This document shows, piece after piece, positions 1 through 37,156 of a DNA stretch of 37,156 bases. The position numbers were made by a program, and so were the translations under genes. The notes beneath the pieces are model-generated. The model did not search any database. It was not told the origin of the DNA and saw only the letters and a program-made list of their open reading frames with translations. This stretch comes from a virus. Taxonomy: Duplodnaviria; Caudoviricetes. Positions within the stretch are counted from its first letter, which is position 1. Every line of letters begins with the position of its first letter. The stretch is taken from positions 1 through 37,156 of the IMG/VR virus record IMGVR_UViG_3300047550_001473. One strand, 5' to 3'.

Positions 1-92
1 CCTAAAGGGGTATACCCCACCCGACATGTCGTAGTATGTCGTTTCTGGACACGACACGAGGCGACATGTCGGGTGGGGTATACCCCTTTAGG
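1..92. repeat. 31-bp perfect inverted repeat with 30-bp spacer
   Basis: 1-31 (cctaaaggggtataccccacccgacatgtcg) is the exact reverse complement of 62-92. Confidence 0.95.
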
Positions 93-145
93 GGTATCCC
101 ACAATGTCGCTTCGGGTGTCGGCTGGTTCTGTCGGTGTAAGTTTG
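20..145. repeat. 126-bp direct repeat of contig end (37031-37156); circular closure
   Basis: cccgacatgtcg...gtaagtttg is identical at 20-145 and 37031-37156, giving a unit genome length of 37,011 bp. Confidence 0.95.
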
Positions 146-190
146 AGGCTAAGTTGCAGCTGGTGAGTTGCGGGTCAGAGGAGAGAGACG

Positions 191-493
191 ATGAGCAATA
201 TCGGGGGTGGTGATGGCGATGAGGGTGAGCGTCCCGTCATCCAGTTGTACCAGCTGGTGATGCAGGAGCAGGAAGGCGAGAAGCCGCTCAAAAATGCGAC
301 CTGTGAGCGTTGTCTCTTTTGGGTGGAGTTCAAAGAGAACACTGAATCCGAGCCTGAAGGCGAGTGCCACAGACTGCCGCCGCAAGTCACCGCGACGGGA
401 ACGGTCAAGGATCAACACTACGGATGCAGCTGGCCTATCACCGCCGCGTCTGACTGGTGTGGGGAGTTCGAGCAAGCGGTGAGGATGAATTGA
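191..493 (+). CDS. Cys-rich hypothetical phage protein
   Basis: CxxCxxW...GEC.R.PP...WP...WCGEF pattern; purine-rich RBS; stop overlaps next ATG (TGATG). Confidence 0.7.
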   Translation: MSNIGGGDGDEGERPVIQLYQLVMQEQEGEKPLKNATCERCLFWVEFKENTESEPEGECHRLPPQVTATGTVKDQHYGCSWPITAASDWCGEFEQAVRMN

Positions 494-1068
494 TGGTCAG
501 ACGTGTTTCAGAAATCAGCAACCAGAACGAGCTGCTCGTCTGGGAGATGCGGCAGAGGCAGGTTGATGCGGCGCTCGCTCCTCTCGACCGACTGGCGCGG
601 GAGATGGAAGGCACTTGGGGTTACCGTCGTCTTCAGTCGCTCGCCGCGCCGGATCTCGCGGTGAAGTTCGAGTCAGCCAAGCAGAAGCTCGACGAGGCGA
701 TCAAGGCGCAGGACGCTGACGCGGTTGCCCAGCGTGCCGCGATCCTCATGCGGGGATGGCAGGCACTCGCCAAAGCTGCTGAAGAACAGGGACACGAACC
801 GCTCGGTCACGGCATGTGGCAGGCCAAGAGCGGCGGGAGAACCTACACGGTGGTCCTCGTCAGGGAAGACGCAGATGCGCCAGCCTTGAGTGCCGCAGAG
901 CCGGGGACGGTGGTGAGCGTCGAGGAGCTACTGGTCTGTTGGCGCAATCGCTACGAGAGCACCGGCGTGGCGAAGGCTAAGGATGCGTTTCCTGGGGCGA
1001 GTGTGGTTGATGAGCGGCCTCGGACGGGGAAGCCGTTGCCGCGTGGTGGGGATGAGATACCATTCTGA
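493..1068 (+). CDS. Hypothetical helical protein with SSB-like C-terminal tail (GGDEIPF)
   Basis: ATG at 493 coupled to upstream TGA; in frame with the 457..1068 ORF. Confidence 0.75.
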   Translation: MVRRVSEISNQNELLVWEMRQRQVDAALAPLDRLAREMEGTWGYRRLQSLAAPDLAVKFESAKQKLDEAIKAQDADAVAQRAAILMRGWQALAKAAEEQGHEPLGHGMWQAKSGGRTYTVVLVREDADAPALSAAEPGTVVSVEELLVCWRNRYESTGVAKAKDAFPGASVVDERPRTGKPLPRGGDEIPF

Positions 1069-1304
1069 GTATGCCCGTAAACGCATTAGGAAGGCCGCAC
1101 AGGGCAATCGGCAGGGTGGGAGCATAAGTACAAGCTAGTGGGGGTGGGAAAGCCGCTGGCGGTGCCTCTAAATCGATTTCGGTTTTTCGGATACCGGGGT
1201 CAGGAATTGCTAAAATAAATCGAAATGGTTTTTCTAAATTTCAAACTGATTCATGAGCGCGAAATTCTATTGGAAAATGGTCGCTCATAAGACGGTGCCG
1301 CGTG

Positions 1305-1368
1305 TGTCAAAATCTTGACGCGTCAAATTTTTGGCACGTCAGCCGTTTGACACGTCAAATCTTTGACG
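1305..1368. repeat. Left array: four head-to-tail 16-bp palindromes YGTCA-N6-TGACR
   Basis: tgtca-aaatct-tgacg, cgtca-aatttt-tggca, cgtca-gccgtt-tgaca, cgtca-aatctt-tgacg. Confidence 0.92.
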
Positions 1369-1395
1369 GTCATGGTGCGTCGCACAAGCGCGCGC

Positions 1396-1430
1396 CGTCG
1401 CGGTCATAGCGTCGCGGTCATAGCGTCGCG
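1396..1430. repeat. 14-bp tandem repeat (cgtcgcggtcatag x2.5)
   Basis: Exact copies at 1396-1409 and 1410-1423, partial copy at 1424-1430. Confidence 0.85.
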
Positions 1431-1605
1431 CAATCAGGCAAGCCGTCGCAAGCGCATGACGCGTGATAGCATTGGAGAGAGTGCGACACAGTGTCGCGTT
1501 ACAGGATTAGGGAGAGTCGCGCGTGCGAGTCATGGCAAGCCTCAAAAAGGAAAAGCGCAACCGTGTCCGGTCGCGCTTAGGGATTAGGGGAATGGCATGG
1601 GGAAA

Positions 1606-1872
1606 TCAGAAGCCGTGCGAGTTTACCCCGTCGCGCTTAAGGCGGAGCGCCTCTTTTCGCGTGACGCGTCGGTGAGAACGCGCACCAAAGCCGGGACCGT
1701 TATCGTATAGCGCGTCGCATATATCGTTCACCGATGAGCGCGCCTTAATCCGAAAGTAACAGTCGGATCGGTCCAGCCATTGCTTAGCCGTGCGAGAAAA
1801 ATCATCGCGCGAATCGTAAGCAAATACATGTCGCGCGCCGCGCCCGTGAATATCGGTTGCAATGTAAATCAT
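1606..1872 (-). CDS. Hypothetical early protein (MIYIATDIHG...)
   Basis: Part of ORF 1606..1992; the ATG at 1872 is preceded by GAAACACGGGAG, like the other cassette genes. Confidence 0.7.
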   Translation of the reverse strand: MIYIATDIHGRGARHVFAYDSRDDFSRTAKQWLDRSDCYFRIKARSSVNDICDALYDNGPGFGARSHRRVTRKEALRLKRDGVNSHGF

Positions 1873-2063
1873 AAGAGTCTCCCGTGTTTCAGTTTCGAAA
1901 GCCGACTGGCATTCGTGAAACGCGCGCCACATGACGCGCGAGACAAGAGTGTCATTCGCCGAAAAGCGCATTTCCGATAAAGAAAAGCGCAAAAGTAAAC
2001 ACGACGGGACCGAAAAGGATTAATCCGTCAAAAGCCGTTAACGTATGCATTGCGTTTCCCCTA

Positions 2064-2741
2064 TCAAGCCGCGATTTGATCGGCGCGTTTTTTCTGTACG
2101 CCATGCGCGGGGAAGCCGACAATTGTCTCCCGTTGCAACGCGCACAAGCCGCATGATTTACAAGTTACGTCGTCGCGATAAGTCGCGGGGCAAACCGTTA
2201 CCTTGCGCCCTTGCGGCGTTGTGATTTTTGCGGGACCGGAAACGCTTGAAGGTAACACGACAACAACGGGACCGGCTTTCGTTTCCGCCAATGCGTCCGC
2301 GTGTTTCAAGTTATTCGCCGATAGGTTTACAGTGAAACCCTTCGCGTTTGCGTTTTTCACATATTGGCGGTTTTTCTCGTTCCGCGTTACGTCATAGTGC
2401 GTATATGTAAAGCCGCGCTTTCCCTCATTAGCAACGACAAGCGCCGCCAAAGCGCCGCCGTCTATGTTAATCCGGTTTCCGGGCAAGTCACCTGCTTGAT
2501 TATGCCGCCAAAGCGTGCCCGGCTTTAGTTTACGGATTTGATCAACAAAATCGGCCCAAAGCGTGCCAGTGTTTCCGTCAGTTACTTTCTGCCAAAACAT
2601 GAAAAGCGGACCGTTGCCAGCATAGCATCCGTTTTCCCGCAACGGGCAAACGTCCGGGCATGTTGCAAAAGTCGTTGTTGAAACGGGAATAGGTCCCGTC
2701 TTTTCGTTGCGCGATTTCATAGTGAGGGCGACTTGATACAT
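2064..2741 (-). CDS. Cys-rich putative Fe-S/radical-SAM-like phage protein (Gp88-like family)
   Basis: CPxxCP...GCYA, WRHNQAGDL, GFTYTH and CPA...CxxCxxC motifs; AAAGGA RBS. Confidence 0.65.
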   Translation of the reverse strand: MYQVALTMKSRNEKTGPIPVSTTTFATCPDVCPLRENGCYAGNGPLFMFWQKVTDGNTGTLWADFVDQIRKLKPGTLWRHNQAGDLPGNRINIDGGALAALVVANEGKRGFTYTHYDVTRNEKNRQYVKNANAKGFTVNLSANNLKHADALAETKAGPVVVVLPSSVSGPAKITTPQGRKVTVCPATYRDDVTCKSCGLCALQRETIVGFPAHGVQKKRADQIAA

Positions 2742-2771
2742 TGCCGTGTTCCTTTTCTGTTTTTCCGTGTT

Positions 2772-3029
2772 TCAGATAATGATGCGGTCATATAAGGCAT
2801 TTTGCATCGCGCCTTGACTTTGCCATGTGAGCTTAGCGCCGTTTTTCAGTGCGCCGTCATAAATAAACGCGAATTGCCGTCCGCGTTCATAATTCCATTG
2901 GTCATTAGTAATGGGGAAAGCCTCATAGTTAAGCGGCTTGCCTGCCCGTGCTTCCTTGAAACCTTTAACGAAAGCCGCGCAACGCATTGCGGCGCTAGCT
3001 TTTCCTAATCGTGTTTTCAATTGCGACAT
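2772..3029 (-). CDS. Hypothetical early protein
   Basis: ATG at 3029 directly after the upstream stop, with a GGGGA RBS. Confidence 0.7.
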   Translation of the reverse strand: MSQLKTRLGKASAAMRCAAFVKGFKEARAGKPLNYEAFPITNDQWNYERGRQFAFIYDGALKNGAKLTWQSQGAMQNALYDRIII

Positions 3030-3030
3030 G

Positions 3031-3267
3031 TCACTTAATCCCCGCAAGTGACTTTAATTCGGCTTTAATTTGTCGCGCTTTTTCGCCGCGCCATGTATTG
3101 GCATTGGCAAGGAAATAAAGGACAAGTCCGCGCGCACTTTCAACGCCATAGGTTTCGTTAATGTCTGAAATTGTATGCATGGCGCTGATATACGGGACCG
3201 CGCCGAAATAGGGCTTTTGCCAGTCCGATTTAATGTCGCGCGCGATAAGGTAAAGAGGGCGTGCCAT
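3031..3267 (-). CDS. Conserved small phage protein (YFGAVPY...YFLANA.TWRGE)
   Basis: 78-aa ORF, AAAGGA RBS, motif typical of phage hypotheticals. Confidence 0.8.
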   Translation of the reverse strand: MARPLYLIARDIKSDWQKPYFGAVPYISAMHTISDINETYGVESARGLVLYFLANANTWRGEKARQIKAELKSLAGIK

Positions 3268-3306
3268 GTGTTATCCTTTCCGTGTTTCCGTGTTTCAATC
3301 AAATGA

Positions 3307-3513
3307 TTATTGAGCATCAATGATTCGTTGCGTCGGAATGTGCATCCGATACCGCTTGCCGTTCTCGCCCGTCCAAATCGGGGAAAATTCCGCATTAGGG
3401 TGATATTGCGCCCAAAGTTTTGCAGTCTTGCGAGTGCTAATGGCGGAATAGATTAAGGCTGCAACGCCGAATGTAAGTGCGATAACATTGGCTGCAATAA
3501 TGAGTGAAAGCAT
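3307..3513 (-). CDS. Small protein with N-terminal transmembrane helix
   Basis: Hydrophobic residues 1-26; first gene after the leftward promoter. Confidence 0.7.
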   Translation of the reverse strand: MLSLIIAANVIALTFGVAALIYSAISTRKTAKLWAQYHPNAEFSPIWTGENGKRYRMHIPTQRIIDAQ

Positions 3514-3563
3514 TTCCGTGTTTCCTTGTTTCCGTGTTTCTGTTTTCCCGTTAGGGTGAGCCT

Positions 3564-3593
3564 ATATAGGAATAATTATATGGAGTCGTCAAG
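3564..3593 (-). promoter_or_regulatory. Leftward sigma70 promoter (CTTGAC-N18-CTATAT) for the minus-strand cassette
   Basis: Reverse complement reads CTTGACgactccatataattattcCTATAT, close to the rhizobial RpoD consensus. Confidence 0.7.
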
Positions 3594-3659
3594 CGGTATT
3601 TTGTCTTTTTAGGATCGGGTGCTATAGATTTTGGGAACGCGTTGAAATTGCGGGGAAAA

Positions 3660-4133
3660 ATGGCGAAGGAAACTAAGAAAAACGGCAGGCCAACGATTTG
3701 GTCAGAAGGAATCGAGGACGAAATCTGCCGAAGGATTGCTGCGGGCCGCTCTGTAAATAGTGTTTCTAAAGATGAAGACATGCCGTCAGACTTCACTATT
3801 TGGAAGTGGTTAGGGGAGAAAGAGAGCTTTTCTAGGAAATACGCCCGCGCGATTGAGGCAAGGGCAATGGCTCACGCTGACGAAATTTCAGACCTGACCA
3901 AGAGAGTTGTATCGGGGGAAGTGCCGCCAGATGTTGCGCGTGTTGCGCTTGATGGGCTGAAGTGGACCGCGTCTCGGTTACTGCCAAAGATTTACGGAGA
4001 CAGGCAAACAGTGGACGTTGCCGTGACTCACACTCACCAACTGCACCTCGATGCGCTTAAACGGTTGAACGATTCAGCAAAGGCATTGCCCGCGAGCGAT
4101 ATCATCGAGGGAGAGATTGTCAGCGTGTCCTAA
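3660..4133 (+). CDS. terS: Terminase small subunit (Sf6 gp1-like)
   Basis: GRPT.W...EIC.RIA.G.S HTH, MPS..TIW.WL, F..KYARA, KW.ASRL.PK.YGDR. Confidence 0.88.
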   Translation: MAKETKKNGRPTIWSEGIEDEICRRIAAGRSVNSVSKDEDMPSDFTIWKWLGEKESFSRKYARAIEARAMAHADEISDLTKRVVSGEVPPDVARVALDGLKWTASRLLPKIYGDRQTVDVAVTHTHQLHLDALKRLNDSAKALPASDIIEGEIVSVS

Positions 4134-4157
4134 TAGACCTTGCCCTTGTTGGAATAG

Positions 4158-4166
4158 TTTTCCACA
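4158..4166 (+). promoter_or_regulatory. DnaA-box match (TTTTCCACA)
   Basis: Fits TTWTNCACA; intergenic. Confidence 0.35.
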
Positions 4167-4285
4167 ATTGAAATGCGTCCCACATAAATCGGTTTGACAT
4201 TATGGGAAATCAGTTTTACAAAGTCTTTAACGCTAATGGGAAAAGGAATCGGTAACATGTAACAGGCGCGACGATATCGGGGAGA

Positions 4286-4384
4286 CGTCAAACTTTTGAC
4301 ATGTCAAATAACTGACACCGTCAAACCATTGACACCGTCAAGAAACCGACACTGTCAAACTTTTGACATGTCAAAAAATTGACA
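4286..4384. repeat. Right array: six 16-bp palindromes YGTCA-N6-YGACA
   Basis: Units start at 4286, 4302, 4319, 4336, 4353 and 4369 with 0-1 bp spacers; followed by C-runs. Confidence 0.93.
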
Positions 4385-4471
4385 CCCCCCCCGTCTCGAC
4401 CCCCCACCGGGGTGCGCCTGCTGCAGCCAACCCGCTCCCAGAAATCAGAAAAACTCACACGGAGATAAGGT

Positions 4472-5023
4472 ATGCTTATAGGTTATGCTCGTACCTCCAC
4501 CAATGACCAGCACGCAGGGCTCGATGCGCAACGGCGTGACTTAGCCGCGTCAGGGTGCGAGCGCATCTTTGACGAGCAGGTGTCATCTGTCGCGCGTCGT
4601 GACAGGCTTGATGAGGCCATCCAGTACTTGCGTGATGGCGATGTGCTTGTCGTGACGAAGTTGGACCGGCTTGCTCGCAGTGTTGCGGATCTAGTGACGA
4701 TTGTCGCTGAGATCGAGAAGCGTGGCGCGAGCCTGCGTATCCTCGCCATGAATCTTGATACCCACACACCGACAGGCAAGCTGATGCTGAATGTGATTGG
4801 CTCTGTGGCGCAGTTTGAGCGTGAGATCATGCTTGAGCGTCAGCGTGAGGGTATCCAGAAGGCGAAGCGAGACGGGAAATACAGGGGCAGGAAGCCTACT
4901 GCGGCTGTGCGGAAAGACGAGATCGTGACGCTATTGGCTGGTGGAGTGAAGCCATTGGAGATCGCGTCGCAGTTGCAGATCTCGAAGAGCAGCGTTTATC
5001 GTTTGATAGGGGAGATGGGGTGA
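4472..5023 (+). CDS. Small serine recombinase (resolvase/invertase family) with C-terminal HTH
   Basis: IGYARTST catalytic Ser, VVTKLDRLARS, AQFERE..ERQREG, YRGRK, HTH; 183 aa with no large-recombinase domain. Confidence 0.95.
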   Translation: MLIGYARTSTNDQHAGLDAQRRDLAASGCERIFDEQVSSVARRDRLDEAIQYLRDGDVLVVTKLDRLARSVADLVTIVAEIEKRGASLRILAMNLDTHTPTGKLMLNVIGSVAQFEREIMLERQREGIQKAKRDGKYRGRKPTAAVRKDEIVTLLAGGVKPLEIASQLQISKSSVYRLIGEMG

Positions 5024-5265
5024 TGGATATAGTTGAACGGTTGCGAGTGTTTGCTGAGTTTAAGAATCGCGATGAAAAACTTGATGGCCCAAACATTATA
5101 CATGAAGCCGCCGATGAGATTGAGTTTCTCCGTAAGGAGCGTGATCGGTTGCGGGAAGCGTTGAAAGAAATAGCAACTGAAGAATACATTGATCCTAAAA
5201 TGATAGCTGAAGAGGCGCTTTGGTATTCCAAAGCCGCCCGTGCCGCACTTAGGGAGAACTCGTAA
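5023..5265 (+). CDS. Hypothetical protein (DIVERLR...EAADEIE.LR type)
   Basis: Coupled TGATG start; common phage coiled-coil motif. Confidence 0.75.
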   Translation: MDIVERLRVFAEFKNRDEKLDGPNIIHEAADEIEFLRKERDRLREALKEIATEEYIDPKMIAEEALWYSKAARAALRENS

Positions 5266-5465
5266 TGGTCGGCTTTGACTCGAAGCGTAAGATGGCGGCT
5301 TCACGGCATTGCGATGACGAGACGATGGCGCACATTATAGATCTGCGTAAACGGTTAAGCGATGCTGAGACGCAGCGGGATAACTCTATCGATGTTGTGA
5401 TGGACTTGCGCCGCGAGAACGCGAAGCTGATCCGCATTGTGCAAGAAGTGACACGCGACAAGTGA
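5265..5465 (+). CDS. Hypothetical coiled-coil protein
   Basis: TAATG coupling, GGGAG RBS. Confidence 0.7.
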   Translation: MVGFDSKRKMAASRHCDDETMAHIIDLRKRLSDAETQRDNSIDVVMDLRRENAKLIRIVQEVTRDK

Positions 5466-6103
5466 AACCAGCAATCGCCATCTTTCGCCATGATCCAGAG
5501 TGCTCGCAGGACTGCGTGGACGGTATGGTCGAGGCGTTGTCGGGTGAGTTTAAGGTTCGCACATTTGACGAGACAGAGTTTGCTGACGGCTTTGATGATG
5601 TGGATATAGTTGCGTTCCCCGGTGGAGTTGGAGACGCGCGTCGCTATTACGATTTCTTTAAGCGGCGTGAGGGAAATGCGATTGCTGATTTTGTTGCGCG
5701 TGGCGGGAAATACTTAGGCATCTGCATGGGCGCTTACTGGTCTGGGCAAGACTATTTTGATTTGCTTACAGGGTTAGAGCCCGTGCAATACATCAAGCGT
5801 GAAGGTGCAGATGTGCGCCGAAGCTATGGCACAGTTGCAGATGTGGATTGGGGCGGCACTCGCACGAAGATGTATTTCTATGACGGGTGCACGTTTGCCG
5901 GTGATGGGAGATGCCAGATCATTGCGCGTTATGCCAATGGAGATCCGATGGCAGTGATACAGGGACGGGTTGGGCTGATTGGGTGCCATCCAGAGTCGCA
6001 GCATAAGTGGTACGCGAAACCGTATATGCAGAAGCACTGGCATAGCGGTGCGCATCATGCGTTGCTGTTATCTTTTACGAAGAAGCTAATGAGGGCTAAG
6101 TGA
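5462..6103 (+). CDS. BPL_N-like class I glutamine amidotransferase-fold protein
   Basis: FPGG, YLGICMGAY (nucleophile elbow Cys) and HPE motifs. Confidence 0.8.
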   Translation: MKPAIAIFRHDPECSQDCVDGMVEALSGEFKVRTFDETEFADGFDDVDIVAFPGGVGDARRYYDFFKRREGNAIADFVARGGKYLGICMGAYWSGQDYFDLLTGLEPVQYIKREGADVRRSYGTVADVDWGGTRTKMYFYDGCTFAGDGRCQIIARYANGDPMAVIQGRVGLIGCHPESQHKWYAKPYMQKHWHSGAHHALLLSFTKKLMRAK

Positions 6104-6285
6104 TGGAGATGGATTACGCTGCTGCTGAGAAAGCTGTGCAGTTGGAGGCCCAACTCATAGTGTATCGTGACGCTTTACAGCGGATGGTGAAGCGGTTGAT
6201 GGACAGAGACAGCGAGTTTGCGCGGATCGTTGACGCTGTCGTGATAGGGAAGATCGCGCTGGGAGACGCTGATGTGGAAGACTAA
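6100..6285 (+). CDS. Hypothetical protein
   Basis: Overlapping start/stop in a tight operon. Confidence 0.6.
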   Translation: MMEMDYAAAEKAVQLEAQLIVYRDALQRMVKRLMDRDSEFARIVDAVVIGKIALGDADVED

Positions 6286-6487
6286 TCTGAAACCGATTCA
6301 TGAGTGGGATAAGCTCGTCAACAGCCTGAATACCGTGAAGGCTGATGCGATGCTGTCATTCCGTAATGGCTGCCCGTTTGACCATAATCCTTTTGAGCCT
6401 GGCACCGATCGGCATAAGGCATGGTCTGAGGGATGGGTGATGGGCAAGGAGAAATGGGGAGAGCCTCTCAGTGAAAAGCGAAGCTGA
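6272..6487 (+). CDS. RMF-like small protein
   Basis: G.....NPF......AW.EGW resembles the ribosome modulation factor motif. Confidence 0.5.
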   Translation: MWKTNLKPIHEWDKLVNSLNTVKADAMLSFRNGCPFDHNPFEPGTDRHKAWSEGWVMGKEKWGEPLSEKRS

Positions 6488-6680
6488 AGAACTTTTGGCG
6501 TTGATCGTTCCGTCTTACTTTAACCTGATCGATACGCTGAGACGGCGAGAAGAGAAAGCGACGATGATGGACTCGTCCGGTGAAAGCAATGCGTTTAACA
6601 TGGCTCTGGGATATACTTATGCGGCATTGGATGATCTGATCATGCAGGCTGACGAGATAGTGAATAGGTCTACGAGATGA
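6471..6680 (+). CDS. Hypothetical protein
   Basis: GGGGAG RBS; stop overlaps the terL ATG. Confidence 0.6.
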   Translation: MKSEAEELLALIVPSYFNLIDTLRRREEKATMMDSSGESNAFNMALGYTYAALDDLIMQADEIVNRSTR

Positions 6681-8080
6681 GCAAGGCTTCTGCTGACGCG
6701 AAAGAGTTTGAGGATTTCATTCGGCTGTATCGCAATGATCCGGTCAAATTTGTCCGCGTTGTGCTACGAGAGACACCGTTAAAGTGGCAAGAGGAACTGT
6801 TGCGGAAGATCGCGGCAGGGAAGCGGCGCATCTCTGTGCGCGCGGGTCACGGTGTCGGTAAAAGTACTGTGTGTTCGTGGGCCATTGTCTGGGTCATGTG
6901 CACGCGGTTCCCACAGAAATGCGTAATGACCGCGCCTACAGCGGGGCAGTTGTTCGATGCGTTGTTCTCTGAACTGAAAGCGCAAGTGAACAAGCTGCCT
7001 CCTGTATTGCGCGACTCATTCGATGTGCTGAGTGACAGGATTAGCTTGAAGGCAGCGCCAGAGTCGAGCTTTGCATCAGCGCGTACCTCGTCCTCAGAGC
7101 GACCAGAAGCACTTGCCGGTATTCACTCAGAGAATGTGTTGCTGATTGTGGACGAGGCATCAGCAGTGCCAGAGCCTGTGTTTGAGGCAGCGGCAGGGTC
7201 GATGTCTGGTCACAGCGCGTGTACAATTCTCATTGGTAACCCGACGCGTAATAGCGGCTTGTTTTACCGGACGCACCATGAGTTGTCCTCTGACTGGGAC
7301 ACAATGCACGTCTCGTGTCTCGATATTCCATTGGTGTCGAAGGACTTCGTTGAGCAGATCAAGGCAACCTATGGCGAGGGCAGCAATGCGTATCGTATCC
7401 GCGTACTGGGAGAATTTGCTGTTGCTGATAATGATACTCTTATTGCGGCAGAGCTAGTTGATGCGGCAATGGGGAGAGATGTGCCGGTCGATGTGTCAGA
7501 CGGGATGATCTACGGGTTAGACGTTGCGCGGTTTGGCACCGACAGATCTGCTCTGTGCAAGCGGAAGGGCAATGTCGTGATGGAGGTCAAGTCATGGGGC
7601 GGCCTCGATCTGATGCAGCTCGTCGGGGCTGTTGTGAACGAGGCGCGCACGGATAACCCGGTCGAGATCTGCGTAGACACGATTGGTCTTGGTTCTGGGG
7701 TTGCGGATCGGCTGCGCGAGATGGGGTACAATGTCAGGGATGTGAACGTCGCTGAAGCGTCTGCCATGAACCCGAACGCGAACAAGTTGCGCGATGAGCT
7801 GTGGCTTGCGGTGAAGGATTGGCTTGCGACCCGTACAGTGAAGATCCCCGCTGAGTCGGCGTTACGGCATGAGCTTGTGGCCCCGCGTTATGGTTTTACG
7901 TCTTCTGGCAAGATTGTGGTAGAGTCGAAGGACTCGATGAAGAAACGCGGTATGCGGTCACCGGATTTGGCCGACTCTTTGTGTCTGACCTTTGCCGGCA
8001 ATGCGGCACTGGTTGGCGGAAGAGCGACACCTTGGGTAAAAGGAAGACCTATTAAGCGTGCTATTAAAGGTATTGTGTGA
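6677..8080 (+). CDS. terL: Terminase large subunit
   Basis: Walker A GHGVGKS, Walker B LIVDEA, GNPTR, nuclease GLDVARFG.D and SPDLAD. Confidence 0.97.
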   Translation: MSKASADAKEFEDFIRLYRNDPVKFVRVVLRETPLKWQEELLRKIAAGKRRISVRAGHGVGKSTVCSWAIVWVMCTRFPQKCVMTAPTAGQLFDALFSELKAQVNKLPPVLRDSFDVLSDRISLKAAPESSFASARTSSSERPEALAGIHSENVLLIVDEASAVPEPVFEAAAGSMSGHSACTILIGNPTRNSGLFYRTHHELSSDWDTMHVSCLDIPLVSKDFVEQIKATYGEGSNAYRIRVLGEFAVADNDTLIAAELVDAAMGRDVPVDVSDGMIYGLDVARFGTDRSALCKRKGNVVMEVKSWGGLDLMQLVGAVVNEARTDNPVEICVDTIGLGSGVADRLREMGYNVRDVNVAEASAMNPNANKLRDELWLAVKDWLATRTVKIPAESALRHELVAPRYGFTSSGKIVVESKDSMKKRGMRSPDLADSLCLTFAGNAALVGGRATPWVKGRPIKRAIKGIV

Positions 8081-8349
8081 TTTCCGAGGTACAGGAGTTT
8101 CGGATGGAACATTTACTTCTAGCATCAGTCATATTCGCCTCGCCGCACTTTTGCCGCGAACGGGAAGCGATAGCCGCAGGTCTTTTGAGTGAATACCACG
8201 AGGAAGCGCAGCCGCCCATTATGGTAGACAATAAGCTGGCGCTTCAGTTTTACCGTGGTCCTAAGAGCTGGACACTGACTTCTGTAGAGCCTGATGGCCG
8301 CACATGTGTTATAGCAGCCGGTGAAGGTTGGAATTTGGATAAGTCGTAA
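8077..8349 (+). CDS. Hypothetical protein, possible signal peptide
   Basis: ORF after terL with a hydrophobic N-terminus and a Cys pair. Confidence 0.6.
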   Translation: MISEVQEFRMEHLLLASVIFASPHFCREREAIAAGLLSEYHEEAQPPIMVDNKLALQFYRGPKSWTLTSVEPDGRTCVIAAGEGWNLDKS

Positions 8350-8360
8350 GGGTTTATGTG

Positions 8361-8660
8361 ATGGCGAAAAGTCCAGCGTGGCAGCGTAAAGAGGGGAAGA
8401 ACCCCGCAGGTGGGTTGAACGCGAAGGGTCGCGCTTCAGCGAAGGCTCAAGGGATGAACCTGAAGCCGCCGGTAAAGTCAGGCGATAATCCTCGCCGTGC
8501 ATCGTTCCTCGCTCGCATGGCAGGCATGCCAGGGCCGGAGCGTGACGAGAATGGCAAGCCAACGCGATTATTGTTGTCGCTTAAGGCATGGGGCGCATCG
8601 TCGAAGGCTGACGCGAAAGCGAAGGCAAAAGCAATTTCTGCACGGAACAAGGGGAAGTGA
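8361..8660 (+). CDS. Small basic phage protein (DUF6321-like)
   Basis: AWQRKEGKNP.GGLNAKGRAS...RRASF.ARM. Confidence 0.8.
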   Translation: MAKSPAWQRKEGKNPAGGLNAKGRASAKAQGMNLKPPVKSGDNPRRASFLARMAGMPGPERDENGKPTRLLLSLKAWGASSKADAKAKAKAISARNKGK

Positions 8661-8661
8661 T

Positions 8662-8823
8662 ATGAAGAAGGTATGGGAAACGAAAGACCCGACGAAGAAA
8701 GACAAGAAGCTATCGCCTAAGCAGAAGGCTTCCGCTAAAGCTATGGCGAAAGCGGCAGGGCGACCCTACCCGAATTTGGTAGACAATATGCGTGCAGCGC
8801 GAAAGGCGAAGAAAAATGGTTGA
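8662..8823 (+). CDS. Small Lys-rich protein
   Basis: KLSPKQKASAKAMAKAAGRPYPNLVDN; ATG at 8662. Confidence 0.75.
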   Translation: MKKVWETKDPTKKDKKLSPKQKASAKAMAKAAGRPYPNLVDNMRAARKAKKNG

Positions 8824-9298
8824 AGCATGTCCGGTCGCCACGCGCGACATCACAGTGAACTTACAGAATCGCGGTAAAGCGATTGATAAGGCGCATTACG
8901 GTCCAATGGACCCCAACCAGCCGAACGACCGCTACTGGGCGCAGAAAGCCAAGATGTGGGACGTATCACCGGATGAGGCGAAGACGCAGCGTTGCGGGAA
9001 CTGCGCGGCATTTGTCCAGACAACCGCGATGATGAAGTGCATCGAGGAAGGGATCGCCGGTAAAGAGGGAAGCCAGCAGGATGCGATGGATACTATTGAT
9101 GCAGGCGATCTTGGGTTTTGCGATTTTTTTGACTTTAAGTGTGCTGCGGCAAGAACTTGCGATGCTTGGGTTGTTGGTGGTCCAATCACTGATGAGTCTG
9201 ACGAGGAAGGTGAAGAGGAAGAGTACGAAGAGAGCGAAGAGGACGAGTACGGTCCTATGGCTGAAGGGGCAGGTTTGCTTGAGGGTACATTGAAATGA
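8816..9298 (+). CDS. Conserved Cys-containing phage protein with acidic tail
   Basis: CP.AT.D...N, CGNCAAF, G.C..FDFKCA..RTCDAW. Confidence 0.8.
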   Translation: MVEACPVATRDITVNLQNRGKAIDKAHYGPMDPNQPNDRYWAQKAKMWDVSPDEAKTQRCGNCAAFVQTTAMMKCIEEGIAGKEGSQQDAMDTIDAGDLGFCDFFDFKCAAARTCDAWVVGGPITDESDEEGEEEEYEESEEDEYGPMAEGAGLLEGTLK

Positions 9299-9837
9299 AT
9301 GTAACCGAAGTTGAGATATGGAGAGACATTCCTAATTTTATTGGTTTATACCAAGCAAGTAATTTAGGAAGAATTAGAGTAAGCCCAGAATCTCCACGAA
9401 TTAAGGGTCCAAGCTACCCAGGAAAGGTTCTAAAGCCAATAGAAAGAAAATATGGTTATCTTTGTATTAGCTTAATTTCTGAAGATGGAAAGCGAACAGG
9501 TCATACGGTAAATCGTCTTGTTGCGCTTGCATTCTTTGGCGAACCACCAAATTGTAAATATCAAGCTGCTCATCTTGATGGATCAAAGAAAAACAACAAT
9601 ATCAAAAACTTAGTGTGGGCGACGAGCAAGGAAAACTGCGCTCATAAAATTATTCATGGAACGGCTGGCATTGGAATAAAAAATGGTCGGTCGAAGGTTA
9701 ATGAAGAAATTGTAAGGGAAATTAGACAAAAAGTGTCGGCAGGTATGTCAAGGTTATCTGTTTCTAAGCAATTTAATATCAGTAATGTGCAAGTAGCAAA
9801 CATTGCAGATAGAATTAGTTGGAAACACGTTGCATGA
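9295..9837 (+). CDS. NUMOD4-HNH homing endonuclease
   Basis: EIWRDIP...YQASNLGR (NUMOD4), RLVA.AF, HLDG.K.NN..NL.W; AT-richer than flanks. Confidence 0.9.
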   Translation: MNVTEVEIWRDIPNFIGLYQASNLGRIRVSPESPRIKGPSYPGKVLKPIERKYGYLCISLISEDGKRTGHTVNRLVALAFFGEPPNCKYQAAHLDGSKKNNNIKNLVWATSKENCAHKIIHGTAGIGIKNGRSKVNEEIVREIRQKVSAGMSRLSVSKQFNISNVQVANIADRISWKHVA

Positions 9838-10451
9838 ACTTAGCGATCTGTATACCGGCTAGAGATGAGGTCTATGCCGGTTTTGCCAAAGATCTGGCAG
9901 TCCTGTCAGCTCAAACCTATGCCTCACCAGAATGGTCGAAATTGGATATACTTATGGTAAGCGGCACTCTGATTGCCGACCAACGGATGAAGTTGGCGCG
10001 CATGGCATTAGAAGGTGGCGCAGACTATTTGTTGTTTCTTGACAGTGACATGCGTTTCCCAGCTAATGCTGTGCATCAACTACTGAAGCACGGTTTGCCG
10101 ATTGTGGCAGCGAATTACGCAACACGGCGACTTCCGGTCAAAACTGTGGCGTTCAAGAATTTCCAGAAGCTCGAATATGTAACATCTGGTGTTGAATCTA
10201 CAGGGTTAGAGGAAGTTGACGCTGTAGGGATGGGGTGCATGTTGGTGAAGGCTGATGTGTTCCGCGCCATGCCGATGCCGTGGTTCCAGATTGGGTACTC
10301 GCCCGATTGGAAGGCGTTTATCGGTGAGGACATGTACTTCTGCCGCGAGGCTCAGAAGGCAGGGTTCAAGGTCTACATTGACCATGATCTCAGCAAACAG
10401 GTAAGACATATAGGTGTGCTTGAGTTCATGCACGAACACGTTGATCTTTAA
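9834..10451 (+). CDS. Glycosyltransferase family 2-like protein
   Basis: LFLDSDM (DxD), GMGCML, GEDMYFC, GFKVY.D. Confidence 0.8.
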   Translation: MNLAICIPARDEVYAGFAKDLAVLSAQTYASPEWSKLDILMVSGTLIADQRMKLARMALEGGADYLLFLDSDMRFPANAVHQLLKHGLPIVAANYATRRLPVKTVAFKNFQKLEYVTSGVESTGLEEVDAVGMGCMLVKADVFRAMPMPWFQIGYSPDWKAFIGEDMYFCREAQKAGFKVYIDHDLSKQVRHIGVLEFMHEHVDL

Positions 10452-10463
10452 GGAGTATCTGCG

Positions 10464-10637
10464 ATGAAGGGTAAGGGTTCAGCTAAAATAGCTAAGGTGA
10501 TGGGCGAATATAAACGCGGCAAACTTCACGCAGGCGTTAATCCGAAAGGCCCGAAGAAGGCACCGCTGGCAAAGAGCCGCAAGCAGGCCATCGCGATTGC
10601 ACTCTCAGAAGCGGGTATGACAAAGAAGTCAAAATGA
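10464..10637 (+). CDS. 57-aa basic protein (DUF6496-like), absent from the ORF track
   Basis: AAGGAG RBS; MKGKGSAKIAKVMGEYKRGKLH...SRKQAIAIALSEAG; ATGA overlap with next gene. Confidence 0.8.
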   Translation: MKGKGSAKIAKVMGEYKRGKLHAGVNPKGPKKAPLAKSRKQAIAIALSEAGMTKKSK

Positions 10638-11188
10638 ACCACTTTTTTGATGACATCCAAGGCTGGTTCAACTTCACAAGACCGTATCGCGATGCGGTGC
10701 TAGCGGCACCCAAAAGTGGTGCGGTATTTGTGGAGATCGGCTGCTGGAAGGGCAGATCGTCTGCGTTTCTGGGTGTCGAAATCGTCAACTCTGGCAAAGA
10801 CATACAGTTATACTGCGTCGATCACTGGAAGGGATCTGACCAAGTCCACAAAGATGACCCGGAGCTGAAGTCTGTGTACTCAATCTTCAAAGCAAACATG
10901 AAGAAGATCGAAGGGTTAAAGATGACACCTATTCGGTCTGACAGTGCCGGTGCCGCTTCCAAGTTTGAGGATGGCTCTGTCGATTTTGTGTGGATCGATG
11001 CCGGTCACGAGTACGAGGAAGTGAAAGCCGACATCGAGGCATGGATGCCGAAGCTGAAACGGGGCGGAGTCATGGGAGGTGACGATTACCCGTTCGATGG
11101 TGTATCTAAGGCTGTGAAAGAATTACTGCCCAAGCACGAGGTAGGCTCAGAGAGCGGCTGGAAGTGGTGGCGCGTTAGAAAGGTCTAA
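10634..11188 (+). CDS. Class I SAM-dependent methyltransferase (Methyltransf_24-like)
   Basis: VEIGCWKGRS, DFVWIDAGH.YE.V..D, GG...GDDY. Confidence 0.9.
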   Translation: MNHFFDDIQGWFNFTRPYRDAVLAAPKSGAVFVEIGCWKGRSSAFLGVEIVNSGKDIQLYCVDHWKGSDQVHKDDPELKSVYSIFKANMKKIEGLKMTPIRSDSAGAASKFEDGSVDFVWIDAGHEYEEVKADIEAWMPKLKRGGVMGGDDYPFDGVSKAVKELLPKHEVGSESGWKWWRVRKV

Positions 11189-11191
11189 GAT

Positions 11192-13432
11192 ATGGCGATT
11201 TCAGGATATGACCCCGACAACATTCCGGTATCCGTCTCAGCACCGCGTGCTTATGACGATGAAACGGGCATCCTGACACCAGGCATCAATGACCAGCCGA
11301 TGGACGAGGAAGAGTTCCGCTCTCGCGTTCGTCAGGCGATTGAAGACGCAGCAGTTTATATCGATACCTATATCGCGCCAGAGCGCGAGAATGCGATGTC
11401 CTATTATCTGGGCAACTCGTTTGGCGACGAGGAACAGGGACGCTCTCAGGTCGTTATGACAGAAGTGCGCGATACTGTTCTCGCAATGCTCCCATCGTTG
11501 CTCCGTATCTTTACGGGTGGCGACAAGATCCTAGAGTTCGTACCGAAGACCGCTGAAGATGTCGAAGTCGCTGAACAGATGACCGACTTCATCAACTACA
11601 TCTTCATGCAGGAGAACCCAGGCTTCCGCATTCTCCATGACGCGATGAAAGATGCGCTTATCCTGAAAGAGGGTGTGCTCACTTGGTATAAGCAGGACAA
11701 AGAGACAGTCGAAGAGTATTCGTATTCCGGTCTGTCTCAAGAAGAAGCAGCACTGATTGCGCAAGACCCGCAAGTGACTGTTCTTGAGTTGCAGGAAGAG
11801 CAAATCTTTACGGCGCAAACGAATGTCGTGACGATGTCGCCAGACATGAACATGACACCGCGTGTCTTCTCGATGCGCGTGAAGCGCGTCATCCGCGAGC
11901 CTCGCTATATCGTTGAATGTATTCCGGTTGAGCAATTCTTGATCGACAATCAGGCAACGAGCATTGATGACGCTTTGATCGCCGGTCGGCGCAAGCTCGC
12001 AACAGTGTCTGAGTTGGTCGCGATGGGCTACGATAAAGACATTGTTGAGATGAATGCTGGCTCAGGTGGGTTTGAGCTGAATATGGAAACACTGGTTCGT
12101 AATCCTGCTGACCAGTCGTTCTTTGGGGTGGCAAATGGAAACGACGAAAGCACAGATAAAGTCTACTACGTTGAAGCCTATATCCGCATCGACAAAGATG
12201 GCGACGGTATCGCCGAACTGCATAAAGTCTGCACAGTCGGCAATGGTGGTTACATCGTCCACCAAGAAATAGTCACAGAAATACCATTTGCTACGCTGTC
12301 TCCAGATCCTACACCGCATACGATTTTCGGTAAGTCGATTGCAGACCAGACAATGGACCTGCAACTGATCAAGTCGAACATCATGCGTAACACGCTTGAC
12401 TCATTGGTCCAGTCAATACACCCGCGCACGGGTTTCGTTGAGGGTCAGGTCAACGTAGACGATTTGATGAACAACGAGACAGGTGCGCTTATCCGTATGC
12501 GTTCGCCTGGTGCGATTGTCCCATTTGCAACACCGTTTGTCGGTCAACCGGCTCTTGGTGTCATGGGCTATCTCGATGAGATCAAGACGCAGCGCACAGG
12601 TATCTCGCGCGCTTCGCAGGGTTTGGATGCAGAAGCACTTCAGTCTACGACCCGCGCAGCAGTGCAGGCACAGTTGTCCTCGTCGCAAGAGCGCATCGAG
12701 ATGATCGCTCGTCTCTTTGGTGATGGCTTGAAGCGTTGCTTTAAGGGATTGCTGCATCTCGTTGTACAGCATCAGGATAAGCCGAAGATCATCCGTCTTC
12801 GTAACAAGTTTGTGCCCATCGATCCGCGCGGTTGGACTGCCGACATGGACATGGTTGTCAACATTGCCTTGGGCCGTGGCTCAGATGAGCAACGCATGAT
12901 TTTCTTGCAGCAGATCGCCGCGAAGCAAGAGCAGATCCTTCAGCAATATGGACCGAATAACCCGATGGTCTCGATCCAGCAGTATGTCTCGACGCTGAAC
13001 CAGATAACCCAGTTGGCTGGCTTCCAGAATCCATCGCAGTTCTACTCAGAGCCTACCCAAGAGCAGATGCAGCAATTTATGCAGTCAATGGCTCCAGAGA
13101 AAAAGCAAGACCCAGCCGAGATGCTGGCACAGGTCGAGGCAGAGAAGACCCGCGCCGACATTCTCATCGCTGCCGCAAAGCAGGAACTCGAAACCAAAAA
13201 GGCGCAGGCAGACGCAGATCTGAAGCGCGATCAACTCATCGCCGATGTGATGCTCCGTGCAGCCGAGATTCAGGCCAAGTATGGCGCACAGGTCGATGTG
13301 GCAAGCATCAACGCAGAGGTAAACCGGCAGCGCGCCGAGATCGAGGCCATGTTCTCGATCCAGTCACAGCGTGAGCAGGCCATGATGCAGACACAGATGC
13401 AGCAGCCCATGATGCCGCCAGGGATGATGTAA
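11192..13432 (+). CDS. Portal protein (P22-like)
   Basis: 746 aa; GRSQVV, DKDGDGIAEL, Q-rich C-terminal barrel; lies after terL and before the scaffold. Confidence 0.93.
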   Translation: MAISGYDPDNIPVSVSAPRAYDDETGILTPGINDQPMDEEEFRSRVRQAIEDAAVYIDTYIAPERENAMSYYLGNSFGDEEQGRSQVVMTEVRDTVLAMLPSLLRIFTGGDKILEFVPKTAEDVEVAEQMTDFINYIFMQENPGFRILHDAMKDALILKEGVLTWYKQDKETVEEYSYSGLSQEEAALIAQDPQVTVLELQEEQIFTAQTNVVTMSPDMNMTPRVFSMRVKRVIREPRYIVECIPVEQFLIDNQATSIDDALIAGRRKLATVSELVAMGYDKDIVEMNAGSGGFELNMETLVRNPADQSFFGVANGNDESTDKVYYVEAYIRIDKDGDGIAELHKVCTVGNGGYIVHQEIVTEIPFATLSPDPTPHTIFGKSIADQTMDLQLIKSNIMRNTLDSLVQSIHPRTGFVEGQVNVDDLMNNETGALIRMRSPGAIVPFATPFVGQPALGVMGYLDEIKTQRTGISRASQGLDAEALQSTTRAAVQAQLSSSQERIEMIARLFGDGLKRCFKGLLHLVVQHQDKPKIIRLRNKFVPIDPRGWTADMDMVVNIALGRGSDEQRMIFLQQIAAKQEQILQQYGPNNPMVSIQQYVSTLNQITQLAGFQNPSQFYSEPTQEQMQQFMQSMAPEKKQDPAEMLAQVEAEKTRADILIAAAKQELETKKAQADADLKRDQLIADVMLRAAEIQAKYGAQVDVASINAEVNRQRAEIEAMFSIQSQREQAMMQTQMQQPMMPPGMM

Positions 13433-13677
13433 TGGAAGATCAAGATCTCTTCCGCGCTGCACAAGCGCTCAAGAACAGCATTGCGACGAAGGCTCTCTTT
13501 AACGCCTTGCGGGATAAGTACACCCAGATCTGGTTGTCCTCTGACCCGAAAGACGTTGATGTCAGGAATGACGCGTATCACATGATGCGTGCCATCGCAG
13601 ATCTACAGGGGCAGATCGACGCTCTCGCCGGTACCCCAGATGTAGTCGCGTTTAACCGCCGCTTGAAGGGGCGATAG
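13432..13677 (+). CDS. Small head-module hypothetical protein
   Basis: TAATG coupling between portal and scaffold. Confidence 0.75.
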   Translation: MEDQDLFRAAQALKNSIATKALFNALRDKYTQIWLSSDPKDVDVRNDAYHMMRAIADLQGQIDALAGTPDVVAFNRRLKGR

Positions 13678-13692
13678 AATAGGAGTATTTAC

Positions 13693-14721
13693 ATGAGCAA
13701 TCAGGCCGAGCAGTCGCAGACCCGCGAAATCGGCGTTTCAGAAGCTGCAACTCGTATGGCGGCGTTACTGGGAGGCGATGAGCCGAAGCCCAACACGCAA
13801 CCGGAGCCAGCTCCTGCCGAGGCATTAGAGGCCGAGGCGACGGCAGATGAGGTCAACGAGACCCCAGTGCAAGAAGATGGTCACGCTGTTGAGGCGGCTG
13901 ACGGCACTGAGGAGACCACAGATGTCGTGGACGAAGAAGGTAGTGCGGTTGAGAATCTCTCACCGGAAACCCTCGTAACCGTCAAGATTGACGGCAAGAC
14001 GCAGGAGATTCCGCTTAAAGAGGCTCTCGAAGGCTATCAACGGCAGTCCGATTATTCGCGCAGGATGAACGAACTCCGTCAGGAGAAAGCGTCATTCGAG
14101 CAAGAATTTGAGGCAGTTAGAACGGAACGCCAGCAATACGCGACCCTGATCAACGCGCTTGATGCACAACTCAAAGAGATGATGCCGCAAGAGCCAGATT
14201 GGGAACGGTTGCACAAGGAAGACCCGCTCAACTTTCCTCTGGTCGAAAAACAGTGGCGTGATTACCAAGCACGCCTAGCTGCGACGCAAGCCGAAAAGGA
14301 ACGTCTCAGCTATTTGCAGCAGAAGGAAGAGCAAGATCGGTTGAAGACCATTGTGGATCAAGGTCGCCAGTATTTGGTGAAGCAGGTTCCAGAGTGGAAT
14401 GATCCGAACAAGTGGAACGAGGCGCGTTCTCGTCTGAAGGAGTACGGTCAGAAGGTTGGCTACTCCGAAGACGAACTCGCACAGGCCTATGATCCACGAG
14501 CAATTCTTGTTCTTGAGAAGGCGAGAAAGTACGACGAACTAATAGCTAAGAGACCACAGCCTGATAAGAAGGAAGGTCCGAAGCCGTTACGTTCTGGTAC
14601 GCCTGCATCTGCTCCGAAACAACAGACCGAAGTTACCCGCGCGAAAATGCGTCTCAGTAAAACCGGTAGCGTCGATGACGCTGCTAGACTCTTTGGCCTT
14701 ATGGAAAGCAGGAGACGATAA
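13693..14721 (+). CDS. Capsid scaffolding protein
   Basis: Acidic N-terminus, VKIDG...L.E...GYQRQSDYSR, coiled coil; AGGAG RBS. Confidence 0.88.
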   Translation: MSNQAEQSQTREIGVSEAATRMAALLGGDEPKPNTQPEPAPAEALEAEATADEVNETPVQEDGHAVEAADGTEETTDVVDEEGSAVENLSPETLVTVKIDGKTQEIPLKEALEGYQRQSDYSRRMNELRQEKASFEQEFEAVRTERQQYATLINALDAQLKEMMPQEPDWERLHKEDPLNFPLVEKQWRDYQARLAATQAEKERLSYLQQKEEQDRLKTIVDQGRQYLVKQVPEWNDPNKWNEARSRLKEYGQKVGYSEDELAQAYDPRAILVLEKARKYDELIAKRPQPDKKEGPKPLRSGTPASAPKQQTEVTRAKMRLSKTGSVDDAARLFGLMESRRR

Positions 14722-15701
14722 TGACTTCCGTAGCAAATGTGAAAACCTATAACGCTGTAAACGAACAGCGCGAAGACCTCTCGAATATCATCTATGACAT
14801 CAGCCCGACCTCGACCCCGTTCATGTCGAACGTAGGCCGTGACACGGCAGACAACACCTACTTTGAGTGGCAAACTGACTCGTTAGCAGCTGCAAACGGT
14901 AGTAATGCTTTAATTGAAGGCGCAGATGCCGGTAACCAAGACTTCACCGACACGAACCGTGTTGCGAACTACACGCAGATCAGCGGCAAGGTCGTTGCAG
15001 TTTCTGGCACGGCGCAGGCTGTTAACATGGCCGGTATGCGTACGCTTTTGGCTTACAACCAAGCCAAAGCTGCGAAGGAACTCAAGCGCGACATGGAAAA
15101 GATCCTCTTGTCGAACCAAGCTGCTTCAGCTGGCAACAGCTCAACGGCTCGCTACACCGCTGGTGTTCCTGCTTGGTTGATCACGAACTCTGTCGCGAAC
15201 GGTGCAACCGCTCCGACGCTTTCGTCTTCACCGAACGGCTACCCGAACGCTGCTTGGACGAACCTCTCGACATCGACAGACGTTGCCTTCACTGAAACCA
15301 TGCTCAAGACGGCAATTCAGAACGTCTGGTCACAGGGCGGCGAAGCGAAGATCCTCATGACCGGTCCTTACAACAAGACCGTCGCATCTGGCTTTGCTGG
15401 TATTGCTCAACAGCGCATCACCTACAATCAGGTGCAGCCTGCTGGCATTATCGCTACCGCTGACGTGTATCTCAGTGATTTCGGCGAAGTGTCTATGGTC
15501 CCGAACCGCTTTGCTGACGAGCGTTTCGCGCTCGTTCTCGACCCAGAATACGCATCTGTTGCGTATCTCCGTCCCTTCGAAACAATCGACATCGCTGCAA
15601 CTGGCGACTCGATGAAGAAGGAACTCGTCGTTGAGTACGGTCTCCGCATGAAGGCTGAAAAAGCCCATGCAGCGATTGCAAACCTCACGACCTCTGCCTG
15701 A
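14721..15701 (+). CDS. Major capsid protein (DUF5309-like)
   Basis: REDLS.IIY.ISP..TPF, EWQTDSL, NYTQI, KELKRDME, YLRPF. Confidence 0.93.
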   Translation: MTSVANVKTYNAVNEQREDLSNIIYDISPTSTPFMSNVGRDTADNTYFEWQTDSLAAANGSNALIEGADAGNQDFTDTNRVANYTQISGKVVAVSGTAQAVNMAGMRTLLAYNQAKAAKELKRDMEKILLSNQAASAGNSSTARYTAGVPAWLITNSVANGATAPTLSSSPNGYPNAAWTNLSTSTDVAFTETMLKTAIQNVWSQGGEAKILMTGPYNKTVASGFAGIAQQRITYNQVQPAGIIATADVYLSDFGEVSMVPNRFADERFALVLDPEYASVAYLRPFETIDIAATGDSMKKELVVEYGLRMKAEKAHAAIANLTTSA

Positions 15702-15707
15702 TAATAG

Positions 15708-15737
15708 AGAGGGGCGGTACGCCGCCCCTCTTTTCTC
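15708..15737 (+). terminator. Intrinsic terminator after capsid gene
   Basis: agaggggcgg-TACG-ccgcccctct followed by a T-rich tail. Confidence 0.85.
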
Positions 15738-15749
15738 TTGGGGAGCACC

Positions 15750-16079
15750 ATGAGCGATAAAGATTACGCACCTGGCGAGTTCACACTTGGTTATGACGGG
15801 TTCACCGGAACTCTCACCAAGATGAAAGTCGAACATGATGGCACGATGCACTTCATTGATACGACTGACATTTCAGACGTGGCGAAATTCAATCAGGAAG
15901 AGATGAACGGTGTTTCACGGACGACCAGATCTGGAGATATGGTTAGAGTGGCTCGTCTTCCTATGCTTGTTTTGTTGCAGCTTAAGGAGCGTGGTATTCT
16001 TCACGACAAGACTGCATTGAAACGCTGGCTTAATACCGAAGAAGCGCGACCATACCGGACGCACCATTACACGAGTTGA
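15750..16079 (+). CDS. Conserved head-region hypothetical protein
   Basis: GGGAG RBS; VARLP...KRWLN motif. Confidence 0.75.
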   Translation: MSDKDYAPGEFTLGYDGFTGTLTKMKVEHDGTMHFIDTTDISDVAKFNQEEMNGVSRTTRSGDMVRVARLPMLVLLQLKERGILHDKTALKRWLNTEEARPYRTHHYTS

Positions 16080-16081
16080 CG

Positions 16082-16699
16082 ATGACAATTACGAGTTACG
16101 CCACACTCCAGTCCGAAATTGCGTCATGGCTTAACCGCAGTGACCTGACCGCGATCATCCCGACATTCATTCAGTTTGTCGAGGCGGATGTTAACAGCCG
16201 TTTACGCCACCAGAAGATGGTTGTGCGTGCTCAGGCTACGAGCAACCAAGAATATGTCCAGCTGCCCAGCGACTGGCTTGAGGCGATCAACATCCATATC
16301 ATCGATGGTGCGCAGCCACTGAGTTATGTCACACTTGATCAGGCAGACCGGATCAACAAGCAGCAGATTGTCACACAGCCGTCCTTCTACTCGATCATGG
16401 ATGATGCGCTTGAGATTGTCCCTGCACCGGCTGACGACATCGACATCGAGATGATCTATTACGGTAAAATACCGGCTTTAAGCGATACGAACACATCGAA
16501 CTGGCTTCTCGTAAAAGCGCCAGATCTGTATCTTTACGGGTCACTTGTACACGCATCTCCATATCTCTTGGATGATCAGCGTCTAGGTATGTTCGCAAGC
16601 ATGTATAATTCGCGTCTTGATTCACTATCACTTGAGAGTGACAAGGCATTACACAGTGGTGGTCCCTTAGTCGCTCGTACGCGCAAGACATACGGATAA
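16082..16699 (+). CDS. Head-tail adaptor protein
   Basis: Y..L...IA.WLNR.DL...IP.FI...EA, LPSDWLE, NWLL..APDLYLYGSL. Confidence 0.8.
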   Translation: MTITSYATLQSEIASWLNRSDLTAIIPTFIQFVEADVNSRLRHQKMVVRAQATSNQEYVQLPSDWLEAINIHIIDGAQPLSYVTLDQADRINKQQIVTQPSFYSIMDDALEIVPAPADDIDIEMIYYGKIPALSDTNTSNWLLVKAPDLYLYGSLVHASPYLLDDQRLGMFASMYNSRLDSLSLESDKALHSGGPLVARTRKTYG

Positions 16700-16710
16700 G
16701 GAGTTAAGAT

Positions 16711-17103
16711 ATGGCCGGTTTTACGAATTTCGCAGAAGACCTAGTTCTGAACTGGGTTTTTACTAGCACATCTGTGACGCGCCCTGCTGCGTGGTATGTT
16801 GCGCTTTATACCGTTGCCCCGACAGAGTCTGGTGGCGGCACTGAGTGCTCAGGCACATCGTATGCCCGTCAATCGGCTACTTTTACGGTGACTGGTACAG
16901 CACCGACGACCGCCTCAAATAGTGCAGCCATCGAGTTCCCAACCGCAGGCGGTTCATGGGGTACGATTGTCGCGGCAGCAATCCTCGACGCTTCTACTTC
17001 TGGCAATATGATTGCGTTTGCTGATCTCACAACATCAAAGACAATCGACACTGGCGACGTGCTCCGCTTCAACACAGGCGCTCTGACCATCACTCTGGAC
17101 TAA
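16711..17103 (+). CDS. Virion/tail structural protein
   Basis: YVALYT..P...GG.E.SG.SYARQ, FP.A...WGTI, D..RF..G.L.I.LD. Confidence 0.75.
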   Translation: MAGFTNFAEDLVLNWVFTSTSVTRPAAWYVALYTVAPTESGGGTECSGTSYARQSATFTVTGTAPTTASNSAAIEFPTAGGSWGTIVAAAILDASTSGNMIAFADLTTSKTIDTGDVLRFNTGALTITLD

Positions 17104-17106
17104 TAG

Positions 17107-17877
17107 ATGGCGAATGGTCGCGATTACGGTAGTTTTGACTACGGGCTAGGTGTCTACGGCACAGGGTTAGTCGTAGATGCCACTTGCACGATTGCGGCTA
17201 CTTCTGGCTCTTCCGCTGTACCGACAAGAATTACAAATGGCAGTCTTACTGTCATATCTGCATCGTCGTCTGGTGCAGCAGCCTCTGATACAGAAATCGC
17301 AATATGCGCCATACCTGTTACGAGTAACGCGACAGCGTCAGCGTACCGTATCAGAACTGCTTCTGTTGCGATCACAGCATCGAGTAATTCTGCTGCTAAC
17401 GCTTATGCGATCAGAACTGTAGCTGCGGCTATTGCGGCGCAATCTGACGCGACGGCTGACGGATATGCCGTGCAACTGGCTGAGGCAAGCGGTGCCTCTA
17501 CGAGTGACGCGACCGCCAATGGCGTGCGGGTGACAAGCGCGCTCGCAGATATGGCCGCTTCATCATCTGCCTCTGCTGGTGCGACAGTTACATGGAACGC
17601 GCTGATAGACATCGTTGCCACTTCAACAGCGACGGCAGATGCGCAGCGACTCATGTTTGCGGTTGCGAGTGTCTCTGCGCAATCTGGTATGACGGCGAAT
17701 GGTCGCTATCTCTGGGAGCCAGAAGGCATCGAGGCAGAGACGTGGCAAACGCAAGAAAATGTGGTAGAGAATTGGTCAGCGCAAAGTGTTAGCTCTGAGT
17801 CATGGATAGGCGAAGTAGTGCCGTCAGCGACATGGGTTCCGCAGACCGTCTCTTCCGAGACTTGGACAGCTAACTAG
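17107..17877 (+). CDS. Ala/Ser/Thr-rich repetitive virion protein
   Basis: YGxxxYG N-terminus, low-complexity middle, Trp every 10 residues at the C-terminus. Confidence 0.7.
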
Positions 17878-17888
17878 GAGTAGGGCCG

Positions 17889-18698
17889 ATGGCTGATACC
17901 TATACCACTAACCTTAACCTGACGAAGCCCGAAGTCGGCGCGTCTCGTGATACTTGGGGCGGGAAGACCAATGCTGACTGGGACATCGTTGACGGTGTCT
18001 TTAATGCTGCCGGTAATGGCACATCAGTCGGTCTGAATATCGGCACTGGCAAGACGCTAACTGTTACCGGAACGCTTACAGGCACAGGTGTCTCGACATA
18101 TCTTGCATCTCCTCCTGCAATCGGTGGAACGACACCAGGAGCGGCAAACTTCACCACAATCGGTGCAACTTATAACGTGACACTGAGTGGCACTGGCTCA
18201 ATCAAATTGCCAGTCGGTACAACGGCGCAGCGCGATGGCGCGTTCAGCGGCACTGGCTCGATCTCCGGTACAACCCTTACGATCACGGCTGTCAGCGCTG
18301 GTGCATTGGCGATTGGTTCAACGATTACCGGAACAGGTGTTACTTCTGGCACACGCATTACGGCATTTGGCACTGGTACTGGCGGCGCTGGAACTTACAC
18401 TGTCAGCGCATCTCAAACAGTGTCATCGACAACGATTACAGATGTCGCTTCAACCGGCATGATCCGCTATAACTCAACGCTGACAACGTTTGAGGGATAT
18501 GATGGGTCAAACTGGGGATCTATTGGTGGCGGTGCTACTGGTGGCGGCACAGATAATGTGTTCTGGAATAACGATCAGACTGTGAATACGAGTTACAGCA
18601 TTCCTGCAAGTACAAACGCTGGTTCATTTGGACCGATTACGATTGGTGCATCTGCGACTGTAACTATTCCTTCATCTTCTACATGGACGGTGGTGTGA
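17889..18698 (+). CDS. Tail fibre protein
   Basis: [11 protein letters not shown]...WG.KTN anchor, [14 protein letters not shown]...FEGYDG..W. Confidence 0.8.
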
Positions 18699-18699
18699 T

Positions 18700-19248
18700 A
18701 TGGGTAGTGTAACACTTAATGGCGCAACATCTGGTCAGATTACGCTGCAACCTACTGATGTAGCGGGGACGAATACTGTAACAGTCGCGGCTCAAACTGG
18801 AACGCTAAATGTCGCGGGTCCGGCATTCAGTGCTTATGCTTCTTCATCTCAAACGGTAACAACTGGAACAGTTACTAAAGTTGCAATTGATACGGAAAAT
18901 TTTGATACAAACAGTAATTTTAATACGACTAATAACCGTTTTACGCCAACAGTAGAAGGTTATTATCAAGTTAATGGTATTGTCGCTGCACAAGGCGCAA
19001 CAACAATTACAACCGTTCTTGCTTTTTTATATAAAAATGGCTCAGCATACAGACGAACTGGTCTTTCATCATCATTTACAACTGCAACTCCAATTCAAAT
19101 AAATTTATCTGAAGTTGTTTATATGAATGGATCAACAGATTATCTTGAATTGTACGGGCAGGTTAATGGAACCGGAACCTTACAGTTTATACAAACATCC
19201 GCTGTAACAACATCAGTTTTCTCAGCTTGCCTTGTGAGAGGTGCATAA
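18700..19248 (+). CDS. C1q-like domain tail/receptor-binding protein (copy 1)
   Basis: PAFSA, FDTN.NF...RFTP.V.GYYQ.N, LYKNG, NGSTDY.ELY, FS.CL. Confidence 0.75.
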   Translation: MGSVTLNGATSGQITLQPTDVAGTNTVTVAAQTGTLNVAGPAFSAYASSSQTVTTGTVTKVAIDTENFDTNSNFNTTNNRFTPTVEGYYQVNGIVAAQGATTITTVLAFLYKNGSAYRRTGLSSSFTTATPIQINLSEVVYMNGSTDYLELYGQVNGTGTLQFIQTSAVTTSVFSACLVRGA

Positions 19249-19249
19249 C

Positions 19250-19423
19250 ATGGATTTATATCACGCAATCATGGCAATCTATCCTGATCTGAAAGAGTCT
19301 GATTTCATGGATGGTGTAATTTTGTTGCAAAATGATTCTGACGGTAAAGGCGATTATATCCGTGAATGGAATCATCCAACTTATGCACAGCCAACAGATG
19401 AACAATTAGCAGGAGTTAAATAA
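19250..19423 (+). CDS. XkdW-like small tail-associated protein
   Basis: LQNDSDG.G.YI.EWNHP....PT.EQL. Confidence 0.75.
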   Translation: MDLYHAIMAIYPDLKESDFMDGVILLQNDSDGKGDYIREWNHPTYAQPTDEQLAGVK

Positions 19424-20079
19424 TGCCTGCAATTCTTAAAACTACGCAAATCCAAGAGCCGTCATCAGCGACGGTAAACCTTGCGCTTGATACAAGCGGC
19501 GGTGTTACTGTTGGGCAGAACTTGACCGTTACAGGAACAGCGACACTTACTGGCGGCGTTGCAAGCGGTGGGCTTCAATTAAAGGGTTCATCTTCTGGAA
19601 CAACGACGTTAGCTGCTCAATCAACTGCATCTGGGATTGTTACAATAGCTTCCCAGACTGGTACTCTTAATGCTGCTGGTCCGGCGTTTCATGCCGGAGC
19701 GGGTGGAGCACAAACGGTAAGCAACGGTGTAAATACAAAAGTTACACTAACAGAAGATTTTGATACAAATGCAGATTTTTCATCTTCAAGGTTTACCCCT
19801 TCTGTAGCTGGTTATTATCAAATAAATGGCGGTGTTATTGGTACAGCTTCAACAAGTATGGCTTATGTTGGGGCTTTAATTTACAAAAATGGGTCTGCAT
19901 ATAGTTTTATTTATGGAGCAGCTTCAACAACTACAAATGGGTATGGTTTTGTTTCTGATATTGTTTACTGCAATGGAACAACTGACTACATTGAATTATA
20001 TGCTAGGCTTTCAGGATCTGGAACGCTAACTATTACTGGTAACACATTCTTCTCCGGTTGTCTTATTAGAGGTGCATGA
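19423..20079 (+). CDS. C1q-like domain tail/receptor-binding protein (copy 2)
   Basis: Paralog of 18700..19248 (QTGTLN.AGPAF...RFTP.V.GYYQ.NG...RGA). Confidence 0.75.
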   Translation: MPAILKTTQIQEPSSATVNLALDTSGGVTVGQNLTVTGTATLTGGVASGGLQLKGSSSGTTTLAAQSTASGIVTIASQTGTLNAAGPAFHAGAGGAQTVSNGVNTKVTLTEDFDTNADFSSSRFTPSVAGYYQINGGVIGTASTSMAYVGALIYKNGSAYSFIYGAASTTTNGYGFVSDIVYCNGTTDYIELYARLSGSGTLTITGNTFFSGCLIRGA

Positions 20080-20768
20080 TGCCAATTACGATTAACGGAA
20101 CGACTGGTATCGCTGGTGTAGATGGCTCTGCCTCCACCCCTGCTGTGCAAGGTAGTGATACTAACACAGGTGTGTTTTACCCTGCGGCTGATACTGTAGG
20201 TGTATCTACTGGCGGCTCTGAGCGTATGCGTATCGACTCTAGTGGTTCACTGCTCGTTGGTGGTACGTCTAAGGCAAGCGTAGAAAAGCTAAACATTACT
20301 CACGATGGTAATGCCAATGAAGGCATGATAATTATCAATACATATACAACAGCTGGAACAAACACAGCAGTTGGTTTCCGTCGTCCTTCTGCAACGACTG
20401 TTGGAACTATTACCACAACAACGTCGTCTACGGCATATAATACATCTTCTGACTACCGTCTGAAGCATGACGTTCAACCAATGACGTCTGGCCTTACGAC
20501 CGTTGCGTCGTTGAAGCCTGTAACCTATAAATGGAAAATAGACGACAGTATTGGCGAAGGTTTTATCGCCCATGAGTTAGCGGAGCACATTCCGCTTGCC
20601 GTCGTTGGTGAAAAAGATGCTGTTAATGAAGACGGGAGCATCAACGCTCAAGGCGTAGATTACTCCAAGATCGTCGTGCACCTTGTTGCCGCAATCCAAG
20701 AACTTTCAGCTAAGGTTGACGCGCAAGCCACAGAAATTGCAGCACTAAAAGCTAACGCTCCAGCATAG
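20076..20768 (+). CDS. Tail fibre with Peptidase S74 intramolecular chaperone
   Basis: ERMRIDSSG, YNTSSDYRLK, LKPV.Y.W, GFIAHE, VDYSK...LV.AIQEL. Confidence 0.9.
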   Translation: MMPITINGTTGIAGVDGSASTPAVQGSDTNTGVFYPAADTVGVSTGGSERMRIDSSGSLLVGGTSKASVEKLNITHDGNANEGMIIINTYTTAGTNTAVGFRRPSATTVGTITTTTSSTAYNTSSDYRLKHDVQPMTSGLTTVASLKPVTYKWKIDDSIGEGFIAHELAEHIPLAVVGEKDAVNEDGSINAQGVDYSKIVVHLVAAIQELSAKVDAQATEIAALKANAPA

Positions 20769-20783
20769 TGATAGGAGTCAGAT

Positions 20784-20987
20784 ATGTCTGATGATCTGAA
20801 CCAACAAATCGGTAGACTCGAAGCTCATGTTGAGAATCTTCATCGTGACATGTCTGAACTTAAAACTGAACTGAAAAACATTTCTGCCATGATGCACAAA
20901 TGGAGAGGAGCAGGAGCAATTCTTGCCCTCGTCGGTATTGTGTTTGGCTTCTTCGTTGATACGGCCTTCAAACTTGTTGGTAGATAA
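20784..20987 (+). CDS. Coiled-coil plus TM protein (XhlA/holin-like)
   Basis: IGRLEA coiled coil and C-terminal hydrophobic helix; AGGAG RBS. Confidence 0.6.
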   Translation: MSDDLNQQIGRLEAHVENLHRDMSELKTELKNISAMMHKWRGAGAILALVGIVFGFFVDTAFKLVGR

Positions 20988-21463
20988 TGGACCCAGTAAC
21001 GCTCATTGCGACAGCAACAGCCGCGTACAATGGGCTGAAGGGTGCCATCGCTGCCGGTAAAGAAATACAGGAACTCGCGCAGGATCTAGGGTCTCTGTGG
21101 TCAGCTGTAGGTCAACTTACGCATCTTGCCGCATCACCGCCAAAGAAGCGCTTATTCTCTAATCCTGCCGATATAGAGAAAGAGGCAATGGAGCGCTATG
21201 CCGCGAAATCCAAAGCCTTTCACATGCAGGCTGAGATTAAGAATCTCTTCATCTCTGTCTATGGCTTACCTGCTTACGAAGCCGTGCAACGCGAAGTGAT
21301 TGAGATCCGCAAAGAGGCAGACCGTCAGCACCGCGAAGAAGAACGCATTGCCGCAGAGCGTGCAGAGGAACTGAAAGACGCAGCAGTGCTATTTTTGACG
21401 GTTATGGGCCTTGTTGTGGCAATGGGTATCGCGGGGTTTCTGTTACTCGTTAAGTTACACTAA
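20987..21463 (+). CDS. Hypothetical membrane-anchored protein in lysis module
   Basis: MDPVT start and C-terminal TM helix. Confidence 0.7.
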   Translation: MDPVTLIATATAAYNGLKGAIAAGKEIQELAQDLGSLWSAVGQLTHLAASPPKKRLFSNPADIEKEAMERYAAKSKAFHMQAEIKNLFISVYGLPAYEAVQREVIEIRKEADRQHREEERIAAERAEELKDAAVLFLTVMGLVVAMGIAGFLLLVKLH

Positions 21464-21475
21464 GAGGGGATAGTC

Positions 21476-21973
21476 ATGGATTTACTCAAAACATTTGGCC
21501 CATTGGTCAGCTCAGTCGCGCCGACGATTGCTACGGCTCTTGGCGGTCCTGTCGCCGGTCTTGCTGTAAAGACTTTGTCTAACGCGCTTTTCGGTCATCC
21601 TGATGCGAATGACGATGAGATTAAACTTGCACTGTCGAACCCTACGGCAGAGCAGTTGGCTGCACTGAAAAAGGTAGACGCTGACTTCAAGGTGCAGATG
21701 AAGTCGCTCGACATCGACTTGGAACGCATTGCTGCCTCTGACAGAGATAGCGCCAGAAACTACGCAATCATGACCCACGATCTGACACCGCGTATCTTGG
21801 CGGTTATCGTTGTCGTGGCATGGGGATGCGTTCAGTGGTTCATGCTTCACAATGTAATCGAGGCATCGATGAGGGAGTTAATCGCACGGGTTCTTGGTAC
21901 TCTTGATGGCGCACTGATGCTTGTCCTGTCTTACTATTTCGGATCAGCTCACCGGCACACGGATGGCAAGTGA
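21476..21973 (+). CDS. Holin (3TM/GTA-release type)
   Basis: APTIATALGGP, DRDSAR, two TM helices, YYFGS; adjacent to endolysin. Confidence 0.78.
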   Translation: MDLLKTFGPLVSSVAPTIATALGGPVAGLAVKTLSNALFGHPDANDDEIKLALSNPTAEQLAALKKVDADFKVQMKSLDIDLERIAASDRDSARNYAIMTHDLTPRILAVIVVVAWGCVQWFMLHNVIEASMRELIARVLGTLDGALMLVLSYYFGSAHRHTDGK

Positions 21974-22509
21974 TGCGCGAGAACTTTGACCAATGCCTTG
22001 TAGCAGTGCTGAAGCACGAAGGCGGTTACGTTGACGATCCGCGAGATCCTGGCGGAGCTACCAATCTCGGTTGCACCAAGAAGGTTTGGGAAGAGTGGGT
22101 CGGTCACGAGGTGACTAAGGACGATATACGCGCACTCACTGTCGCTGACGTTGCACCGCTATACAAAAAGAGATACTGGGATGTGGTGAAGGGTGACGAG
22201 CTGCCCTCTGGCGTAGACAGTTCTGTGTTCGACTGTGCGATCAATTCTGGCACAGGACGAGCGGCTAAGATTGCCCAGAAGATCTGCGGTGTGGCACAGG
22301 ATGGAGCAATAGGGCCAGCGTCTCTTGCCGCCATTAAGAGCATCTGTGAAGCAGAAGGTGTGCGGTATTTCATCGAAGAGTATAACGACGCGCGATTACG
22401 CTTTCTGCAAGCCCTGCCGACCTTTGAGCATTTCGGTAAGGGTTGGAGCCGACGCGTTTCTGAGGTAAATATAGCGTCACTCGAACTCGCGCGACGCGGA
22501 GATTCCTGA
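21973..22509 (+). CDS. Endolysin, glycoside hydrolase family 108 with PG-binding domain
   Basis: HEGGYVDDPRDPGGATN.G, FD.AINSG, DG.IGP, FGKGW.RR. Confidence 0.93.
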   Translation: MRENFDQCLVAVLKHEGGYVDDPRDPGGATNLGCTKKVWEEWVGHEVTKDDIRALTVADVAPLYKKRYWDVVKGDELPSGVDSSVFDCAINSGTGRAAKIAQKICGVAQDGAIGPASLAAIKSICEAEGVRYFIEEYNDARLRFLQALPTFEHFGKGWSRRVSEVNIASLELARRGDS

Positions 22510-24236
22510 TGCCATTAGTCCCACTGAGCCTCCCTTCAGGCATAGTTAAGCCAGCGACACCGCTCATGGCAAAGGGACGCTATTGGGATGGGAATTTGGT
22601 TCGATGGAGAACGAACAAACTGCTTCCTGTCGGTGGATGGGAGCGTATTACGTCATCTCCGTTAGACAGCGCAGCGCGGTGCATTTTCCCTTGGCGCGAT
22701 AACGCTAACGATCAGTGGATGTTGATTGGCTGCGACACGAAGCTCTATGCCAATAATGGGTCAACATATACCGATGTCACTCCGGTCAACTTTGTTCCGT
22801 TGAGTGAGGGTGGATCTTATGGTGCTTGGGATTACGGAGCGCTTTTGTACGGCGACGACACCGACGCAACATACCCGCGCCCAGCAAGCCTTTTAGACCC
22901 AGCTGTATTTACTTGGACAATGGATAACTGGGGCGAAGATGTGCTTTCAGTCGCATCGTCTGATGGGCGTTTGTTTATCTATCACCCTGGGGATGCGCAG
23001 GCAGGTATTGTCGGTTTTGCTGACATTTCAACTATCAGCAGAGCATCCAACGTTGTAACTGTAACAACAGTGCTGGATCACTCATTCCGAGTTGGGCAAA
23101 GTGTTGTTATCGCAGGAGTTGGTACAGCATCATTTGATGGCACATTCACGATCACTGCAACGCCAACAGCGAACACTTTTACCTATGCGCAGAGCGGCAC
23201 TAATGCCTCCTCATCTGGTGGCACAGCTACGCATCTTGGTACGCCAACACAAAGCCGCGCTGTAATCGTTACACCAGAGCGACATTGCGTTCTTCTTGGG
23301 GTTGATGGTGCAAGCCGCCGCGTTGCTTGGTCTGACGCTGAAGATTACGCGGAATGGGATTTTGCTTCTGCTACAAATACCGCAGGATTCTATGACCTTG
23401 ATACACAGTCACGCATTGTGATGGCTGCATCTGTGCGCGAAGGTACAATCATCTGGACTGAAGATGAAGCATGGCTGATGCGGTATATCGGATTACCATA
23501 CATCTACGGTTTTGAGCGTCTCGGTTGGGGTTGCGGTATTGTTGCACCAAGAGCATTTGCGACATTTGCAGGTCGTTGCGTTTGGATGGGCCGTGATAGT
23601 TTCTGGATATATGATGGCGGTTATGTGAAGCCTCTTTCTTGCGATGTTGGCGATTACATTTTCTCGAACTTAGACCCGAACACAGGCAAGGCTTATGTGC
23701 ATGGTGCTGAGAATGGCATCTTCTCAGAGGTATGGTTCTGGTATCCAGAAACAGGATCATCTGTTCCGAATAAGTATGTGATCTACAACTACGCTGAAGG
23801 ATGGTGGTCAATTGGAGAGATGACGAGAACTGCGTCAGCCGGTGCAGGCGTGTTCAAATATCCGATTGCAGGCGATGAAAACTTTGACCTGTTCTACCAT
23901 GAGGATGGGTGGACGAATAACGGCGCATCTCTTGTCGGCGAACGATGGGTTGAGAGCGGATCTCTTAATCTTCAACAGGGCAACAATGTGATGATGGTCA
24001 AACAGGCTTTGACAGATAGCGGTTATGGGTATGACTCGACCGCATTGCAGTTCTACACATCATACACACCAGAAGGGGCAGAAACTCTATCTTCTGTCTA
24101 TACGCCTCGGTCTGACGGATACACAGATGTGCGTGTATCTGGACGCGATATGCGGTTGAGGATCGAGTCAACTCAGGATGCCCCTTGGTCCGTTGGTGAG
24201 ACGCGCCTTGATCTGGTGCCGAGAGGTGGCAGATGA
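22509..24236 (+). CDS. Tail nozzle / packaged-DNA stabilisation protein (P22 gp10-like)
   Basis: 575-aa beta-rich protein; WSD.ED, EVWFWYP, YNY.E..W; precedes the ejection genes. Confidence 0.75.
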   Translation: MPLVPLSLPSGIVKPATPLMAKGRYWDGNLVRWRTNKLLPVGGWERITSSPLDSAARCIFPWRDNANDQWMLIGCDTKLYANNGSTYTDVTPVNFVPLSEGGSYGAWDYGALLYGDDTDATYPRPASLLDPAVFTWTMDNWGEDVLSVASSDGRLFIYHPGDAQAGIVGFADISTISRASNVVTVTTVLDHSFRVGQSVVIAGVGTASFDGTFTITATPTANTFTYAQSGTNASSSGGTATHLGTPTQSRAVIVTPERHCVLLGVDGASRRVAWSDAEDYAEWDFASATNTAGFYDLDTQSRIVMAASVREGTIIWTEDEAWLMRYIGLPYIYGFERLGWGCGIVAPRAFATFAGRCVWMGRDSFWIYDGGYVKPLSCDVGDYIFSNLDPNTGKAYVHGAENGIFSEVWFWYPETGSSVPNKYVIYNYAEGWWSIGEMTRTASAGAGVFKYPIAGDENFDLFYHEDGWTNNGASLVGERWVESGSLNLQQGNNVMMVKQALTDSGYGYDSTALQFYTSYTPEGAETLSSVYTPRSDGYTDVRVSGRDMRLRIESTQDAPWSVGETRLDLVPRGGR

Positions 24237-24448
24237 AAATGTTCATCCCGAACCCTCCTCCACGTTACGAGCAGGGCGTGTTCAATACGATTTTGGATAC
24301 GGTAAAACGGGCAATGATACCGGCTGTTTCCATTGATGAGGCAGTCGGAGGCATACTCCTTCAAAGTCCAGACGGATCGGTGTATAAGTTGACGGTGGAC
24401 AACGCAGGGAATCTCGTAACAACGGCGGTGCCACTTGGCTCCAGATGA
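24233..24448 (+). CDS. Small tail-associated protein
   Basis: LQSPDG..Y.L.VDN.G.L. Confidence 0.7.
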   Translation: MKMFIPNPPPRYEQGVFNTILDTVKRAMIPAVSIDEAVGGILLQSPDGSVYKLTVDNAGNLVTTAVPLGSR

Positions 24449-24800
24449 AAAACAGATCCTTAAGCTCCTAGAGTCGGGGTTGAAGAAAGGCGGTTATACG
24501 CACAGCATAAGGGATATCTTAGAGGCGCTTCAGACAGGCAAGATGCAGGCTTTTCTGAATGACGGGTCACTCGCGATCACACAGGTCGTGGATTTCCCCC
24601 AGAGGCGCGTCCTAGAGGTTTTATGGTGTGCCGGTGTACTGGACGAAGTGATGAACATGAAGTCAAAACTCGTCGAGTTCGCCAAAGAACAGAATTGCAC
24701 AATGGGTCGAGCGTTTGTTCGCCCCGGTTTAGTTGTACCAATGGAGCAGGCGGGATGGCGTAAGGCTCAAACCGTAATGTTCTTCGACTTGGAGAGTTAA
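24435..24800 (+). CDS. Hypothetical protein, possibly GNAT-like (typical pre-ejection gene)
   Basis: FAK...C......R.G....GW pattern; TTG start uncertain. Confidence 0.55.
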   Translation: MAPDEKQILKLLESGLKKGGYTHSIRDILEALQTGKMQAFLNDGSLAITQVVDFPQRRVLEVLWCAGVLDEVMNMKSKLVEFAKEQNCTMGRAFVRPGLVVPMEQAGWRKAQTVMFFDLES

Positions 24801-24801
24801 G

Positions 24802-25944
24802 ATGAGCGGTGGATCAGGCCCTACAACTGTACAGAGTTCCTCAGTCCCTGCATGGGTTGAGCAATTCGGCAAAGAGAATGTCGAGATGGCGAAGAAGGCC
24901 GCAGCGACACCGTATCAGGCTTACTCTGGCGAGACAGTTGCGGCGATGTCACCTGACCAGCAGGCGGCCTACAATGCGCTTCGCTCTAACTTTGGCGCGT
25001 ATCAGCCTGCCTACCAGTCAGCACTGCAATCGGCGCAAGGTGTCGCTACATACCAACCCGGTCAGTTTAGCGCGCAGGCGTTACAGGCATACCAAGACCC
25101 GTACCAAGCCCAAGTTGAGCAAGGGGCGCTTGCGGCGATTGAGCGGCAGCGGCAGCTCGCAACCAATCAGGTAGGCCAGCAGGCTCGCGCTGCGGGTGCT
25201 TTCGGTGGTTCGCGTCAGGCTGTGCAGGAAGCTCTCACTAACGCTGAAGCGGCGCGCATTGCCGGTGAAACGTCTGCCGGTATTCGGTCGCAAGGTTTCC
25301 GCACTGCGGCAGATCTCATGGCTCAAGACCAAGCGCGTCAGCAAGCAGCAGCTCAGTTGCGTCTTGCCGGTGCCGGTCAAATCGGCGCTCTTGCCGGTGC
25401 TGGTCAGCAGGCGCTCGTCAGCGAAGCAGGTGCACTTGAAGCGGCAGGTAAAGCCCAGCAGTTGCAACAGCAAGCGCTACTCGATGAAGCCTATCGCCGT
25501 TACGCAGAAGAGCGTAACTATCCCTTGACGCAGCTCGGTATTCGCCAAGCCGGTCTCACGGGCGTGCCTTACAGCACCACGACATCGTCCACGACTTCAG
25601 GTGGCGGTAACCTCGGTCTCACGGCTCTCGGTGGTGCTGGTCTCGGTGCCCAGATCGGGGGGCTGATTCCGGGTCTCGGTGCGGGTTATGGTGCTGGACT
25701 TGGTTCGCTCGCAGCGTTCCTCTCAGACCAAAGCATGAAGACCGATATCGAGAAGCTCGGCAAAGACAAAGAAACAGGTCTCACGATGTACGCATATCGG
25801 TACAAGGGCGATCCGAAGAGCTATCCGAAAGTGGTCGGACCTATGGCGCAAGAGATCGAGAAGAAGTATCCCGATCAGGTTAAAAAGGTTGCCGGTAAGC
25901 TGGCAGTGAATCTCGGTTTCGGGCCAATGGCGCAACGCGCGTAA
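24802..25944 (+). CDS. Ejection (DNA transfer) protein with C-terminal S74-like domain
   Basis: Q/A-rich helices, AGAFGGSR, Gly-rich hydrophobic stretch, SDQSMKTDI...Y.Y.YK...GPMAQE. Confidence 0.75.
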   Translation: MSGGSGPTTVQSSSVPAWVEQFGKENVEMAKKAAATPYQAYSGETVAAMSPDQQAAYNALRSNFGAYQPAYQSALQSAQGVATYQPGQFSAQALQAYQDPYQAQVEQGALAAIERQRQLATNQVGQQARAAGAFGGSRQAVQEALTNAEAARIAGETSAGIRSQGFRTAADLMAQDQARQQAAAQLRLAGAGQIGALAGAGQQALVSEAGALEAAGKAQQLQQQALLDEAYRRYAEERNYPLTQLGIRQAGLTGVPYSTTTSSTTSGGGNLGLTALGGAGLGAQIGGLIPGLGAGYGAGLGSLAAFLSDQSMKTDIEKLGKDKETGLTMYAYRYKGDPKSYPKVVGPMAQEIEKKYPDQVKKVAGKLAVNLGFGPMAQRA

Positions 25945-25954
25945 GGAGACTGCT

Positions 25955-27541
25955 ATGCCAGATAGAGAATACGGCGGCGGTTCATATAATTCAGGCTACG
26001 GAAGCGCACGAGACAACTCGCGTGACTATAACCCGCGCGCCGGTGACACTCCTGGATTTGGTACAGGTGGTGGCGGTTCAGTTGGCGGCGGTGGCGGATA
26101 CGGTTCAGTAGGAGGCCTACTCGCGGGTGGCGGTGGCGGAGGAAGAGATGCCTCTATCATGGCTACAGAAGCAGCTAACAGGGCCGCAGGTGCCGCTCGC
26201 GCGCAGGCAGCAGCACAGCAAGCCTTTATCGCTTCACAGCCTGCCACTGGTCCTGCAACGCGTGGCGGTCCTGCTGTAGTCGCAGCTCAGATCGCTGCGC
26301 GCAATGCGTTGATCAATAACTTTGTGCGGAACACGGCTATCGCAGAGTCAGGCGGTGTTGCGAGCGCGAAGAACCCGCTCTCGTCAGCAACAGGGTTGCA
26401 CCAGTTTACCAAGGGCACTTGGATGAACATGGTCGAAAAGTATCGCCCTGACCTGTTAGAAGGTCGCACGCGCAATGACGTGTTAGCGTTACGGACAGAC
26501 CCAGACCTGTCAACCGAGATGGCAGGCAATCTCGCACGAGAGAATGCTGCATATCTTGAGGATCGCGGTCTCCCAGTAAACGAAGGATCGCTATATCTCT
26601 CACACTTCCTCGGTGCTGGTGCGGCAGCAGATGTGCTGAGAGCTGCGCCTGATACGCCGATCAGCAATCTCGTTGGCGAGGACGCGATCAAAGCGAATCA
26701 GAGTGTTCTCGGCGGGGACCGCACAGCAGCAGATGTGGCTCAGTGGGCCTCTAATCGGATATACGCAAGCGCACCGGCGCAAGGTGCAGCACAGGCATCA
26801 GGCGCACCGAGCATTCGGTATGGCTATAAGCCCGGCGAAGGGCAATTCAGAACGCCTGAAGCAGAAGCAGCGCCACAGCAAGGCGGTATCGGTGGGCTTT
26901 TAGGCGGTCTCTTTGGAGGTCAAGAGGCAACTAATCGCCGCATCGCTGAACTTGAAGCAGCTGGTATGACTTCAACATATCCAGATCAGAGTGCCGCTTA
27001 TGCAAAACAGGCATACGCAGATCAGTTCGCCGGTGGCGATGTCAGCAAGGTGCGTTCGCGCATCACTGATTTCGGTCAGGGTCCAGTGGTTGACTATTAC
27101 GTTAAGGATTTAGGTGACGTAGCAGGTGAAGCCATAGGAGGTCTGTTTGGTGGTATTGGCAATCTCTTCAAGGGAGGAGAAAAACCAGTCCGTGGTCCGA
27201 ATGAAGCCTACGGCGCTCCTGTCGCAACTGGCAGTATTTTCGGAAATCTTTTCAGTGGTACTCCTCGTGCTGATTATGGCCCTTACGGGAATCTCACAGC
27301 CGAACAGTATCGCCAGCAATATGGTGGAGGCGGTAGCGCGCAACCTCAAACTGTTGCGGCAGTAACACCAGCAGCAGCGACACCATCATCCGCCGCTCTT
27401 GCACAGATACCAACACCAGAAGAATTGGCGAGAAATCCATATCTCTGGCAGCAATACTATAACCGCATCCCGCAAAACTATGGTATCCAAATGGCTCAAG
27501 CACCGCTTGTTGGTCCTGCGATACGCGGCATATTCTCTTAG
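25955..27541 (+). CDS. Ejection protein with lytic transglycosylase domain
   Basis: AESGG...AKNP.SSATGL.QF..GTW, LYLSHFLG.G.A. Confidence 0.82.
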   Translation: MPDREYGGGSYNSGYGSARDNSRDYNPRAGDTPGFGTGGGGSVGGGGGYGSVGGLLAGGGGGGRDASIMATEAANRAAGAARAQAAAQQAFIASQPATGPATRGGPAVVAAQIAARNALINNFVRNTAIAESGGVASAKNPLSSATGLHQFTKGTWMNMVEKYRPDLLEGRTRNDVLALRTDPDLSTEMAGNLARENAAYLEDRGLPVNEGSLYLSHFLGAGAAADVLRAAPDTPISNLVGEDAIKANQSVLGGDRTAADVAQWASNRIYASAPAQGAAQASGAPSIRYGYKPGEGQFRTPEAEAAPQQGGIGGLLGGLFGGQEATNRRIAELEAAGMTSTYPDQSAAYAKQAYADQFAGGDVSKVRSRITDFGQGPVVDYYVKDLGDVAGEAIGGLFGGIGNLFKGGEKPVRGPNEAYGAPVATGSIFGNLFSGTPRADYGPYGNLTAEQYRQQYGGGGSAQPQTVAAVTPAAATPSSAALAQIPTPEELARNPYLWQQYYNRIPQNYGIQMAQAPLVGPAIRGIFS

Positions 27542-27550
27542 GAGCGCATA

Positions 27551-29107
27551 ATGGCTAACGGTCTTCTCAGCGATTGGATGTCAGGCACAGGTGTATATGG
27601 CAACCCAAATGCGATCGATCCGCAGACAGGTGTTCCTTATGCCGATACCCGTGCAGCGCAGCTCGGTGCTCTTGGCAATATCGGGTCACTTCTGATCGCT
27701 GCCGGTCAGCCTATGACTGGTGCTCAACGCGCACAGCTTCTCGGTCAGATCGGTCCTCAGATCTCCGGTATGCAAACCGACATCTATAACGCTGCACAGC
27801 GTCGCTTGATGCAAGCACAGTTTGCGGATCAGATGGCAGCTCGTAGCGCGCGAACAGCGCTTGCGGAAGAAGCAAAGGCAGACCCTGTAGCGTTCGAGAA
27901 AAAGTATGGCTTTAACCCAGTTGGGTTGCCTGCTGAGTCGATTTCATCTCTTGTGACTAAAGTTGCCGAGACAAATGCGGTTATGGGACCAGAAAGATCT
28001 GCGATTGCAGCGGCTCAAAATGTATTTAAAAATACGCCTACAGTTTCTCCTTCCGCTGCATTAGCAGCAGGGAAAGGGCCAACTGTCGAGGCAGCCGGTA
28101 TGGTTGGTCAGCATACATCTATGTCAAAGTATGACCAGTACATGGCAGCTGGTGAAGCTGCTATGGCACAAGGGACAGATGCTGGCATGAGAGTAGCTAA
28201 TAGTTATTTTGCTATGGCTGAAAAGTTTAAACCTCAAAAAGGTGAAATTTTTGGTTCAGCAGAGGGCGGATACTATCGCGCTATTCCGGGACAAGAACCT
28301 GTTCAAATCGTTGCCGGTAATAAGAAAGAAGTTAAGCCTCAAATCTTTGGCGGCAAAGAAACTGGTTATTACACGCTTGATGATGCTGGCAATGTAAGAT
28401 CTATTCTTCAGCCGCAGACTAAAGGATTTTCACCAGAAACTGCATCTGCTGCTCATACGATTCGTACTGAGTTTCTCGGTCAAGAGCCTGTTAAAACTTT
28501 TGCTACTACGCAGAAGAATGCTTTCGCTCTTAAAGATATTGTTGACCGCGCTAAGTCAGGAGAAGCAGGTGTTGCTACTGGAGCGAATGATATCGCCATT
28601 GTCTACAACTTCTTCAAAACTATTGATCCGACATCAGTAGTTAGAGAAAGTGAATTTGGTTCAGTTGCTCAAAACATGGGTTTACCTGCTAGCGTTGTTT
28701 CTGCATTCCAAAAGGTATCTGGTGGTGGGTTTCTTCCAAACGAAACTCGTGATGAACTTGTAAAAATAGCTAACACTTATTTAGATAAGCAATATCAAGA
28801 CGTTAAAAATTTGAGCGACACGTATAAGGCAATCGCTGAACAAGCTGGAATTGACCCTAAACTTGTAGACATTGATCTTAGATCTCCTCAATTTAAAACA
28901 AGACAGGCGCAAGAAGAGGAAGCAAGATCAGGAATTGCTGCTGCAAAAGAAAAGCAAAATGCAAGCGACCCTGTAATTGCTCAAATCAATAAGATGACAA
29001 TTTCTGATGCTTTGGCAATAAGTGATACGCAACGGCAATCATGGAATGACGCTCAAAAAAGAGCGTTTCTTGATCGCATTAAGACATTGAATGCTGGAGT
29101 TCAATAA
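27551..29107 (+). CDS. Ejection/internal virion protein
   Basis: Long Ala/Gln-rich ORF; F.K.IDP.SVVRE.EF motif. Confidence 0.7.
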   Translation: MANGLLSDWMSGTGVYGNPNAIDPQTGVPYADTRAAQLGALGNIGSLLIAAGQPMTGAQRAQLLGQIGPQISGMQTDIYNAAQRRLMQAQFADQMAARSARTALAEEAKADPVAFEKKYGFNPVGLPAESISSLVTKVAETNAVMGPERSAIAAAQNVFKNTPTVSPSAALAAGKGPTVEAAGMVGQHTSMSKYDQYMAAGEAAMAQGTDAGMRVANSYFAMAEKFKPQKGEIFGSAEGGYYRAIPGQEPVQIVAGNKKEVKPQIFGGKETGYYTLDDAGNVRSILQPQTKGFSPETASAAHTIRTEFLGQEPVKTFATTQKNAFALKDIVDRAKSGEAGVATGANDIAIVYNFFKTIDPTSVVRESEFGSVAQNMGLPASVVSAFQKVSGGGFLPNETRDELVKIANTYLDKQYQDVKNLSDTYKAIAEQAGIDPKLVDIDLRSPQFKTRQAQEEEARSGIAAAKEKQNASDPVIAQINKMTISDALAISDTQRQSWNDAQKRAFLDRIKTLNAGVQ

Positions 29108-30861
29108 TGGCTAATTCTGATTTGCTCGCAAAGTCTAAAGGTTCTGATTTAGATAAGGCTATTCTTCTTGAGCAATTCAAGATGAAGCAAAATACTGAAC
29201 AACCATCATATGGTGATCAGTTGTTGCGGCAACTTGGTCTGACAGCGAGAGTTGCTGGTCCAACACTTGCTGGTGCTACGGCTGGCGCTGCGATTGGTGC
29301 ACCGTTTGCCGGTGTTGGCGCTATTCCCGGAGCTATTGCTGGAGCTGCCGCTGCTAACTTAGCTCAACCTGTGGCAGACATTCTTACTGCTGGATATAAC
29401 TATGCGACAGGAAGACAGGCTGCTCTTCCATCTCAAGGTATCCAAAATGTAATGACTGCGGCTGGGTTACCAGTTCCTGCAACACCTACAGAGCGTGTGA
29501 TGCAAAGTGCTTCTGGAGCCTTGATAGACGCAGCTACAGGGGCTGGCGCTGCAAAACAGGCCGTTAAAACTCTTGCTCCTCTTGGTCCTCAGACAACAAC
29601 TCAACGTGTTCTTGGAACTCTTTCAGAGCAACCCGGAACACAAATGGCTGCATCTGCTACATCTGGTGGCGTATCGCAAACAGCGAGAGAAATGGGAGCA
29701 TCAGAAGCTGTTTCATTGCCACTTGGGTTAATTGGCGGTGTACCGTTCGCTGTAAGTGGAAGAAACCTTATTCCTAAAATTGCATCAGCAGAACGTGATA
29801 CGCATTTGAAAGCAATGCAGGATATTGGAGTTCCCACAACTCCTGCTCAGGAAACAGGAAACCCATTTGCTCAAGTAATGGAATCTGTGTTTAAGTATCT
29901 TCCTACGTCAGCTCCAAAGGTTGCATCGATTGAAGATGCACAGCAACGCATGTTTACTCGTGCTCTTATGAAAGAGGCTGGCGTAGAAAGCGATATCGCA
30001 ACTCCTGAAGTTTTGCGTAATGCTCGCAAGTCAATCGGAAAAGAATACGATGCTCTTGAAGCTCAAACACAAATCAAGAGTGATGGACAACTGTTTTCTG
30101 ACATTAACGCAATAGATCAGAACTATGCTTCTGGTTTTACAAGTCAAATGAAGGCACCATACAAAGCATTTCGAGATGAGATATTAGATTTCGTTCAAGG
30201 AAAGCAAGTGGGTCCACAGAAGCAAAAAACAAAAGGCGGTAAATCCTATAAGGACATGCAATCATCTCTTGCTGAAGAAATTGCAAAAGCAAACCGCAGC
30301 GATGCTCCGGGATCAAATAGATATGCTGAAGCTATCCAAGGTTTATCAGATTCCCTTGCATCGGCTATGGAAAGATCAACAACTAATCCTGAGCTTAGAG
30401 CTGTTTGGCAAGACACAAATCGTCGCTACGCAAATCTAATGCGCGTTGAAGATGCGATGAGCATGGCTGGTCAAGAAAAACTAAACACAGGTTTTATTCC
30501 GCCACAGCAAATCGCAACAGTTGTGCGTACTCGCAATCCTCGTGATTGGGTTGAGGGCGGCAATAAATTCACTGAGTTGGTTCGTTCAGGTGCGGCAACA
30601 TTGCCAAATCCAACCCCACGTAGTGGTACCCCTGAACGTAATTTTGCGCAGGATTTGGTTACCGGTGGATTGCTTAAGTCGCCACTATTCCTCGGCGGAA
30701 CTGCTGCTCAAGGTTTAGGTACAGCAGTGCTTGGCCCTGCGGCTGCTCTTGGCGGTCCTTATGCTGCGTCACGTTTGTATTACAAACCACGCGTAGAAAC
30801 ACCAATGCAAGGCCTTCTTGCATCAGAGGTTATTAGAGCTGCGACTGAAGAAAAACGCTGA
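29107..30861 (+). CDS. Ejection/internal virion protein
   Basis: Gly/Ala-rich hydrophobic N-terminal region; last structural gene. Confidence 0.7.
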   Translation: MANSDLLAKSKGSDLDKAILLEQFKMKQNTEQPSYGDQLLRQLGLTARVAGPTLAGATAGAAIGAPFAGVGAIPGAIAGAAAANLAQPVADILTAGYNYATGRQAALPSQGIQNVMTAAGLPVPATPTERVMQSASGALIDAATGAGAAKQAVKTLAPLGPQTTTQRVLGTLSEQPGTQMAASATSGGVSQTAREMGASEAVSLPLGLIGGVPFAVSGRNLIPKIASAERDTHLKAMQDIGVPTTPAQETGNPFAQVMESVFKYLPTSAPKVASIEDAQQRMFTRALMKEAGVESDIATPEVLRNARKSIGKEYDALEAQTQIKSDGQLFSDINAIDQNYASGFTSQMKAPYKAFRDEILDFVQGKQVGPQKQKTKGGKSYKDMQSSLAEEIAKANRSDAPGSNRYAEAIQGLSDSLASAMERSTTNPELRAVWQDTNRRYANLMRVEDAMSMAGQEKLNTGFIPPQQIATVVRTRNPRDWVEGGNKFTELVRSGAATLPNPTPRSGTPERNFAQDLVTGGLLKSPLFLGGTAAQGLGTAVLGPAAALGGPYAASRLYYKPRVETPMQGLLASEVIRAATEEKR

Positions 30862-31350
30862 TTGGTAAAGCAGGCATACGATATCCTCGACATCGCTCGG
30901 TTCTACTCGAAGGTTGATGTGGGGAAGAAGCACGAGTGCTGGCTCGTGAACGGTGTGCATGTCGATAGATTTGGGTATGGCTGCTTTACTCTTTCAGGTG
31001 TGAATGTAAGAGCACATCGTTTCTCGTATCAGGTATTCAATGGCGAGATAGGTGACGGGCTAGTCGTGCGGCACAAGTGCGATACTCCGCTGTGCGTAAA
31101 CCCGTATCACCTTGAGACTGGCACTGTCGCTGACAACGTCATGGATCGAGTGGTTCGCGGCCGTTCAGCGGTCGGTGAGCGCAACGGCAAAGCAAAGCTG
31201 ACAGCCGAATTAGCGAAAAAGATTTTCAACGATAAGAGACCATACCCGCTAATCTGTGCTGAGTATGGGTTAAACAAGTCCACCGTATCTCAGTTAAAGG
31301 TCGGTAAGACGTGGTCTCACGTGACCGGTAAGAAGTACATCAAGCGCTGA
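30862..31350 (+). CDS. HNH homing endonuclease
   Basis: RF.SKV...CW, RAHRFSY, VRHKCD.P.CVNP.HL..GT..DN. Confidence 0.9.
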   Translation: MVKQAYDILDIARFYSKVDVGKKHECWLVNGVHVDRFGYGCFTLSGVNVRAHRFSYQVFNGEIGDGLVVRHKCDTPLCVNPYHLETGTVADNVMDRVVRGRSAVGERNGKAKLTAELAKKIFNDKRPYPLICAEYGLNKSTVSQLKVGKTWSHVTGKKYIKR

Positions 31351-31354
31351 TTTA

Positions 31355-31363
31355 TGCTATAAT
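31355..31363 (+). promoter_or_regulatory. Extended -10 promoter (TGcTATAAT)
   Basis: Perfect TGnTATAAT just after the HNH stop. Confidence 0.7.
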
Positions 31364-31369
31364 CTCAAT

Positions 31370-31451
31370 GCGTTGAGCTTGCTCCGCGCTGCTCTTCCTC
31401 CCTGGAGCAGCGGCCCCTGCGTCTCCCATCAGGCGTGGGGGCCATTTTTTT
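31370..31451 (+). ncRNA. Candidate ~80-nt two-hairpin sRNA with C/U-rich loops
   Basis: Promoter at 31355-63; hairpin 31387-31412 (loop UCCUCCCU); hairpin 31412-31443 (loop CCCAUC, three G-U pairs); U7 tail. Confidence 0.6.
31412..31451 (+). terminator. Intrinsic terminator
   Basis: 13-bp GC-rich stem followed by a-TTTTTTT. Confidence 0.8.
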
Positions 31452-31455
31452 AGAG

Positions 31456-31464
31456 TTATCCACA
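31456..31464 (+). promoter_or_regulatory. Perfect DnaA box (TTATCCACA)
   Basis: Exact R-box consensus upstream of the replication-operon promoter. Confidence 0.55.
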
Positions 31465-31481
31465 GGATTGTTAGACAGGTG

Positions 31482-31509
31482 TTGCATATAAAAAAATATA
31501 TGATACGGT
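31482..31509 (+). promoter_or_regulatory. Putative promoter of replication operon (TTGCAT-N16-TACGGT with TG extension)
   Basis: AT-rich spacer; TGaTACGGT. Confidence 0.45.
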
Positions 31510-31554
31510 CTCCAAATCAGCGATGGGGCTGAGTAACACGGAGACACGGAAACT

Positions 31555-31668
31555 ATGTCAGAGCCAGATCCGCGCGTCGTAAGATTTCTGATAAATTTAC
31601 TTGCGATGTGCCTATTCTCGATTATCGTATTCGGTCTAGCTTATATCGTAGATGGGTATGTGCAATGA
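31555..31668 (+). CDS. 37-aa single-TM peptide (MSEPDPRVVRFLINLLAMCLFSIIVFGLAYIVDGYVQ), absent from the ORF track
   Basis: GGAG/ACACGGA leader; ATGA overlap with next gene. Confidence 0.7.
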   Translation: MSEPDPRVVRFLINLLAMCLFSIIVFGLAYIVDGYVQ

Positions 31669-32135
31669 CCAGCGTTGATTGGAGATCGCATTACAAAGAC
31701 GTGCGACTGAGACTTCGTGCTGCACCGCAGCATAACCTTGTCAGAGCACAACTAAGGGAGCCACCTGCACCACAGCCTGAGCCAGAGCCTGTACAGGAAG
31801 AGGTACAAGTCGAAGAAGGACCGGCACCGCTTCCGCCTGTGCTCGCAAAGCAGTTTAGCGAAGCACATCAGCTTCTCCGCGCGGCTAAGATCACGGTCGT
31901 ACCACGGTGGAAGGAAATTCTGAGGGAGACATGCGCAAAGCACAAGATTCACCCAGAGGCGGTTACTGGCAACTCGCGCGAAGCGCCTTTGGTAAAGTGT
32001 CGCCGCGAAGTTTATTACCGTCTGCGGACAGAATTAGGGATGAGTTTGAGTCAGATCGGTCTCAAGCTGAACAAGGATCACACGAGCGTACTCTACGGTG
32101 TGAGGGAATACGCAAAAGCACTAGGGAAAGAATGA
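31665..32135 (+). CDS. DnaA C-terminal (domain IV)-like HTH protein
   Basis: G.SR...LV.CR....Y.LR...GMSL.QIG..LNKDHTSVLYG. Confidence 0.85.
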   Translation: MTSVDWRSHYKDVRLRLRAAPQHNLVRAQLREPPAPQPEPEPVQEEVQVEEGPAPLPPVLAKQFSEAHQLLRAAKITVVPRWKEILRETCAKHKIHPEAVTGNSREAPLVKCRREVYYRLRTELGMSLSQIGLKLNKDHTSVLYGVREYAKALGKE

Positions 32136-32491
32136 TGGACCACAGAGATGTACTTAAAGAAGCACAGTCGATTTTATCGCAACGAACAAACAACTATGGC
32201 GAAGCGCAATATAGCTTTGCTCGTGCGGCAACACTGATGAGCGTTCTCTCAGGCAAGAGCTATTCGGCATACGATATGTCGTTGGCGATGCTTGCGATCA
32301 AACTATCACGTCTTGCGAATAGTCCAGATCACCATGACTCATGGGTAGATGGGATTAACTACATGGCATTCTGTGCAGAGTTCCAAGGAAGGGACGCACC
32401 AGATGCTGTGCTAGATCTTTCACTAAAGCGCGTACAGTCTAACTTAAACGAAGCAATCAGGGGAGATGGAAATGGTGGAAGTAAGACCTGA
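32132..32491 (+). CDS. DUF6378-like phage protein
   Basis: L.EA..I..QR...YG....F, M...KL.R......H.DSWVD..NY. Confidence 0.75.
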   Translation: MMDHRDVLKEAQSILSQRTNNYGEAQYSFARAATLMSVLSGKSYSAYDMSLAMLAIKLSRLANSPDHHDSWVDGINYMAFCAEFQGRDAPDAVLDLSLKRVQSNLNEAIRGDGNGGSKT

Positions 32492-32675
32492 CGGACCAAA
32501 CGAATACGTGATCCTAAGAGATCATTCTGTCGCTGGATGGGTGCATCTGGCAAGCGATAAGAAATATCGTGCGCTGACAGTTGACGGTCATCTCACACAT
32601 CATTGGACACTCACATCAGCACTCTCAGCAGTAGCGGATGACGCAGAGGACATCGAAGTACATGCGACTCGATAA
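32466..32675 (+). CDS. Hypothetical protein
   Basis: GGGGAG RBS; in operon. Confidence 0.6.
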   Translation: MEMVEVRPDGPNEYVILRDHSVAGWVHLASDKKYRALTVDGHLTHHWTLTSALSAVADDAEDIEVHATR

Positions 32676-33456
32676 TGTACCAGCATCAGAGTATCACTCA
32701 TGGGATGCACTCTCAGCTTCAGGCGCAAAGCAGTTACTGAGATCACCGGCACATTATCTCGCATCAAAAGAGATTCAGCGTGAGCCAACACCGGCAATGA
32801 AATTCGGAACACTCGTTCACGCAATGGTGTTAGAGCCAGACACAGTGGACACTGACTTTGCAGCGATGCCGAAAATCGATAAGCGCACCACAGCAGGGAA
32901 ACAACAAGCTGAACTCTTTGCAGTGACAAACGCGGGTAAAGTGATCGTTGATATGGATGACTTCCAGCGTGCGCAGAGAACAGCAGACGCAGTGAGATCA
33001 CATCATCTCTATAACGATCTCTTGAAAGGCGCGAGCGTCGAGCAATCGTTCCGGTGGGATCAACACGGTGTGCCGTGCAAGGCTCGCATGGACGCGATAC
33101 AGGGTGACCTCATAGTGGACCTGAAGACAACGCAAGACGCGTCGCCTGATGGTTTCGCTAAGACGATGGCAGGGCTGAAGTATTACGTGCAGGCTGCCCA
33201 CTATCTCGACGGGTTAGCCCATGTCACTGGCACTGAGCAGCGCAACTTCATCTTCATCGCAGTGGAGACAGAAGCACCGTTCGCCATCGGCATTTACGAA
33301 CTCGACTTCGTGGCGCTCGAAGCTGGTCGCCATAAGATGGCTCTTGCAGCGGAAGCCTATAAAGCAACGAAGAGCGCTGACGCGTGGAAGGGTTACTCGC
33401 CCGACATTGTCACGCTCTCTGTTCCGTCATGGGTGGCAGGTGAAGTAAATGGATGA
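32662..33456 (+). CDS. PD-(D/E)XK exonuclease VIII/RecE-like (DUF3799)
   Basis: YH...LS.S..K.L..SP.HY, FGT.VH...LEP, CKARMD, DLKTT, Y..QAAHY. Confidence 0.88.
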   Translation: MRLDNVPASEYHSWDALSASGAKQLLRSPAHYLASKEIQREPTPAMKFGTLVHAMVLEPDTVDTDFAAMPKIDKRTTAGKQQAELFAVTNAGKVIVDMDDFQRAQRTADAVRSHHLYNDLLKGASVEQSFRWDQHGVPCKARMDAIQGDLIVDLKTTQDASPDGFAKTMAGLKYYVQAAHYLDGLAHVTGTEQRNFIFIAVETEAPFAIGIYELDFVALEAGRHKMALAAEAYKATKSADAWKGYSPDIVTLSVPSWVAGEVNG

Positions 33457-33655
33457 CATCATCGACGAGTTAGAGAGTGTGCGCATCACGGCTGGAATGA
33501 GCACAAGAGAACTGTCATCGCGTGCAGGTCTTACTCCGAGTCATTGGTGGCAGATATCGCGCAAAACCAGATCAGCGAACTTTGACACGCTGATGCGAAT
33601 AGCAAAAGTGCTTGGTTATACTATCGTTGCAATACCAGTGCCGGTGACAGAATGA
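33449..33655 (+). CDS. XRE-family HTH regulator
   Basis: R...GMS.RELS.RAGL, F.TL.RIA.VLG. Confidence 0.8.
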   Translation: MDDIIDELESVRITAGMSTRELSSRAGLTPSHWWQISRKTRSANFDTLMRIAKVLGYTIVAIPVPVTE

Positions 33656-34125
33656 AAATCTGCGGCATCGATCCGGGAGCAAGCGGCGCAATCGCGATAC
33701 TCGATATCGAGAAAGGATATCTGTCAGTGATTGATATGCCGGTGCACGCGGTCGAGCGCAACGGAAAGAAGAAGAACGAAATCTCAGCGCAGATACTAGC
33801 TCGCTATCTCGAAGACGAGAAACCGGATCACGTTTGGATTGAGAAGGTCGGTGCAATGCCGGGGCAAGGTGTCAGCAGTATGTTTCAATTCGGTCGATCT
33901 GTCGGGACAATCGAAGGCATCATTGCTGCATTACGTCTACCCATCTCTTATGTCACGCCGCAGAAATGGCAGAAGGCATCTGGGATGCGTGCAGGCAAAG
34001 ACGGATCACGGCAACGCGCGCAGGAACTCTTCCCAGCTTTTGCCCAACACTTTTCGCGGGTGAAGGACAACGGAAGAAGCGATGCCGCGCTCATCGCGTG
34101 GTACGGCGCAACACAGAATCCCTAA
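33652..34125 (+). CDS. RuvC-like Holliday junction resolvase
   Basis: GIDPG.SGA, IEKV.AMPGQGVSSMF.FG, P.KW, DA.LIA. Confidence 0.88.
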   Translation: MKICGIDPGASGAIAILDIEKGYLSVIDMPVHAVERNGKKKNEISAQILARYLEDEKPDHVWIEKVGAMPGQGVSSMFQFGRSVGTIEGIIAALRLPISYVTPQKWQKASGMRAGKDGSRQRAQELFPAFAQHFSRVKDNGRSDAALIAWYGATQNP

Positions 34126-34195
34126 TGAGAGAGGGAACCACTCTCATCCGCATAAGGTCACGGTCTGACCTATCAGTAACTCTGAAGGAGTAATT

Positions 34196-34735
34196 ATGTT
34201 GAGCTTTCCACAGCAAGCATCAGGTAAACCGTGGGCGCGTCTCGACGCACGCACAGGCATTCTCTTTGTCTCGTCAGCGGATGGTGAAAAGTCTGCCGTA
34301 GACATGAAGGGGAAGGTATTCGGATTAGACATCGCTAACGCGAAGCAGGGCTGGTTGATGGTCGGAGCTGCCGGTGTCGATTGGCAAGAGGTCAACGGTG
34401 CATGGGGCAACCCACCATCGCCAGACCACAAGCCTGGAGTAGATGTGACAATCTACTCGAAGGACGCGTCATTCGGAGACGCTCCATTCCGTAGTGCAAG
34501 AGGGAACTCACGCGCATGGACGCAGTTCGTTGCAGATGTTGCGAAGAAGGCAGGAGCAATCCCTGCCGGTAAACTCGCAACCTTAAAGGTTGATGCCGTG
34601 AAAACGATCAAGGTTGGTCAGGGCACATCTGTGCAGATCGACTTCACTCTTGCACCGAAAGAGAAATGGTTCTCAGCGGAAGAGCAAGAGTCAACTCCCG
34701 CTGCGGCACCAACTCAGGATGACGATGAGTTCTAA
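34196..34735 (+). CDS. Putative single-stranded DNA-binding protein
   Basis: Beta-rich, acidic tail DDDEF, lies before the primase-helicase; AAGGAG RBS. Confidence 0.6.
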   Translation: MLSFPQQASGKPWARLDARTGILFVSSADGEKSAVDMKGKVFGLDIANAKQGWLMVGAAGVDWQEVNGAWGNPPSPDHKPGVDVTIYSKDASFGDAPFRSARGNSRAWTQFVADVAKKAGAIPAGKLATLKVDAVKTIKVGQGTSVQIDFTLAPKEKWFSAEEQESTPAAAPTQDDDEF

Positions 34736-34744
34736 GTAAAAAGA

Positions 34745-34781
34745 AACCCCCGTACCGGCATCCGAAGCCAGTGCGGGGGTT
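34745..34781. promoter_or_regulatory. Stable hairpin in primase-helicase leader (attenuator or reverse terminator)
   Basis: aacccccgtac/gtgcgggggtt stem, preceded by an A-run. Confidence 0.55.
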
Positions 34782-34822
34782 GAAGTCAGGGAGGACACCC
34801 TCTCATTCAAAGGGTAACATCG

Positions 34823-37045
34823 ATGACACTACAAGAAACAAAAGAGATGAGCAACAGCGCGAGTTATACGATGTCGCTTGCGTTTGCCGGTGGCGGGTTC
34901 AAGGACACAACACTCGTGCCGCGCAGATATACGCTCGCTGCGTTGAGCGACAGATTAAAGCATGTGCGTGTTGGTCCAAAGGACGGGTCATACCTTATCC
35001 GTGGTGGCGATCTCTCAATCTGCAAAAGATCTGACGAGAACCTGCAATCAGCGGAACTGATTATCCTTGATGGCGACTCGTCAATCGATCCAGAGACAGG
35101 TGAGATATTAACCGGCGCACCGTCATTCCATACCGTGCATGAAGCGCTGAAGGAGATGAACGTCGCGCACATCATGCACACGAGCCACAGCAATCGTGGA
35201 TCTGATGGCGTTGTATCGTTCTGGAAATACAGAATCCTCATCCCTTGCAAGATGCAGTCGCAAGAGGAACTGACCGCTGCTGTCGATTACTTTATCGCAG
35301 AACTTCATAAGCGTCAGATTTGGATTAACGGTGTGAACGAGAACTACCGCTGGTCGCAGCCGTGGTTTCTCCCGCGCGTCAGCAAAGAAGAAGAGCGTGA
35401 ACGCTTTGTCCATCGCGATCATCTCGACGGATATATCTTCAACATCGATACCGCCGTCTCTTGGCAGCGCGAGACTGAACAGCAAAACCAAATCATCGAC
35501 CAGATCAAGAATACCGAAGCAGCCGCACCGCCGGTGACGAGCACCACGATCTCGCAATTCAATGAGCAGCACGGTCTCGAATGGATGCGAGCCACTCTTG
35601 CCTCGATGGGTTATCGCTTCAGCCATTACGATAAGCGGAACGACGCATACCGATACCTTGCGCCAACGAGTCAGACCGGCGCGGCAGGAGTGATGCTGTT
35701 TAAGGGAAGCCGCGGCGACTGGGTCACTTACTCGCATCACGGGGCGCATGACATCCTGTCTCAGAAAGTGGTGGACCCGTTCGCTTTATACGCAATAGCA
35801 AATTTTTCTGGGGATAACTCTGCCGCCGTCCGGTCGCTTCAGCCACGAGAAAAGAGCATCACGGAACAGCTATCGGAAATCCGTAGCCACAATGTAGCTA
35901 CAGACACCACCGTTTCCGGTAACAGCGACACCCTGTCTCCTGCCCCCAAGAAGCGTATCGAGATTCTGCGCATGGACGAGCTGAAGGACGAGGCAGTCCA
36001 GTGGCTCATCGAGGATCTCGTGCCAGCCAAAGCGTTCGCGGCGATCTACGGGAAGCCCGGCAGCTTCAAGTCATTCGTTGCCATATACCTATCCCAGATG
36101 ATCGCCGCGGGGCAGCCAGCATTCGGAAAGCCGACCGCGCAAGGGACATGCCTATACATTGCAGGGGAAGGCCAAGCAGGGCTGAAGAAGCGCTCGGACG
36201 CGTCACGCATCACGCATGAGATAGAGCCGTCTGTGCCTCTCTATTTCATCAAGCGAAGTCTGAATCTCAGCTCGACGCTGGAAGACATGCAAGAGCTTAT
36301 CAAAGAGATCCGCGAACTCGGCATCGCGCCATCGCTCATCGTCGTGGATACGCTCGCCCGTAACTTTGTCGGGGACGAGAACAGCTCAAGCGATATGAGC
36401 CAATTCATTGCGGTGATCGGTGAGCTGATCGCGCAGCTCGGATGCACGGTGTTGGTGGTCCACCACGCCGGTAAGGACGAGTCAAAAGGGATGCGTGGCT
36501 CATCAGCGCTCCTCGGTGCTGTGGACGCGGAACTCGAATGCGTGCGCACATCAGACGAGGAAGACCGCGAGCACCTGACCGGAAAGCTGACCACGACAAA
36601 GCAGAAGGAAAGCGAAGACGGGATCGAGTTTCACTTCGAAATGGTCAAGGTTTTAACCGACCCAGTAGACCCGAACATCGTATCACTAGGGCTTAAACCC
36701 AGTGAGAAACAGCTCAGCAAAAAGAGACAGAAAAAGCAGCTCTCAGAGAGCGAAATTTTCACCCTAGAAGCCTTTGACCTAGCGGTCTCAGAAGTCGGGA
36801 AGCGCTATGGAACACCCGGAATACCGCCGGATAAACTGTGTATCAGACGCGCTGACTGGTTAGCGTATTTCCGACATTTGTGTGCTGGAGACGACAAATT
36901 CAGCGAAAGAACGTACCAAAGAGCGGCTGCGTCGCTCAGTATGGCAAAAATCATAGCCGCCAAGGGCGACGTTTTATGGAAAACAGAGCAACATCAACAT
37001 GTTACAGAAAAACCCGACAAGCCGACATTGCCCGACATGTCGTAG
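34823..37045 (+). CDS. Primase-helicase (prim-pol-like N-terminus plus AAA_25/RepA-like helicase)
   Basis: LDGD, HTSHS, YRILIP; Walker A GKPGSFKS, LIVVDT, VHHAGKD...MRGSSAL. Confidence 0.88.
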   Translation: MTLQETKEMSNSASYTMSLAFAGGGFKDTTLVPRRYTLAALSDRLKHVRVGPKDGSYLIRGGDLSICKRSDENLQSAELIILDGDSSIDPETGEILTGAPSFHTVHEALKEMNVAHIMHTSHSNRGSDGVVSFWKYRILIPCKMQSQEELTAAVDYFIAELHKRQIWINGVNENYRWSQPWFLPRVSKEEERERFVHRDHLDGYIFNIDTAVSWQRETEQQNQIIDQIKNTEAAAPPVTSTTISQFNEQHGLEWMRATLASMGYRFSHYDKRNDAYRYLAPTSQTGAAGVMLFKGSRGDWVTYSHHGAHDILSQKVVDPFALYAIANFSGDNSAAVRSLQPREKSITEQLSEIRSHNVATDTTVSGNSDTLSPAPKKRIEILRMDELKDEAVQWLIEDLVPAKAFAAIYGKPGSFKSFVAIYLSQMIAAGQPAFGKPTAQGTCLYIAGEGQAGLKKRSDASRITHEIEPSVPLYFIKRSLNLSSTLEDMQELIKEIRELGIAPSLIVVDTLARNFVGDENSSSDMSQFIAVIGELIAQLGCTVLVVHHAGKDESKGMRGSSALLGAVDAELECVRTSDEEDREHLTGKLTTTKQKESEDGIEFHFEMVKVLTDPVDPNIVSLGLKPSEKQLSKKRQKKQLSESEIFTLEAFDLAVSEVGKRYGTPGIPPDKLCIRRADWLAYFRHLCAGDDKFSERTYQRAAASLSMAKIIAAKGDVLWKTEQHQHVTEKPDKPTLPDMS

Positions 37046-37156
37046 TATGTCGTTTCTGGACACGACACGAGGCGACATGTCGGGTGGGGTATACCCCTTT
37101 AGGGGTATCCCACAATGTCGCTTCGGGTGTCGGCTGGTTCTGTCGGTGTAAGTTTG
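37013..37156. other. Putative replication origin with CGACA/TGTCG iterons and nested palindromes
   Basis: About ten CGACA/TGTCG copies, two CGACATGTCG palindromes, GGGGTATACCCC and a TACCCCT-TT-AGGGGTA hairpin at the end of the primase-helicase gene. Confidence 0.6.

Follow-up and report, generated by a model that had tools for sequence, protein, structure and literature searches.

The window, by which we mean the whole stretch of 37,156 nucleotides of phage DNA that was analysed, contains two arrays of a short palindrome with the unit YGTCA-N6-TGACR, neither of which has an assigned strand. The left array (1305–1368) comprises four units, starting at 1305, 1321, 1337 and 1353 with a strict 16-bp period, and the right array (4286–4384) comprises six, starting at 4286, 4302, 4319, 4336, 4353 and 4369 with spacings of 16, 17, 17, 17 and 16 bp; the units at 1321 and 4336 each carry one mismatch. 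An earlier note on this DNA had described four and six head-to-tail 16-bp units, which is right for the counts, but at a spacing of 16–17 bp the right array is not strictly head to tail. The exact 16-bp unit was found eight times in the window, every time inside the two clusters, whereas none of 200 simulated first-order Markov genomes contained more than two, confirming that the arrays are real. As units with two mismatches occur across the window at chance level (58 against 58.4 expected), only the clusters are meaningful. Contigs from the Logan resource (four runs, two samples from which this DNA may derive) traversed both arrays without a break. Low-complexity repeats of other kinds were also seen near the arrays. 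We found no description in print of palindrome arrays of this kind.

In agreement with the earlier note, the arrays enclose a set of minus-strand genes, including a DUF7227 gene (phrog_2554; 2064–2741) and a phrog_13953 gene (3031–3267), a divergent intergenic region, and, on the plus strand, the gene for an Sf6-type terminase small subunit (terS, 3660–4133; PF20901, E 1e-27; phrog_1482). A candidate early sigma70 promoter on the minus strand (3564–3592) was read by eye, and a consensus scan at its threshold listed none. What that inventory had missed is a predicted three-subsite res site at 4126–4248. Outside the enclosed segment, the plus strand is densely filled by annotated genes, among them that for the terminase large subunit (6677–8080, plus strand), whose product is 68% identical to TerL of Sinorhizobium phage phiM5. 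The left array lies 3' of two convergent gene sets, where no promoter was seen. Next to it, regular-expression matches mark a putative PhaR-like box (1373–1387) and a putative RegA/PrrA-like palindrome (1482–1497), and boxes similar to the former lie beside arrays in relatives. The right array stands directly 5' of a plus-strand C-run/C-run/G-run element (4385–4440). A small serine recombinase gene of the resolvase type follows on the plus strand (4472–5023; PF00239 and PF02796), with its ATG at 4472, 87 nt after the array and so close to the 90 bp or so given earlier.

This recombinase is related to alphaproteobacterial plasmid resolvases as well as to Gin-type invertase and gamma-delta resolvase. 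The plus-strand sequence at 4126–4248 is homologous to the regions 5' of six plasmid resolvases and can be divided into subsites I (about 4126–4155), II (about 4177–4210) and III (about 4213–4248), from which we predict that it is the res site of this recombinase. It is present in one copy only. A matrix trained on the plasmid sites gave its top match in the window at this place (15.4, with the next match at 7.9 and shuffle maxima of up to 14.3), and in five of five relatives the top match fell at the corresponding place (17.7–26.3). Recombinase and site resemble the res–resolvase modules of pMRAD03, p3META1 and other plasmids in sequence and layout. In the plasmid modules, however, res abuts the ATG, whereas in the window about 225 bp lie between them and hold the right array and a predicted genome end. 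Unlike plasmid res, the site in the window also has a DnaA-box-like 9-mer (4158–4166) in the spacer between subsites I and II.

One earlier proposal was that the arrays are sites of the recombinase, at which the 2.9-kb cassette would be inverted or excised, or the genome circularised or resolved; the proximity of the gene and the kinship of the enzyme with Gin-type invertase and gamma-delta resolvase speak for it. Our data largely refute the idea that the recombinase inverts, excises or resolves DNA at the arrays, and we regard such a role as extremely improbable. Resolution at the arrays is at odds with the separate single res site that the recombinase possesses, and the arrays score −3.8 or lower with the plasmid-trained site I matrix. 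Res or inv crossover sites are expected to be about 28 bp long, with two arms and a 2-bp centre, whereas the units measure only 14–16 bp. None of the six plasmid resolvase homologues has arrays beside it. In four loci (L311, L314, L317 and L319) the recombinase is 100% identical over the matched part and the right array is absent. More generally, relatives keep it at 98–100% identity without arrays, and one array-free relative retains the recombinase, the XRE protein and the DnaA-C protein, all of them binders proposed earlier, at 98, 100 and 94% identity. Conversely, arrays occur without a recombinase in IMG/VR phages: PF00239 was detected in 1 of 28 array-bearing records, the single case belonging to the clade of the window, and in none of the seven near-complete ones. 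Inverted or deleted forms of the cassette were found neither in the contigs of the four runs, from which rare forms are dropped, nor among other loci, the terS and recombinase genes being collinear in all 29 loci with both and likewise in every one of the 14 clade loci that a search starting from the recombinase recovered. A joint of 4309 to 1346 (run X1) was rejected as a recombination product; beyond the joint the sequence agrees with what flanks the array of another locus (L142), so that it comes from another phage. The arrays should consequently not be filed as recombination sites, the prediction for res being 4126–4248.

Within the clade, the arrays are gained and lost at two variable spots. 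Among 13 clade genomes, three have both arrays, four have one and six have neither although they carry the recombinase, showing that the arrays are dispensable and not strictly paired. From zero to four units occur at the left spot and from zero to six at the right, and alleles with and without arrays mix freely. Relatives with TerS proteins 73–97% identical to that of the window lack arrays, and in the locus with the 97% identical protein (L303) it is the right array that is absent. Where another locus (L012) has a single unit at the right-array spot, other alleles show sequence without a palindrome in the alignment, and the copy number would change by slippage from one such unit. No gene co-segregated with the arrays when the 56 ORFs of the window were compared with seven relatives, most of them partial.

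In contrast to the arrays, the C-run element is highly conserved in all 18 aligned loci, and we predict that it comprises the terminase recognition site and the right genome end. This prediction draws on phiM5 (MF074189), in which a small gene, a C-run/G-run element and terL follow in the same order as in the window, and a like element occupies the last 43 bp of the annotated terminal repeat, counted from where its C-run starts to the annotated end. The pattern behind this match was built after both sequences had been seen, and by local alignment the phiM5 end scored 30, second to a chance match of 32. The exact 16-bp unit of the window is missing from phiM5, as is any annotated resolvase gene, and the small phiM5 gene shows no detectable similarity to terS. 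The TGACA repeats at the phiM5 end are uninformative because this pentamer is in excess across the phiM5 genome. Three of 30 loci have contig ends 47–71 bp from the C-run (one of them continues in L306), too weak a signal to use, and the accessible part of PMC10783043 says nothing on phiM5 ends. By analogy with phiM5, the virion DNA would end some 30–45 bp past the start of the C-run, which would place the right array, as is likely, within the last 130 bp or so of the virion DNA.

The composition of the DNA here would suit early entry. An early segment (1170–3680, no strand), with the left array at its far edge and its signal returning at about 4100–4400, is depleted of CAG/CTG, GAG/CTC and several 4-bp palindromes (observed against expected: CAG 15 and 53, CTG 11 and 44, TCGA 1 and 10, GATC 4 and 13). 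The shift is kept in two array-free relatives (G037 and L323). According to the accessible text of PMC10644984, restriction sensitivity in T5-like phages is confined to the first-transferred DNA; by this analogy the depletion may mark the early segment as first to enter, and we counted it towards a position of the arrays where the first-injected DNA has its borders. Less favourably, depletion of AG near the sites was clear in G001, G002 and G004 but not in four other genomes (G017, G018, G019 and G026).

Arrays of GTCA-N6-TGAC were found in unrelated phages, in 43 sequence clusters of IMG/VR, with at least 126 array stretches (about 160 estimated) against 15 for a core one base shorter and 33 for a core one base longer. 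A terminase gene lay within about 4 kb in 26 of the 43 clusters, leaving 17 without one in the locus, compared with 1 of 14 control-motif clusters (Fisher P = 5e-4, or 5e-3 if the control is counted as 2 of 14). In 21 of these 26 clusters the array is upstream of the terminase gene, and in five it is only downstream. A run of six G or six C within 250 bp accompanied 11 of the 26 terminase-linked clusters and 22 of 274 background windows, and in two loci (L134 and L217) a pair of arrays likewise brackets an opposite-strand cassette beside the terminase. At least four PHROG families (1482, 51, 3802 and 309) are represented among the adjoining TerS proteins, and two array lineages have a T5-type TerS. 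Outside IMG/VR, a three-unit scan of GTDB returned nine matches, several with CG-centred cores and mostly with near-identical units. Searches of cultured phages with three array regions by blastn gave weak matches or none; five named phage records had no arrays, Vibrio phage Thalassa had no strict unit, and we found no cultured phage combining mapped ends with such an array. The suggestion that the arrays mark packaging or injection ends is thus supported in general terms, by the terminase linkage across lineages and by the phiM5 analogy.

The unit itself looks like a protein-binding site. A GTCAA half-site near the arrays is followed by its mirror, with a fixed 6-bp core: this spacer occurred 73 times in array flanks and any other at most twice. 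Among 98 sites with at least three of five mirror bases, mismatches numbered 0 at C14, 1 at G12, 4 at T11, 7 at A13 and 17 at T10. From this motif one dimer per unit would read G-x-C half-sites ten bases apart. A cooperative lattice, as proposed earlier, is doubtful because unit spacing ranges from 14 to 30 bp and single sites are scattered. In IHF sites and sigma70 −35 boxes, the two T bases of TTG or TTR are the most conserved. Both were rejected, as T10 is the most variable mirror position and C14 is invariant, and the CooA box, a TGTC..GACA 16-mer with a GC-rich core (PMC545781, accessible part), was rejected on the A/T-rich cores of the arrays. The units agree with the FleQ-type box, in which GTCAA and TTGAC flank an A/T-rich core to give an inverted repeat of 14 bp, and with FleQ boxes quoted in the available portion of PMC6120874, where the FleQ consensus predicts ChIP peaks poorly in P. 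fluorescens. The mismatch pattern is consistent with the G-x-C contacts in a model of the Fis-like HTH of FleQ (PMC10723142, in excerpt), and yGTCA-N6-TGACr is the predicted motif of a Desulfovibrio enhancer-binding protein (DVU2894; PMC4641369, in excerpt). In these features the FleQ/FlrA boxes of NtrC-family enhancer-binding proteins and the DVU2894 motif resemble the units. Known FleQ boxes, however, are single or tandem and lie at host promoters, whereas here up to 15 units lie in phage DNA near terminase genes, no sigma54 promoter is evident in the window and the binder is putative. The motif leaves the protein family unfixed, given that OseR, a protein of the MarR family, recognises a site whose core is identical (PMC12341727, accessible text).

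A blastp comparison of ORFs near arrays and of 17 longer array-bearing records yielded shared structural and replication genes only and no common small protein, although a remote HTH would escape it. Together with the detection of PF02954 in only 2 of 28 array-bearing records, this points away from a phage-coded binder. The host is likely a Hyphomicrobiales bacterium, a group for which, to our knowledge, no FleQ orthologue is known. In 6.1 Mb of alphaproteobacterial megaplasmids (chromosomes not included) the 16-bp motif had two sites, and control motifs had none and one.

Three further explanations were weighed. The units may act in transcription alone, as operators or enhancers through which the early genes, terS or the resolvase gene respond to the host state, without any role at a DNA end; we consider this unlikely. 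The motif is a transcription-factor box in what is accessible of PMC12341727, PMC4641369, PMC6120874 and PMC10723142, and the right array sits between a promoter-like sequence embedded in res and the resolvase ATG. Read by eye, sigma70-like promoters follow directly after arrays in L185 and L227, and sequences resembling sigma54 motifs adjoin arrays in L192 and L217; in G001, 13 sites are spread over 6 kb of small opposite-strand genes. In the window, by contrast, sigma54-like motifs are at chance level (3 against 3.4 expected), and the left array has its promoterless position behind convergent genes. An operator would not require as many tandem units as the 15 of L192, and the free mixing of array-plus and array-minus alleles also argues against it.

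Recognition by TerS, with the units choosing the start or end of packaging, would account for the strong terminase linkage, the contact with G/C-run elements and spacings of 16, 21 and 26 bp, near multiples of half a helical turn. Short repeat arrays by a packaging site or terminal repeat are indeed known, as the SRL/SRR repeats of T7, the pac hexamers of P1 and the cosB R sites of lambda. These, however, are direct repeats peculiar to the phage in question, or terminase sites, whereas here one dispensable palindrome is common to unrelated terminase families. The retention of TerS where arrays vanish, the conservation of the C-run rather than the array, and the 2.3 kb between the left array and terS make this role improbable. 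We judge it a little less probable still that the arrays have no specific reader, being either slippage expansions of nearly neutral effect or hairpins of single-stranded DNA in a non-coding zone that varies. The variation from zero to six copies at one spot, the single unit of L012 and other low-complexity repeats nearby would fit, as would the strong single-strand folding of the right array (z −6.3), although such folding is to be expected of palindrome arrays in general. Against it, sequence and 6-bp spacer stay constant in 43 clusters of 27–71% GC despite variable cores, and palindrome arrays of other sequence are rare (two distinct examples in the 1.3 Mb covered by 138 unselected phage loci).

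We therefore tentatively prefer, at somewhat short of an even chance, to regard the arrays as clusters of a 14-bp palindrome that are unlinked to the recombinase and serve as optional docking sites, probably for a putative host HTH dimer of the Fis/FleQ type, at the borders of a predicted first-injected segment. The right array would enter among the first 130 bp or so; res, terS, the early promoter and the early genes would come next, and the left array would lie about 3 kb from the entering end. Least certain is what binding would do: the protein may coat and bend the borders, and the coating may shield or hold the exposed end while early genes are expressed. A similar arrangement has been proposed in silico for the injection stop region of T5, a cluster of repeats, palindromes and DnaA boxes in the first-step-transfer DNA (bioRxiv 10.1101/866236). 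Like the arrays, it combines host-protein-like boxes and palindromes at a border of first-injected DNA, the border being predicted here, and by composition the position of the arrays fits such a region. Their conservation does not: the T5 element has another motif and is conserved in all relatives, whereas the arrays come and go, and we identified no two-step injection genes in the podophage of the window.

A wider reading, which we hold to be rather unlikely, is that unrelated tailed phages of several host phyla have converged on arrays of one host transcription-factor box, often beside boxes for other host proteins, at their first-injected edges. Such landing pads would recruit host proteins that protect the entering end of the genome, keep it in place or draw it inward. 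In the clade of the window, a plasmid res would lie inside the terminal repeat, with the resolvase gene just past the end, so that the resolvase would convert the genome to a circle, much as Cre acts on P1. By what means phage DNA is protected and taken up on entry, before phage proteins exist, is an open question, and host-protein boxes at the T5 stop region have so far been a proposal only. The short motif is present in at least 26 lineages with terminase linkage and has natural plus and minus alleles in one clade, which makes it directly testable, and it may be of use in placing the genome ends and early regions of phage contigs from metagenomes. If the wider reading is true, the arrays would represent a general, protein-free layer of phage entry control, of which the T5 stop region would be one case.

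Both palindrome arrays were confirmed in the window, at 1305..1368 (four units) and 4286..4384 (six units), and they hold all eight of its exact units, against two at most in 200 simulations. The earlier note had described head-to-tail units of 16 bp; the left array does keep a strict 16-bp period, but the spacings in the right one are 16, 17, 17, 17 and 16. As the spacer within a unit is constant at 6 bp and the junction between units varies, we define the unit as GTCA-N6-TGAC. Beside the left array lie what we take to be a PhaR-like box (1373-1387) and a RegA/PrrA-like box (1482-1497), and such boxes presumably also flank the arrays of loci L001-L004. IHF-like sites are found close to arrays in loci L134, L147, L184, L186 and L229.

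According to its gene annotation, the window is a circularly assembled 37-kb short-tailed phage with an SU10-type portal, capsid, adaptor, ejection proteins and a primase-helicase; no integrase was found among its 53 ORFs. Its TerL and the TerL of Sinorhizobium phage phiM5 share 68% identity. Since the named homologues of its recombinase come from Hyphomicrobiales, sequence similarity makes this order the likely host; the best-matching sequencing runs are freshwater metagenomes, from which the DNA may derive. In the start region (1-92), the first 20 bases are a hairpin-like artefact of assembly (contigs diverge from the window at position 20), the final ~125 bp (end region 37030-37156) repeat 21-145, and position 4385 has one C more than in run contigs. 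A 45-bp inverted repeat lies 3' of the primase-helicase gene, and HNH endonuclease genes are found at 9295-9837 and 30862-31350, the former without a match in longer relatives covering that position.

The small serine recombinase gene (4472..5023, plus strand) had suggested that the arrays are tied to it and could invert or excise the 2.9-kb cassette, which carries minus-strand early genes and terS. Neither proposal held. Thirteen distinct genomes span both positions: three have both arrays, one the right only, three the left only and six neither. The array-free contig G038, in which the early cassette is partly missing yet both array positions are covered, retains the recombinase (98% identity), XRE (100%) and DnaA-C (94%) proteins. 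Conversely, PF00239 was detected in 1 of 28 array-bearing records, a clade member, and in none of the seven near-complete ones. A search started from the recombinase yielded 24 loci, with terS upstream in 14 of 14 clade members and the array unit absent from all 10 distant loci. Of the 35 clade loci taken from IMG/VR and metagenomes, 29 hold both terS and the recombinase gene, and the two are collinear in every one. Logan contigs run through both arrays in four of four runs, a result that excludes rearrangements that are common, though not those that are rare. In contigs of relatives, deletions are present between TTTCCGTG-type repeats, which lie just 5' of early gene starts in the window (2745-2773, 3268-3296 and 3504-3548); this suggests that early genes are gained and lost as modules.

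The recombinase appears to have a site of its own. In the regions around six of its closest plasmid resolvases, three subsites lie immediately 5' of the ATG in all cases, arrays are absent from all six, and the three-subsite regions align with window 4126-4248. A site I matrix trained on plasmids only gave its top window match at 4126, whose score of 15.4 (next, 7.9) is by itself modestly above chance, as ten shuffles scored up to 14.3; the top match falls at the equivalent place in five of five relatives (17.7-26.3). No second res copy was found in the window with this matrix, and with a single res per genome the cassette would not be invertible or excisable by the recombinase. We describe a predicted plasmid-type res and resolvase module at 4126-5023, in which ~225 bp, with the predicted genome end inside, separate res from the gene. 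All across the clade, a DnaA-box-like 9-mer lies between res subsites I and II. Altogether, the arrays are almost certainly not recombination sites.

A two-unit pattern scan of IMG/VR returned at least 126 stretches (~160 estimated), as compared with 15 for a core one base shorter and 33 for one base longer; distinct matches were 79 of the 125 listed for the 6-bp core, 14/15 for the shorter and 24/33 for the longer. The 99 loci with long flanks (20 + 79; 46 with only 300-bp flanks were left out) fell, among the matches listed, into 43 sequence clusters including that of the window, at 27-71% GC. Among these matches, a terminase gene lies inside the locus in 26 of 43 clusters (23 via TerL) versus 1 of 14 control clusters (p = 5e-3 counting controls as 2/14), a comparison in which PHROGs covered 89/203 and 52/104 longer ORFs and the local phmmer search covered only test loci, so that small terminases in controls might be overlooked. 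In 21 of the 26 linked clusters listed, an array lies 5' of the terminase gene. Two loci, L134 and L217, share the arrangement of two arrays flanking an opposite-strand cassette. Arrays are nonetheless a minority feature, present in 1 of 80 DUF7227 loci, a clade member. In one control cluster a portal gene is next to a 569-aa ORF that has no assignment, and the array of locus L201 lies within an ORF. The contig family L375-L407 has a recurrent related pair with a 7-bp core and a G-rich spacer between, which may represent replication iterons. What we take to be sigma54-promoter-like tandem repeats adjoin arrays in L192 (~3765-3895, at least five copies) and L217 (~4060-4260), both phages with a T5-type TerS.

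In the window, the right array is followed by a C-run/C-run/G-run element (4385..4440), at which conservation climbs steeply across 18 aligned loci. In the GenBank record of phiM5 (L131), the annotated terminal repeat measures 357 bp; its start lies within the small gene that precedes terL, and its end 43 bp past the start of a similar C-run/G-run element. A pattern for this element, made after both sequences had been seen, was found once in the window, and plain alignment of the phiM5 end element ranked the C-run site second. From ~1170 to 3680 and again at 4100-4400, CAG/CTG, GAG/CTC and several 4-bp palindromes are depleted (the composition model, trained on 1600-3500, is informative for segment borders only). 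In L306, L308 and L317 the shift sets in at the left array; it is also present without arrays. In the early segment (1170-3680) and its relatives, AG/CT-containing words are depleted and CGCG/GCGC abundant. Avoidance of restriction, some other form of selection or a mutational bias may underlie this composition. Given that T5-like phages are restriction-vulnerable in first-transferred DNA only (PMC10644984), the natural reading of the depletion is a first-injected segment. Together with the C-run and phiM5 end, this would place the right array at the entering DNA end and the left one at the distal border of the early operon. Across phiM5, TGACA/TGTCA is strongly and evenly in excess (417 versus 232 expected under a Markov model), and no preferred spacing was found genome-wide.

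Extra half-sites near arrays, which were not fixed by the scan, show a near-invariant G-x-C pattern; a 6-bp spacer was counted 73 times and each other length at most twice. IHF sites and the -35 box, by their consensus, mismatch this pattern and spacer. The CooA box is GC-cored (PMC545781), and so does not fit. The unit is identical to the FleQ boxes that PMC6120874 quotes and PMC10723142 describes, the latter with a Fis-like HTH for FleQ, and to the motif predicted for DVU2894 (PMC4641369). The motif does not fix the binder family, since the same core lies within a longer palindrome bound by the MarR protein OseR (PMC12341727). Unit spacings peak at 16 (53), 21 (20), 17 (19) and 14 (15), partly shaped by the scan patterns; this variability and scattered single sites in G001 counter the cooperative lattice of the earlier note, at least as an obligatory one. 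It is probable that a protein reads the palindrome. That the reader is host-made seems somewhat favoured, because no phage protein common to array-bearing phages was found among ORFs near arrays and array-bearing records, and the TerS proteins adjacent to arrays fall into four families; the rarity of the motif on four alphaproteobacterial megaplasmids counts against it.

We tentatively propose that the arrays are optional docking sites, at which host Fis/FleQ-type dimers would dock and coat the borders of the first-injected segment. Precedents are indirect: one is the proposal that DnaA boxes act as the stop signal of T5 (bioRxiv 10.1101/866236), the other the pulling force that DNA-binding proteins exert during ejection (PMC2771126). 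A role in transcriptional control is possible but rather unlikely, and terminase recognition, which the frequent terminase neighbourhood could bring to mind, is unlikely too. Neutral expansion or hairpins appear slightly less probable again. Service as sites of the neighbouring recombinase is very improbable, as the arrays score below -3 with the site I matrix and a separate single res exists. Repeat arrays are already known from the ends of phage genomes, and host boxes from first-injected DNA; the literature covered (most subscription papers and all supplements being outside its scope) had the motif for bacterial regulators only and none on phage DNA. What would be new, judging from sequence, is that many unrelated phage lineages share a single palindrome, and that it is dispensable.

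As for the resolvase, unrelated phages L439, L445, L446 and L448 have a small serine recombinase gene near terL without arrays, three of them with no obvious res site immediately 5' of it. The resolvase of the window probably serves to resolve genome dimers at the single res or, should res be inside the terminal repeat, to circularise the genome. In the latter case, a small serine resolvase would make circularisation of the P1 kind possible.

What the first reader, a model, noticed from the sequence alone, without database searches (positions are those of the whole stretch)
31355..31451. Phage-encoded sRNA candidate with anti-Shine-Dalgarno loops
Seen: a perfect TGnTATAAT, then an ~80-nt non-coding unit with hairpin 1 (CGCTGCTC/GAGCAGCG, loop UCCUCCCU) and hairpin 2 (13-bp stem with three G-U pairs, loop CCCAUC) plus U7. 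The G-U pairs favour a + strand RNA. Known: rhizobial AbcR and cuckoo sRNAs expose CUCCC-type anti-SD loops, and phages P4 (CI) and P1 (C4) use trans-acting small RNAs for immunity. Inference: a regulatory RNA acting on phage and/or host mRNAs.
Basis: partly seen in the sequence, partly recalled or inferred. Interest (0 to 1): 0.8.

Follow-up and report, generated by a model that had tools for sequence, protein, structure and literature searches.

The report
Phage small RNA with ribosome-site loops
Between the late and early genes of an uncultured freshwater phage lies a conserved non-coding stretch predicted to fold into three hairpins with an exposed CCUCCC loop; it is likely a small RNA that would silence messages by covering their ribosome-binding sites, but neither a free transcript nor a target has been shown.

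Summary
The window is a complete 37-kb podophage, host probably Hyphomicrobiales. The unit (extended -10, P0, CCUCCC-loop hairpin, terminator) folds far better than shuffles on + (z -5.1; - strand -1.8). It is kept at the same late/early junction in two phage clades with different upstream genes: 19 variants, CCUCCC in 19 of 19, compensatory stem changes, while neighbouring synonymous sites are mostly changed. No Rfam family reaches its cut-off; the alpha-r8/MmgR, cuckoo, AbcR and C4/CI tests fail. A second, suhB-like antisense unit before the primase shares the seed UCCUCCCUG. Best reading: a trans-acting anti-Shine-Dalgarno sRNA that doubles as late terminator. Expression is unproven (metatranscriptome contigs run across both predicted ends in one run). 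Targets are leads only: primase leader ranked first in 3 of 6 genomes. Immunity is unsupported. Earlier notes of this scan report similar phage anti-SD RNAs on other DNA, so the theme recurs; this family had no look-alike there.

The parts
31355..31363 (+). Extended -10 promoter-like motif TGCTATAAT; no conserved -35
   Evidence: Unique in window; TGnTA[CT][AT]AT kept 3-8 nt after the last late stop codon in both clades
31368..31451 (+). Predicted ~82-84 nt small RNA (start inferred at 31368-31370)
   Evidence: Fold z -5.06; model R1 finds 18 matches at 89.9-109.2 bits among 46 sources, next best 18.9
31370..31387 (+). P0: 5' hairpin, GCG-UU-GAG / CUC-CGC, bulged UU, variable loop
   Evidence: 12 of 12 stem and 2 of 2 bulge positions invariant in 11 clade-A sequences; same helix in clade B with C-G to A-U change
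31388..31411 (+). P1: hairpin exposing UCCUCCCU (anti-Shine-Dalgarno)
   Evidence: CCUCCC unpaired probability 0.89-1.00 in 12 clade-A variants; one compensatory pair
31412..31451 (+). P2: intrinsic terminator, loop CCCAUC, U7
   Evidence: three pairs changed on both sides, four on one side; 12.5-19.3 kcal/mol gap to any non-terminator fold
31453..31466 (+). Conserved 14-mer holding a DnaA-box-type 9-mer TTATCCACA (consensus recalled); clade A only
   Evidence: 13 of 14 positions invariant against 1 of 15 in the next spacer; absent at this place in G003, G005-G007
31482..31509 (+). Separate early promoter-like motif (TTGCAT-16-TACGGT), inferred
   Evidence: TTG..., TAnGGT kept in three otherwise different versions (alignment)
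31517..31532 (+). Early-leader hairpin whose loop GAUGGG is complementary to the P2 loop
   Evidence: candidate partner only
31555..31668 (+). 37-aa hydrophobic ORF, first gene of the early operon
   Evidence: kept in clade-A genomes
34732..34822 (-). Second, suhB/alpha-r8-like antisense unit in the primase leader, sharing UCCUCCCUG with P1; its + strand (34787-34795) is the window's only 9-nt complement of the P1 loop on the + strand
   Evidence: Rfam suhB 29.8 bits, cut-off 41; fold z -3.79; motif in 24 of 39 leaders
30862..31350 (+). HNH endonuclease gene, last gene before the unit (context; absent here in clade B)

Best explanation
The element is a conserved, non-coding unit at the end of the phage's late genes that is likely transcribed from its own extended -10 promoter as an ~83-nt, three-hairpin small RNA, whose exposed CCUCCC loop would pair with GGGAGG-type ribosome-binding sites and is thereby predicted to repress translation of several mRNAs. 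Shown: the motifs, their conservation, covariation and predicted loop exposure. Inferred: transcription by host sigma-70, Hfq loading through the terminator and U tail, and translational repression, by analogy with alpha-r8 (SisA, SuhB) and NfeR1. Targets are probably mostly host mRNAs with strong Shine-Dalgarno sequences, with the phage's primase-helicase leader as the best internal candidate. The same terminator probably also ends late transcripts and insulates the early promoter; P0 is probably a protein-contact or 5'-stability element.
For: Present in 13 of 13 loci that reach the junction, of 14 found by the neighbouring protein alone. A pattern naming only the -10 and P0 gave 31 loci; 28 carry a terminator and CCUCCC (17 clade A, 11 clade B), 3 are chance matches. 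19 distinct variants: CCUCCC in 19 of 19, unpaired probability 0.83-1.00; it sits in the P1 loop in clade A and in the terminator loop in clade B. 98.9% of cells pair, 4 of 25 pairs change on both sides, slid controls 38-50%. HNH third codon positions are invariant at 23 of 162 sites, P0 at 14 of 14. The -10 is kept although the upstream gene differs between clades. SisA represses through an anti-SD 10-mer, shown by compensatory mutation (PMC12559287); SuhB binds the SD of thnR (bioRxiv 10.64898/2025.12.09.693200). Primase start region ranks first of 60, 59 and 57 in G000, G003, G005.
Against: No discrete transcript: in run X1 one contig crosses the predicted start (31129-31425) and another the predicted end (31396-31569); contigs are unstranded and may hold DNA. 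No -35. Covariation rests on few lineages; clade B alone has no two-sided change. Primase is not in the top 7 in G001, G002, G004, and G001/L172 has lost the leader site yet keeps the RNA. The clade-A leader site is 28-34 nt upstream of the start codon and its conservation is already explained by the antisense unit. Predicted energies are modest (-8.9 to -12.6 kcal/mol), and any strong SD matches a CCUCCC loop. Host, host targets and Hfq are unknown. The closest GenBank relatives scanned lack the unit.
Confidence: 0.55

Rival explanations
1. Only the terminal terminator of the late operon, with extra 3' hairpins that stabilise late or HNH mRNA; no free RNA.
For: Directly follows the last late stop codon in both clades; X1 contig runs from HNH into the unit; no -35.
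Against: Does not need an invariant extended -10, an invariant bulged P0 or an always-exposed CCUCCC.
Confidence: 0.15
2. Local antisense control: the P2 loop (CCCAUC) kisses the GAUGGG loop of the early leader and damps the early operon, whose first gene is a 37-aa membrane peptide (antitoxin-like logic).
For: Complement kept in 11 of the 12 clade-A rows, across two different leader stems; both loops are changed in the L032/L217 type; chance 0.015 for one leader; ranks 3, 2, 3 in G000-G002.
Against: Only 6-7 bp, 33 nt upstream of the start and not over the SD; no restored pairing in L217; absent in clade B; several loops and leaders were tried, so the chance figure is optimistic.
Confidence: 0.1
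3. A protein-binding or decoy RNA: P0 is the functional core and the C-rich loops titrate a host sponge (CrfA-like) or ribosomal component instead of mRNAs.
For: P0 is the only part alignable between clades; one unrelated phage (L324) has a bulged-UU hairpin, a CCUCCCU loop and a C-rich terminator in the same order; CrfA sponges alpha-r8 RNAs through this motif (PMC12559287).
Against: No binding partner identified; L324 is a singleton found by a pattern that demanded these motifs (1 of 47 non-family matches), scores 15.7 bits, below a chance GC-rich match at 22, and its P0 overlaps a stop codon.
Confidence: 0.1
4. Immunity RNA in the manner of P4 CI or P1 C4, holding lytic genes off in a lysogen or plasmid-like prophage.
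For: Small serine resolvase in 8 of 8 genomes; antisense unit at the primase; primase leader is the best internal match in 3 of 6 genomes.
Against: No Rfam C4 match at E<=10; no tyrosine integrase or partition family among 52 proteins; no extended two-site complementarity to a downstream leader.
Confidence: 0.06
5. Attenuator or leader that switches read-through into the early operon, or part of a replication origin with the DnaA box.
For: Same strand as the downstream operon; X1 contig crosses the terminator; DnaA-box-type 9-mer and A/T tract follow.
Against: Non-terminator folds are 12.5-19.3 kcal/mol worse in 19 of 19 variants; the early operon has its own promoter-like motif; no skew inflection; box absent in clade B.
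Confidence: 0.04

Closest known systems
alpha-r8 / suhB family (MmgR, SisA-D, SuhB; Rfam RF00519)
   Same: Weak 5' hairpin, then an anti-SD motif (window CUUCCUCCCU, 9 of 10 with the family 10-mer given in PMC12559287), then an intrinsic terminator; about 80 nt; probable alphaproteobacterial host.
   Different: Motif lies in the loop of a strong hairpin, not a single-stranded linker; only CCUCCC is kept in relatives; 16.2 bits against cut-off 41; no FGase neighbour; phage-borne.
Cuckoo / alpha-r14 RNAs (CcsR, NfeR1)
   Same: Adjacent hairpins with variable stems and C/U-rich anti-SD loops.
   Different: No loop carries CCUCCUCCC; loops are unlike each other; P0 has no such loop; CcsR1 16.2 bits against 65.3.
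AbcR1/2 (alpha-r15)
   Same: Three stem-loops with two CU-rich anti-SD motifs (PMC7143759).
   Different: 83 versus 114-120 nt; no Rfam match at E<=10; no lsrB neighbour.
6C RNA of Actinobacteria and Burkholderia anti-hemB
   Same: Two hairpins with C-rich loops (6C 25.7 bits); loop UCCUCCCUG (anti-hemB 24.8 bits).
   Different: Both far below cut-off (47, 49.5); other host groups; no P0.
Phage trans-acting sRNAs PreS (lambda), VpdS (VP882), c4 (P1), sar (P22)
   Same: Short phage-encoded regulatory RNAs of similar size (table of PMC12197685).
   Different: No Rfam or motif match found; hosts in that table are not Alphaproteobacteria; none is described there as an anti-SD loop RNA.

Membership tests
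alpha-r8 / suhB (RF00519) | Rfam score at or above 41 bits | tested here: not met
   16.2 bits; clade-B copy 19.7
alpha-r8 / suhB (RF00519) | Conserved 10-mer UUUCCUCCCU | tested here: not met
   9 of 10 in the window; 0 of 19 variants exact; only CCUCCC shared
alpha-r8 / suhB (RF00519) | 10-mer single-stranded downstream of a weak hairpin | tested here: inconclusive
   Follows weak hairpin P0 and is unpaired, but inside a stable hairpin loop
alpha-r8 / suhB (RF00519) | Own promoter and intrinsic terminator | tested here: met
   Motifs conserved; activity untested
alpha-r8 / suhB (RF00519) | Hfq-dependent SD pairing | not testable with these tools
   Needs co-IP and reporters
Cuckoo / alpha-r14 | 2-4 adjacent hairpins | tested here: met
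   Three hairpins
Cuckoo / alpha-r14 | CCUCCUCCC in each loop (PMC4615179) | tested here: not met
   In none of 19 variants; CcsR1 16.2 of 65.3 bits
AbcR / alpha-r15 | Rfam match, 110-120 nt, lsrB linkage | tested here: not met
   No match at E<=10; neighbours are phage genes
P1 C4 / P4 CI immunity RNAs | Match to C4-type model | tested here: not met
   Not among 6 matches at E<=10
P1 C4 / P4 CI immunity RNAs | Two complementary target sites in the downstream lytic leader (recalled) | tested here: not met
   One 6-7 nt match only
P1 C4 / P4 CI immunity RNAs | Temperate lifestyle | tested here: inconclusive
   Serine resolvase in 8 of 8 genomes; no tyrosine integrase
6C RNA (RF01066) | Rfam score at or above 47; actinobacterial host | tested here: not met
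   25.7 bits
C-rich-loop trans-acting sRNAs (mechanistic class) | Conserved, exposed CUCC/CCUCCC loop in a stand-alone non-coding unit | tested here: met
C-rich-loop trans-acting sRNAs (mechanistic class) | Discrete transcript | tested here: inconclusive
   Only contigs of four RNA runs; no ends can be read

The most novel reading that the evidence does not exclude
These phages carry two sibling RNAs that mimic the host alpha-r8 seed (junction RNA and primase-antisense RNA). Together they boost the host's SisA-type repression of TonB-dependent receptor and transporter mRNAs, giving RNA-based superinfection exclusion or metabolic takeover, while also pacing the phage's own primase; P0 defines a new phage sRNA family.
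Probability: 0.15. Interest if true: 0.75.

Novelty: new variant of a known kind. Interest (0 to 1): 0.45.

Why it matters
Few phage trans-acting sRNAs are characterised, and the review table read here (PMC12197685) lists none from alphaproteobacterial phages. This is an 83-nt unit with natural variants and a six-base seed, so it can be cloned and tested directly in laboratory Caulobacter or Sinorhizobium. It would show whether phages plug into the host's anti-SD sRNA network. The mechanism itself (C-rich loop blocking a ribosome-binding site) is well known, and the scan has met this theme in other phages, so the surprise is moderate.

Tried and rejected
blastn of the unit against 50,697 phage records: 20 records with short chance matches, none over 20% of the query. 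Loop-specific pattern: 3 of 19 loci were family. Metagenome pattern: 12 of 24 loci were family. P0+CCUCCC pattern: 28 of 75 family, no third clade; L324 kept as a lead, L303's P0 lies in a coding end; L324's neighbour protein has no relatives. Prokaryote genomes: 2 loci with the SSB-like gene, neither with the unit, no host. More distant phages (L183-L194 stretches, MW202711, phiM5, MW202496, C72C1, EBPR podovirus 2, RHph_N3_2, ppBeUSDA76-2) show no such unit, though C72C1 and ppBeUSDA76-2 have CCUCCCU+terminator units below the suhB cut-off. RNA runs X2-X4 have no cover over the unit and X4-X6 hold small shares: no evidence either way. One search used a mis-registered structure and is disregarded; one search is the corrected count. 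ATG-CGT-TGA at 31368 is not conserved (ACG in L023, L032), so no leader peptide; the minus-strand 60-aa ORF crosses a variable-length T run. Contiguous-complement scans gave 9-10 nt matches at near-chance rates. The search of Fremin-type candidate RNA tables found none of our strings in 4 of 6 text supplements; two zips and three large files could not be read.

Full report
Context. The window is a whole virus record of 37,156 bases with a repeated end. It encodes SU10-type portal, capsid and adaptor proteins, ejection proteins, a small serine resolvase, exonuclease VIII and a primase-helicase. The best cultured match of capsid (55%) and portal (46%) is Sinorhizobium phage phiM5, and the resolvase is closest to Methylobacterium plasmid proteins (62%), so a Hyphomicrobiales host is inferred, not shown. 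RNA runs holding related sequence are riverine or freshwater. The element lies between the last late gene (HNH, 30862-31350) and the early operon (37-aa ORF, DnaA C-terminal HTH protein, DUF6378, exonuclease, SSB-like gene, primase).

Observation. The + strand folds at z -5.06, the - strand at z -1.75.

Conservation. Searching with the downstream protein alone gave 14 loci; 13 reach the junction and all 13 carry the unit. A search with the SSB-like alignment gave 40 loci and exposed a second clade (SSB 56-60% identical) with, at the same junction but with no HNH gene, an extended -10, an extra 5' hairpin, P0, and a terminator whose loop holds CCUCCC. A pattern naming only -10 and P0 gave 31 loci, 28 of which have terminator and CCUCCC. 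In all, 19 distinct RNA variants (12 clade A, 7 clade B); CCUCCC is in 19 of 19 with unpaired probability 0.83-1.00, and opening cost 0-0.3 kcal/mol in clade A, 2.1-3.3 in clade B. On 11 clade-A sequences 98.9% of 272 cells pair, 4 of 25 pairs change on both sides (3 of 500 shuffles reach this), slid controls pair at 38-50%; relatedness inflates such counts, and clade B alone shows none. G-U/G-C one-sided changes fit only a + strand RNA. Against the background: HNH third positions are invariant at 23 of 162 sites, the post-terminator spacer at 1 of 15, P1 loop flanks at 0 of 5, while P0 stems and bulge are 14 of 14 (the 4 of 6 printed there for CCUCCC is a one-base misalignment of L032, which has the motif). 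The unit is narrow: it was not found in the more distant phages scanned.

Known families. No Rfam family reaches its cut-off: 6C 25.7/47, anti-hemB 24.8/49.5, isrD 24.8/37, CcsR1 16.2/65.3, suhB 16.2/41. The alpha-r8 family is defined by a terminator and a single-stranded UUUCCUCCCU after a weak hairpin (PMC12559287, passages; PMC1273637, passages); cuckoo RNAs by CCUCCUCCC in each loop (PMC4615179, passages); AbcR by three stem-loops with two anti-SD motifs in 114-120 nt (PMC7143759, passages). The element works like these by anatomy but fails each membership test. Also seen: bioRxiv 10.64898/2025.12.09.693200 (passages), PMC12197685 (abstract and table), PMC6486639 (search listing only), PMC10690425 (listing and supplement search; the unreadable alignment files could contain this motif). 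Paper searches for a phage anti-SD or suhB/alpha-r8 RNA returned nothing relevant; this library lacks most subscription papers, so absence from print is not established.

A sibling unit. The only 9-nt complement of the P1 loop on the + strand lies at 34787-34795 in the primase leader. Read on the minus strand this is itself a suhB-like unit (29.8 bits; z -3.79), preceded inside the primase gene by TTGCTC-17-TAGTGT (sequence), and its motif is in 24 of 39 leaders (redundant contigs included). It shares UCCUCCCUG with P1 in the window and CCUCCC in relatives. This explains the conserved site without invoking the junction RNA, and so weakens it as target evidence, but it shows that these phages often keep two CCUCCC units. 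They were the only two such units found in the window; resampled windows gave 0.5 on average without a promoter requirement.

Targets. With accessibility-corrected helices over automatically called start regions, the primase ranked first in G000, G003 and G005 (-8.9, -9.5, -12.6 kcal/mol); in clade B the match is 9 nt over the real SD, and the gene after the primase ranked second. It was outside the top 7 in G001, G002 and G004; G006 and G007 lack the gene. G001 has lost the site and keeps the RNA, so the primase cannot be the only reason for the RNA. The P2 loop matches the early-leader loop in 11 of 12 clade-A rows, over 6-7 bp only. Host targets could not be tested.

Expression. Six RNA runs hold part of 31250-31650; four were laid. 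In X1 contigs cross both predicted ends; X2-X4 pieces begin at 31538-31579 and do not cover the unit. Capsid-region contigs of relatives are present in the same runs. Contigs cannot show ends, strand or level, and standard libraries tend to lose RNAs under 100 nt (general knowledge), so this is inconclusive, mildly favouring some read-through.

Mechanism and verdict. Most likely a host-sigma-70-driven, Hfq-type sRNA that blocks GGGAGG ribosome-binding sites with an exposed loop, its terminator also closing late transcription (0.55). An attenuator is unlikely (gap 12.5-19.3 kcal/mol), and immunity is unsupported. Earlier notes of this scan describe phage anti-SD RNAs on other DNA, with no sequence look-alike of this one; they are unchecked leads, not support. 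Novelty: new variant of a known kind; interest 0.45.

Noticed in passing
window 34732-34822 (-): suhB/alpha-r8-like antisense RNA candidate with its own promoter-like motif inside the primase 5' end; could control primase expression like a counter-transcript; lost in some relatives (L172, L178, L180).
   Followed up: partly
window 31453-31466: Invariant DnaA-box-type motif just upstream of the early promoter of an operon that encodes a DnaA C-terminal HTH protein (31665-32135): possible autoregulation or host DnaA control; clade A only.
   Followed up: partly
window 1880-3540 (-), 4457, 31536-31549: ACACGG(A/G) repeats, often in tandem, directly before start codons of small early genes; 7-15 copies in each of 8 genomes. 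Possible cassette-exchange or translation motif.
   Followed up: no
window 4472-5023: Small serine resolvase kept at 74-100% identity in 8 of 8 genomes between the terminase genes; no tyrosine integrase, lifestyle unclear.
   Followed up: partly
window 14-79 (repeated at the record's end): Long inverted repeat just after the primase-helicase gene, possibly a replication origin or terminator.
   Followed up: no
L324 1138-1262 (-), record G014: Unrelated singleton phage with a bulged-UU hairpin, a CCUCCCU-loop hairpin and a C-rich-loop terminator (z -6.1): same architecture, homology unproven.
   Followed up: partly
L267 near 28766 (-); L270 near 38317 (+); L303 1207-1307: CCUCCCU plus terminator units, below the suhB cut-off, near lysis or late genes of other phages.
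   Followed up: no
L267 9210-9450 (-): Group I intron (81.8 bits) splitting the major capsid gene of phage C72C1, not annotated in the record.
   Followed up: no
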